A stretch of 64,000 nt of DNA from Candidatus Latescibacterota bacterium. Lineage in GTDB: Bacteria > Latescibacterota > UBA2968 > GCA-2709665. Under the pieces are notes generated by a model that was given only the letters and a program-made list of their open reading frames with translations, did not search any database and was not told the origin of the DNA. Of this stretch, positions 1 through 64,000 are shown in pieces; within the stretch, counting starts at the first letter, position 1, and each line of letters opens with the position of its first letter. Made by a program: the position numbers and the translations under genes. The stretch spans positions 2,624,001-2,688,000 of the forward strand of contig OZ244937.1 of NCBI GenBank assembly GCA_965222075.1. Direction: 5' to 3'.

Positions 1-499
1 GCACGACCATCTCCTCCACCGCCTTCGGCGTATCCACATACCGCACCGGCCTCGTCGCCACCCCCATCTTCACCGCCGTAAACCCCGCCTCCACCTGCCT
101 CCGGGCGTTCTCTGCACAGGCCTCCGGCGTATCGCCCCCGGTCCCGGAGTAAACCCGCACCCGGTCCCGTACCGAGCCCCCCAGGAGCTTCCACACCGGC
201 ATTCCCAGCGCCTTGCCCATCACATCCCACATCGCCATCTCAATCCCGCTCAATGCCCCCAGGATAATCGGCATGCTCCGGCTGTACGTGGACCGGAAGA
301 ACGTCTGCCAGTGGTCCTCGATCTGAAACGGATCCTTCCCCACCAAATATTCCGCCATATCCTCTATCGCCTGCGCCACAATCCGCCAGTGCGTATAATC
401 CAGCGGCTCCCCGTATCCGACGATCCCTTCATCGGTAAACATCTTCAGCATCAGCGCCCGCTTGCTGATCGGAATTGTCTCAAATCCGGTGATTTTCAT
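1..499 (-). CDS. Mandelate racemase/enolase superfamily dehydratase (galactonate dehydratase-like); 3' end runs off the window
   Basis: Manual translation: MKITGFETIPISKRALMLKMFTDEGIVGYGEP...LSGIEMAMWDVMGKALGMPVWKLLGGSVRDRVRVY...GFTAVKM, the MR/MLE N-terminal signature. Confidence 0.85.
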   Translation of the reverse strand, partial: MKITGFETIPISKRALMLKMFTDEGIVGYGEPLDYTHWRIVAQAIEDMAEYLVGKDPFQIEDHWQTFFRSTYSRSMPIILGALSGIEMAMWDVMGKALGMPVWKLLGGSVRDRVRVYSGTGGDTPEACAENARRQVEAGFTAVKMGVATRPVRYVDTPKAVEEMVV

Positions 500-612
500 A
501 CATTTCCCCTGAATATGTACGGACCCACCGATGAACACAAATAAACACAGATCAACTGTAAAAAATCATGATCTGTGTCCACCGGTGCGCTGTACAGACT
601 TTATCTTTCCGC

Positions 613-1470
613 CTATGCTTCTGGATAGTCCTCCTGCGCCGCCGTGATAACCTCCGCAATCTTATCCGCAAATCGAATCTGGCTGTTGTCCTCCGGGTCG
701 TACGCAATTGTCCGTCGGGCGTTTGCAATGCTCCAGAAATTGTGCGTATTCCCGCTAATACCGTAAAAGATCTGGAACGACACCCCGTTTTCATCCTCGA
801 TATTCTCTGCCTCGATGCTCTTCACCACAAGCTGTACCTGATCCCGCGTGCTCAGATACGCCCCCAGCCCGCGGTGCATCCCCTTCAAATCGTTCGGGCC
901 GGCGTTGTCCACAACCGTCTCTCGAGGCGCACCAATTCGGATCTGAACATTCTCCAGCTTCTTGCCGTTGTTCATCGCTCCCGTCGCAAAAACGAATCCC
1001 AGTGCCTCGTAGGAAATCTTCCCCCACCCATAAAAATTATCCGACAGCGGAATCATATCGGGCGTCACAAATGCCATCTTCTCCGCCCAGATCAGCCGCT
1101 CGTAGTAGTCCGCCGCGTGGTTGGAACTCATCACCACAACCCGCCGGACGCCTTCCTCCACACACGTCTGATAGACGTTGTAGCACATGCAGACATTGTC
1201 CACTTCCTTCCGGAAATCGGTGTGTTCGTGGTGGACCGTCCCTTTAAAACCGCTGTGGATCACCGCATCCGCCCCCCGAAAATACGCCCGGTACGCATCC
1301 CGGTCCCGGTTGAGCAGATCCGTCACAATCACCCCTTCCACCGCTTCCCCCTCGGGAGTTGTGGTCCTGATATCCAGCAGCGTCAGATCGTACCGCTCAC
1401 GGAGCGCAGGCAGCATCCGTTCTACAATATAGCCCGCAGCGCCGGTAACCACCACTTTGCGTTTGGCCAT
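613..1470 (-). CDS. NAD-dependent epimerase/dehydratase (uronate dehydrogenase-like extended SDR)
   Basis: VTGAAGYI Rossmann motif, SSNHA, YGWGK (YxxxK). Confidence 0.8.
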   Translation of the reverse strand: MAKRKVVVTGAAGYIVERMLPALRERYDLTLLDIRTTTPEGEAVEGVIVTDLLNRDRDAYRAYFRGADAVIHSGFKGTVHHEHTDFRKEVDNVCMCYNVYQTCVEEGVRRVVVMSSNHAADYYERLIWAEKMAFVTPDMIPLSDNFYGWGKISYEALGFVFATGAMNNGKKLENVQIRIGAPRETVVDNAGPNDLKGMHRGLGAYLSTRDQVQLVVKSIEAENIEDENGVSFQIFYGISGNTHNFWSIANARRTIAYDPEDNSQIRFADKIAEVITAAQEDYPEA

Positions 1471-1506
1471 ACAAATAATCCTTTAACTTTCTTTGCCCTC
1501 TCCTCT

Positions 1507-3081
1507 TCAAGATAAAGTCTCAGCCTCGGTCAAAGACCGTTTCACACCGCGCTTTGCTTGCTCGGCTTTGAGATACGCATTGGGATCGTGATAAATTGCC
1601 CCTTCCGGCAGCCATTCCCACAGCGCACCCAGATCTCTCTTGATGATATTGATGTAGAATTGCGGAAGCTCCGTTGATTTGCCTTCAAAATAGTCCCGGA
1701 ACGGCCTGTCTTCATCCAGGCGGCGGCGCACTTCCCGATAAAATTTGAGCCGGCCAAACCCTTCGGAGGAGACGGCCCGCACAACGTTGAGCCAGCGTGG
1801 AAGTCTGGCTGCGCTGGCCTGGAAGCGATTAACAATAGCACGCCGGGAAAAAGAATAGGCAGTCACATCGATCGCGTGGTCATAAAACTCCGGCCAGGCA
1901 TAGTTCTTCGGATTCACATTCATAGCCTGGTTGTTGTTCAGAAAATGGAATGGAAAAGGGAGCACCCGCCCCTCCTGTTGATAATCCAGATTGAGGGGCG
2001 CAGCCTGACCAAATGCAGAAAGCAGCGAATAAGCGGGAAATGCAGCCGGTGTCAGATCGATGAAATTTTTGGTCAATTCAAAGGGTTCGGGCCCTTCATC
2101 ACTATCCAGGCCCAGCACAAAGTTGGTCTGGACATACGGCAGATAGTCCATAATCATATTGACATGGTCCGACACTTGTCGAAGCTTCTCCAGCCCCTGC
2201 TGGCTGCCGGTCTTGGATTTATCTCCCATCTCGTACCAGGATTCAATACCGGGCAAGATCGCTGTAAATCCATTGCGTTTGAGACGCTGCACATGGGGTT
2301 CCGACAGCAGAGATAGAGTGCTTTCGGCCGCAAAATCGATACTGTTGGCCGGTACGGCCGCCTCAATGGCCTCCATATAGTCGTTGAAGCGAACCCCGAA
2401 ATTCGGATCTTGCCAGCCCACGCGGGGTCGTTTGTACTTGGTCAAAAGGAAGCGCAGGTCCGCTTTGATGCCGTCAAAATCCAGCGGCTGATAGGGCACC
2501 GTCGAATCGATACAGAAGCTGCACGTATAGGGACAGCCCATACTGCCGATCATCGGCACATACTTAATCAGCGGTGCTTTGTTCAGCGTCTGTTCGATAA
2601 ACTTCCAGCGCTCGCGGACACCGGGGAGGGCCACAGGCTGCCGAGCCGCGGCCAGATACTGTCCAAACGGTCGATGCTGGGCACAGTCTTGTAACACATC
2701 TCGAATAATCTCTTGGTCGGTAAAGCCGAGGACATAATCAAAGTACTTCTGGGCATCCTGTGGATAACAGCGCGCATGCGGACCGCCCAGTACCGTAACA
2801 GCGCCGCTGGCACGAAAACGATTACTGAGCGCATAGGCCAGTTGAGCTGCGTGGGTGTAGGCGCCGATAAACACGATATCGACGTTTTGCGGTATGGCTT
2901 CGGTCAGATTCTCAGGACCGGTATAGCAGACAAACGTGACCTCATGTCCTTCCTGTTCGCACCAGGAAGCGATAGCCTGGGGCATAATATTGGCTAAATT
3001 GGCATACATGATGCGTGCCCATAGTGTCTGGGTGGAACCTTTACCAACCAGATCGACGATCCCAACAGCGAGCTTTCGCAT
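1507..3081 (-). CDS. B12-binding-domain radical SAM protein
   Basis: N-terminal cobalamin-binding-like domain (VLGGPHA); CPYTCSFC CxxxCxxC motif. Confidence 0.8.
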   Translation of the reverse strand: MRKLAVGIVDLVGKGSTQTLWARIMYANLANIMPQAIASWCEQEGHEVTFVCYTGPENLTEAIPQNVDIVFIGAYTHAAQLAYALSNRFRASGAVTVLGGPHARCYPQDAQKYFDYVLGFTDQEIIRDVLQDCAQHRPFGQYLAAARQPVALPGVRERWKFIEQTLNKAPLIKYVPMIGSMGCPYTCSFCIDSTVPYQPLDFDGIKADLRFLLTKYKRPRVGWQDPNFGVRFNDYMEAIEAAVPANSIDFAAESTLSLLSEPHVQRLKRNGFTAILPGIESWYEMGDKSKTGSQQGLEKLRQVSDHVNMIMDYLPYVQTNFVLGLDSDEGPEPFELTKNFIDLTPAAFPAYSLLSAFGQAAPLNLDYQQEGRVLPFPFHFLNNNQAMNVNPKNYAWPEFYDHAIDVTAYSFSRRAIVNRFQASAARLPRWLNVVRAVSSEGFGRLKFYREVRRRLDEDRPFRDYFEGKSTELPQFYINIIKRDLGALWEWLPEGAIYHDPNAYLKAEQAKRGVKRSLTEAETLS

Positions 3082-3260
3082 AAGCAGACGCCTCCGAATG
3101 AGAGGGGTAAACTACCTTTTCCCAATGAACAAAGTAGTACTCACAGTAATCTACGCCGAACAGTCCTCCTGTGCAACCCTGAAATGTATTGAAAATTAAT
3201 TCCTTCTGAGCTTCCGGTTCCATGCATCCCGCAATTCCTGCCTGAGCGCATCGGCCGGTT

Positions 3261-4142
3261 TCACCCCTTCCTCCCACGCAGCGTACGGACAAACGAGGGG
3301 CTCAGCGCCCCCCGGGCCACCTCGGCCACGGCCCCCTGCATCGTCAGGTCGAACCCCGCGCTCACATCGATGTGCAGCGTGCCCCCGGGGGCATTCACCC
3401 TCACCGGAGGCACCACAAGCCCCAGCCGCACCGCCGCGCCGGCCGCCGCGCAGGAAGAAGACCCCGAAGCCTGGGTCTCGCCCGCGCCCCGTTCCCAGAT
3501 CAGGATAAAGATCTCACGCGGTCCGGTCGGTACTGCCAGCTGCACGTTGGTCCGCCTGGGAAAAACCCTGTGATTCTCCAGTTTGGGCCCCAGCTTCAGC
3601 AGGTCTTCACGCGTCCATGCCTTCCCCCTGGGTTTGAAGATCACGCAGTGGGGATTGCCCACACTCACCCCGGTAAATCGAAACCGCTCTTTCCCAACCG
3701 CAATCGGCTGCTCGATCAACTCAGCCACCTCCAGCGAACAGGGCAGGGCCTTCGGCGCAAACGTCGCCCGCCCCATCTCTACTGTGGCCGCGCTCGCCTC
3801 CCCATGCCGGTCAATGTGCAATTCAATCTGAACCAGCCCCCCTTTGGTCTCCACCGAAAATTGCTTGCGCCTCGTCTTTCGGGCCGCGTGCAAATACCGG
3901 CCGAAAATGCGCAGTCCGTTGCCCGACTTCTCCGCCTCGCTGCCGTCTGGATTGTAAATCCGCAGCCCGAAATCGGCCGCCACCGAGGGCTCCAGCGTCA
4001 GAATCCCGTCGCTCCCCACCCCCCGGTTGCGGTCGCAGACCGCGCGGATGTTCCCCGGCGTCAACCGGAAGTCCAGTTCATCCGGATCCATCACAATATA
4101 GTCGTTGCCCAGCCCGTGGCCCTTGAAAAAGCCGTTCTTCAT
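3261..4142 (-). CDS. dapF: Diaminopimelate epimerase family protein, Ser/Ser variant
   Basis: KGHGLGNDY, GVGSDG, NPDGSEAEKSGNG, VGNPH, WERGAGETQASGSS; both catalytic Cys positions are Ser. Confidence 0.8.
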   Translation of the reverse strand: MKNGFFKGHGLGNDYIVMDPDELDFRLTPGNIRAVCDRNRGVGSDGILTLEPSVAADFGLRIYNPDGSEAEKSGNGLRIFGRYLHAARKTRRKQFSVETKGGLVQIELHIDRHGEASAATVEMGRATFAPKALPCSLEVAELIEQPIAVGKERFRFTGVSVGNPHCVIFKPRGKAWTREDLLKLGPKLENHRVFPRRTNVQLAVPTGPREIFILIWERGAGETQASGSSSCAAAGAAVRLGLVVPPVRVNAPGGTLHIDVSAGFDLTMQGAVAEVARGALSPSFVRTLRGRKG

Positions 4143-4208
4143 GGCCTCCTCCCAAAAAGGTTCGGAATAAACGGGTTAGGTCCAAATTCGATATGCTTCT
4201 CTTCGCCC

Positions 4209-5180
4209 TCATCCCTCCCACACCAGCACCACCCCCATCGTCTCGCCCAGCCGGGTGTAAAGCAGGTCAAAGGCCTCTGCTGCCTCCTCAAATGGGAATC
4301 GGTTCGTAATCATCTCCTCCGCCCGGATCTTCCCCTCCGCCAGCAGCCGGAGCGCCTGGTCCGACCCTTCCGGCCGCCGGCTCCCGTCTAAGTACCCGCC
4401 CACCAGCCGCTTGCCCTGGATCTTCCCCGAATCCAGCGGCAGGGGTTCGCCTTCGTAAAGGCCGATCACCTGGATCAGCCCCCCTCGCCTCACCATATCC
4501 TGTGCCTGCTTGAAAGCGTTTGGCCCGGCCCGTCCGCCCACCGCCTCTACCACAATATCGGCGCCCTTGCCGTCCGTCAACTTATGGACCGCCTCGACCG
4601 GGTCCTCCTTTGAGGCGTCCACCACCGCATCGGCGCCCAGCCGTCGGGCCAGGTCGCACCGCAGGGGCAGCGCATCCACCGCAATCACCCGCGGATGGGT
4701 ATCCCCTTTAACGGCCTGCATGCACCCGCTGCCCACCAGCCCCTGCCCTAAGATCACCATCGTATCTTCCGCCGCCGCGCCCGTCTCCCACATCCACAGC
4801 ACCGAACTCGTCCCCAGCGGCCAGAACGTGGCCGCCTCCGTCGAAACCCCGTCCGGAAGCTGGACGACCGGGGGACGGTGCCTCGACTGCACGACCTCAA
4901 CAGCCACGTACTCCGCATGGGGCGCCACTGCGGCCACCCGGTCCCCCAAAGAAAAATCCTCCACCTGCGCCCCGACCTCCGCCACGGTCCCGGCCAGGGA
5001 GTAGCCCATCATCTGATGGTCAATCGCCTCCGGGCGGATATACCGCCGCCAGATCTCCGACCCCCGGCTGATCAACGTCCGCTCCGCTCGGATCAGGACC
5101 TCCGTCTCCGAAATCTCGGGAACCGGGACCTCTTCGATGACAATATTGTATTCGCCCTCCGGCTTGGCCACCCGTTTCAT
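4209..5180 (-). CDS. Zinc-binding alcohol dehydrogenase/MDR family oxidoreductase
   Basis: ISRGSE, GYSLAGTVAEVG, GQGLVG nucleotide-binding motif. Confidence 0.8.
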   Translation of the reverse strand: MKRVAKPEGEYNIVIEEVPVPEISETEVLIRAERTLISRGSEIWRRYIRPEAIDHQMMGYSLAGTVAEVGAQVEDFSLGDRVAAVAPHAEYVAVEVVQSRHRPPVVQLPDGVSTEAATFWPLGTSSVLWMWETGAAAEDTMVILGQGLVGSGCMQAVKGDTHPRVIAVDALPLRCDLARRLGADAVVDASKEDPVEAVHKLTDGKGADIVVEAVGGRAGPNAFKQAQDMVRRGGLIQVIGLYEGEPLPLDSGKIQGKRLVGGYLDGSRRPEGSDQALRLLAEGKIRAEEMITNRFPFEEAAEAFDLLYTRLGETMGVVLVWEG

Positions 5181-5211
5181 AGCGTCCCCTTTCCATATCT
5201 GTCAAACGGCC

Positions 5212-5349
5212 TCATTTCTCCCACACCCGCCTGAAAAACCGCACCCAGTTCCCGTGCATGATCCCCCCCACATCCGCCTCGCTGTAACCCTGTTTCAGCA
5301 AGAGATCCGCGATCTTCTGCAAATCGGCGATCGTATCTAAGTTGGACGT
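5212..5349 (-). pseudogene. C-terminal remnant of a membrane dipeptidase (M19)
   Basis: Manual translation TSNLDTIADLQKIADLLLKQGYSEADVGGIMHGNWVRFFRRVWEK*; no start codon; resembles the M19 C-terminus. Confidence 0.65.
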
Positions 5350-5358
5350 CTCAACCTC

Positions 5359-6360
5359 TTATGATCGCTCCTTGATATAGGCATCCGGATCGATCCGTCC
5401 TTTGTCGATCAACTCTCGGAACATCTCCACCGTCTCGGCAACCCCCTCTTCCAGCGGGCGGTGCGTCACCTTCCCAATTGCCCGTTCCAGCCCGCTGCCG
5501 TCCACCTCCGGTGGAAAGGGAAGCTGAAAATCCTCGAACGTGATCCTCCCGGCCGACTCGGGAGCGGCCTTTTCGATTGCCGCTACAACCTCGTGCATAT
5601 GGGGCATCAGCCCGCCCAGGTTAAAGACCGCGGCGCCTTCAAACCGCGCCCGCGCCGACTGAATAAACGCCCGCGCCGTATCGTCCGCATACTGAAACAC
5701 CGTCCGCCCGCCGTAGGAAATGTGATAAGGCCTTCCCCCAGCAGCGGCCAGCAGCGCCGTCGTCGGAGTCGAGGTCACCCCCTGGTCCCTTCCCACCCCG
5801 TACACCACATAGGGCCTAAAACCGATCGAAGCAACCCCATCGTCCTCCCAGTAGACATGGGCCGTGCCTTCATTCGCCTGCTTGTAGACCCCGTAGTGCG
5901 TATGGGGCTTCAGGGCGGCATCGTCGGTCAGCACCGCTCCCGGTTCATAATCCTCCGGCGCTCCGAATACCGCCACCGAACTGGCGTACACCACCTTGCC
6001 GATCCGGTCGAGCCGCCGTTTGACCGCCTCAAACACGTTCACCGTGCCCACAACATTTACACGCGCCCCAAGCGGCGGATCAGCTCTGCAAAAAGGCACT
6101 TGCAGGCCCGCTAAGTGGACCACATGCGTAACCTCGTGCGCATCCAGCGCCCCTTCAAGCGCCTCCAAGTCCGTAATATCTCCCACCACAAACACCACCT
6201 GCGCCAACTCCTCCTCCGAAAGCAACAGACGCAGCCTGTGGGGTTCCGACGCCAGGTCGAACACCACCACCGGCGTCCCCTCACGCACCAGGTTGCGCAC
6301 TGTCCAGGCGCCGATACACCCCAGCGCCCCTGTTACCAGAAACCGTTCCTGTTGAGGCAT
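5359..6360 (-). CDS. NAD-dependent epimerase/dehydratase (extended SDR)
   Basis: VTGALGCIG, HLAG, ASS, YGVYK. Confidence 0.85.
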   Translation of the reverse strand: MPQQERFLVTGALGCIGAWTVRNLVREGTPVVVFDLASEPHRLRLLLSEEELAQVVFVVGDITDLEALEGALDAHEVTHVVHLAGLQVPFCRADPPLGARVNVVGTVNVFEAVKRRLDRIGKVVYASSVAVFGAPEDYEPGAVLTDDAALKPHTHYGVYKQANEGTAHVYWEDDGVASIGFRPYVVYGVGRDQGVTSTPTTALLAAAGGRPYHISYGGRTVFQYADDTARAFIQSARARFEGAAVFNLGGLMPHMHEVVAAIEKAAPESAGRITFEDFQLPFPPEVDGSGLERAIGKVTHRPLEEGVAETVEMFRELIDKGRIDPDAYIKERS

Positions 6361-6384
6361 AAACCCTATAAAAACCCATTGATG

Positions 6385-6413
6385 TTGACAGAAGCTCCGA
6401 CAGGTCGTATCAT
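6385..6413 (+). promoter_or_regulatory. sigma70-type promoter upstream of the CPBP gene
   Basis: TTGACA-17bp-TATCAT. Confidence 0.55.
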
Positions 6414-6462
6414 AAACGAAAACCCAAACATTCAGGCGTTTGATTCATTCTGGATCTGTCCC

Positions 6463-7299
6463 TTGGAAAACCATCACACCACCGCACCCATTCCCCAACC
6501 TTTCCCCAACCTCAAAGGCGCCATCCTGCTCATGCTCGGCGGCTGGGGCCTCATGTTTTTGACCGGCGCTGCGGTCAGCCCTTTCCTCGGCATAGAGGCC
6601 ATGACCGCCGCAGGCAACATCGTCGGATTGAGCCTGATGACGTGGTTCGGCGTAAGAAAAGCGAGGGCGCCTGCAGTGGACGTCCTCTCTCTTCGTCCCT
6701 TTCCGCCCCGGCTCCTGGCTCCCCTGCTCCTTCTGGCGTTCTCCGGATCAATCCTGGTCGCGGAAATTGGCAACCTGGTAGAAGAAATCTTCCCCATCCC
6801 TCAATCCCTGCGCGACCTCTTCCTCCGCATCCTGCTCGCCGGGAACTGGCCGGAATTCCTGCAGCGGGCGGCCCTCATCGTCTTCATAGCCCCGGTTACC
6901 GAAGAGCTGATGTTCCGGGGCGTGTTCCAGCATGGACTGGTGAAAAACTACGGACCCAAAAAGGGGATCGCAATCGCCTCAATCTGTTTCGGCATCTTCC
7001 ACCTCATCCCCTGGCAGGCCCTGGGAGCTGCCCTGGTAGGCATCCTGCTTGGAATCGCGGTAATCCGCACAGGCTCTATTCTTGCAGGGATGGTCCTGCA
7101 CGCCATCTGGAACCTCCTGCCGCTGCTGGCGGTTTCCGCCCTGAAAAACGCCTCCCTGCCCGGCTATGGACTCAACGTGGACAAAATCGCCCACATCCCG
7201 GTTCCTGCCATCATTCTGGCTTTGGGGATCTTTCTGGTCGCCCTCCACAACTTCTGGCGCCAAACCGCCCTCCCGCACGACGGCGTCGAATGCGGCTGA
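6463..7299 (+). CDS. CPBP (CAAX/Abi) intramembrane glutamic protease; start uncertain (TTG 6463)
   Basis: PVTEELMFRG, FGIFH, HAIWN motifs; multiple TM helices. Confidence 0.85.
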   Translation: MENHHTTAPIPQPFPNLKGAILLMLGGWGLMFLTGAAVSPFLGIEAMTAAGNIVGLSLMTWFGVRKARAPAVDVLSLRPFPPRLLAPLLLLAFSGSILVAEIGNLVEEIFPIPQSLRDLFLRILLAGNWPEFLQRAALIVFIAPVTEELMFRGVFQHGLVKNYGPKKGIAIASICFGIFHLIPWQALGAALVGILLGIAVIRTGSILAGMVLHAIWNLLPLLAVSALKNASLPGYGLNVDKIAHIPVPAIILALGIFLVALHNFWRQTALPHDGVECG

Positions 7300-7368
7300 G
7301 TCGATCGATACACAACACAGTGAAAGCGGATGACGGAGACCCAAAGGTTATTTTCCAAGCAGCAGTTT

Positions 7369-9789
7369 CTAAAACACCAGGACCGAAACCGCCTTCTGGA
7401 TCATAGCAATAGAAACCGACGCCATCCCCACCAGGGCCATGCCAACCTGAAAACCGACCATGAGCACGGCGGCGTAAAGGCGCCACTGCTGCTTGCCGTA
7501 CTTCTTCCAGAAATAGTAGCGTGCCAGGAGCGCGCCGATGATCTCGGTGATCAGATAGTGGGGGATGCTGGTAAGGCTCCGTATGTATCCGAAAACCAGA
7601 AGGATCGGCAGGCCGAAGACCGAAAGGACCACAAAGGAAATAACACCTACGATAAAGCCAACCCCGATAACATTCGGCTTGAGGGCCTCGAACAGGATCG
7701 GTTTGTCGTCCGAACTCTGGAGAAAGGCCCCGTCAAAGGAAGGAACCTGATCGACCTCGAACTGGTAGACCAGCTCCCGCCCCTGAGGGTCTCGCGCCTC
7801 TAAGATCAAGAGCTTGGGATTGGGCGTACCTGCACGAACGCCGTTCTCAGGCCCCTGGACCACCGGCGCAGAGGGCAGGCCTGCCTCAAGCGCCTCCGAG
7901 ATGTCGGGTTCTGACGGATCGATCGGCAGGGGTGGGTTCGGAGGCGGGTCGGTCCCCTCAAACCGGGTGTATAAGTACCCGACCCGGGACCAGGGGCCGT
8001 AGGTGCGTTTCCTGGAATCGTCGATATCCACATCGGCCGAGGCCCGGGCGCGCCAGTACCACCACGCTCCGTCGGGCAGGTTGCTCGGCTTGAAGGTGAC
8101 CGTCCTGGCCGACGCATCCTGTTCGACCTCGCCTCGCATGGTACTGGTGAACCACACGCACGAATTCAGCGCCCGGAGGGGCCACATCAACTGGACATAA
8201 GGGTAGGCGTCGGAGGGAATCGGCGCCAGTTTCCAGATATAGGACCAGTACAAAAAGCTGGTGATGAGCACCACCGGAATCATGAAGACCTCGGCCCTCA
8301 GGATACTCGTAAACCGCGTTCCGGTCAGCTCGATCTGCCGGAAGCGCTCGGCATGCGCCCCGTAGTTGTCCAACGGGAAGGGTACGAACCAGATCTCGAT
8401 CCCCTTGAAACCGCTCAGGAAGATCGTCGCCTCCCGGATATACGGAATATTCACGTTCTGCCCGATCAACCCGTCCAGCCGCGCGTTGACAAAGGAGATG
8501 AGCGGGGTGTAAACAAAGGCAAAAACAAAGAAGAACGCCAGCAGGATGTTGCTCACCAGCTCCGGAAAGAGGATCTTCGCCAAGACGATCGTATACATGC
8601 TGGAGATGCAGAACAGGACCACGCAGATCCAGATCCGAAAGTCCCCCCGCCCAGGCGGCGGCGTCCAACTCCCCTTTTCCTGCTTCTCAATCCGGGCGTT
8701 GCGCACCCCCGTAATGACCTGGTAAAGTCCGATCACCGTAATGGCAAAAGTGATCCCGATACCGAAACTCATCCAGAAATCGATGTTGGTCACAAAGTGG
8801 GTCTGGATCGTATCCATCCCCATAAACCAGTGGGGCATATACCCGTAACTGTGCAGTATCGGGCTGGCGATCGTATGGATCACCACCCCGATAAAGGCCC
8901 CCATCACTGCCCAGAACGGCGCCAGGAACCCGGCGAAGATCGGCGCTAAGTGGCACGTAAACCCGATCGGCGTGGCCGCCAGGAAATAGCCCGTGTACTG
9001 CGTGAAATCCACAAAGGGGATCGGGATAAGCTGAATCGGCCGTTCCATAAAAGCCCCGGTAATCGCCGGGACCGCCACGTAAATCGCACCCCAGACCACC
9101 CCCACAACCGCGCCGATGCTGAACACCCGCCACTTCCACGTATACTCCCCGCTGCTCTCCTCGGCCAAGGCCATCGCGCCCTGCGCGTTGATAGGGGCAA
9201 AGGGAAAAGGCAGGCGTTCGTAGTCGGAGGTAAGCCGGAAGAGCACGTAGCTGGCCGTGAACCACTCGATGCGCGTCATAATCATGCCCAAAACCAGCAG
9301 CGAGATCGGCCAGAACCAGTCCGCGTGGAGAAAGGTCCGTTCGATCAGCGCCGGGGAGTCGGGCGGGGGCGCCCACCAGAAGGGAATGAGGTGGGAAATG
9401 CCAAACTGCTTGGCCGCCGGAGACTGCACGAAATACTGGTGCCACAACAGCCCTTCAAAGGCCCCGGTCTCCCGTCCGATGAGGGCGCTGGTGACGTAGT
9501 AGAGCAGGTAGAGCTCCTGCTTTTTGAGCACCGTAAAGGAGCGCTTGGCCAGTTCCAGGAAGAGAATGATCGTCACCCACTGCGCCGCCGCCCCGATGGA
9601 GCCTCCAATCATCAGTTCCAAGTAGATATTCCCCGGAACCATGATCACCGAGACGAAGAGGGCGCCCAGGATCGTCTTGGTATTAAACCCGTCTTCAAAC
9701 TCCTCGGGCGCCTCCAAAAGATCCCGGTACTCTTCGATCTCCTCGAACTGGGAGGTCCTTCCCCTGCGAAAAATGTTCGCTAAAGCCAT
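7369..9789 (-). CDS. OPT-like polytopic membrane protein with an inserted soluble Ig/FnIII-like domain
   Basis: Many TM segments; ERLPFPFAP matches the OPT-like LPFP signature; about 145-aa hydrophilic insert near the C-terminus. Confidence 0.65.
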   Translation of the reverse strand: MALANIFRRGRTSQFEEIEEYRDLLEAPEEFEDGFNTKTILGALFVSVIMVPGNIYLELMIGGSIGAAAQWVTIILFLELAKRSFTVLKKQELYLLYYVTSALIGRETGAFEGLLWHQYFVQSPAAKQFGISHLIPFWWAPPPDSPALIERTFLHADWFWPISLLVLGMIMTRIEWFTASYVLFRLTSDYERLPFPFAPINAQGAMALAEESSGEYTWKWRVFSIGAVVGVVWGAIYVAVPAITGAFMERPIQLIPIPFVDFTQYTGYFLAATPIGFTCHLAPIFAGFLAPFWAVMGAFIGVVIHTIASPILHSYGYMPHWFMGMDTIQTHFVTNIDFWMSFGIGITFAITVIGLYQVITGVRNARIEKQEKGSWTPPPGRGDFRIWICVVLFCISSMYTIVLAKILFPELVSNILLAFFFVFAFVYTPLISFVNARLDGLIGQNVNIPYIREATIFLSGFKGIEIWFVPFPLDNYGAHAERFRQIELTGTRFTSILRAEVFMIPVVLITSFLYWSYIWKLAPIPSDAYPYVQLMWPLRALNSCVWFTSTMRGEVEQDASARTVTFKPSNLPDGAWWYWRARASADVDIDDSRKRTYGPWSRVGYLYTRFEGTDPPPNPPLPIDPSEPDISEALEAGLPSAPVVQGPENGVRAGTPNPKLLILEARDPQGRELVYQFEVDQVPSFDGAFLQSSDDKPILFEALKPNVIGVGFIVGVISFVVLSVFGLPILLVFGYIRSLTSIPHYLITEIIGALLARYYFWKKYGKQQWRLYAAVLMVGFQVGMALVGMASVSIAMIQKAVSVLVF

Positions 9790-9822
9790 TGGATATCTTC
9801 TGTTAAAAGGTGGATGTCAGGC

Positions 9823-12800
9823 TTATTTCGGATTCTCGCCCACTGCCTGTTCCTTCAACATCTGTTCGCCCTGCTCCCGGTATTTCGCCTTATCCGCCGC
9901 ATCCACGGTCCGCCAGATCAAAAATTGTTTCCGCAGCGCATTCGTAAACCCCTGGTTCACCCGCCGCCATGAGGCCGCATCTCCGGAGAGCCGGTCGATC
10001 GTTAGCGACAGCGTGTAGATATTGTACTCCCCGGTCGGCACTGCCTCAAAGTGGACCTGTTCGCTCACGCCCAGATCGAACGGCGCCAGCCAGATGGCCG
10101 TATCGATCGTATATCCCTTTCCCTTTTCAGTCTCGATTGCACCCAGCGTCGCGCCGTCGGTGTAAAACGTCCCCATCGCTTCGCCGCTGTGCGACTCAAA
10201 ATAGCCCACCAGAAAGACCGAGAGCCCAAACACATCGCTGCCCCCTACCGTAAATGGGAACTCGAAGTGCCAGCGGTCGCCGTCCGGCTCCGGCAGCTTC
10301 CAGCGGCGGGTGACATCCGGCACCGCCATCAAAGAGGCCTGCCGGGCCGGATAGAGGGTGGAAAGGATCACCACCGCCATGACCAGACCCGAAGAGGAAA
10401 TGGCCGAAAGCGACGAATAATTGAGCGTAACCCCCTCAAGCCAGCCCTGCGCAAGCAGCACCTTGGCCACCCCCTGTCCCATCAGGTACCCGCTCACCGT
10501 GCCTAAAACCGCATACACGCAGGCCTCGGCGACAAAGAGGAAGGCAATGTGGACCGGCGCCAGGCCCACCGCAGAATAGATCCCGATCTCCCGAAAACGT
10601 TCGTAGACCGACCCCATCATCGTATTCAGCACAATCAGGGCCGCAACCAGGATCGGAATAAAGAGGTTGCCCAGCCCTCGCAGCGAGGTATGGCCCAAAG
10701 AGCTGTAGACCGAAATCCGGATCCGCCCCTCATCGTCGGGAATACCCACAAAGAGGACCACCGAAAGCCGCGAAAGAAAGGCCTTTACCTGCGCCTGAAT
10801 ATCCACACCCGGATGGAACCGGACGGCCACAGACTGCAAGGGGCTGCCCACCTCGCGCAGCAGATAGTAAGGGATAATCAGGATATTGTCCGGGTCGAGG
10901 TGTTCGAAGGGCAGGATATCGACCTCCGGCTCTTCCAGCCCCTTCTTCTCTCGCCGCGACTGTGTATACATCCGGGAGATCGCCTCTTCATCCGTCTCTT
11001 CAAAGTCGGCCGGGCTGAGAATCTCGCCGTCTAAGTCCTTCACCTGCTGGAATTCCTCCGAATCGATCAGGCCGATAACCGTCAGCTGCTCCCCGAAGAG
11101 CCGAACCTGACGGTTGCCCACGTCATCAGGCGTAATTCCCAGCAGATCCGCGACCTTCCCCGGCAGGATACAGGCCCGTTCTCCCGGCCGGAACCAGCGG
11201 CCGGTACTGAGACAGCGGTCAATACCCGTCACCTCGGCCTCCTGTGGGGCCATTCCAAGCACACCCAGTGCCACGGTGGTCTTGTTCTCCGACTTCACTG
11301 GAATCTTCTTCTTGTCCCGGGTGTAATACCAGCTCCGGGGGGCCACCACGCCCAGATCCTTAAAATGGGTCACCGCATAGTCGTAGGCCACCTCCTCCAG
11401 GGCGCCCCAGAACTGGCTGCGGACCAGCACGCCCGGGTAGCCCCCCTCGCTATCCCGGTGGAGCTGGTGGAACTGTAGGGTCGACTTGATCGATGTGAAA
11501 GAAAGGACGGTAAAAGTGAGCAGCAGCAGCGTCACAAAGGTCAACCAGGTGCGCAGCTTGCGGCGCTTCATGTTGGCAATGCCAAGGTGGAAGGCGGCTA
11601 AGGAGGCGCTGATGCGGCCCACATCGGTCTCGTGCAGCAGAACCTCGTCGGTCCGCAGCCGGCGCATATTCTCGTTAAACCGGGAAAATACGAGCCAGAT
11701 CACAAAAATTGCAAGCGCCAGAATGACGAAAGCCAGAAGCACCACAAAGGGGTTGGAGAGGTCAAACGCCGGGTGGACCACGGAGAGGAACATCCAGATC
11801 ACCGCAAAGATTCCGGCAAACCCGACAACCTGCCAGCGGATATCGGGGGCGGTAAAAATCAGGCGCTCGGTAAAAAAGGCACAGGGGATGACCAGGGCCA
11901 TAAAGAAGATAATCCCCCGGATCACATCGTTCTGGGTTGCCTTCACATCCGGATATGCCCGCGACTCGATCCCCAGCGCCGCCCGGGTATGTTTCATAAA
12001 AGCATCCCAGAGCTTCTCCGCCATCGCCGCTTCGGCCTGCTTGAGGTGATACGCCGCATCGGCATGGAGGGTATTCAGCCGGTGATTCTCAATCGCATAC
12101 CGCTTCAACTCCTGCATCCGGGCCTCATCCAGCGTCCACATATCCTTCGCAGCCTGGAAGGACGTACGCGCAAACGACCCGTGGGTCAGCGTCGTAAACC
12201 CCTTGCCGCGGGCGGCCTCCTTGCTCTTGGCGCTCTGGGCGTTGAGCAGCAGGAAGCGCACGCCGATAACGCCTGAGCGCATCGCAATCTTGACCTTTTC
12301 CCCGGGCCGGGTGAAAATCGTTCCCACCGGCTCGGTCGGTCCAAATCCAATCGCATAGCCGTACTCCTGAGGGGCCGTATGACCCTCCCCGTAAATGCTG
12401 ATCTGCGAGAGCTTGGTCAGATAGCGGGGATCGACCGTGTCGTAGAAATCTGTGGCAATGCACGGAAAGAGGATGAGGGTGCGCTTGGAGATCCACCAGT
12501 CCATGTCAAACTCGCCCCGGTAGATCTGTGCCTGCTGCCCGAAGTTGGGCGCATAGGTAATCTCCCCCGTATCCGGATCGAGGTAATAGGCGGACACCGA
12601 CACCCGGCGTTCCGCGATGCCGGGCATGTAGAACTCCCCCTTCTCATCGGCCACATCGTAGTAGATTCGGCGTACCCCTTTGATCGACTTGTCGATGCCC
12701 ATCCGCAGGGCGGCCACCGCCCCCGGTTTGGGACGGTCGGGCACAATGCTGCGTCTGGGAAAGGTCCGCACAAACCCCTTCAACCCCCGCATCCGGTCGT

Positions 12801-14334
12801 CTGGATTGAGCCGGTAATCGGGCAGAAGGTCGGGACTGTTCAGGGCCAGGTCGAGTACCCCGGCCAGGAGGCGAACCTGTCCGGTCAGGTTCTGGTAGTT
12901 CACAAACGCCGGCCGGTCTAAGGGCGTATCCACCCGGAACCGGGCGTCGTTCACCGTAACCAGAGACAGCGCAGGGGTACCCGCCTCTAAGACAACCTCC
13001 CCGTCCGTCTTCAAATCCTTTCCCGGAATGTACATATCCCAGGTCATGCCGCCCGTCGGATTGATCCCATCCGCCAGGGCACGCTTCGGATCCAGCCCGA
13101 ACCCCTCGGCGATCGCCTTGGAAAATCGGACAAACGTCTTCCCAAAAGGCGTAAAGAACCGCTGATAGTAAAAACTCCGGGTGCTGTTCCAGACCCCAAC
13201 CTCATCGGTCTGGCTGGTCAGATCCAGTCCGATGAAGAGGCGAATATCGATCGGGTCGGTCACCAGCGCCCTAAAATGCCTCTCCTTCCGGGCGTGGCGC
13301 CCCAGAAAGTCGCAGATCCCACGAAACCCCAGGTGATGCGAGGAAGTGGCCAGAAAGAGCACCGTGCGTGCAGGCGGATACCGGCTGAAGTAGTCCACCA
13401 GTTCCATCAAAGCCACAATACCGCAGGCCATCTCCGCGCCGGGAGCCAGGGCCGGCACAACCGACATGGCGTCGTAATAGGCGCTGATCACCACAATCTG
13501 GTCCCTCAGCTCCGGATCGGTCCCCGGCACCGTCCCCAGGATGTTGTGCGCAGACAGCTTCTCCCAGTCCATCCGGGCGTTCAGTTCAACCTCGAGTTCC
13601 CCCTCTTGGGCCAGGAGCCGCTGCAGCGTCTCCCCGGATGCCTTGTCAATCCAGAACCGCTCCACGCGGTTGGGCACCTGGAGAAATTTCTGCTCGGCCT
13701 CTGTATAAAACGTGGAATCGGGTTCGATAAAAATAACCTGCCCGGCCCCCAGGGTGGCGGCATTGAGCCAGTTGTTCCAGGAGTTAAACACCATCAGAAC
13801 CGCCACACCTTCCATATCGTGGCCGTTAAATTCCCCGAACGTCCCGCTGCCGCCGTAGACAAGGCGGGTGCGAACGCCCCAGCGGGGGAGCGTGGAGGTC
13901 TTCACCAAATTCGGCCAGACCGCATAAATGGGAAAAGAGACCCCGCTTTTCACAAGCGTAAGCCTCCCCCCCTTGTCCACTGGAGACGTCACATCAAAGG
14001 CCTCGGTCCTGACATCCTCAAGCCCGAGGCGCTCAAATTCCTGCTGGATAAACCCGGCGGCGGCCTCGTGGCCGGGATAACCCGGAACGCGGGACCCCTG
14101 CTCGGTAAAACGGGCCATCAACCGGCGTACATCTGCCCCGGAGACCGCGTCTAAGACCCGGGCGGTCACTTCTTCGGCCCTTGAAACCCCCTTGGGAAAC
14201 ACGGGAGTGGGAGGCCTCAGGCCCAGGAAGTCCGACAGCCAGGGGTTGATCCGGTCGGGCCCTGCGCCTATCGCAAAAAACGCAAATGCCGCGAACCCGA
14301 CAAGCAGAATCAATCCGATGCGGCGAACGGCCAT
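9823..14334 (-). CDS. 1503-aa fusion: M28-fold/PA ectodomain (degenerate active site) + TM block + MacB periplasmic core + FtsX permease
   Basis: N-terminal signal/TM; SRVPGYPGH; NILGTVPG; SAYYD; APGAE; GRWFRPGERACILP (MacB core); SVYERFREIGIYSAVG (FtsX motif). Confidence 0.75.
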   Translation of the reverse strand: MAVRRIGLILLVGFAAFAFFAIGAGPDRINPWLSDFLGLRPPTPVFPKGVSRAEEVTARVLDAVSGADVRRLMARFTEQGSRVPGYPGHEAAAGFIQQEFERLGLEDVRTEAFDVTSPVDKGGRLTLVKSGVSFPIYAVWPNLVKTSTLPRWGVRTRLVYGGSGTFGEFNGHDMEGVAVLMVFNSWNNWLNAATLGAGQVIFIEPDSTFYTEAEQKFLQVPNRVERFWIDKASGETLQRLLAQEGELEVELNARMDWEKLSAHNILGTVPGTDPELRDQIVVISAYYDAMSVVPALAPGAEMACGIVALMELVDYFSRYPPARTVLFLATSSHHLGFRGICDFLGRHARKERHFRALVTDPIDIRLFIGLDLTSQTDEVGVWNSTRSFYYQRFFTPFGKTFVRFSKAIAEGFGLDPKRALADGINPTGGMTWDMYIPGKDLKTDGEVVLEAGTPALSLVTVNDARFRVDTPLDRPAFVNYQNLTGQVRLLAGVLDLALNSPDLLPDYRLNPDDRMRGLKGFVRTFPRRSIVPDRPKPGAVAALRMGIDKSIKGVRRIYYDVADEKGEFYMPGIAERRVSVSAYYLDPDTGEITYAPNFGQQAQIYRGEFDMDWWISKRTLILFPCIATDFYDTVDPRYLTKLSQISIYGEGHTAPQEYGYAIGFGPTEPVGTIFTRPGEKVKIAMRSGVIGVRFLLLNAQSAKSKEAARGKGFTTLTHGSFARTSFQAAKDMWTLDEARMQELKRYAIENHRLNTLHADAAYHLKQAEAAMAEKLWDAFMKHTRAALGIESRAYPDVKATQNDVIRGIIFFMALVIPCAFFTERLIFTAPDIRWQVVGFAGIFAVIWMFLSVVHPAFDLSNPFVVLLAFVILALAIFVIWLVFSRFNENMRRLRTDEVLLHETDVGRISASLAAFHLGIANMKRRKLRTWLTFVTLLLLTFTVLSFTSIKSTLQFHQLHRDSEGGYPGVLVRSQFWGALEEVAYDYAVTHFKDLGVVAPRSWYYTRDKKKIPVKSENKTTVALGVLGMAPQEAEVTGIDRCLSTGRWFRPGERACILPGKVADLLGITPDDVGNRQVRLFGEQLTVIGLIDSEEFQQVKDLDGEILSPADFEETDEEAISRMYTQSRREKKGLEEPEVDILPFEHLDPDNILIIPYYLLREVGSPLQSVAVRFHPGVDIQAQVKAFLSRLSVVLFVGIPDDEGRIRISVYSSLGHTSLRGLGNLFIPILVAALIVLNTMMGSVYERFREIGIYSAVGLAPVHIAFLFVAEACVYAVLGTVSGYLMGQGVAKVLLAQGWLEGVTLNYSSLSAISSSGLVMAVVILSTLYPARQASLMAVPDVTRRWKLPEPDGDRWHFEFPFTVGGSDVFGLSVFLVGYFESHSGEAMGTFYTDGATLGAIETEKGKGYTIDTAIWLAPFDLGVSEQVHFEAVPTGEYNIYTLSLTIDRLSGDAASWRRVNQGFTNALRKQFLIWRTVDAADKAKYREQGEQMLKEQAVGENPK

Positions 14335-14446
14335 TGAACAATCACCTCAACCAACTTAAATATTGCGGATTGAATGGCTTTTATTCCAGGCAGGGGAGAC
14401 GATCCGGCTGGGCGTTAGCCAATCGTCCGGGGTGGGGGTCCGAAAT

Positions 14447-16468
14447 CTAAAATCGATGGACATAATGCCCCCGTTCCGGAAACCAGATCATATCCACAAA
14501 CGTAGACAGCGCGATCCCTAAGACATAACCCACCAGCGCTCCGACGAAAAACGGCCGGGATTTCCGGTAAACCGACGGCCCGCCCACCTTCAGCATCACC
14601 AGCTTGATCAACCAGGCCATAAAAATCGTAAAACTCGTCCGTCGGGCCAGATAAGACCCCGAAATGGCCAGCCCCACCGGGTGCAGCGGCCACCAGACAA
14701 ACCGGTGGCGAAGGTAGATCAGCCCGGCCATGGCTACCCCGCCAATGCCGAAAAAGACGAGCTGGCCGGGATTTTCCATATAGACGGGAAGACCTGGATC
14801 TTTCGTAAAAAAATTCTTAACGGAAGTCGCCGTATATTTGAAATGCCTCATGCCGCCGCGTACGACCTGGTAACTGTGGAAGTTGTAAGCGCCGTCCCGG
14901 TACCCCAGATGGAGCGTTAGAAACACGCTCACCAGAAGGCTGATCAGAAACGCAAGGGCGATCGCAGCCATCAACGACCGCCGGTTGCGCCGAACCCCTT
15001 CGGCAATCCGCCCGGCATGGGCCAGAGCCGGAAGAAACAGCCCTTTGTAGTGCGAGACCATCCTCGACGCGAACCGGTAGGCCACGCGGGTGCTCGGACC
15101 AATGGCATAGCCACCGATAAAGGGGCCCACCAGTCCCCAGGGACCGGCCGGCACGTTGGTGTAGGGCATCCCCGTATCCGCCAGGATCTTGGCCATGCCC
15201 ACATAGGTGAAAATCACCGCCAGCAGCAACAGCACCGCCTGCAGAGGGTCGAACCCGATGCGGAAAAGCCAGACCCACATATAGGCCAGGCCGATGAGCA
15301 GCCCGATGAGCGCGGTGCGGTAAGAAAGGAGTTCGTCCCGGTCCTCAAGCGGATAGTCGCGGTTCAGCGCCTTATGGAACACATCCCGGATGTGGCGGCG
15401 AGCCACCCAGAACATGGAGAGGACCAGGACAAAGTAGGCTCCTTTTGTCTGCCAATAGTAATCGCTTCGGTAGTAGTAGGGCGAGATAACACTAAAGCCT
15501 ATCTTGTTGAGGTTACCCCCTTCAACAATAAAGAGCAGGTCGAAGAGCCAGATGCTGAGCAAAACGTCCAAGCTGGCAAAATAGGAAAAGAAAATCGTAA
15601 AAAGACCGAAAAATCCCCAGATTGGAGGGAACTGCCGGTCAATCCAGTACCAGCGCCCTCTGTATACCGGAAACCGGGGAAAACCGGGGAAAAAGTAGTT
15701 GAGACAGTTCCAGGCGATCATCCCGAAAGAGATCCCGAACCCGATCCAGAAGAGATAGTTTCTTGTAAATTCCGGCAGCCAGCGCTTCCCCGACCCCGGC
15801 CTGGAGGCCATATCGATCAGCGGGGCCACAGCCGGAAACACGAGGCGCTCGTGATGCACCCACTGCTTCCGGAAAATCACGGCCACACAGGCCAGGGCCA
15901 CAAAGGCGGCCACAATCATCGTAGTCCACCAGAACAGCGGCAACAGCCAGACCCCCCAGGGCACCTCTGCCCCCTGGGGAAGGCCCTCGTAGAACCAGGA
16001 GACGGCCTTTCCCTCATTTGAAGGCACCAGCCAGTTCGGAATGTAGGGATGGAGATACTTGTCCCACTCATTCTCAAGAGTGGCAAAGTAAAAGGGCGCA
16101 GCCATATAGCCGATCAGGTAGCCGCTGAGCCCGTAGACGGGTATGGCGGCGCCCACAAGCCCCATGGCCAGGATGGTGTGCCACTCGGAGGGCGAAAGCA
16201 CCACCCCGGTCAAACGGGAGATGACCGCCCCCCCCATCATCATCAAGGCAAAAACGATGAGCATCGCCATAGGAATATGGCTGTAGCTCATCAACGAGGC
16301 GTGTAAGACGTAGCGGACGTAAATGGCAAAAACGTCCAGCCCAACGACCAGAACCAGACCCAGCAGGACGGCCCGGGTGGTAACTCCTGTAGGTCTCAGA
16401 GCATCAGAAAGGGCGCCCGATGGGGCCTCAACGGTCTCTGTCTGAACGATTCGAGGGTCGGTTGCCAT
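14447..16468 (-). CDS. DUF6785/DUF6784-like polytopic membrane protein
   Basis: RKQWVHHERLVFP, WWPLHPVG and RPFFVG motifs recalled for this family; about 16 hydrophobic segments; likely start MATDP. Confidence 0.65.
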   Translation of the reverse strand: MATDPRIVQTETVEAPSGALSDALRPTGVTTRAVLLGLVLVVGLDVFAIYVRYVLHASLMSYSHIPMAMLIVFALMMMGGAVISRLTGVVLSPSEWHTILAMGLVGAAIPVYGLSGYLIGYMAAPFYFATLENEWDKYLHPYIPNWLVPSNEGKAVSWFYEGLPQGAEVPWGVWLLPLFWWTTMIVAAFVALACVAVIFRKQWVHHERLVFPAVAPLIDMASRPGSGKRWLPEFTRNYLFWIGFGISFGMIAWNCLNYFFPGFPRFPVYRGRWYWIDRQFPPIWGFFGLFTIFFSYFASLDVLLSIWLFDLLFIVEGGNLNKIGFSVISPYYYRSDYYWQTKGAYFVLVLSMFWVARRHIRDVFHKALNRDYPLEDRDELLSYRTALIGLLIGLAYMWVWLFRIGFDPLQAVLLLLAVIFTYVGMAKILADTGMPYTNVPAGPWGLVGPFIGGYAIGPSTRVAYRFASRMVSHYKGLFLPALAHAGRIAEGVRRNRRSLMAAIALAFLISLLVSVFLTLHLGYRDGAYNFHSYQVVRGGMRHFKYTATSVKNFFTKDPGLPVYMENPGQLVFFGIGGVAMAGLIYLRHRFVWWPLHPVGLAISGSYLARRTSFTIFMAWLIKLVMLKVGGPSVYRKSRPFFVGALVGYVLGIALSTFVDMIWFPERGHYVHRF

Positions 16469-16537
16469 TTTCAGCCGAGGGGAATCTCCTGCAATTCTTC
16501 GACATAGGAATAAAAATAATGTTGAGTATATCGTCAC

Positions 16538-16781
16538 GGTACACGACAAAAAATCAAGGTCCTATATAACCCCTTGATATACAATGAGATCTATTAGCCC
16601 CACAACGTGCGTTGGATCGGAAATGGTGAGCAACCAGTGACTTCTCGCTTCCTGTGCAGTGCAAAAGCAGGGTTTACACAGCATATCCGAGGCGAATAAA
16701 GCATATGCGTTACGGAATCTGGAGGCTTTTTAGTCCGTAATTAACTGCTTTACAATGTATTAGAAAGTTTTGTCGTGTACC
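16538..16781. repeat. Perfect 14-bp inverted repeat bracketing the operon leader
   Basis: GGTACACGACAAAA (16538-16551) and TTTTGTCGTGTACC (16768-16781). Confidence 0.8.
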
Positions 16782-16783
16782 TT

Positions 16784-16812
16784 AGTATATCGTACAACTT
16801 TCGTTTTGTCAA
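16784..16812 (-). promoter_or_regulatory. sigma70-type promoter for the membrane-protein operon
   Basis: Minus strand TTGACA-17bp-TATACT. Confidence 0.65.
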
Positions 16813-16971
16813 ATAAATATTCATAGGCACCAAAATACAGGCTCTGGTTTCATGCCCTTCATTATTATGGGAGCGGTTCTACGCCTATTCCCCAGGAGGT
16901 CCCCATGCGTCATACCGTCTGTTCACAATCTGCCAAAGGCTGACACAGAGGCGTATTCCTTTTCGAGATTC

Positions 16972-17000
16972 TTGACTTCAGCAGGCCATTTTGTTAGATT
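16972..17000 (+). promoter_or_regulatory. Promoter of tRNA-Phe
   Basis: TTGACT-17bp-TAGATT about 46 bp upstream of the tRNA. Confidence 0.5.
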
Positions 17001-17046
17001 TTCCTTATGCCGATTGAAGTCCGAAACAAGCCTCGGACAAGATGGA

Positions 17047-17122
<76 letters not shown>

Positions 17123-17139
17123 CCTCTTCCGATGCGTCG

Positions 17140-17184
17140 AGGCATCTGTGGCCCCGTTGAGAGGGTGTGCAGATGCCTTTTTTG
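17140..17184 (+). terminator. Putative rho-independent terminator after tRNA-Phe
   Basis: AGGCATCTG...CAGATGCCT stem followed by a T run. Confidence 0.5.
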
Positions 17185-17337
17185 CGTTAGCAAGTTCACA
17201 AACGGTGACCACAGCGGCCCGGTCCCGGCCAGACCACCTTCATACTTGTCATGATTGACTTCCTTAAAAAGATACATTACCTTCATAAAGCGGAACAAAA
17301 GCGGAACAGAACAGGATTCTCACCGTGACCGGAAGGT

Positions 17338-17514
17338 ATGGATATGGCCGTTCCTGAGCATATTGTGGATCGGGACCGCCTGATCGAACTGGTTCGGCAG
17401 GGGAGCACTCCCGAACAGATCGCGGAAATATTCCGCGTGGATGGAGGCATCGTTCGCGATATGATCCGGCGTCTCGAACAGAATGGGTATTACGACCTGC
17501 TCCGGAGAAAATGA
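17338..17514 (+). CDS. 58-aa small helix-turn-helix protein (below the ORF-track cutoff)
   Basis: MDMAVPEHIVDRDRLIELVRQGSTPEQIAEIFRVDGGIVRDMIRRLEQNGYYDLLRRK*; HTH pattern; purine-rich GGAAGG before the start. Confidence 0.6.
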   Translation: MDMAVPEHIVDRDRLIELVRQGSTPEQIAEIFRVDGGIVRDMIRRLEQNGYYDLLRRK

Positions 17515-17579
17515 CCCGAAAGACGGGCATCGCAGTTCTTGCCCTCTTCCATATACCACCATGGCTGGCGCCCCGGAGA

Positions 17580-18443
17580 TCACGCCCGAGGCTTCCATCG
17601 AAACCGCCCGGCAGGAAGAAGGAAGGGGCGCTTGCCGTATGCGACAAACGCCCCTTTGAGCCCCTCCTGAATGTCACCCTCGATCTCCTGAATGTCAATC
17701 TCGTCACGTCTCCGCACCCGTTCCACGTAACCGTCACGCAGGTCCACCACACGGTCGGAAGCCACCAGCATCTTGTGGTCGTGGGTGTTGGTCACAACCG
17801 TAACGCCGCTCTCTTGCTGGAGCCTTTTGAGAAGCTCGATAATCTCCTGCCCCGTGTTCAGATCCAGGTTTCCGGTGGGCTCATCGGCCAAGATCAGATC
17901 GGGGTCGTTGGCCATCGCGCGGGCAATGGCTACCCGCTGTTGCTGCCCCCCGGAGAGTTCGAACGGTTTGTGGTGCAAGCGATCTTCCAGGCCGACCAAA
18001 TTGAGTTTGTAAGCGGCTTTTTCTTCATACTCCGACTTGTTCATCCCGGAGAAAACCATCGGAAGCGCCACATTGTCCAGCGCCGTCATCACCGGAATCA
18101 GATTGAAACTCTGAAAAATATAGCCGATATTGTGACAGCGGTGGTAGGCGATTTGAGACTGGCTCAATGACGCCATGTTAATCCCGTTGACCCCCACCTC
18201 GCCCTTTGTAGGCCGGTCCAGAGCGCCAATCATATTGAAGAGGGTCGTCTTCCCCGACCCGGATGGACCCATAATGGAGAGGTATTCGCCCCGGATCACA
18301 TCGAGCGTGACCCCCTTGAGGGCGTGAACTTCCACATCGCCCATCCGGTAGGTCTTCCAGACGTCTCGAACCCCGATGATATAATCCTCTTCAGCACCTT
18401 GCGGCCCGGCGGCTGCGGGTTGCTCTTCAGGCTCCTGTGCCAT
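17580..18443 (-). CDS. ABC transporter ATP-binding protein, LolD/MacB-type
   Basis: Walker A GPSGSGKT, LSGGQQQR, ILADEPTGNLD, THD. Confidence 0.92.
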   Translation of the reverse strand: MAQEPEEQPAAAGPQGAEEDYIIGVRDVWKTYRMGDVEVHALKGVTLDVIRGEYLSIMGPSGSGKTTLFNMIGALDRPTKGEVGVNGINMASLSQSQIAYHRCHNIGYIFQSFNLIPVMTALDNVALPMVFSGMNKSEYEEKAAYKLNLVGLEDRLHHKPFELSGGQQQRVAIARAMANDPDLILADEPTGNLDLNTGQEIIELLKRLQQESGVTVVTNTHDHKMLVASDRVVDLRDGYVERVRRRDEIDIQEIEGDIQEGLKGAFVAYGKRPFLLPAGRFRWKPRA

Positions 18444-18494
18444 CTATCCGCTCCCTTGAATTGTCCTGGACTGAAATATAAAATCGACCTGCTT

Positions 18495-18523
18495 ATGGTA
18501 GAAAAATTCGCCCAACCTGTCAA
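18495..18523 (-). promoter_or_regulatory. sigma70-type promoter of the ABC ATPase
   Basis: Minus strand TTGACA-17bp-TACCAT. Confidence 0.5.
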
Positions 18524-18619
18524 GCCTTTTATGACCTTTCATTCATAAAAACAAATGCAACCACCGATAAACACGGATTATCCACGATGCTGTTTTTTTA
18601 TCCCGGAGAGGAGCTATTG

Positions 18620-19444
18620 ATGAAACTCGCCGTATGCAACGAATTTTTTGACGGCTGGAAAATTGAACAGATCTTCGACTATGCAGCGGAAATCGGATGT
18701 GACGGCGTGGAAATCGCCCCCTTCACCCTCGCCGATTCCGTCAACCGTATCTCTGCGGCCCGGCGTAAAAACATCCGAAAAGCCGCCGATGCGGCCGGTG
18801 TCGAAATCGTGGGCCTCCACTGGCTGCTCCTCAAACCCGAAGGCCTCTACATCACCCACCCCGACGCAAAGGTCCGAACGCGCACCCAGGACTACATCAA
18901 AGCCCTCATCAACTTCTGCGGAGACATCGGCGGAAAGGTGATGATCCACGGCTCGCCTCAGCAGCGCAACATCCAGAAGGGCTGGGACCCCGAGGAATGC
19001 TGGAAATGGGCCGTTGACCTCTTTGCCGGCTGCACCGACCTGATGGCCAGGCGGGAAATCACCTACTGCATCGAACCCCTTACCGGCCAGGAGACCAACT
19101 TCATCACCTCCATGGCCGACGCCCTGAAACTGGTCGCCGCCGTGGACCACCCCAACTTTCAGACCATGGTCGACTGCAAGGCCGCCGCCTCCGAAAACAA
19201 GCCCCACGTGGACGTCATCGCCCAGGCAGGCAAGGCCCTGCGGCATGTCCACGTCAACGATCCCAACCTGCGCGGACCGGGGTTTGGAACCCTCGGCTTT
19301 GCCCCCATCCTCAAAGCCCTCAAAGACCGGGCCTACACCGGCTACGTCTCCGTCGAGGTCTTCGATTTCGAACCCGACCCGCAGACCATCGCATCTCGCA
19401 GCATCGGCTACCTGCGCGGCATCCTGGAAGGGCTGTCCGCCTGA
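18620..19444 (+). CDS. Sugar phosphate isomerase/epimerase (D-tagatose/psicose 3-epimerase-like TIM barrel)
   Basis: GVEIAP, IEPL..ETN, D, HVHVND, SVEVF metal-binding pattern. Confidence 0.85.
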   Translation: MKLAVCNEFFDGWKIEQIFDYAAEIGCDGVEIAPFTLADSVNRISAARRKNIRKAADAAGVEIVGLHWLLLKPEGLYITHPDAKVRTRTQDYIKALINFCGDIGGKVMIHGSPQQRNIQKGWDPEECWKWAVDLFAGCTDLMARREITYCIEPLTGQETNFITSMADALKLVAAVDHPNFQTMVDCKAAASENKPHVDVIAQAGKALRHVHVNDPNLRGPGFGTLGFAPILKALKDRAYTGYVSVEVFDFEPDPQTIASRSIGYLRGILEGLSA

Positions 19445-19518
19445 AAAACGGTGTGATATTTATGCCTCTTCCGATAGAGGATAGCCGTCCTCATAATCTT
19501 TATGCAACAAAGCCTGCA

Positions 19519-20022
19519 TCAGAGTAATAGGCTTATGGCTGGACCGGACACCATGATGATTATCATGGCAATGCCCAGAATCGTGCTTCTCTCACGCACT
19601 GCGAGAAACGTGTTCCAGAACGTTCCCTCTACTTTAATGCCAGCCTTTGAAAGCAGGAATAAAATATCCGATAATATGAGAATGCCAAGCATCAATTGAG
19701 TAAGATCTGTTATAAAGCGGTCCCAATAACCCCATATTGCAAAAAACTGAGCTGGATGCCATCCAGGCGGGGAACGCTGTGCAGCCGTGCTCTCGGCGAT
19801 TGGTATTGGGATCACAGAGGTTACGAATGACAGTGTCACGGATAGAACCAAATAGGCTCCCAACCACGGCAGACTGTTAAGCTTGAATTTTCGGTGTATC
19901 CAGATGCCGGAAACCAGAATCAAGCTCCACAGCGCAAGCCTGGAAATACTTGACAGACTAAAGAGTGTATATGCCATATTGTCCATAATTTTCCACCTTT
20001 CAGACCACTGCTGGAGCATCAA
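19519..20022 (-). CDS. Hypothetical integral membrane protein in a low-GC segment
   Basis: 167-aa ORF with about 4 hydrophobic segments; start uncertain. Confidence 0.45.
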   Translation of the reverse strand: MMLQQWSERWKIMDNMAYTLFSLSSISRLALWSLILVSGIWIHRKFKLNSLPWLGAYLVLSVTLSFVTSVIPIPIAESTAAQRSPPGWHPAQFFAIWGYWDRFITDLTQLMLGILILSDILFLLSKAGIKVEGTFWNTFLAVRERSTILGIAMIIIMVSGPAISLLL

Positions 20023-20420
20023 GCTCTCTCAGCTTCTATTGGATTCCTTTTGAGCTCACCCATTCCCCTTGTTTGGGGAGAAGCTTAACTGTACAACTTA
20101 AACAGCACTGGCATATCGTCTACCCGTTCACTCTCAACCTGGATATTCTGGTATCATGCCAGAAATTTACTAAATTCTCGATTTCTTCTCAAGAAATACG
20201 CGAACGGGGGTATCTTCTACATCTTCGTGCAACAAAGCCGACCTCCTTCATATTCAGAAACAACATCCACACGGAGCTTCTGTCCTTTGCAATTTGATAT
20301 TCCCCTTGACATCTCTTATTGATTCGTATAGATTCCATGCCCCAAAAAAGGGTTAGATAGAAGTTTGGATTTAAAATGAGCACATGTAAGTAATTGAAAA
20401 TTAAGCAGTTTGTAATAGGT

Positions 20421-20494
20421 GGGCGATTAGCTCAGGCGGTTAGAGTGCCTGCTTGACATGCAGGAGGTCACTGGTTCAAGTCCAGTATCGCCCA
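20421..20494 (+). tRNA. tRNA-Val(GAC)
   Basis: GGGCGAT/ATCGCCC acceptor stem, anticodon loop TTGACAT, TTCAA T-loop. Confidence 0.95.
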
Positions 20495-20518
20495 CATCAA
20501 GTCCAGTATCGCCCACCA
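20476..20518 (+). repeat. Tandem duplication of the tRNA-Val 3' end (att-like)
   Basis: TCAAGTCCAGTATCGCCCAC at 20476-20495 and 20497-20516; only the second copy ends in CCA. Confidence 0.9.
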
Positions 20519-20531
20519 TAAGATACCATAA

Positions 20532-20567
20532 AATAGCGGCTTATGTGCTTCAGCATAAGCCGCTATT
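20532..20567 (+). terminator. Hairpin downstream of tRNA-Val
   Basis: AATAGCGGCTTATG / CATAAGCCGCTATT 14-bp stem. Confidence 0.6.
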
Positions 20568-20709
20568 CGGGTTTTAAAACGTTTAAAAAACCCGCGACCG
20601 ATTCCACCGCGACCGGCGGGACTTCGTGATCCAGCCCGGCGATACAGGCAAGCCGGAGGACTATCCGGTCAACCCGGCATATCAAAGTTGAATCACCTGG
20701 GGGTAACTT

Positions 20710-21761
20710 ATGACTGACGATGCCACGTTGATGGCTTATCTGGTTCCAAGGCTCACCAGACAAGTCGAAAATGCCGCCACTGACGCACTCGGCTACATCC
20801 TTAATCAGTCCACCGGTGCCATGCAGGCGTTGAACGACCTGTTCCGGGAAGGCAGCTTCGACATTGAGCCGATCGCCAAGGTGGAAACCCAGGTGACTTA
20901 CGAAGATGGTTCCCGGCCCGACATGGCTGGCTATGACAAGAACAACGTGAAGCGCCTGCTCATTGAAGCGAAGTTTTGGGCTGCCCTCCGAGAAGATCAA
21001 GCGAGCGGGTATGCCCGCCAGTTTGACCGACCCGGCCCGGCGGCGCTGCTGTTCATTTCTCCCGAGCTGAGAATGCAGACATTGTGGGCTGAGATAGAAC
21101 GGCAGATGGCAAAGGAGAGCAGACTGGAACCCATCGACTCGGCTCCGGGAGTACGGAGAGCCAGGGTGACCTGGACAGAACTAAGCGACACGGAGCTACG
21201 GTTGATGCTGGTCAGCTGGGTCCGACTGCTCGACAGGATGGAAGCTATGGCAGGCGATGATGGTGTCAAATCAGACATTAGACAACTTCGAGGGCTGGCT
21301 CAGGTACAAGATGCGCAGGCGTTCTTGCCGATTCACTCCGAAGAACTGAGCCCCACCCTCGGACGTCGAGTTGTTTGGTACAACCAACTTGTCGACGACG
21401 TGGTCGGTGTCAGAGGAGTTCGAGATGGGTGGATGGACACCAGGGGACTGAAAGCAACGTCACAACGGTATGGGTACGGGCGGTATTTCCGCTTCTCTGG
21501 CATGTCAAACGTAGACTTCTGGTTCGGAGTCAACCATGAACGGTGGGCTAAAAAGGGAGATACTCCTTTATGGCTCCACGTCGGCGTCCCGGTATCGATG
21601 TAAACATGGATGAAATCGGTAAAGAACTGAACGTACAGTTCCAAGACCGCTGGGTCCCAATTCATCTCAAAGCAGGCGTGGAATATCCTGAAGTTCTGGA
21701 CGATGTGGTGTCGCAGTTGAGGGTGATAGCCAGGAATTGTAGGGACTCATCTGCCGAGTGA
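20710..21761 (+). pseudogene. PD-(D/E)XK nuclease-like gene, apparently frameshifted near 21590
   Basis: RPDMAG...LIEAKFWA motif in ORF 20710-21603; protein-like continuation (IDVNMDEIGKEL...PIHLKAGVEYPEVLDDVVSQL) in overlapping ORF 21570-21761. Confidence 0.55.
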
Positions 21762-21845
21762 GTAATCGCTTAAGGGAACGGATATACCTGTTCGTCCCTC
21801 GCTTCCAGATAGTCGCTCAGAGGGGTCAGCCCAGTTCTCCAGTCA

Positions 21846-21936
21846 TGAGACCTCCGGCAAAGCCGGAGGCTTGCAAACCGTGAACCGCTCAAAGCGGTTA
21901 CCACCTACCGCCACCTGAAGGTGGCGCTCACTTAAA
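21846..21936 (-). mobile_element. IS200/IS605-like right-end remnant (three stacked hairpins, no transposase)
   Basis: CCTCCGGCaaaGCCGGAGG, AACCGCtcaaaGCGGTT, CGCCACCtgaaGGTGGCG; minus-strand TTT AAG TGA resembles a tnpA end. Confidence 0.5.
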
Positions 21937-21956
21937 TGAGAGCCGTGCATAATTCA

Positions 21957-22140
21957 CCTGCCTGCGCAGCGTCCTGCGCTGCAGGCAGGGATGGCTGAGG
22001 AAAGGTTTTACGCGATCCAACCTGCCTGTGCGTTGCGCGCAGCGCGCAAGCAGGCAGACAGGCGCACAGTGCGGGGTTTGACCCTCCCCGGGTCAAACCA
22101 CCACCGCGAACAATCTGCTGTCCTCTGCTGAGCGGCAGGC
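21957..22140. repeat. Cluster of REP-like palindromes
   Basis: CCTGCCTGC..GCAGGCAGG, CCTGCCTG..CAGGCAGACAGG, GGTTTGACCC..GGGTCAAACC. Confidence 0.6.
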
Positions 22141-22313
22141 CACAAAGAGGGAGCGCATAATAAGACTTTCCATTTGTCGTCATTTTGTTTAAGCTTATAC
22201 GCAAGGCGTTCCCGGATGCACCGCTCATGACGCTTCCACAACCGCCGAAATCCGTTGCGCCTGCACCCACGTGTGAAAACCGACTGTCCCATAACAACCG
22301 GGAGTATAAACGT

Positions 22314-23060
22314 ATGAACCTCAGACCCAATCGCATCAAACACAAACTGGCTGAGGGCGGAACCGCCCGTATCGTCTCCGGTCTCACCCACCCCGACGAC
22401 ATCGACGCCTTTGGCCCCAACGGGTTTGACGGTGTGTGGCTGGAAGGCGAACACGGCGGTGTAGACGCCGCCGACCTGGGCAACCTCACTCGCGCCTGCG
22501 ACATCTGGGGCCTGACCTCTCTCGTGCGGGTCAATCGCAACGATCAGGCCCTCATCTACCGCACGCTCGACCGGGGCGCGCAGGGCATTGTTGTTCCCCA
22601 CGTCAACACAAAAGCAGAGGCCCAAAACGTGGTCGACGGCGGCAAATTCGCCCCCATCGGCAAGCGGGGCATGTTCACCAGTCGCCAGGGCTACGGCGTG
22701 CCCGACTATTTCAATGTCGCAAACGACGAAACCCTCCTGGTCGTCCTCATCGAAGACATCGTTGCCGTGCACAACCTGGACGAGATCCTGAGTGTGGACC
22801 ACATCGACATCTTCTTCGTTGCCCCGTCCGACCTGGCCACCTCAATGGGCCACATCGGCGACCTCCAGCACCCGGAAGTGCAGAAAACCATCGATGACGC
22901 CCTGAACCGCATCCAGGCCGCAGGCCGCACCGCCGGCACCCTGGCCGTCAACAACACCGCGGCCACCTACGCCGCCGCTGGCGTTCGCTTCCTCCTTACG
23001 CCTACCGGTCCCTGGCTGGCTGCCGGCGCGGCCGAATTCATCAGCCGCACCGGAGGGTGA
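22314..23060 (+). CDS. HpcH/HpaI class II aldolase family protein
   Basis: WLEGEHG, LVRV, LDRGAQGIVVPHV, LIED, PSDL. Confidence 0.88.
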   Translation: MNLRPNRIKHKLAEGGTARIVSGLTHPDDIDAFGPNGFDGVWLEGEHGGVDAADLGNLTRACDIWGLTSLVRVNRNDQALIYRTLDRGAQGIVVPHVNTKAEAQNVVDGGKFAPIGKRGMFTSRQGYGVPDYFNVANDETLLVVLIEDIVAVHNLDEILSVDHIDIFFVAPSDLATSMGHIGDLQHPEVQKTIDDALNRIQAAGRTAGTLAVNNTAATYAAAGVRFLLTPTGPWLAAGAAEFISRTGG

Positions 23061-23076
23061 ATCAGGCTCTTTTTTT

Positions 23077-23574
23077 ATGGAGAAAAAGATGGCACGACGC
23101 ATTGAAATCACCCTTGAAAAACGCGGCGTCAGCTGCGTCGCGGAGCTGCTCGATGACCTCGCGCCCAAAACCTGCGAAGCCCTGTGGCAGGCCCTGCCCC
23201 AGGGAGACAACGCCTTCCACGCCAGGTATGCGAACCACGAAGTCTACACCCTGGTCTCCCCCTTTGCCAACCCCGAGCCCGGCCTCGAAAACCCGACCAT
23301 CCTGCCCATCCCCGGCGACGTGCTCTATTTCTTTTTTCCCCCCGGCACCATCCCCATCCCGGACGTGCGGGAGGCCGCCTACAGCACCGGCATGGTCGAT
23401 CTCGCCATCTTCTACGACCGGGACAACTTCCTCTTCTCACCCACAACAGGGCCCGTGCCCGGCAACCGCTTCGCCACCATCACCCGGAACCTGGAAGAGA
23501 TGGCGCAGGCCTGCGACAACATCTGGCGCGAAGGCTTTGTCGGCGAAAAACTCGTCTTCCGCCGGATGGAATAA
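23077..23574 (+). CDS. DUF3830-like (cyclophilin-like fold) protein
   Basis: LLDDLAPKTCEAL..LP, HARY, ENPTILPIPGDVLY, GNRFATI. Confidence 0.7.
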   Translation: MEKKMARRIEITLEKRGVSCVAELLDDLAPKTCEALWQALPQGDNAFHARYANHEVYTLVSPFANPEPGLENPTILPIPGDVLYFFFPPGTIPIPDVREAAYSTGMVDLAIFYDRDNFLFSPTTGPVPGNRFATITRNLEEMAQACDNIWREGFVGEKLVFRRME

Positions 23575-23591
23575 GCAAAAGGAGCGCCCGC

Positions 23592-25052
23592 ATGCCAGGC
23601 AAGCCCAATATCCTTATCATCATGTCCGACCAGCACAGCAAGCACGTGCTGGGCTGTTACGGCGACCCCGTTGTGCGTACCCCCCACCTGGACCGCCTCT
23701 CGGCGGAAGGGATTCGGTTTACGAATACCTACTGCGCCTCTCCGGTCTGCTGTCCCAGCCGGATGAGCTTCATGACCGGCCGCACGCCTGCTCGCAACCG
23801 GGTCTGGAACAACCAGCAGATCCTGAATCCGGCCATCCCTACCTGGGCGCACACCCTGGGCATCACCGGCTACGAAACCAGCCTCCTCGGCCGGATGCAC
23901 TTTGAGGGACAGGACCAGTACCACGGCTTTGAAAATCGGCCCATTGGCGAAATGTTCGCCGTTCATCCCGGCGGATTCAAAGGCGAGAAGTATCCCTCCG
24001 GGCAGAGTCGGCAGGTGATGGAGCTCTCCGGCAGGGGCACCACCACCTACCAGTGGATGGACGAAAAAATTACCGATGCAACCTGCGACTACCTCAAAAA
24101 CCGGTCGGGGAAGTCGCAGAACAGACCCTTTGCCGCCGCCGTCGGCTTCGTCCTTCCTCACTGCCCCTTCATCGCCCCCAAAGACCTGTTCGATTATTAT
24201 CACAACCGCATCGACATTCCCCAAATAGAGGCCGACCAGCCCGCGATGATCCGGTGGTACCGCAAAAGTCGGGGTATCGATACTCCCTTAGACGACCGCC
24301 GGGTGCGCATCGCTCGCGCCGCCTATTATGGCCTCTGCGAATTCACCGACGCCCTCATCGGCCGCATCCTGGCCTGCTTAGACGAAACCGGCCTGGCCGA
24401 GAACACCCTGGTCGTCTACTGCTCCGACCACGGCGAAATGGCCGGCGAACACGGCTGCTGGACCAAGAATACCTACTATGAAGGCAGCGTCGGCGTGCCC
24501 CTCATCGCCCGTCTGCCCGGCACCATTGAACCCGGGCTTACCTGCGGTGCGGTCTGCAACCTCCTGGACCTCGGGCCCACCTTCGCCGACCTGGCCGGCG
24601 CAGAGACCCTGCCCGACTGGGACGGAAGCTCCCTCTGGCCCACCCTCTGCGGAAACCACCCCGCAGACTGGCCCGACGAGACCTGCAGCGAGGTCGTGGA
24701 TGGAAGCACCCGTCCTAACATCCCCTCAAGAATGATCCGCTCCGGAAAGTGGAAGCTGTGGGCCGACCAGGAAGTGCCCGGGCAGGCGCCGAACGTAGCG
24801 CTGTTCGACCTGGAAAACGACCCGCAGGAACTTCAAGACCTGAGCCGGGACCCCCGGTGCGCAGAAATCCGTCGGCAACTCCTGGAAAAAGTCTTTCACG
24901 ACTGGGATCCGGACGCCGTCCGCCGGGCTGTAGACCAAAAACGCCAGGATTACACGCTCGTCCAGGAGTGGGTGCGGGCCGTCAAGCCGGTTCTACCCGA
25001 AACTCTGCCGCCCCCACCTCCCAAAATCGAAGACGACGTGGAAATCCTGTGA
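23592..25052 (+). CDS. Sulfatase (choline-sulfatase-like, Cys-type)
   Basis: PNILIIMSDQH, CCPSR (CxPxR), GRMH, SDHGEM, YEGSVGVPLI; RBS AAGGAG. Confidence 0.92.
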   Translation: MPGKPNILIIMSDQHSKHVLGCYGDPVVRTPHLDRLSAEGIRFTNTYCASPVCCPSRMSFMTGRTPARNRVWNNQQILNPAIPTWAHTLGITGYETSLLGRMHFEGQDQYHGFENRPIGEMFAVHPGGFKGEKYPSGQSRQVMELSGRGTTTYQWMDEKITDATCDYLKNRSGKSQNRPFAAAVGFVLPHCPFIAPKDLFDYYHNRIDIPQIEADQPAMIRWYRKSRGIDTPLDDRRVRIARAAYYGLCEFTDALIGRILACLDETGLAENTLVVYCSDHGEMAGEHGCWTKNTYYEGSVGVPLIARLPGTIEPGLTCGAVCNLLDLGPTFADLAGAETLPDWDGSSLWPTLCGNHPADWPDETCSEVVDGSTRPNIPSRMIRSGKWKLWADQEVPGQAPNVALFDLENDPQELQDLSRDPRCAEIRRQLLEKVFHDWDPDAVRRAVDQKRQDYTLVQEWVRAVKPVLPETLPPPPPKIEDDVEIL

Positions 25053-25139
25053 CCGGACACCGCGCCCGGCTCTGAATCCGAACAAGGCGCTTCCGTCCAG
25101 GACCCGCCATAACACCCCTGGGTGCCCCTTTAGAAATTA

Positions 25140-25168
25140 TTGACAAAAAGGCTCTTTTTTGTTAGTTT
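25140..25168 (+). promoter_or_regulatory. sigma70-type promoter
   Basis: TTGACA-17bp-TAGTTT upstream of polyprenyl synthase. Confidence 0.45.
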
Positions 25169-25248
25169 GGAACAACTTACGGAAATTTGCCTTCAGGTCC
25201 GAGCGCGCTGTCTGGGTGCGCTCTCTTAACAACCGATCCGGACAGACG

Positions 25249-26214
25249 ATGCTCAACCAGATTATCCAACCCATTCTTCCCCAGATCCAACGCTTTGAAG
25301 AGCGTCTGAAACAGGTCCTCACCTCGGATGTGGGGCTGGTCCAGGCCATGGCCGACCACCTGGTGGAAAACCGGGGAAACCGCATTCGCCCCACCCTGTC
25401 CTTCCTCACGGCCCAGGCCATCGGGGAATGCTCCGGCCGGGTCATCGACGCCGCCATCGGCATCGAAATCATCCACAACGCAACGCTCATCCACGACGAC
25501 GTCATCGACTTCGCGGACAAGCGCCGGGGTGTGGAGGTGCTCAACCTCCTCTGGGGCAACCAGGCGGCGGTCCTGATGGGGGATTTCCTCCTGGCCAGGG
25601 CCCTCCAGATCCTGGTCGGCCTCCATTCCATGGAAGTCATGGAGGCCGCCACCCGAGCCGTCAGCCGCATGATCGAAGGTGAAATTCTCGAAATTCAGAG
25701 CGGCAGCGACGCGGAAACCGCCCTCTACTTCAGCATGATCGACAAAAAAACGGCCTCCCTGATGGCCCTCTCCTGCGAGGTCGGCGCCATCCTGGGAGGC
25801 GGCACGTCTGAACAGATCACGCAGATGTCCACCTTTGGCAAAGAGGTCGGCATCGCCTTTCAAATTACCGATGACCTGCTCGACTTCGTTGGAGACGAGG
25901 AAGTGCTCGGCAAACCGGTTGGAACCGACGTGCGGGAAAAGAAGCTGACCCTCCCCCTCCTCCGGGCGCTGGCCAACTGCCAGAACGGCGGGGGCGCTAA
26001 GATCCAGGCCAAAGTGAAAAATGGCGTAGAAACCGATGAAGACGTACAGGAAATCTTCCGTTTTGTCCATCGTTACCGGGGCATCGAAGAGGCCAGAGAA
26101 GAGGCGAGGACATACGCCAACTCAGGGCTGAAAAGCCTTGCGCCTCTGCGATTTTCAGATGCCCGGGAAGCCCTCGAACTCACGGCCCGTTATGTCGTAG
26201 ACCGCGAGCGATAG
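25249..26214 (+). CDS. Polyprenyl diphosphate synthase (IspB/HepT-like)
   Basis: HDDVID..KRRG and FQITDDLLD aspartate-rich motifs. Confidence 0.92.
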   Translation: MLNQIIQPILPQIQRFEERLKQVLTSDVGLVQAMADHLVENRGNRIRPTLSFLTAQAIGECSGRVIDAAIGIEIIHNATLIHDDVIDFADKRRGVEVLNLLWGNQAAVLMGDFLLARALQILVGLHSMEVMEAATRAVSRMIEGEILEIQSGSDAETALYFSMIDKKTASLMALSCEVGAILGGGTSEQITQMSTFGKEVGIAFQITDDLLDFVGDEEVLGKPVGTDVREKKLTLPLLRALANCQNGGGAKIQAKVKNGVETDEDVQEIFRFVHRYRGIEEAREEARTYANSGLKSLAPLRFSDAREALELTARYVVDRER

Positions 26215-26216
26215 AA

Positions 26217-28742
26217 ATGACCCGAGAAACCTTGCGAATCCTGATTGTTGCGGCAACGGTGATAGCCGCGCTCACCTTCCTCTACCCGACCTATGAGTTC
26301 TACTTTGATCCGCCAAAAAACGCGGACAAATTGGAAGAGGTCAAACGGAAGTCCATCAGTCTGGGGCTGGACCTGCAAGGCGGCATCCACCTGGTCTTAG
26401 AGGTCGATCCCAGCCAGGTCCCCGAAGCGCAGCGCCACGATGTTATGGACCGGGTCAGAGAGATCATCACCAACCGCGTGGATCAGTTCGGAGTGTCCGA
26501 GCCCATTATCCACCAGCAGGGCGACTGGCGGATTGTCGTCGAACTCGCCGGCATCCAGGATGTGGAACGGGCCAAGGCCATTATTGACAGAACCGCCCGC
26601 CTCGAATTCAAAATTCTGAAGTCCAATGCCGACCTGGCCATCCTTCTCAACAAGGTTGACACCCACCTCGCCGCCGCAGCTGACGACACGGCCAAAAAAG
26701 AATCCGGGGGCCTCTTCGAAGAAGTGCCCGAAGAGGTCAAGCACGCGTTAACAGCCTTATTCCTCCCAGGTTACAGGGAAGAGGACTTGAAGGTCTCCGT
26801 AGACAACCTGCAGACCGTGCGCCAGATCCTGAGGGAAGTCGAGCACCTGATCCCCGACGACGCGGAGTTCATCTGGGGAAGCAAAGATGAGGATTCCAGA
26901 GACGGACAGAAGTACCGCCGGCTCTATTACCTGAAGAAGCGGGTTGAGATGACCGGCGACATCGTCAAAGACGCCATCATCACAACCGGACAGTCTTTCG
27001 AATACGCCGGAATGCCCATCATCAATTTTACGACCACCGATAAGGGCGTCAACCTCTTCAAGCGCGTGACCGGCGCTCACGTGGGCGAGCAGATGGCCAT
27101 CATCCTGGATAACCAGGTCTATTCTGCGCCCACCATCCAGGTCAAAATCCGGGACGGTCGGTCCATCATCACCGGCTCCTCCACCCTGGAAGAGGCCAAA
27201 GACCTGGCCATTGTCCTGCGTGCCGGCGCCCTTCCCGTCGATGTGGTCCCCGTGGAAGATCGCACCGTGGGCCCCTCTCTGGGGCGGGACTCCATCGAAC
27301 AGGGCAAAAAGGCCGCCGCCATTGGCATGGCCCTGGTGATCGTTTTCATGGTTTTTTACTACGGCCTCTCCGGCCTGGTGGCCAACCTGGCCCTCGTCCT
27401 CAACCTGCTCTTTGTCCTGGCCGTTCTGGCCGGTTTTAGAGGCACCCTCACCCTCCCCGGCATTGCCGGGATCATCCTCACCATCGGCATGGCCGTAGAC
27501 GCCAACGTCCTCATCTTCGAACGCATCCGGGAGGAGCTCCGCACCGGGAAAACCCTCCGCCCGGCGGTCGAAAACGGCTACGACCGGGCCCTGCTCACCA
27601 TTGTCGATGCCAACCTCACCACTGTGATCACCGCCGTGGTCCTCTACCAGTTCGGCACCGGGCCCATCAAGGGCTTTGCGCTTACCCTGATGATCGGCAT
27701 CATCTCCTCGATGTTCACGGCCCTCTTCGTCACCCGCACCATTTTCAACTATATCATCCAGCGGTGGCAGCTCACCTCCATCAGCATCGGCTGGCTGACC
27801 ATCTTCCGCGAACCGAAGTTCGACTTCCTCCGCCTGCGGCGGGCCGCCTTTGCCGGGTCTGTCCTGCTCGTTCTCGTCGGTCTGAGTTCCGCCATCACCA
27901 AAGGGGGCTACAACCTGGGCATCGACTTTGCCGGAGGCACCCTCTTAGAGCTTCACTTTGATCCGCCCGTTCCCGTGGGAGAGTTGAGAGATGTGCTTGG
28001 AAGCGTCGAGATCGACGACAGGACCGCGGATCTGAGGCAGAGCGAAATCAAACAGTTCGGCCCGCCCACCGACATCCTCATCCGGGTGGAAGAGGAGGCC
28101 GAAGGCACGCAGATGGCCGATGCCATCAAAACAACGCTCAAAACCCGCTTTGCCTCCCACATCGGCGACCCGACGACGTGGCTGCGCCGCCAGGAGGCGG
28201 TCGGCCCCAAGATCGGAAGCGAGTTGAAGAGCGACGCGGTCTGGGCCATCTTCGTGTCTATGCTCCTCATCATCCTCTACATCTGGTGGCGGTTCAAACA
28301 GATCCAGTTCGGTATCGCCGCCGTCGTGGCGCTCTTCCACGACGTGCTCATCACCCTGGGGATCTTCTCCCTGATGAACAAGGAGATCTCCCTGGCCATC
28401 GTTGCCGCTCTGCTCACCATCGTAGGGTATTCGCTCAACGACACCATCGTCGTCTTTGACCGCATCCGGGAAAATTTGCGCCTCTACCGCAGGGAGAGCT
28501 ACGGCAGTGTGATCAACCGGAGCATCAACGAGTGCCTCAACCGGACCGCCCTCACCTCAGGCACAACCCTGCTGGTGGTCCTGGCGCTGCTGTCCCTGGG
28601 TGGAGAGGTGATCCACGACTTCGCCTTCGCCCTCCTCATCGGCGTGATCGTAGGGACCTACTCCTCCTCTTTCGTGGCCAGCCCCATTGTGATGGAGTGG
28701 CACACCGCCGCCGAACGCCGCAGCGCCACCCGCGCATCGTAA
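26217..28742 (+). CDS. secDF: Protein translocase SecD-SecF fusion
   Basis: LGLDLQGG, GMAVDANVLIFERIREE, GIDFAGG, GYSLNDTIVVFDRIREN. Confidence 0.96.
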   Translation: MTRETLRILIVAATVIAALTFLYPTYEFYFDPPKNADKLEEVKRKSISLGLDLQGGIHLVLEVDPSQVPEAQRHDVMDRVREIITNRVDQFGVSEPIIHQQGDWRIVVELAGIQDVERAKAIIDRTARLEFKILKSNADLAILLNKVDTHLAAAADDTAKKESGGLFEEVPEEVKHALTALFLPGYREEDLKVSVDNLQTVRQILREVEHLIPDDAEFIWGSKDEDSRDGQKYRRLYYLKKRVEMTGDIVKDAIITTGQSFEYAGMPIINFTTTDKGVNLFKRVTGAHVGEQMAIILDNQVYSAPTIQVKIRDGRSIITGSSTLEEAKDLAIVLRAGALPVDVVPVEDRTVGPSLGRDSIEQGKKAAAIGMALVIVFMVFYYGLSGLVANLALVLNLLFVLAVLAGFRGTLTLPGIAGIILTIGMAVDANVLIFERIREELRTGKTLRPAVENGYDRALLTIVDANLTTVITAVVLYQFGTGPIKGFALTLMIGIISSMFTALFVTRTIFNYIIQRWQLTSISIGWLTIFREPKFDFLRLRRAAFAGSVLLVLVGLSSAITKGGYNLGIDFAGGTLLELHFDPPVPVGELRDVLGSVEIDDRTADLRQSEIKQFGPPTDILIRVEEEAEGTQMADAIKTTLKTRFASHIGDPTTWLRRQEAVGPKIGSELKSDAVWAIFVSMLLIILYIWWRFKQIQFGIAAVVALFHDVLITLGIFSLMNKEISLAIVAALLTIVGYSLNDTIVVFDRIRENLRLYRRESYGSVINRSINECLNRTALTSGTTLLVVLALLSLGGEVIHDFAFALLIGVIVGTYSSSFVASPIVMEWHTAAERRSATRAS

Positions 28743-28765
28743 CCCAGAACCTTGTTGGGGAAAGG

Positions 28766-30901
28766 TCAAAACTGGTATTCCCGCTTCCGCTCCTTCTTCT
28801 CCGAAGGATATTGTGTCACCACCGTATGCCGCGGACACGGCTTCTTCGGGTCCGCTCCGGGTACAAACACCTCCTCCAAGCGTTTGGGACAGTAAATAGA
28901 TGCCACCTTGTAGGTGTCTTCGCACACCTCCACTTGTGCTAAGGTCGTCGGCAGTTCAAAGTCCTCTTCCGGCAGTTCGAGCGTTTCGTGCACCCGTTTC
29001 ATAAACTGCGCCCACACCGGCAGAGCCACCACCGCCCCGGACTTTCGCTTTCCCAGAGAGACCTTTGAATCGAACCCGATCCAAACCCCGGCCACGATCT
29101 GGGGGGTAAACCCGACGAACCAGGTATCTGCGAAATTCTGGGTTGTCCCCGTTTTGCCCGCCGCCGGGCGCCGGAAACCGTAAATAGTCCGGGCTCCCCG
29201 TCCGGTACCTCTCCACACGCCCTGATCGGTCTGTTTCTGCATATCCAGCACCGACTGGAGCAGACTCGTCATCACAGCCGTCGTCTCCGCGCTCAACACC
29301 ACGTGCTCGTTCCCCTGTATCCGCTCTTCCAAAATATTCCCTTCCTTGTCCACAATCTTCAGCACCGCCGTTGGCTCCACCCGAATCCCCCGGTTTGGAA
29401 ACACCCCGAACGCCGACACCAGATCGATCATCTTGACCTCGCTGGTCCCCATCCCCAGCGACCGAACGGCCCGGATACGGGTGGTGATCCCCATCCGCTT
29501 TGCATACGACACAACCGTCTTCGGACCGACCCTCTGTAAGAGCTTGGTCGTCACCACATTCCGGGACATGGCCAGCCCTTCCCGCATCGTCATCCAGCCC
29601 ATGAACCTCCTGTCGTAGTTCTCCGGCTGCCAGAGGCTCCCGTCTTCCATCGGGATCGACACGGCCGTATCCGGCACCCGCAGGGTCGGCGGATATTTTT
29701 TGTCAATCGCCGCCGTGTAGATAAAGGGCTTGAACGCCGACCCAGGCTGCCGCAGCGCCTGCACCGCCCGGTTGAACTTGCTCTTGTTAAAATCCCGCCC
29801 GCCCACCATCGCCAAAACGTGTCCGGTGTGAGGGTCCAGCGCCACCAGCGCCCCCTGCACCACCGTAGCGGCAAGCGTATCTTCCCGCGTCTGCAGGCCC
29901 GCCCAGAACGTCGAGTCCGGCGGATTGCGCCGCCGGTTCCGGTCCACCGTCCGCTGGATCTCGTCTATCTGCCGCTGAAGCTGCTCCTCGGCGATCCGCT
30001 GGATCCGGCTGTCCAGCGTCGTGTAAATCGACGCGCCGTCTTTGTAGAGAACCCCCAGGCCGTGGGTCCTCTCCACATACCGACGAATATACTCCGTAAA
30101 ATAAGGCGCCTCTCCGGTCTCCTCATCCGATTCTTTAAGCACAATAGGCCGCTGCACCGCCGATCGATACGCTTCCCGGGAGATCTTTCCCATCCATCTC
30201 ATTGCCCGCAAAACGACCTTGTTGCGGCGTTCCAGTGCGCGTTCAGGGTGGGTAATCGGAGAGTACGTATAAGGCCCCTTCAACAACCCCACCAACAGTG
30301 CGCTTTCGTCTAAGGTTAAGTCTCTGGCATCCTTTCCAAAAAAACGCCGGGCGGCTGCCTGAATACCCCATGCCCCGTTTCCGAACAGGACCTTGTTGAA
30401 ATACATCTCGATAATCTCTTGCTTGGTATAGGTCCGTTCAAGCAGAACCGCGGTCAGCTGCTCCTTGATCTTCCGCGTCCAGGTCTGTTCCTGGTCCAGG
30501 AACAGATTTCGCGCCAACTGCTGTGTGATCGTGCTCGCCCCGTGCCCCTTCAGACTCCCCTCCCTCCAGATATTCCTCAACACAGCTCGAAAAATATCGG
30601 GCAGGCTGACCCCCCAGTGCCGCCAGAAATGCTGATCCTCCGTAGCAACCAGCGCGTCAACAGCCGCCCTGGGCATCTCATCGTACGAGATCGGATCTCG
30701 CCGCTGCTCCCAGAACCGCTTGAGCACCACCCCATCCGTCGAATAGACGGTCGTCGTCCGCACCGGATTGACCTGTTCCAATTGGGCAAACGAAGGCAAC
30801 CCATCCTTGAAACACCACACCACCCCCGCAGTCACCCCCACCCAAACCAGCGAAGAGATCGAACAATAAAGCACAATATGCAAAATATAATGCCGCATCA
30901 T
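28766..30901 (-). CDS. Class A penicillin-binding protein (PBP1A)
   Basis: EDQHF, GASTITQQLARN (transglycosylase); SAFK, SRN, KTG (transpeptidase). Confidence 0.93.
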   Translation of the reverse strand: MMRHYILHIVLYCSISSLVWVGVTAGVVWCFKDGLPSFAQLEQVNPVRTTTVYSTDGVVLKRFWEQRRDPISYDEMPRAAVDALVATEDQHFWRHWGVSLPDIFRAVLRNIWREGSLKGHGASTITQQLARNLFLDQEQTWTRKIKEQLTAVLLERTYTKQEIIEMYFNKVLFGNGAWGIQAAARRFFGKDARDLTLDESALLVGLLKGPYTYSPITHPERALERRNKVVLRAMRWMGKISREAYRSAVQRPIVLKESDEETGEAPYFTEYIRRYVERTHGLGVLYKDGASIYTTLDSRIQRIAEEQLQRQIDEIQRTVDRNRRRNPPDSTFWAGLQTREDTLAATVVQGALVALDPHTGHVLAMVGGRDFNKSKFNRAVQALRQPGSAFKPFIYTAAIDKKYPPTLRVPDTAVSIPMEDGSLWQPENYDRRFMGWMTMREGLAMSRNVVTTKLLQRVGPKTVVSYAKRMGITTRIRAVRSLGMGTSEVKMIDLVSAFGVFPNRGIRVEPTAVLKIVDKEGNILEERIQGNEHVVLSAETTAVMTSLLQSVLDMQKQTDQGVWRGTGRGARTIYGFRRPAAGKTGTTQNFADTWFVGFTPQIVAGVWIGFDSKVSLGKRKSGAVVALPVWAQFMKRVHETLELPEEDFELPTTLAQVEVCEDTYKVASIYCPKRLEEVFVPGADPKKPCPRHTVVTQYPSEKKERKREYQF

Positions 30902-30949
30902 CGCCCTATCCGCATGACCCGTGTTTATCCATACCCATGCCCTCTGTAA

Positions 30950-33631
30950 TCACGAGGCCAGGGCAGCCAGATTTTCGTTGAGCTTACCCAGCGTGTTCTG
31001 GTATTCCACACGCCGCTGGCGCTCGTTTTCCACCACCTCGGCCGGGGCCTTCTCCAGGAACCCTTCGTTAGAAAGCTTCTTCTCCAGCCCCAAAAGCGCC
31101 TTCTCCAACCCGCCGATCTCCTTCTCCAACCGCCGCTTCTCCACCTCCAGATCGATCAACCCCTTCAGTGGAACGTAGACCTCTACACCCACCAGCACGG
31201 CACTGGCGGAAGCCGGCGGTCGGGCCAGACCCTCGCCGATTTGGAAGTCGGCAGCCCGGGCCAGTTCACAAATGGTGACCTGCGCCTCCTCCAGCGTCTT
31301 CCGAACCGTCTCGGAGCCGGTTCTTAAAATCAGGTCCGCCCGCCGCGCCGGAGGCACCCGCATCGTTCCCCGGATGTTTCGCACTGCTCCCACCACCTCC
31401 TGAACCAGCGCCATCTTCCCTTCCGCAGCCTCATCCAGCCGCCCCTCATCGGCCCTCGGCCAGGGAGCGGCGATTAAGGCCTCCCCCTCGTGGGGAAGCT
31501 GCTGCCAGACCGCCTCGGTGATAAAGGGAGCCATCGGGTGCAGCAGCCGCAGGATGCCCTCCAACGCGTGCACCAGCACAGATTGCACCGCCTGCCGCGC
31601 CTCCGGATCGCCTCCGTTGAGCCGCACCTTCGCCATCTCTAAGTACCAGTCGCAGTATGAATTCCAGACAAATTCGTAAAGCGTACGGGAGGCCTCGTCA
31701 AAACGATAGACCTCCAGCGCCTCCGTGACCGACCGGACCGTGCGGTTGTACAGGCTCAAAATCCAGCGGTCCCCTAAGTCGGCAGGCGCCTCCGGGGGGA
31801 GCACCTTGGGGTCATAATCCTCTACGCGCATCTGCACAAACCTCGCCGCGTTCCAGATCTTATTGCAGAAATTTCGGCAGGTCTCGGTAATTGGAGAGTC
31901 CTGCACATGGTTGTCCACCACCTCCGCGTCAAACCGAATATCCTGCGAACTCCCGCACTGGTACAGCAGCGACAGCCGCGTGGCGTCCGCCCCATAGCGC
32001 TCAATCAGCTCTCTTGGATCAACCCCGGTCCCCAGCGACTTGCTCATCCGCCGCCCGTCCCGCGTCTGCACGGTGGGGTGGACCAGCACCGTTTTAAAGG
32101 GGATCTCGCCCACAAACTCCAGTGCGGTCATCACCATGCGGGCCACCCACAGGTAGAGAATATCCCGCCCCGTAATCATGAGGTCCGTCGGATGGTAGAC
32201 CTTCAGATCCTCCGTCTCATCCGGCCATCCCAGCGTGGCAAAAGGCCACAGGGCCGAACTGAACCAGGTATCCAGCACATCCGGGTCCTGGACCAGGCGG
32301 CCGCTGGGGCACGCGCCGCATTCGGTTGGAGCATCCACCTGCGCCATCACCTCCCCGCAGTCCTCGCAGGTCCACACCGGGATCTGGTGCCCCCACCAGA
32401 TCTGCCGGGAAATGCACCAGTCCTGGATGTTCTCCAGCCAGTCCACGGAATAGCCCAGAAAACGATCGGGCACGTAAACGATCTCTTTCTGGCGCAGCAC
32501 CCTCAGCGCCTGGTCCGCCAGGTCCCGCATCGCCACGAACCACTGCTCCATCGGCAAGGGTTCGATCACCGTCGCGCACTTATCGTGGTGGGGCAGGGCA
32601 TGCACATGGTCTTCAATACGCTCCAGCAGACCGGCGCCCTCAAGCGCCTCCACCACCGCCTCCCGGCAGGCGTACCGGTCCATCCCCGCAAACCGCCCGG
32701 CCTCCTCCGTCATCGCCCCGTCAAAACCGATCACCTGGACCTCCGGCAGGTCGTGTCGCGATCCTATCTCGTAGTCGTTCGGATCGTGCGCCGGGGTCAC
32801 CTTCACCGCCCCGCTCCCCATTTCGGGATCTGCATATGCATCCGCCACAATCGGGATGCACCGATCCACCAGCGGCAGCATCACCTGTTTGCCAATCGCG
32901 CCCCGCCACCGTCGGTCCTCCGGATGCACCGCCACCCCCGTATCCCCCAGCATCGTCTCCGGCCGGGTCGTGGCCACCACCACATCCGGCCCCCCACCGA
33001 TCCCCGGATATCGGATATGCCAGAGGTGCCCACGTATCTCCTGCTCTTCGACCTCTAAGTCGGAAATCACCGTCCCGCACTGCGGGCACCAGTTCACCAT
33101 CCGCGTGCCCCGATAAATCCAGCCTTTTTCGTAGAACCGGACAAACGCCTCCAGCACGCCCCGCACATACCCCTCGTCCATCGTAAACCGTTCCCGTGAC
33201 CAGTCGTAGCTGCACCCGAGTTCCCTGAGCTGCCGCAAAATCGTATTCCCGTACCTCTCCTTCCAGCTCCAGACCCGCCCCAGCATCTCCTCCCGGCCGA
33301 TATCGCGCCGGTTCTTCTGCTCCTTTTCATAGAGCTGCTGTTCCACCTTCATCTGCGTGGCAATACCCGCGTGGTCTGTCCCCGGCAGGCAGAGGGTGCG
33401 ATACCCCTGCATCCGCTTCCACCGTACCACCGTATCGTGAATGGCATGCTGGAGCGCATGCCCCATGTGGAGTTCCCCGGTCACATTCGGCGGCGGAATC
33501 GTAATCGAGTACGGGGTTCCCTCCCCCTGCGCCTCCGGCCGGAAACACCCTTTCTCATCCCAAAACGCGTACCACGGTCCCTCAACCGCCTCCGGATCGT
33601 ACGTCTTCGCCAGCGCCTCTGGATCGCTCAT
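30950..33631 (-). CDS. valS: Valine--tRNA ligase
   Basis: PPPNVTGELHMGH, RMSKS, DVLDTWFSS, C-terminal coiled coil. Confidence 0.97.
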   Translation of the reverse strand: MSDPEALAKTYDPEAVEGPWYAFWDEKGCFRPEAQGEGTPYSITIPPPNVTGELHMGHALQHAIHDTVVRWKRMQGYRTLCLPGTDHAGIATQMKVEQQLYEKEQKNRRDIGREEMLGRVWSWKERYGNTILRQLRELGCSYDWSRERFTMDEGYVRGVLEAFVRFYEKGWIYRGTRMVNWCPQCGTVISDLEVEEQEIRGHLWHIRYPGIGGGPDVVVATTRPETMLGDTGVAVHPEDRRWRGAIGKQVMLPLVDRCIPIVADAYADPEMGSGAVKVTPAHDPNDYEIGSRHDLPEVQVIGFDGAMTEEAGRFAGMDRYACREAVVEALEGAGLLERIEDHVHALPHHDKCATVIEPLPMEQWFVAMRDLADQALRVLRQKEIVYVPDRFLGYSVDWLENIQDWCISRQIWWGHQIPVWTCEDCGEVMAQVDAPTECGACPSGRLVQDPDVLDTWFSSALWPFATLGWPDETEDLKVYHPTDLMITGRDILYLWVARMVMTALEFVGEIPFKTVLVHPTVQTRDGRRMSKSLGTGVDPRELIERYGADATRLSLLYQCGSSQDIRFDAEVVDNHVQDSPITETCRNFCNKIWNAARFVQMRVEDYDPKVLPPEAPADLGDRWILSLYNRTVRSVTEALEVYRFDEASRTLYEFVWNSYCDWYLEMAKVRLNGGDPEARQAVQSVLVHALEGILRLLHPMAPFITEAVWQQLPHEGEALIAAPWPRADEGRLDEAAEGKMALVQEVVGAVRNIRGTMRVPPARRADLILRTGSETVRKTLEEAQVTICELARAADFQIGEGLARPPASASAVLVGVEVYVPLKGLIDLEVEKRRLEKEIGGLEKALLGLEKKLSNEGFLEKAPAEVVENERQRRVEYQNTLGKLNENLAALAS

Positions 33632-33717
33632 GCTGCCTCTGCACTCCTTCATTATCGCCGTAAATGGTACCGCTTTAGAGCATCCCCACCGCCCCGAACA
33701 ACGGGTTGCCCGGCAGC

Positions 33718-34527
33718 CTACCTCCCCCCCTCCCCGGATGCCTCTGTCCGGTAGAACACATCTGTCCCTTCAGCAGCCAGCATCCTATCCAGAAAATCCA
33801 GAGATTTCACCCTCTGACGGCTCTCAATATGATAGCTCAGGAACATGCGCAAAGCGCTACGCGCTCCTGCCCGGTCACACCCGCTGACCCCCCCGATCTC
33901 GATCCGGTCGGGCCGACCGGTCTGGAGCTGTTCCAGAAAACCCACAGTGAACCTGTCCATCACCATGCCGCTGTTGGTTTCGCATCTGTTGCAGAGGGTC
34001 CCCCCCTCAAAGGGGCTAAACCGCACCTGGGCACCCAAAAGCCGTTCACCACAGTGCACGCAACCGCTCAGGTGCGGCCTGTACCCCAGAGCCGAAGCCG
34101 CCTTGAGTTGGAAATACCAGAGGGGAATTTCAATCGCCCATTCCTCGATGGTCTCCATCCATCTGAGGGTATCCAGCGTCACGCTGTAAAGCAGTGGATT
34201 TCGGTCTTCGTCCACCGTCATGTGGTTGAGCAGATCGCACACAACACAGGCATGGACCATCCGCCTGTACGCCTGCTTGATCCCATCAAAGGGATAGAGA
34301 ATATCCCCTTCGCTCAGGGTCTGCAAATCCCGGTTTTCCCGCCTGTAGAACATATAGGTCCCCCAGGTCATCAGCTCTAAGCTTGCACCGAACTTGCTCC
34401 TGGGACGGCGTGCCCCTTTGGCCACCAGGCGGAGCTTTCCACTCTCCCTCGTATAGATGACAACGACCTTGCTGCTCTCACTCATCCGGTAGCCGCGAAG
34501 AACCAGCCCCTCAGTCCTGCAAATCAT
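33718..34527 (-). CDS. recO: DNA repair protein RecO
   Basis: N-terminal OB fold (TEGLVLR..AKGARR), CVHC..CNRC zinc finger. Confidence 0.92.
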   Translation of the reverse strand: MICRTEGLVLRGYRMSESSKVVVIYTRESGKLRLVAKGARRPRSKFGASLELMTWGTYMFYRRENRDLQTLSEGDILYPFDGIKQAYRRMVHACVVCDLLNHMTVDEDRNPLLYSVTLDTLRWMETIEEWAIEIPLWYFQLKAASALGYRPHLSGCVHCGERLLGAQVRFSPFEGGTLCNRCETNSGMVMDRFTVGFLEQLQTGRPDRIEIGGVSGCDRAGARSALRMFLSYHIESRQRVKSLDFLDRMLAAEGTDVFYRTEASGEGGR

Positions 34528-34877
34528 CGTTCGCCTTCCATTCTGTTCTCGGGAGGGTAGGGATAGACCATGTAGACCGACTCGTTCGCCTTAACCATCC
34601 CGTAACGCTCGCGGGCAATCCGCTCGATCGTCTTCAGATCGTCCTTCAACAACCCCACCTCTTCCTGAAGGCGAACATTCTTCTCAAATAAAGCCTCGAT
34701 TTCTTCGCGCAATGCGTCGATCTGACCCTCACGGTGCCAGACCTGGTAAAGCCCGCTGTCCCCGGCCACGATCAGGTAAACAGAAATCATGACGGGCATA
34801 GCCAGAAGCAAGCGGCGCGTCTTTTTGCGCGGCTCCGACGGAAACTGATAGTTCCCCCGGTAAAACCTCATCCGCAT
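34524..34877 (-). CDS. ftsB: Septum formation initiator FtsB/DivIC
   Basis: TM + GDSG + coiled coil + IERIARERYGMVK. Confidence 0.8.
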   Translation of the reverse strand: MRMRFYRGNYQFPSEPRKKTRRLLLAMPVMISVYLIVAGDSGLYQVWHREGQIDALREEIEALFEKNVRLQEEVGLLKDDLKTIERIARERYGMVKANESVYMVYPYPPENRMEGER

Positions 34878-34937
34878 TTCTCCTTAGTTCTTGGAACCCC
34901 ACACCACCCAGCACCGCCCACAACACAGAACTTCGTG

Positions 34938-35312
34938 TCATTCCACGATACGCTCCCCGTCTTCAACCCAGGCCCCATCCTCGTACCGCCGGTAAAAACA
35001 GGACCGGAACCCGGTATGGCAGGCCCCGCCCCTCTGGCGGACTTTAAAAAGCAGCGCATCCCCATCGCAATCGATCCGAAATTCCTCCATCTGCTGCGTG
35101 TGCCCCGAAGTCGCCCCCTTCACCCAGAACGCCTGCCGGCTGCGGGACCAGTACGTCATCTGCCCCGTCTCCAGCGTTCTGCGCAGGCTCGCTTCGTTCA
35201 TATAGGCCTGCATCAACACCTGCCCGCCATCCACATCCTGCGCAATCGCCGGCACCAGTCCATTCTTATCAAACTTAACCTCACCCAGATCCAAAGTCAA
35301 ACTCCTCCCCAT
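34938..35312 (-). CDS. hisI: Phosphoribosyl-AMP cyclohydrolase
   Basis: [26 protein letters not shown]. Confidence 0.95.
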
Positions 35313-35326
35313 CTGCTTTTTTCACG

Positions 35327-36475
35327 TTACAGCACCACCAGATCGTCCCGGTGAATCACCTCTGCGCCTTCCACTCCTTCTAAAACAGCCGCCACCTCAG
35401 ACGTTTTTTTTCCCAGAATTTTTCGTACCTCTTCCGAACCGTAGCGCACCAACCCCCGCGCTATCTCCATGCCACCTGGGTCCTCCACGCCAATCAGTTC
35501 GCCTGCCTCAAACGCTCCCACAACATCCAGAATACCGGAAGGGAGCAGGCTCTTGCCGCGTGTCCCGATCGCCTCTACAGCCCCGTCGTCCACCACCACG
35601 GCCCCCTTCTTCCGGGTGTTGGCAATCCAGACTTTCCGGCTTGTCAACCGTCCCTTCCCGGGCATAAAAAGGGTGCCTACCTTCTTCCCTTCCAAAATAT
35701 CGATAATCCTGGTGGTATGTCCGTTTGCAATCACCATCATCCTGCCGCCTCGGGTAACGCTTTCAGCCGCGTGGAGCTTCGCCTGCATCCCCCCCAGGCC
35801 CACCGCACTGCCCCGATTTCCGGTCCGGGCAATCAACTCCGGGGTAACCTCTTCTACATGGGAGATCAGCTTCGCATCCCCGTCCTGGTTCGGGTCGTCC
35901 GAGTAGAGCCCATCCACATCCGTCAGAATCATCAGAAGCTCGGCATCCACCAGGTGGGCAACCAGGGCAGAGATCCGATCGTTGTCCCCCACCTTGATCT
36001 CTTCTACGGCCACACTGTCGTTTTCATTGAGAATAGGAACCGCACCGAACCGGAAGAGTTCATCCAGCGTATTGCGCGCGTTCACATAACGCTGCCTATC
36101 GTCCAAGTCTTCGGTAGTAATCAGAACCTGCCCAACCGGGATATCGTGCTCACGGAACGCCAGCTTGTAGGCGTTCATCAACAGCCCCTGTCCAACCGCG
36201 GCCGTGGCTTGCAGCTCGGGAATCCTGCGAGGCCGCTGCTTCAATCCAAGCCGCCCCATACCCGCGCCCACAGCGCCCGAGGAAACAATCGCCACCTGCA
36301 CCCCCCGGCTTCGCAGATGGGCGACCTCCCCTGCCAGGCGGTCGATCAGTTTCCGATTCAACGCATTGTCGTGAACCGTAACCACCCGTGTCCCCAGCTT
36401 AACCACCAGGCGCTTGGCCCCTTTAAAAAGGGCCTCACGCTCAAGACAAGCCATATTCCGCCGAATCTCACCCAC
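35327..36475 (-). CDS. proB: Glutamate 5-kinase with PUA domain
   Basis: VVKLGT, SSGAV, NENDSV, GDND, KSLLPSG. Confidence 0.95.
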   Translation of the reverse strand: MGEIRRNMACLEREALFKGAKRLVVKLGTRVVTVHDNALNRKLIDRLAGEVAHLRSRGVQVAIVSSGAVGAGMGRLGLKQRPRRIPELQATAAVGQGLLMNAYKLAFREHDIPVGQVLITTEDLDDRQRYVNARNTLDELFRFGAVPILNENDSVAVEEIKVGDNDRISALVAHLVDAELLMILTDVDGLYSDDPNQDGDAKLISHVEEVTPELIARTGNRGSAVGLGGMQAKLHAAESVTRGGRMMVIANGHTTRIIDILEGKKVGTLFMPGKGRLTSRKVWIANTRKKGAVVVDDGAVEAIGTRGKSLLPSGILDVVGAFEAGELIGVEDPGGMEIARGLVRYGSEEVRKILGKKTSEVAAVLEGVEGAEVIHRDDLVVL

Positions 36476-36487
36476 CGTTGCGCCCTC

Positions 36488-37279
36488 TCACAGCGTCGAC
36501 ACCACCTTCGTCCGCACCAGCACCTCCCGTTCCGCCAAATACCGCTTGACTTGGGGAATGCTGTACTGTTGGTAATGAAAAATCGAGGCCGCCAGGGCCG
36601 CACTCGCCTTGCCCTCTGCAAGGACCTCGTACATATGCTCGGGCCCGCCGCACCCCCCCGAAGCCACAATGGGCACATCCACCCGCTCGGCCACGGCCCG
36701 CGTCAGTTCAATATCGTATCCGTCTTTTGTCCCATCGGCATCAATACTGTTCAAAACCAGCTCTCCGGCCCCCCGGTCCACCAGTTCCTCCGCCCAGGCC
36801 AGCGCATTTTGTCCCGTTGGCGTCCGCCCCCCACGCACCACAACCTCCCACCAGACCTCTGTGGAATTTTTCTCGCCCCGCCGGATTGCATCGATAGAGC
36901 CCACCGTGGCCTGGGAGCCAAAGCTCTCCGCGCTCTGGTTGATAATTTCCGGATTCTGAACCGCTGCCGAGTTTATCGAGGCCTTCTCCGCCCCTCCTTC
37001 AATAATCGCCCGCACATCCTTGATCGTTCGAACGCCGCCGCCAACCGTAAAGGGAACAAACACCTTCTCGGACACCCGCCGGACCAGGTCGGCCACGATC
37101 TGCCGCTTCTCTGCAGAGGCCGTAATATCGTAAAAAACCAGCTCGTCGGCCCCCTCCTCATCGTACCGCCGGGCCAACTCGATCGGATCCCCCGCATCCC
37201 GATCCGCCGAAAATTTCACTCCCCGCACGTTTCGCCCGTTCTTCACATCCAGACACGGGATAATGCGTTTGGCCAACAT
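36488..37279 (-). CDS. hisF: Imidazole glycerol phosphate synthase cyclase subunit
   Basis: KRIIPCLDV, TVGGG, DGTKDGYD, ASGG. Confidence 0.96.
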   Translation of the reverse strand: MLAKRIIPCLDVKNGRNVRGVKFSADRDAGDPIELARRYDEEGADELVFYDITASAEKRQIVADLVRRVSEKVFVPFTVGGGVRTIKDVRAIIEGGAEKASINSAAVQNPEIINQSAESFGSQATVGSIDAIRRGEKNSTEVWWEVVVRGGRTPTGQNALAWAEELVDRGAGELVLNSIDADGTKDGYDIELTRAVAERVDVPIVASGGCGGPEHMYEVLAEGKASAALAASIFHYQQYSIPQVKRYLAEREVLVRTKVVSTL

Positions 37280-37301
37280 GACGGATTCCTCTCCTACAGA
37301 T

Positions 37302-37913
37302 TTACGTTACGCAATCCATCTCTGCAAAATTCTTCAAAATACGCAGCCCCAAGTCCTGGCTCTTCTCCGGGTGAAACTGGATGCCAAACGCAGTTCCCCG
37401 TCCCGCGATCGACGTGTAGTCGATCCCGTAGTCGGTCGTGGCGATGGTATCCTCCGGATTTTCCGGATCCACGTAGTAGGAGTGCACGAAATAGAAGAAC
37501 GAGCCGTCCGGAATGCCTTCCAGCAGCGGGAGCTTTCGCCGAATGTGGATCTGGTTCCACCCGATCTGCGGCACCCGTTCCCCTTCGGGAAATCGGCGTA
37601 CCCGTCCGGGAAGCACGTCCAGCCCCCGGTGGCGGCCCATCTCCTCGCTCTCGACAAACAGAAGCTGCAGCCCCACGCAGATCCCCAGGAACGGGCGCCC
37701 TTCGGAAATTGACTTCACAACAGGGTCGATCAACCCCGCCCGCTTCAAATTGGCCATCGCGTCTCCAAAGGCACCCACCCCCGGCAGCACCACCCGCTCT
37801 GCCTGCCCCACATCCTCCGGCCGGTTCGTAACCACAGCGCCGTATCCTACCCGTTCAAAGGCCTTCTGCACGCTGCGCAGGTTGCCCATCCCGTAATCCA
37901 CAATCGCGATCAT
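37302..37913 (-). CDS. hisH: Imidazole glycerol phosphate synthase glutaminase subunit
   Basis: DYGMGNL, PGVG, GICVG, QFHPEKS. Confidence 0.96.
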   Translation of the reverse strand: MIAIVDYGMGNLRSVQKAFERVGYGAVVTNRPEDVGQAERVVLPGVGAFGDAMANLKRAGLIDPVVKSISEGRPFLGICVGLQLLFVESEEMGRHRGLDVLPGRVRRFPEGERVPQIGWNQIHIRRKLPLLEGIPDGSFFYFVHSYYVDPENPEDTIATTDYGIDYTSIAGRGTAFGIQFHPEKSQDLGLRILKNFAEMDCVT

Positions 37914-38723
37914 CTAAGCCCCCAGCTCTTCAGACCTCCGGGTCGCCGCCTCCACGGCCGCCATCAGCGCCGCTCGAAACCCGCTCTGTTCCATCGCATA
38001 CAACCCCGCAATCGTCGTTCCCCCCGCAGAGGTCACCCTGTCCTTTAAAACCGCCGGGTGCTCCCCGCTCTCCAGCACCGCCTTCGCCGCACCCAACACC
38101 GTCTGCGCCGCCAGCTTTAGCGCCACCCCCTTCGACAGCCCCACCTTCACGCCCCCCTCCGCTAAGGCATCAATCATCGCATACACATAAGCCGGCCCAC
38201 TTCCGGACAGCCCCGTCACCGCATCCATCTGCGCCTCATCCACCACCACCGTCTTTCCCACCGCCCCCAGAATCTCCCGAGCCGCCCCCAGATGCGCTTC
38301 CCCGGCATGTTGCCCCGGGCAGACCGCCGATATGGCTTCCCGAATCTGCGCCAGAATGTTCGGCATCGCCCGGACCACGGGAATCTCTTTTGCCAACGTC
38401 TGCTCAATCGCCGACGTACGCACCCCGCCCATAATCGAAAGCACAAGCTGCGTCGAGGTCAACGAACCGCTGACCCCCTCCACAACATGCTGCCAGATCT
38501 GCGGCTTCAACCCCAGCACAATCACATCCTGATCTCCAACCACCTCCCCGGCTTCCCCGCTGGTGTTCACCCCCAGCTTTTCCCTGTGCTCCTCCAGGAT
38601 CGCCTCAGAAATATCTATCGCCGTAATCTGATCCGGAGGCAACAGGCCGGACTTCACCATCCCGGCCACCAGTGCCCCACCCATATTCCCCGCCCCGATC
38701 ACCGCCACCCGCTTCTCTTTCAT
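37914..38723 (-). CDS. proC: Pyrroline-5-carboxylate reductase
   Basis: IGAGNMG, RAMPN, GSGPAY, VTSAGGTT. Confidence 0.95.
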   Translation of the reverse strand: MKEKRVAVIGAGNMGGALVAGMVKSGLLPPDQITAIDISEAILEEHREKLGVNTSGEAGEVVGDQDVIVLGLKPQIWQHVVEGVSGSLTSTQLVLSIMGGVRTSAIEQTLAKEIPVVRAMPNILAQIREAISAVCPGQHAGEAHLGAAREILGAVGKTVVVDEAQMDAVTGLSGSGPAYVYAMIDALAEGGVKVGLSKGVALKLAAQTVLGAAKAVLESGEHPAVLKDRVTSAGGTTIAGLYAMEQSGFRAALMAAVEAATRRSEELGA

Positions 38724-38809
38724 ACCCCCCATACGCCTTGCTCCATATAACAGACCGTTTCCCCACCACCACCTTTGTCCAACCACCCTCCAACCTTCAA
38801 TCTTCAACC

Positions 38810-39733
38810 TTAAACATACGTCAACCACCCGTGCCGGTCCTCCGCCTTCCCCTGCATAATCGAGAAAAAGGCTTCCTGCAGCGCCTCTGTGACCGGCCCC
38901 CGCTTCCCGTCGCCAATCTCGATAGTGTCGATGTGAGAAATTGGAGAAATCTCCGCAGCACTGCCGGTAAAAAAAACCTCATCGGCAATATAAAGCGATT
39001 CCCGGAGAATGGGCCGCTGAGTCACCAAATAGCCCAGATCCCGTGCCAGAACGATCACCGAATGCCGCGTAATTCCCGGCAGGATCGACGACCCGGTGTC
39101 CGGCGTATAAATCCGTCCATTCCTCACCATAAACACATTCTCTCCACCGCCCTCGCTCACATAACCCTGCGTATCCAGCGCGATCCCCTCCGCATACCCA
39201 TCGGTCTGCGCCTCCATCCTGATCAACTGAAAGTTCATATAATTGGCGCCAGCCTTGGCCAGCGACGGCATAGTGTTGGGCGCCAACCGGTTCCAGGAAG
39301 AGAAGCGCACAGAAACCCCTTTTTCCAGAGCCTCTGGACCCAGGTACGTCCCCCACTCCCACACCGCCACAACCACATCTACCGGACACGGCGTTGGATC
39401 AACCCCCAGTTCCCCGTATCCACGGAAGGCGATCGGCCGCACGTAACATGCCTTCAACTCGTTCACCCGGATCGTCTCCAGAATCGCCTCGGTCATTTCC
39501 TCTTTTGTATACAGAATGGGCATTCGGTAGATCTTGGCCGAATCGTAAAGCCGATTCACGTGGTCGGCCAACCGAAAGCAGGCCGGGCCCTTCCCCGTAT
39601 CGTAACAGCGCATGCCCTCAAAAACGCTCGACCCGTAGTGCACCACATGGGAGAGCACATGGATCTTCGCATCGTCCCAGTTCACAAATTCCCCGTTAAA
39701 CCAGATCTTCTCGGCCTTTGGCATAGGAGGCAT
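38810..39733 (-). CDS. ilvE: Branched-chain amino acid aminotransferase
   Basis: [27 protein letters not shown]. Confidence 0.95.
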
Positions 39734-39766
39734 CGTTCATCCCTCGTGTAAATATTATGTGTTATC

Positions 39767-40618
39767 TCAGGTCCTTAATCCGCACCTGTCCTGTGAATAG
39801 GCAGCCAGCCCACGGCAAACCTGTTCGAACTGCTCCATAGAGATGGCTTCCGGACGCAGAAGCGGGTCTACCCCCGCTCCTGAAAATACCCTGGCCAGAA
39901 CGTCCTCCTGGCCGTCAACCAGGCTCAAAAGCGTATTCTTGAGCATCTTCCGGCGCTGCTGGAAGGCCGTTCGAACCACCCGGAAGAAAACCCTTTCGTC
40001 TTCAACCCGCACCGGCGGCTCAGAGGTAAAATCCAGCCTGAGGACCGACGAATGGACCTTGGGGACGGGCGTAAAACGCTCGGGCGGAAGGTCAAAAAGC
40101 CACTCCGGGCGTGTCCGAAGCTGCACGGCGATCGACAAAATACCGTAGTCCTTCCCCCCCGGCAGCGCCGTCATTCGTCGGGCAACCTCCCGCTGGACGG
40201 TCAGAACCGCCCGTGTCAACACCGCTCGAGCATCCAGAATCTGTTCCACCACGGCGCCCGTAACCTGATACGGGAGGTTGCCCACCAGCACCGCACGCTC
40301 AAACCTCTCGCTTTGGACCAGCTCTGGAAAATTGACCTTCAACACGTCGCAATTTAAAATCGACAGATCGCCTCGGCGCCCACAGGCCTGCTGCAACAAC
40401 GTGCAAAGAGAAGGGTCCAGCTCGATCCCCACAACCCGCGACGCCACCTCCAGCAGCGGCCCCGTCAGCGCCCCCCGTCCCGGTCCGATCTCCACAACCA
40501 GGTCGTCCGCCCCCACACGGGCCGCTTCCACAATCCGGCTTACTGCAACAGGATCGATTAAGAAGTGCTGGCCCAGCCGTTTTGCGGCCCTTATCCTGCG
40601 CGTTCGGGCCACCATCAC
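39767..40618 (-). CDS. rsmA: 16S rRNA A1518/A1519 dimethyltransferase
   Basis: KRLGQHFL, EIGPGRG, GNLPY, PKVHS. Confidence 0.95.
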   Translation of the reverse strand: MMVARTRRIRAAKRLGQHFLIDPVAVSRIVEAARVGADDLVVEIGPGRGALTGPLLEVASRVVGIELDPSLCTLLQQACGRRGDLSILNCDVLKVNFPELVQSERFERAVLVGNLPYQVTGAVVEQILDARAVLTRAVLTVQREVARRMTALPGGKDYGILSIAVQLRTRPEWLFDLPPERFTPVPKVHSSVLRLDFTSEPPVRVEDERVFFRVVRTAFQQRRKMLKNTLLSLVDGQEDVLARVFSGAGVDPLLRPEAISMEQFEQVCRGLAAYSQDRCGLRT

Positions 40619-41385
40619 CTGCCCGGCAGCCTGAAGAGCCGGAGGGCGTTCTGCGTCGTCCGCTCAAACAACCGCTCCATCGGCACGCCCTCCTCTTGTG
40701 CAAGGCGTTGGGCCACGCACCGCACATAGGCCGGTTCGTTCCGGCGTCCCCGGTGCGGCACCGGCGCCAGATAGGGACAGTCGGTTTCCAGAACCAGCCG
40801 GTCTGGCGGCACCTGTAGGGCCACGGGCAGAGACGACGACTTTTTAAAGGTCACCGTCCCGCCAAACCCCAAGTAGAAATTGAGGCCCACGCCGCGTTTT
40901 GCCTGCTCCAGATCGCCCCCAAAGCAGTGCAGCACGCCGCCAACCTCGTCGGCCCGCTCCACCTCTAAGAGGTCCAGCACCCTCTCTTCGGCCCCGCGGC
41001 TGTGCACCACCAGCGGCAGACCCGTCTCCCTGGCCAGGCGGATGTGCCGTCTGAAGACCCGCTCCTGCACTTCGCGGGGCGCATAGTCCCGAAAAAAATC
41101 GAGCCCCGTCTCCCCTACCCCCACCACCTTCTCGTGTAACAGCAGGCCCGGAAGCTCTGTTAAAGACCGCTCCTCCACCTTCTCAACACCGTGCGGGTGA
41201 AACCCCGCCGTAGCATAGACCCCCTCCTGCCCCTGCGCCAGCGCCGCCGCCCGCCGGCTCACCTCCAGGGTTGTGCCCACATTCACAATCCGTGTGACCC
41301 CCGCCTTCCGGGCATTTTGAATCACCCCATCCCGGTCTTTTGAAAACTGGGGGGAATTCAGATGGGCATGCGTATCGACAAGCAT
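40615..41385 (-). CDS. tatD: TatD family hydrolase
   Basis: DTHAH, GETGLD, HSR, HCF, ETDCPYL. Confidence 0.93.
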   Translation of the reverse strand: MLVDTHAHLNSPQFSKDRDGVIQNARKAGVTRIVNVGTTLEVSRRAAALAQGQEGVYATAGFHPHGVEKVEERSLTELPGLLLHEKVVGVGETGLDFFRDYAPREVQERVFRRHIRLARETGLPLVVHSRGAEERVLDLLEVERADEVGGVLHCFGGDLEQAKRGVGLNFYLGFGGTVTFKKSSSLPVALQVPPDRLVLETDCPYLAPVPHRGRRNEPAYVRCVAQRLAQEEGVPMERLFERTTQNALRLFRLPGR

Positions 41386-41417
41386 CGTCAGGTCTTTTTA
41401 TCCGTGGTTGCTTTTCC

Positions 41418-43346
41418 CTAACTCACTGCGGTCCCGTCCGGCACCTCCGAATCGGGTCGAAGCAGCGCCAGATGCCCATCTCCCGAGGCCGCCAGGAGCA
41501 TACCCTCCGACGCCACCCCCCGGATGGTTGCGGGCGCTAAGTTGGCCACCACCACAATCTGAGCTCCAACCAGCGCATCTGGCTCGTAGCGCTGGGCCAC
41601 GCCCGCAACAAGCTGGCGTTTCTCATCCCCCAGGTTCACCTGCAGCTTCAAGAGGCGGTCGGCCCCCTCGACCCGTTCTGCGGCCTCAATCCGGGCCACC
41701 CGGAGGTCCAGCTTTTGAAATTCCTGAAAGGATATCCGGTCCTTGCGTTCCTCCGACATTTGATGCTCCCTGGTGTCTTTTTCATCCGATTCTGTCTCTG
41801 CTTCAATCAATGTCCCGTCAACCCTTGGGAAGACCGGTTCGGCTGCCTGAACCTTCAAGCCGGCCCGAAGCCCTCCCCACGACTTCAGACCCTGAAGCCG
41901 CTGGTCCTCCAGCGCCCCCGCCGCGCCAACCTGTTCCCAGATCTCCCGGGCCTTTTCAGGCATCACCGGAAAAAGCAGAACGGCCAGGTGACGCATCGTC
42001 TCCAACAGCCCGTAGATCGTGGCCTCAAGCGCCTCACGTTTGTCCGGATGCTTTGCCAGGTTCCAGGGAGCCTGGACCTCGACAAACCGGTTGGCCTCCC
42101 GCACCAGTCCCCAGATCGCATCTAAGATGTCGGTAGGATTTAAATCTTCCAGGGCATTCCCCACCCTGTCCAACGTCTTCAAGGCCTGCTTCCGCAAAGG
42201 CCCCGGCACCGCATGGTCGGCCTCGACTTGGGGGACCTCTCCCCCCACATACCGATCGGCCATAACCACCGTGCGGTTCAGCAAATTCCCCAGGTCGTTT
42301 GCCAGCTCCGCGTTGTACCGCTGAACAAAGGCCGCTTCGCTGAAGCTGCTGTCCAGACCCAGCACCATTTCCCGGACCAAGAAATACCGAAAGGCATCCA
42401 CCCCGTATTTATCGGCAAGGTCCAGCGGACGGACCACGTTCCTCAGAGACTTGCTCATCTTCGCCTCGTCCACCAGCCACCATCCGTGGGGCATCACCGT
42501 CTCGGGAATCGGAAGCCCGATGGCCTTCAGCATGGTCGGCCAGTACACACAGTGCGTCGTAACAATATCCTTTCCGATCAGATGGCAGGACGCAGGCCAC
42601 CATCGGTTGAATTCCCCATCGTCCTGCAGATAACCCGGCGCGGTGATATAATTGATCAGGGCGTCGAACCAGACATAGCAGACATAAGCCTCGTCAAACG
42701 GAAGCGGAACACCCCAGGCCAGCCTCGCTTTGGGCCGGGAAATACACAGGTCATTGAGGGGATTTTTCAGGAACCCCAGAACTTCGTTTTGGCGTGTCCC
42801 GGGCCGGATGAACCGGGGATGCGTCTGAATGTGTTGAATCAACCATTCCTGATACCTGCCCATTCGAAAGAAATAGTTCTTCTCCGAAATCCGGATCACC
42901 CCACGCCCGCACTCCGGGCATTTCCTCTCCACCAGATCTTTCTCCGTCCAGAAGCGCTCGTCAGGAACGCAGTACCATCCTTCGTAATCGTCCGCATAGA
43001 TCTCCCCCGCGTCCCAGAGCCGCTGCAGGATCTCCCGGACCACCCTGCGGTGCCTCGCCTCGGTCGTACGGATAAAATCGTCGTGCGAAATGTTCAGAGA
43101 CTTCCACTGCGCCTGGAAGCGGAGCACCATCTCATCGCAGTGGGCCTGCGGGGAGATCCCCCGCGCCTTTGCCGCCTGCTCCACCTTTTGACCGTGTTCG
43201 TCTGTACCGGTCAAAAACAGCACCTCGTCCCCTGCCGTCCTGTGGTACCGGGCCAGCACATCGGCCATAATCGTCGTATACGCATGGCCGATGTGGGGAT
43301 CGTCGTTTACGTAGTAAATCGGTGTAGTAATATAAAACTTGCCCAT
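41418..43346 (-). CDS. metG: Methionine--tRNA ligase with C-terminal tRNA-binding domain
   Basis: YYVN..PHIGH, KMSKS, C-terminal EMAP-like domain. Confidence 0.96.
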   Translation of the reverse strand: MGKFYITTPIYYVNDDPHIGHAYTTIMADVLARYHRTAGDEVLFLTGTDEHGQKVEQAAKARGISPQAHCDEMVLRFQAQWKSLNISHDDFIRTTEARHRRVVREILQRLWDAGEIYADDYEGWYCVPDERFWTEKDLVERKCPECGRGVIRISEKNYFFRMGRYQEWLIQHIQTHPRFIRPGTRQNEVLGFLKNPLNDLCISRPKARLAWGVPLPFDEAYVCYVWFDALINYITAPGYLQDDGEFNRWWPASCHLIGKDIVTTHCVYWPTMLKAIGLPIPETVMPHGWWLVDEAKMSKSLRNVVRPLDLADKYGVDAFRYFLVREMVLGLDSSFSEAAFVQRYNAELANDLGNLLNRTVVMADRYVGGEVPQVEADHAVPGPLRKQALKTLDRVGNALEDLNPTDILDAIWGLVREANRFVEVQAPWNLAKHPDKREALEATIYGLLETMRHLAVLLFPVMPEKAREIWEQVGAAGALEDQRLQGLKSWGGLRAGLKVQAAEPVFPRVDGTLIEAETESDEKDTREHQMSEERKDRISFQEFQKLDLRVARIEAAERVEGADRLLKLQVNLGDEKRQLVAGVAQRYEPDALVGAQIVVVANLAPATIRGVASEGMLLAASGDGHLALLRPDSEVPDGTAVS

Positions 43347-43450
43347 TGAGATAACTTTTCTGGCACCTACCGCAAACAATAGGGTGAACCGTTTTTCTGC
43401 GTATGCGTTCAAATAAATCAAGGGGGTTACAAAATGCTAAGTGCTGTGCG

Positions 43451-44512
43451 CTATGCGTACTGTCTCACCTGCCGCCAGAGAGAGACCAGTCCCAGGTGAA
43501 AGTTGACATTTCGGTTGTTCATCTCCCGGAGAGCTTCTACCCTGCCAACCGTCTGCTGCAACCGCTCTGTGTCAAACGCCTCCGACAACCGTTCAATATC
43601 GCGCAAACGCGTCCGATGCGAAACCCGATCGGCGTCTCCGTTTCGATAAATCAGAATATCCCGCAGCCAGACTACCGCGCCTCCCAACACATGCAGCCCC
43701 TTCTGCCGGTCTGAAGCCAGCTGCTCCAGCGCCGTATACGTCTTGAACTCCTCTCCCCAGATCAGGGCTTCTAAAAACCGGTACGCCCGATCCTGTACAT
43801 CTTCCACCTCCGTATCGGCCATCTCCCGGGCCCGCCGGAGGTTGCCCCCGCACGAGCGCGCAATAAACCAGGCGTGATCGGCGCCAAGGCCCATTTGTGC
43901 GATTAGCGTCTCCGCCACGTCCCGGATGGAAAGGGGCGAAAACGTCTGGACCTGGCATCGGGACACAACTGTAGGCAGCAGGACCTCGGAACTGGGTGCG
44001 GTCAGGATCAGCACAGACCGATCCGGCGGTTCCTCTAAGGTCTTAAGCAGGGCATTGGAGGCCTCGGGACGCATGTGGTCCGCATGAAGAATGACGGCCG
44101 TTCGCCATGCGCCTTCAAAGGCTCCATAAGAGAACTGCTTCTGGAGCTCCCGGATCCGATCCACGGAAATGGTCGCGGTCGCCTCCGGCAGCGAATAACC
44201 GTAGGGGTCCTGCATCACCTCCTGCAAGATCCCCCGCTGGACATCTTGTATGGTACGTGCAGAAAAGGGAAACAGCAGCGACAAATCGGCGTGGTTCAAA
44301 GCCGCCGTTTTTCGACATCCCCTGCAGGTTCCACACGTCCCCTCCGCCCCTTGTTCGCAGTGCAGCGTCCGGGCCATCTCTAAGGCGGCTGCACCCCCCC
44401 CCGTCCCGGCGGGTCCGACAAACAGGAGGGCATGGGGAATCCGACCGGTTTGGATAAGCCGCTTGAGAAAGACAACGGCCCGCCTCTGACCTACCACGCA
44501 CGAATCAAACAT
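43451..44512 (-). CDS. holB: DNA polymerase III delta' subunit
   Basis: HALLFVGP, C..CGTCRGC zinc module, NALLKTLEEPP, SRC. Confidence 0.9.
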   Translation of the reverse strand: MFDSCVVGQRRAVVFLKRLIQTGRIPHALLFVGPAGTGGGAAALEMARTLHCEQGAEGTCGTCRGCRKTAALNHADLSLLFPFSARTIQDVQRGILQEVMQDPYGYSLPEATATISVDRIRELQKQFSYGAFEGAWRTAVILHADHMRPEASNALLKTLEEPPDRSVLILTAPSSEVLLPTVVSRCQVQTFSPLSIRDVAETLIAQMGLGADHAWFIARSCGGNLRRAREMADTEVEDVQDRAYRFLEALIWGEEFKTYTALEQLASDRQKGLHVLGGAVVWLRDILIYRNGDADRVSHRTRLRDIERLSEAFDTERLQQTVGRVEALREMNNRNVNFHLGLVSLWRQVRQYA

Positions 44513-44522
44513 CGCCCATCCC

Positions 44523-45107
44523 TCAAATGCGCTGATAAAGTGGCGTAACGGTGCCTCCCAACCCGTCGGAGAGTTTCCCCCGGAGGGCCTTCAACATCAC
44601 AAGCGCATCCTCTCTGGGCCGGCTGTAATAGCCCCTCCGAATCGCTACGGTTTGGAATCCAACCTGCTTATAAAGGGCAATTGCTGCCCTATTCGAACCG
44701 CGCACTTCCAAAGACACAAGGCTGACCGGCCGACGTTTGAGCACATCCAGCAGCACATCCAACAGCTGCCGCCCTATGCCCCGGTTCTGTAGGTCTGGAT
44801 GAACGGCAAAGTCGGCCAGGTGGAATTCTTCCATCACAAAAAACCCGAGGGCATAGCCGATGACCCGGCCCTCCACTAAGCAGACAACGCCATAGCTGCC
44901 CTCTCTGGCCAGGGCATACTGAAAATCTTTCAGCCGCCAGGGGTTGGAAAACACAGCCTGCTCAATCTCCAGCACGGCATCCAGATACGCCTCGTCCATC
45001 TCCTCCAGTACAAACAGCAGTGCATCGGAGTCTATTCTCCCCTCCCCGCTTCGGGGAGGAGCCGTGGGAGGGGTCTCAATGGGCAATTTGCATTTCTCAA
45101 TTTTCAA
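44523..45107 (-). CDS. rimI: Ribosomal-protein-alanine N-acetyltransferase; start uncertain
   Basis: FSNPW, QNRGIG, LEVRGSN, RRGYY..EDA; follows tsaB. Confidence 0.88.
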   Translation of the reverse strand: MKIEKCKLPIETPPTAPPRSGEGRIDSDALLFVLEEMDEAYLDAVLEIEQAVFSNPWRLKDFQYALAREGSYGVVCLVEGRVIGYALGFFVMEEFHLADFAVHPDLQNRGIGRQLLDVLLDVLKRRPVSLVSLEVRGSNRAAIALYKQVGFQTVAIRRGYYSRPREDALVMLKALRGKLSDGLGGTVTPLYQRI

Positions 45108-45807
45108 TTTTCAATTCCCTGAGGCGTTCCTCTCGCACCCATTCGGCCTGCGAACGCCTCAGATAGCTGGGTTCTGCCTTGGAAAGATCCTCGACCTCAC
45201 CCGCCATCAGCCGGCGTATCCCCAGCAACGCCACCGATGCCGCACCGGGGCGGTTGAGGGCTCCGGATACAAAATGGGCCTCCCCCTCCAGAACGTCCAG
45301 AATCCGGTCGCGGTAGACGACCGCCCCCTCTCCCACGAACAGAACCGGCCGGGACAACCGCCCCAACAGGTCACCTACCCCAAGGACGGCGTCGGGGACC
45401 AGGCAGGCCAGCCGCTTCCCATCCAGTTGGTAAACCCCCGCGTACACTTCCCCCCGACGCGCATCCAGCATCGAACAGGTCGCCATCCCCCCAACAGCCA
45501 CCCGCAGCGCCAGCGCTTCCAGGGTAGGCACGCTCAGCAGGGACAGACCCGAGGCCAGACAGAGCCCCTTGGCACTGCTCATCCCAATCCGCAAACCGGT
45601 AAACGAACCCGGACCGGCAGAAACGCCCACACCGTCCAGATCGGAGGGCCCCATCCCGGCGTCCTCTAAAACCCGCTGGACCATCGGCAGCACCCGCCTG
45701 GCATGCTGCACGCCCACATCCAGTGTATACTCGGCAACCACCCGGTCCGAATCCGCCAGGGCCACACTGCAAACAGGCGTTGCCGTCTCAATCCCCAACA
45801 CACGCAT
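45097..45807 (-). CDS. tsaB: t6A biosynthesis protein TsaB
   Basis: LGIETAT, GPGSFTGLRIG, DARRGEVY. Confidence 0.94.
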   Translation of the reverse strand: MRVLGIETATPVCSVALADSDRVVAEYTLDVGVQHARRVLPMVQRVLEDAGMGPSDLDGVGVSAGPGSFTGLRIGMSSAKGLCLASGLSLLSVPTLEALALRVAVGGMATCSMLDARRGEVYAGVYQLDGKRLACLVPDAVLGVGDLLGRLSRPVLFVGEGAVVYRDRILDVLEGEAHFVSGALNRPGAASVALLGIRRLMAGEVEDLSKAEPSYLRRSQAEWVREERLRELKIEN

Positions 45808-45889
45808 CGCACGGCCTCTGTGAGTCCGGACAACCGACCACCGACGCGGACGAGACGCGTGGGGCCTGCTGTCTGTCGTCCGTCGTCTC

Positions 45890-46912
45890 TTACAACAACC
45901 GTCCCTGCTCACCCTCCGGCGGCTTCATCCCCAGGTGCCGGTAAGCCCGTTCGGTCGCCTGGCGACCCCGAGGTTTGCGGATCAGGTACCCCTGCTGGAT
46001 CAAATAAGGTTCGTAGACGTCTTCAATCGTATCCGTCTCTTCCCCAAGTGCGGCCGACAGGTTGTTCAGCCCCACCGGTCCCCCGCTGAACTTCTCGATC
46101 AGGATCAAGAGCAGCCGACGGTCCATCTCGTCCAGCCCCTCTGTATCGATATCTAAGAGTTTGAGTGCATGAACGGCCACGTTATGGGTAATCACCCCAT
46201 CGGCGCGGGCCTGGGCAAAATCCCTGGAGCGGTCCAGCAGCCGGTTGGCAATTCGCGCGGTGCCCCGCGCCCGGCGGGCAATCTCTTTGGCCCCGTCCGG
46301 CTCGATGTCGATCTTCAAGATCCGCGCCGAACGCTCAACAATAAATTTGATCTCCGCCTCCGAATAGAAATCGAGCCGCTCAAGAATCCCGAACCGGGTC
46401 CGCATCGGACTGGTCAACAGCCCCAATCGGGTAGTCGCTCCCACCAGCGTAAACGGCTCTAAGGGGATCCGGTAGGATCGGGCGCTCGGCCCGCTGTCGA
46501 CCATAATATCGAGCGTAAAATCCTCCATCGCCGAGTAGAGTGTCTCTTCCACCACCCGGTTCATCCGGTGAATCTCATCGATAAAAAACACATCCCGCTC
46601 GTTCAGATTGGTAAGAATGCCCGCCAGGTCCGCCGCCCGCTCCAGCACAGGCCCCGATGTGGGCACAACCTCCACCCCCAGTTCGTGGGCAATCACGTAG
46701 GCCAGGGTCGTCTTTCCCAGCCCAGGCGGCCCGTAGAGCAGCGCGTGGTCCATCGCATCGCCCCGGTGCAGCGCGGCTTCAACCGCAATCCGGAGCTTGT
46801 CCTTCACCTTCTCCTGTCCTGTCATGTCCTCAAACCGGACCGGCCGCAGCCGCTCGTCCGACTCAAACTCGTCCCCATCCTGCGCATTGGGGGCATTTAT
46901 CCGCTTATCCAT
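45890..46912 (-). CDS. ruvB: Holliday junction helicase RuvB
   Basis: [26 protein letters not shown]. Confidence 0.97.
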
Positions 46913-46940
46913 ACCAAACCCTTCCTTTCCAACCCCAGCC

Positions 46941-47020
46941 GCGAGTCATGAGTCGCGAGTCGAAGCCAAAAGCGGCGGAGAGGCGGGGAACTCGTGACCC
47001 GTGACCCGCGACTTTTGACT
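46941..47020. repeat. Inverted pair of 7-bp tandem arrays between ruvA and ruvB
   Basis: GCGAGTC-ATGAGTC-GCGAGTC ... ACTCGTG-ACCCGTG-ACCCGCG-ACTTTTG. Confidence 0.75.
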
Positions 47021-47026
47021 ATCCTT

Positions 47027-47620
47027 CTAAATCCGTTTCAACGCCAGCCGGATCACCTCCTCCACCGCCACTTCGTCCCCGCCTTCCTGAATCACCAGCG
47101 CCACCACCCTCCGCGCCTGGAGGGGGTTTGTGCCCAGGCCGATCAGGGCCCTGGTCGCCTCTTCCAGCTGGTCCAGTGCCCCCTCCGCCACGATCTCTTC
47201 CATACCCTCAGGCGCAAGCGTCCCGACCCGGTCCTTCAGTTCCAGGACCAGCCGCTGCGCGAGTTTCTGGCCGATGCCCTTAATACGCGTCAGTCCCTTG
47301 ATATCCTCCGCAAAGACCAGCTGCTGGAAGTCCGCAATCGAGACGCCCGACAGGATCTTCTGGGCCAACGGAGGGCCGATTCCAGCAACCGAGATCAACA
47401 TCTCGAACAGATCCCGCTCCGCCTGGGTCATAAATCCGTAGAGCGCCATCGCGTCTTCCCGCACATACAGATGGGTCAGAACCTTGATCGTCTTCCCGAC
47501 CTCCTGCGCCCCGTCATAGCTCGAAAGCGGAATATGCACATAAAGCCCAACGCCTCCCACATCCACGATGAGGTGCGTTGGACTTTTGGCCACCAGCCTG
47601 CCCTCTAAGTAAGAAACCAT
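47027..47620 (-). CDS. ruvA: Holliday junction DNA-binding protein RuvA
   Basis: VDVGGVG, VRED..LYGF, GIGP and GIGQK HhH motifs. Confidence 0.95.
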   Translation of the reverse strand: MVSYLEGRLVAKSPTHLIVDVGGVGLYVHIPLSSYDGAQEVGKTIKVLTHLYVREDAMALYGFMTQAERDLFEMLISVAGIGPPLAQKILSGVSIADFQQLVFAEDIKGLTRIKGIGQKLAQRLVLELKDRVGTLAPEGMEEIVAEGALDQLEEATRALIGLGTNPLQARRVVALVIQEGGDEVAVEEVIRLALKRI

Positions 47621-47627
47621 CGGCCTC

Positions 47628-48257
47628 TTATCGCCCTCCCCGCCTGGTGAGCGCACGCCGGGACTTCGGATCCAGCTTCGCGGCCTTTATCTTCTCATCC
47701 AGCCGATTGGGCCGCCGGTCGTAGGCCCCGGCTTCCCGCAGTTTGGCCTCCAGATCGTTCTTCTCACGCCCCCCATGTCCCTCCAGCAGCCCGCCCCGGT
47801 TCGCATGACAAAGGGCAATGGCCACGGCATCGGTGACATCGTAGGTCTCGGGCAGTTTGTCCATCTCGAAAATACGCTGAACCATAAACTGCACCTGCTC
47901 CTTGGAGGCGCCCCCCCGCCCTACCACCGCCTTCTTGACCTCTCTGGGCGAATACTCAAAAATCGGGAGGTACGAATTGGCCAGGGCCAGCAGAATCGCC
48001 CCTCGTGCATGACACATCTTCATCAGGGTCTGCACATTGGCCCCGTAGAAGACCGCCTCCACCGCAACCTCATCCGGCGCCACATTGGAGACCAGTTCGA
48101 GCAGGCCGTCGTAAATCTCCAAAAGCCGCCGGGCAAAGGGCAGCTTGGCGTCTGGCCTCAGACAGCCGCAGGTCATCAATCTGCTCTTCCGGTTTTGATG
48201 TTCCACAACACCATAACCGGTAACCACGCTACCGGGGTCGATACCCAGGATAACCAC
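47628..48257 (-). CDS. ruvC: Holliday junction resolvase RuvC with basic C-terminal extension
   Basis: ILGIDPG, AVE, VKKAVVG.G.ASKEQV, DAVAIA. Confidence 0.94.
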   Translation of the reverse strand: MVILGIDPGSVVTGYGVVEHQNRKSRLMTCGCLRPDAKLPFARRLLEIYDGLLELVSNVAPDEVAVEAVFYGANVQTLMKMCHARGAILLALANSYLPIFEYSPREVKKAVVGRGGASKEQVQFMVQRIFEMDKLPETYDVTDAVAIALCHANRGGLLEGHGGREKNDLEAKLREAGAYDRRPNRLDEKIKAAKLDPKSRRALTRRGGR

Positions 48258-48363
48258 ACAACCCCCCTTGCACAGGGAGAATAGAGAGGAAAGGTCAAAG
48301 AAGGAGGGGAGGAGGGAGGAAAATCGGAACGCTTGGTATTTCTGATTCCGTGGTGTTTTATGC

Positions 48364-49113
48364 CTAAGAAGCCAGTGCTGCCAATTCCTGATCGTCCATC
48401 TCAAAGTTCGCATATACCCGCTGCACATCGTCGTGGTCTTCCAGCACCTCCAGCAGGGTCAAAATCCGCTTTGCCAGCTTCCCCTCCAAGGGTACTGTAT
48501 TTTGGGGAATTCGGGTCAATTCCGCCCGTTCGCAGGCAATGTTTTTCGCCTCTAAGGCCTTTCGGACCTGGTCGAATTCCTGCATCGGTGTGTAGACCTC
48601 ATACCTGTCCTCTTCCTCGACCATGTCCTCCGCACCCGCATCTAACACAACCGTCATCAACGTCTCTTCGTCCACATCGTTTTGGTTGACCACAAACAGT
48701 CCCTTCTGGTCAAAAATCCAGGCTACCGCGCCGCTTTCAGCCATGCTGGCATTATACTTGTTGAACAGGTGCCGGATCTCCGAAACCGTCCGGTTCTTGT
48801 TGTCCGTCAACACCTCTACAAACAGCGCCGTGCCCCCCGGCCCATACCCCTCGTAAACGGCCCCCTCATAGGATTCCCCGGGAAGCTCTCCGATCCCCTT
48901 CTTGATGGCCCGCTCGATGTTGGCCGCTGGCATATTTTCAGACTTGGCGTTGAGAACCGCAGCCCGCAAACGGGGATTGTTCGCCTCTTCGCCGCCTCCC
49001 TCCCGAGCGGCAACCGTAATCTCCCGAATCAACTTGCTAAACAACTTCCCGCGTGCCGCATCGGCCCTGCCCTTCCTGTACTTGATGTTCGCCCACTTCG
49101 AATGTCCGGCCAT
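48364..49113 (-). CDS. yebC: YebC/PmpR family protein
   Basis: MAGHSKWANIK, YEGYGPGG, DDVQRVYAN; upstream of ruvCAB. Confidence 0.95.
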   Translation of the reverse strand: MAGHSKWANIKYRKGRADAARGKLFSKLIREITVAAREGGGEEANNPRLRAAVLNAKSENMPAANIERAIKKGIGELPGESYEGAVYEGYGPGGTALFVEVLTDNKNRTVSEIRHLFNKYNASMAESGAVAWIFDQKGLFVVNQNDVDEETLMTVVLDAGAEDMVEEEDRYEVYTPMQEFDQVRKALEAKNIACERAELTRIPQNTVPLEGKLAKRILTLLEVLEDHDDVQRVYANFEMDDQELAALAS

Positions 49114-49232
49114 AGAGGCACCAACCTCCTTCCAAAGACCTGAGCCTTCTGTGCCAAATCGCCCTAACTCTTTGATAATATAGCAAGAAAAACATATGAA
49201 GGCAAGATAAAATCGGGCTGTGCGCCCCTCCC

Positions 49233-49802
49233 CTATCGCTTCTCAACCAGAAGGAAAAATTCTCGGTTTCCCCCGCTGCCCGGCACCTTCGACTCAACCC
49301 GTTTCGCAACCGGGATATCCGACTGCTCCAGCCCTTGAATCACGCGTGTGACCACATCCTCCAAACAATCCGGCAGCACCACGCCCCCCTCACGTTCAAA
49401 CGCCCCTGCCTCGTATTGGGGCTTGAGCAGCGCCACCACATCCCCCTGCTCTCCCAAGAGGGCCACTGCCTTGGGCAGGATAAGCCCAAGCGGGGTCCAC
49501 CCGACGTCAACCACCACCAGATCAAGGGGTTCGGGCAGGGTCACGTGCAGGGCATTCTCCCGCTCCAGCACCACCACCCGGCGATCCTGCCGCAACTTCC
49601 AGCCGAGCACCCCGTAGCCCGTATCAATCGCATAGACCCGAGCCGCCCCCCGCTGCAGCAAACAATCCGTAAACCCGCCCACATTGGCCCCCAAATCTGC
49701 CGCTACACACCCCGCCACATCCACCTCAAGCGCCTCCAGAGCGCCCTCCAGCTTATCGCCGCCTCGGCTGATAAACCGCCGACTTTTGAGGCGTCTTACC
49801 AC
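49233..49802 (-). CDS. TlyA-family 2'-O-methyltransferase lacking the N-terminal S4 domain
   Basis: SRGGDKL, DLGANVGGFTDCLLQRGA, KPQYE, GNREF; GTG start preceded by AAGGAGG. Confidence 0.85.
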   Translation of the reverse strand: MVRRLKSRRFISRGGDKLEGALEALEVDVAGCVAADLGANVGGFTDCLLQRGAARVYAIDTGYGVLGWKLRQDRRVVVLERENALHVTLPEPLDLVVVDVGWTPLGLILPKAVALLGEQGDVVALLKPQYEAGAFEREGGVVLPDCLEDVVTRVIQGLEQSDIPVAKRVESKVPGSGGNREFFLLVEKR

Positions 49803-49825
49803 CCCGCGACCTCCTTTCCCATTGA

Positions 49826-49858
49826 CAAAAAAAGGCGGCGCCCGGGAGCGCCGCCTTG
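49826..49858 (-). terminator. Rho-independent terminator after EF-G2
   Basis: AAGGCGGCGC/GCGCCGCCTT stem with T run on the minus strand. Confidence 0.75.
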
Positions 49859-49885
49859 AAACTACGGTGAATAACCCGCTTCCAC

Positions 49886-64000: not shown

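What the first reader, a model, noticed from the sequence alone, without database searches (positions are those of the whole stretch)
7369..18443. Candidate uncharacterised envelope system: OPT-like + DUF6785-like + M28-MacB/FtsX giant + LolD-type ATPase
Seen: three very large, closely packed, co-oriented membrane genes (about 673, 1503 and 806 aa) behind one promoter. A same-strand LolD/MacB-type ATPase with no other permease partner lies about 1.1 kb upstream, and a CPBP intramembrane protease converges on the operon end. Both polytopic proteins share an E-R-L-x-F-P motif (ERLVFP, ERLPFP), suggesting both are distant OPT-fold relatives. Known: MacB/FtsX type VII ABC systems do mechanotransmission rather than import, and OPTs are proton-coupled peptide/metal-chelate carriers; the two are not normally one machine. 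From memory, similar clusters occur in poorly studied phyla and some archaea with no assigned function. Inference: a multi-subunit complex that binds, processes and transports peptides or glycopeptides, or assists membrane protein biogenesis.
Basis: partly seen in the sequence, partly recalled or inferred. Interest (0 to 1): 0.8.

Follow-up and report, generated by a model that had tools for sequence, protein, structure and literature searches.

The report
FtsX-type giant with two OPT-fold permeases
Three neighbouring membrane genes of an uncultured sponge-associated Latescibacterota bacterium encode a huge ABC-type "force-transmitting" protein with a remodelled peptidase-like head and two distant relatives of oligopeptide/Yellow-Stripe transporters, which together look like the core of a conserved and so far undescribed envelope machine.

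Summary
On the minus strand lie a DUF6785/DUF6784 protein (673 aa), a 1503-aa PA/M28-like + MacB_PCD + FtsX protein, and an 806-aa protein with no Pfam hit. A LolD/MacB-type ATPase sits 1.1 kb upstream. An opposite-strand tRNA-Phe separates it from the operon, so it is a separate transcription unit.

The giant and the 806-aa gene are neighbours in 77 of 80 related loci. In 168 genomes of the phylum, all three families and this ATPase clade are missing from the same one family. A 2120-aa natural fusion of the giant with DUF6785/6784 exists. In streamlined relatives one operon also holds a 294-aa protein, a PqqD-like protein, a small FtsX and the ATPase; in this genome those parts lie elsewhere. 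The CPBP protease is not conserved with the cluster.

I read this as a type VII ABC mechanotransducer coupled to OPT-fold carriers, probably for uptake. Substrate and direction are unknown. I found no paper on it. Earlier notes of this scan describe the same machine on other DNA.

The parts
14447..16468 (-). DUF6785+DUF6784 protein, 673 aa from the ATG (the ORF opens at a TTG at 16549). It is an OPT/Yellow-Stripe-fold permease with ERLVFP at residues 207-212.
9823..14334 (-). 1503-aa 'giant'. By hydropathy it has an N-terminal anchor, a periplasmic PA/M28-like head plus about 300 unassigned residues, three extra TM helices, a MacB_PCD+FtsX module and a 165-aa C-terminal domain.
   Evidence: Pfam FtsX E 6.9e-13; MacB_PCD E 1.4e-4, below cut-off. 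Family profile against PDB: 2ek8_A aminopeptidase E 1.7e-14, MacB 5lil_A 2.9e-10, YtrF, LolC, Nicalin. Of 29 homologues, 29 hit FtsX, 21 Peptidase_M28, 18 MacB_PCD and 7 PA.
12835..14160 (-). PA/M28-like ectodomain of the giant (residues ~59-500) with a remodelled site: Y287, D288, E301, H333, H334, D371.
   Evidence: HMMER alignment to leucyl aminopeptidase 1amp/2anp. Column counts in 125 homologues: H97->Y 125/125, D117->E 122/125, E151->H 124/125, E152->H 117/125. The 1amp residue numbers and the D179/H256 equivalents are recalled or read by eye.
10315..11562 (-). MacB-type permease module of the giant (residues ~925-1340): TM1, periplasmic core domain, TM2-4.
   Evidence: TM boundaries come from hydropathy read by eye on the translation.
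7369..9789 (-). 806-aa OPT/Yellow-Stripe-fold protein ('P3') with no Pfam or NCBIfam hit. ERLPFP is at residues 191-196.
7708..8142 (-). Ig-like beta-sandwich inserted in P3 (residues 550-694). It is absent from the 662-aa P3 of streamlined relatives.
16784..16812 (-). Promoter-like site upstream of the three genes.
   Evidence: TTGACA-17-TATACT, 11 of 12. A metatranscriptome contig covers 16559-16766 just downstream. This is a consensus match only.
17047..17122 (+). tRNA-Phe(GAA) on the opposite strand. It is a landmark that separates the ATPase from the operon.
   Evidence: ARAGORN and Rfam, 68.6 bits. It is conserved just upstream of the operon in 11 of 14 related loci checked.
17580..18443 (-). 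LolD/MacB/FtsE-clade ABC ATPase (287 aa) with Walker A, Q-loop, signature, Walker B and H-loop intact. It is an orphan and the probable motor acting in trans.
   Evidence: ABC_tran E 1.6e-33. LolD TIGR02211 scores 229 bits, below its 307.75 cut-off; DarD, MacB and FtsE score next. Motifs were read on the translation. Orthologues in three other genomes have no FtsX neighbour.

Best explanation
The three genes are the membrane core of a conserved, undescribed Latescibacterota envelope machine.

The 1503-aa protein is a type VII ABC (MacB/FtsX-type) permease. Its periplasmic side carries a PA/M28-shaped head with a remodelled but strictly conserved pocket. It has no nucleotide-binding domain of its own.

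I infer that it is driven in trans by the LolD-like ATPase 1.1 kb upstream, and/or by that ATPase's 64%-identical paralogue, which sits beside a minimal FtsX elsewhere in the genome.

The flanking proteins (DUF6785/6784 and the 806-aa protein) are elevator-type carriers of the OPT/Yellow-Stripe fold. I infer that they sit against the giant in the membrane.

The proposed cycle is as follows. ATP binding and hydrolysis in the cytoplasm move the periplasmic head and core domain (mechanotransmission). This captures or presents a periplasmic substrate to the OPT-fold carrier, which carries it across the inner membrane.

Import of a nutrient fragment is the direction I favour. The reason is that about 46 DUF6785 paralogues in this genome lie in catabolic loci.

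Shown: the folds, the domain make-up, the altered M28 site, the synteny, the co-occurrence, one natural fusion, and presence in RNA libraries. Inferred: the physical complex, the ATPase assignment, the direction and the substrate.
For: Folds:
- The two families align at the ERLxFP motif.

Giant:
- FtsX, MacB_PCD, M28 and PA signals.

Linkage:
- The giant lies within 400 nt upstream of P3 in 73 of 80 loci and within 1.2 kb in 77 of 80.
- DUF6785 lies upstream of the giant in 51 of the 66 of those 73 loci that can be judged.
- In this genome 7 of 8 giant paralogues touch an OPT-fold gene.
- P0370 (2120 aa) fuses MacB_PCD+FtsX to DUF6785+DUF6784.

Phyletic pattern in 168 genomes:
- P3 in 154, giant head in 155, DUF6785 in 154, and this ATPase clade in 149 at E <= 1e-75.
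- All four are 0 of 13 in family f10.

ATPase:
- The orthologue is upstream in 16 of 80 loci.
- In family f2 it lies 3-60 kb upstream in many complete genomes.
- In 4 of 5 streamlined genomes the clade's ATPase is about 4.5 kb downstream of the giant on the same strand.
- The three such loci fetched read DUF6785-GIANT-P3-p294-PqqD-small FtsX-ATPase.

Import context:
- DUF6785 paralogues sit beside TonB-receptor-like proteins, sulfatases, lyase-like proteins, GGT, peptidases and sugar-acid enzymes.

RNA:
- Contigs at >= 99% identity from 4 metatranscriptome runs of one study lie on all four genes.
Against: - No experiment or confident model shows that the proteins touch.
- DUF6785 is absent upstream of the giant in 15 of the 66 loci that can be judged, including the close relative L039.
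- The ATPase is not adjacent in 64 of 80 loci. Here it is cut off from the operon by an opposite-strand tRNA and a terminator-like hairpin.
- Several other FtsX-type permeases in this genome also lack a nearby ATPase, so the ATPase assignment is not unique.
- The streamlined-genome ATPase is closer to the paralogue at 3.203 Mb (76%) than to the window's ATPase (61%).
- The f10 absence is one phylogenetic event, not 13 independent ones.
- The RNA contigs bridge no gene junction, and DNA carry-over in those libraries is not excluded.
- The core set (giant, P3, PqqD-like protein, small FtsX, ATPase) is kept as a single copy in 0.8-2.6 Mb genomes. A cytoplasmic PqqD-type peptide-binding partner would fit a housekeeping or export role at least as well as nutrient import.
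- The M28 site lacks the canonical zinc and catalytic residues, so no hydrolysis step can be assumed.
Confidence: 0.55

Rival explanations
1. This is a housekeeping export or envelope-biogenesis machine. A cytoplasmic PqqD-like/~300-aa pair hands a peptide or envelope precursor to the OPT-fold protein for outward transport. The ATP-driven giant then receives, holds or releases it in the periplasm, as LolCDE or YbbAP-TesA extract and hand over membrane-bound cargo.
For: - The core set is near-universal in the phylum (154-155 of 168 genomes) and is kept in streamlined 0.8-2.6 Mb genomes as one operon with a PqqD-family protein (PF05402, E 1.5e-10).
- P3 is strongly conserved, at 54-58% identity across classes.
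- p294 and PqqD follow P3 directly in 34-35 of 80 loci.
- All characterised type VII ABC systems act outward or within the envelope (abstract of PMC12646458).
Against: - The one solved OPT-fold protein is a proton-coupled importer (PMC9691689, passages read).
- The DUF6785 branch is expanded to about 46 copies, set in catabolic loci.
- A separate LolCDE-like set exists in this genome at 2.233 Mb.
- No cargo gene, such as a small precursor peptide, was identified beside the operon.
Confidence: 0.25
2. This is a sensor or regulator model. The giant does not move cargo. Like BceAB or FtsEX, it uses ATP to sense or gate, switching the neighbouring OPT-fold carrier or a periplasmic partner on and off.
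For: - FtsX-family systems such as FtsEX act as regulators of periplasmic enzymes (abstracts listed).
- The M28 head has lost the canonical catalytic residues but keeps a conserved pocket, as a ligand-binding pseudo-enzyme would.
- The profile also hits Nicalin, an inactive M28-like protein (E 4.8e-5).
Against: - No kinase, response regulator or known target enzyme is conserved with the cluster.
- The fusion to DUF6785/6784 argues for a stable stoichiometric complex, although this would also fit gating.
Confidence: 0.12
3. The genes are co-regulated but mechanistically independent. Two secondary transporters and an unrelated ABC permease merely share an operon, and the upstream ATPase serves other orphan FtsX permeases.
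For: - DUF6785 genes mostly occur without a giant: about 38 of 46 copies in this genome.
- The ATPase is unlinked in most relatives.
- Other ~800-aa FtsX permeases here also lack nearby ATPases.
Against: - Giant-P3 adjacency holds in 77 of 80 loci down to about 55% identity.
- The four families share matching presence and absence across 168 genomes.
- A natural fusion protein exists.
- Streamlined genomes carry an eight-gene operon, counting its TPR gene.
Confidence: 0.08

Closest known systems
Type VII ABC systems (MacAB-TolC, LolCDE, FtsEX-EnvC, YbbAP-TesA, YtrEF)
   Same: The giant has a C-terminal FtsX four-helix module with a MacB-type periplasmic core domain. Profile hits to MacB, YtrF, LolC and LolF support this. 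Its nucleotide-binding subunit is separate and belongs to the LolD/MacB/FtsE clade. As in YbbAP-TesA and FtsEX, a hydrolase-shaped periplasmic element is attached to the motor (abstract of PMC12646458).
   Different: - The hydrolase-like head is fused in cis and has a non-canonical site.
- There are three extra TM helices and a 165-aa cytoplasmic tail.
- The conserved partners are OPT-fold carriers, in at least one case fused to the giant. No described type VII system has these.
- In streamlined genomes the operon adds a minimal FtsX with no periplasmic domain, which suggests an asymmetric permease pair, together with a PqqD-like protein.
OPT / Yellow-Stripe-like transporters (PF03169; barley HvYS1, PDB 7WSR/7WST)
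   Different: - Sequence identity is 11-14%.
- Neither protein reaches PF03169. This genome has no PF03169 match at all.
- P3 carries an inserted Ig-like domain.
- Both are encoded with an ABC-type partner.
- Substrate and coupling ion are unknown.
M28 aminopeptidases with a PA domain (2ek8, B. subtilis YwaD) and inactive M28-like proteins (Nicalin)
   Same: The profile matches 2ek8_A at E 1.7e-14 over positions 59-341 and YwaD at E 9.6e-10. 21 of 29 homologues hit PF04389 and 7 of 29 hit PA.
   Different: The positions aligned to the zinc ligands and the general base of leucyl aminopeptidase read Y, E, H and H instead of H, D, E and E. They are conserved as such in 117-125 of 125 homologues.
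LolD (TIGR02211)
   Same: This is the best NCBIfam hit of the ATPase, at 229.1 bits over the full length.
   Different: The score is below the 307.75-bit equivalog cut-off. The gene is not next to LolC/LolE. A separate LolCDE-like set lies at 2.233 Mb.

Membership tests
OPT/YSL superfamily (PF03169) | Sequence match to the family model above its cut-off | tested here: not met
   Neither protein gives a PF03169 hit. Only 3 of 34 P3 homologues hit weakly, best E 6.2e-4. One Atlas DUF6785 cluster has 11% of members with PF03169.
OPT/YSL superfamily (PF03169) | Whole-chain fold of the solved member HvYS1 (YS core plus scaffold) | tested here: met
OPT/YSL superfamily (PF03169) | Proton-coupled substrate import; homodimer through the scaffold domain | not testable with these tools
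   This needs transport assays and structures.
DUF6785/DUF6784 (PF20581, PF20580) | Match above the Pfam cut-offs | tested here: met
   The 673/700-aa protein scores 352.6 and 73.9 bits. P3 does not match these models. It is related only at profile level: hhalign 90%, over the N-terminal third.
Type VII ABC permease (FtsX/MacB family) | FtsX C-terminal domain preceded by a periplasmic core domain | tested here: met
   FtsX scores 49.1 bits against a cut-off of 25.5. MacB_PCD scores 22.7 bits, below its cut-off of 27, in this protein, but 18 of 29 homologues match it. Profile hits to MacB, YtrF and LolC support this.
Type VII ABC permease (FtsX/MacB family) | Cognate LolD/MacB/FtsE-type ATPase that binds the permease | tested here: inconclusive
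   A candidate ATPase lies 1.1 kb upstream but in a separate transcription unit. The clade's ATPase is in-operon in streamlined genomes. Binding was not tested.
Type VII ABC permease (FtsX/MacB family) | ATP-driven mechanotransmission to the periplasmic domain | not testable with these tools
   This needs biochemistry and structures.
Peptidase M28 | Sequence and fold of the M28 catalytic domain | tested here: met
   The family profile matches 2ek8_A at E 1.7e-14. PF04389 hits 21 of 29 homologues, though not this protein itself.
Peptidase M28 | Two-zinc site and catalytic Glu (H97, D117, E151, E152 of 1amp; numbering recalled) | tested here: not met
   The aligned residues are Y287, E301, H333 and H334. 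They are conserved in 117-125 of 125 homologues.
LolD equivalog (TIGR02211) | Score above the equivalog cut-off, and a LolC/LolE neighbour | tested here: not met
   The score is 229.1 against a cut-off of 307.75. The neighbours are a tRNA and an AP_endonuc_2 gene.
CPBP/Rce1-like protease as a member of the system | Conserved association with the cluster | tested here: not met
   It is found beside P3 in 3 of 80 loci: L001, L003 and L039.

The most novel reading that the evidence does not exclude
This is a hybrid primary/secondary-active transporter class. An ATP-driven type VII ABC mechanotransducer (giant FtsX plus minimal FtsX plus one or two LolD-like ATPases) is physically docked, and in some lineages fused, to elevator-type OPT-fold carriers. 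ATP-powered capture or release in the periplasm is thereby coupled to carrier-mediated passage. A cytoplasmic PqqD-like/~300-aa pair acts as acceptor or donor. The DUF6785 branch of the OPT-fold family, expanded to tens of copies per genome, would be the main inner-membrane uptake route of Latescibacterota catabolic loci.
Probability: 0.3. Interest if true: 0.9.

Novelty: new variant of a known kind. Interest (0 to 1): 0.78.

Why it matters
All described type VII ABC systems work with periplasmic or outer-membrane partners. None is known to work with a secondary-transporter fold. A stable ABC-OPT machine would be a new way of building a transporter.

It would also give a first functional handle on two Pfam 'unknown function' families, DUF6785 and DUF6784. 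These are among the most expanded membrane families in a widespread, uncultured, polymer-degrading phylum: about 46 copies here, and 13-88 first-look candidates per large genome.

The conserved Y/E/H/H/D pocket in an M28 scaffold is a candidate new ligand- or metal-binding site.

The parts list assembled here makes the system directly testable by co-expression and cryo-EM. It comprises the giant, P3, DUF6785, a small FtsX, two ATPases, a PqqD-like protein and a ~300-aa protein.

Tried and rejected
- **Complex prediction.** I sent the giant's residues 500-800, 952-1222 and 1340-1503 against the Ig-like insert of P3. The score was 0.13 against a mark of 0.32, so there is no answer either way. 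Full-length pairs exceed the 1000-residue limit and were not run.
- **BLASTP of the two polytopic proteins.** Nothing significant. Only the profile comparison saw the relationship.
- **Sequence searches of PDB with P3's profile and with the DUF6785 protein.** No hits.
- **PF03169 in the own genome.** No match.
- **Topology by the positive-inside rule on model helices.** Ambiguous. I do not assign a side of the membrane to P3's Ig-like insert.
- **CPBP protease as a system member.** Rejected; it is beside the cluster in 3 of 80 loci.
- **ATPase as a true LolD.** Rejected; it scores below the cut-off and a Lol-like set lies elsewhere.
- **RNA contigs.** None bridges a gene junction, so co-transcription is not shown. 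Parts without cover say nothing.
- **Earlier-findings look-up by place.** It returned nothing.
- **Frame errors.**
- **ATPase count.** A stricter script counted the ATPase upstream in 14 loci. The direct recount gave 16, as.
Full report
**What is in the window**

One search lists three large co-oriented ORFs on the minus strand:
- 14447-16549 (700 aa from TTG; 673 aa from the ATG at 16468, the length of its orthologues);
- 9823-14334 (1503 aa);
- 7369-9789 (806 aa).

The spacers are 112 and 33 nt. A sigma-70-like site (11 of 12) lies at 16812..16784. Such sites are only about twice as frequent as in shuffles.

An ABC ATPase ORF (17580-18443, minus strand) lies 1111 nt upstream.
- The gap holds a tRNA-Phe on the opposite strand (17047-17122).
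- A 15-pair terminator-like hairpin sits at the ATPase's 3' end, so the ATPase is a separate transcription unit.
- The convergent CPBP gene is real (Rce1-like, E 2.2e-21).

The window also carries a bacterial rRNA operon. Names attached to homologues and related loci place the organism in Latescibacterota.

**The two polytopic proteins**

The first gene product is DUF6785+DUF6784 (E 4.1e-105 and 1.3e-20). The 806-aa protein ('P3') hits nothing in Pfam or NCBIfam, even at E 10. BLASTP between the two finds nothing.

- **Profile comparison.** I used a 34-sequence P3 alignment (A1) and a 53-sequence DUF6785 alignment (A2). It gives 90% probability, E 1.6e-6, over 198 columns. ERLPFP and ERLVFP fall in the same columns.

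Weak PF03169 hits in 3 of 34 P3 homologues, and in 11% of one archaeal DUF6785 Atlas cluster, point the same way.

**The giant**

Pfam sees only FtsX (E 6.9e-13) and a sub-threshold MacB_PCD. Residues 265-352 align to bacterial leucyl aminopeptidase and to Nicalin.

A 29-sequence family profile (A3) hits the following in PDB:
- the PA-containing M28 aminopeptidase 2ek8_A at E 1.7e-14 (positions 59-341);
- YwaD at E 9.6e-10;
- MacB, YtrF, LolC and LolF.

Of the 29 members, 29 hit FtsX, 21 Peptidase_M28, 18 MacB_PCD and 7 PA.

In the HMMER alignment the positions of the aminopeptidase's zinc ligands and general base read Y287, E301, H333 and H334. In 125 homologues these are Y 125/125, E 122/125, H 124/125 and H 117/125. 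The canonical residue numbers are recalled. By eye, the D179 equivalent (D371, invariant in A3) is kept and the H256 equivalent is lost. The head is therefore not a canonical M28 peptidase, yet its pocket is under strong constraint.

Hydropathy read on the translation suggests this order: an N-terminal anchor, a ~780-aa periplasmic region, three extra TM helices, the four-helix MacB-type module with its core domain, and a 165-aa cytoplasmic tail. This topology is inference.

**The ATPase**

It belongs to the LolD/MacB/FtsE clade. It is not a LolD equivalog (229 bits against a 307.75 cut-off). All ATP-binding motifs are intact.

**Conservation of the gene set**

A scan of one genome per species returned 80 loci, all labelled Latescibacterota or mislabelled relatives.

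| Feature | Count |
|---|---|
| Giant within 400 nt upstream of P3 | 73 of 80 |
| Giant within 1.2 kb upstream of P3 | 77 of 80 |
| Exceptions | L052, L070 (no giant in the short upstream sequence), L074 (9-kb gap) |
| DUF6785 gene upstream of the giant (among the 73) | yes 51, no 15, cannot tell 7 |
| ATPase orthologue (>= 75% identity) upstream | 16 of 80, all close relatives |
| CPBP beside P3 | 3 of 80 |

The tRNA-Phe is kept just upstream of the operon in 11 of 14 loci checked.

In 168 genomes of the phylum:

| Family | Genomes with a match |
|---|---|
| P3 profile | 154 |
| Giant's head | 155 |
| DUF6785 | 154 |
| This ATPase clade (E <= 1e-75) | 149 |

All four are 0 of 13 in one family (f10). 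That absence is a single phylogenetic event, so it is weak as statistics.

**Extra parts found by following the ATPase**

Most genomes hold two members of the ATPase clade: the window's orthologue, and a paralogue at 61-66% identity.

In five streamlined genomes (0.8-2.6 Mb) there is one member. In 4 of the 5 it lies about 4.5 kb downstream of the giant on the same strand; the fifth is split over contigs.

The three loci I fetched all read: DUF6785/6784, a TPR protein (annotated in L111 only), giant, a 662-aa P3 without the Ig insert, a 294-aa protein, a PqqD-family protein (PF05402, E 1.5e-10), a 228-aa FtsX with almost no periplasmic loop, and the ATPase.

In the more distant group of the 80 loci, the 294-aa and PqqD-like genes directly follow P3 in 34-35 loci. 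They follow P3 in none of the window's own clade.

In this genome the counterparts are scattered:
- small FtsX at 3202126-3202788, followed by the paralogous ATPase at 3202891-3203604. That ATPase is 76% identical to the streamlined one, while the window's is 61%.
- p294-like at 740671-741582 and PqqD-like at 738182-738532.

The window therefore holds the membrane core plus one of two candidate motors. It does not hold the whole system.

**Evidence that the parts work together**

- **Fusion.** A search of 1.84 billion representatives with giant residues 304-1503 found 1341 clusters at E <= 1e-30. Among the 150 listed, P0370 (2120 aa) has MacB_PCD and FtsX followed by DUF6785 (E 9e-120) and DUF6784. 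This is a natural fusion of giant and carrier.
- **Paralogue pairing.** This genome has 8 giant paralogues, and 7 abut an OPT-fold gene.
- **Orphan ATPase.** Orthologues of the window's ATPase in three other genomes are also orphans with no FtsX neighbour. In family f2 the gene often lies 3-60 kb upstream of the operon, which looks like a decaying ancestral linkage.
- **RNA.** Contigs from 4 sponge metatranscriptome runs of one study match all four genes at >= 99% and cover 16559-16766 downstream of the promoter-like site. None bridges a junction, and DNA carry-over cannot be excluded.

**What it may do**

DUF6785 has 47 matches in this 5.36-Mb genome. Other large genomes of the phylum give 13-88 first-look candidates.

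Neighbours of the paralogues I annotated (141 proteins over 20 regions) include:
- TonB-receptor-like proteins directly downstream in three loci;
- sulfatases;
- heparinase-, pectate-lyase- and carrageenase-like proteins;
- GFO/IDH/MocA and enolase-superfamily enzymes;
- PhyH dioxygenases;
- gamma-glutamyltranspeptidases and peptidases.

This catabolic setting, together with the importer precedent of HvYS1, makes uptake my preferred direction.

Against this, the single-copy core with a cytoplasmic PqqD-type peptide binder in streamlined genomes fits a housekeeping or export role. All characterised type VII ABC systems also act in or out of the envelope (abstract of PMC12646458). My odds are:
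- about 0.75 that the proteins form one machine;
- about 0.55 for the full statement, including ATP-assisted presentation to an OPT-fold carrier;
- roughly 2:1 for import over export.

**Novelty**

Full-text searches for DUF6785 and DUF6784 returned 0 papers. A search combining type VII ABC, OPT, M28, FtsX and Latescibacter returned nothing on such a system (listings and abstracts seen). Subscription-only literature is not covered.

Earlier notes of this scan describe the same machine in at least 16 other windows of other genomes. They gave me three leads:
- the fusions, which I confirmed independently with P0370;
- the PqqD pair and the asymmetric small FtsX, which I confirmed in G035, G029 and G031;
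- the YbbAP-TesA paper.

They are not independent evidence.

Noticed in passing
G000 whole genome (for example C1:27349-29370, 60204-62288, 155391-157385; loci L089-L100): DUF6785 has 47 matches in this 5.36-Mb genome. Most copies have no giant beside them. They sit in catabolic loci with TonB-receptor-like proteins, sulfatases, lyase-like proteins, GGT, peptidases, and GFO/IDH/MocA and enolase-superfamily enzymes. This looks like the phylum's main inner-membrane importer family.
   Followed up: partly
L093, L096, L097, L098, L100 (own-genome loci): PhyH-family dioxygenases recur next to DUF6785 paralogues: 7 of the 141 annotated neighbour proteins. I have no explanation for this.
   Followed up: no
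L087:6796-9779 (G000 C1:1890796-1893779): One divergent DUF6785 paralogue is followed directly by an ABC ATPase gene (273 aa, 38% identical to the window's) with no FtsX gene between them.
   Followed up: no
window 17580-17700: The ATPase ORF's last ~40 codons run through a 15-pair hairpin (17656-17623). Orthologues are 263-287 aa. One RNA contig carries many small insertions at exactly this place, which suggests a strain variant.
   Followed up: no
window 6115-7299: The 394-aa CPBP frame overlaps the 5' end of the divergent epimerase gene (5359-6360) by 245 nt. A promoter-like site lies at 6385-6413 (+). The real CPBP gene is probably shorter.
   Followed up: no
L039:1-5400: In the 8.1-Mb close relative the DUF6785 gene is missing from the locus. 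The giant follows the tRNA-Phe directly, and two minus-strand genes sit between the ATPase and the tRNA.
   Followed up: partly
L050:3259-5117: The DUF6785 gene upstream of the giant is split over several frames, so it is probably a pseudogene or an assembly error.
   Followed up: no
P0382, P0388, P0393, P0395 (representative proteins): Some giants reach 2451-3053 aa through N-terminal extensions. In the two scanned with Pfam (P0382, P0393) the extension carries Big_5 Ig-like domains ahead of the M28-like head.
   Followed up: partly
L114:6063-9606 (G000 C1:738063-741606): The own-genome PqqD-like and p294-like genes lie in a four-gene minus-strand cluster with two further proteins (197 and 343 aa) that have no Pfam hit. 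The cluster sits between lexA and NADH-dehydrogenase genes.
   Followed up: partly
window 52165-57408: A complete rRNA operon (5S, 23S, tRNA-Ala, tRNA-Ile, 16S) lies on the minus strand.
   Followed up: no
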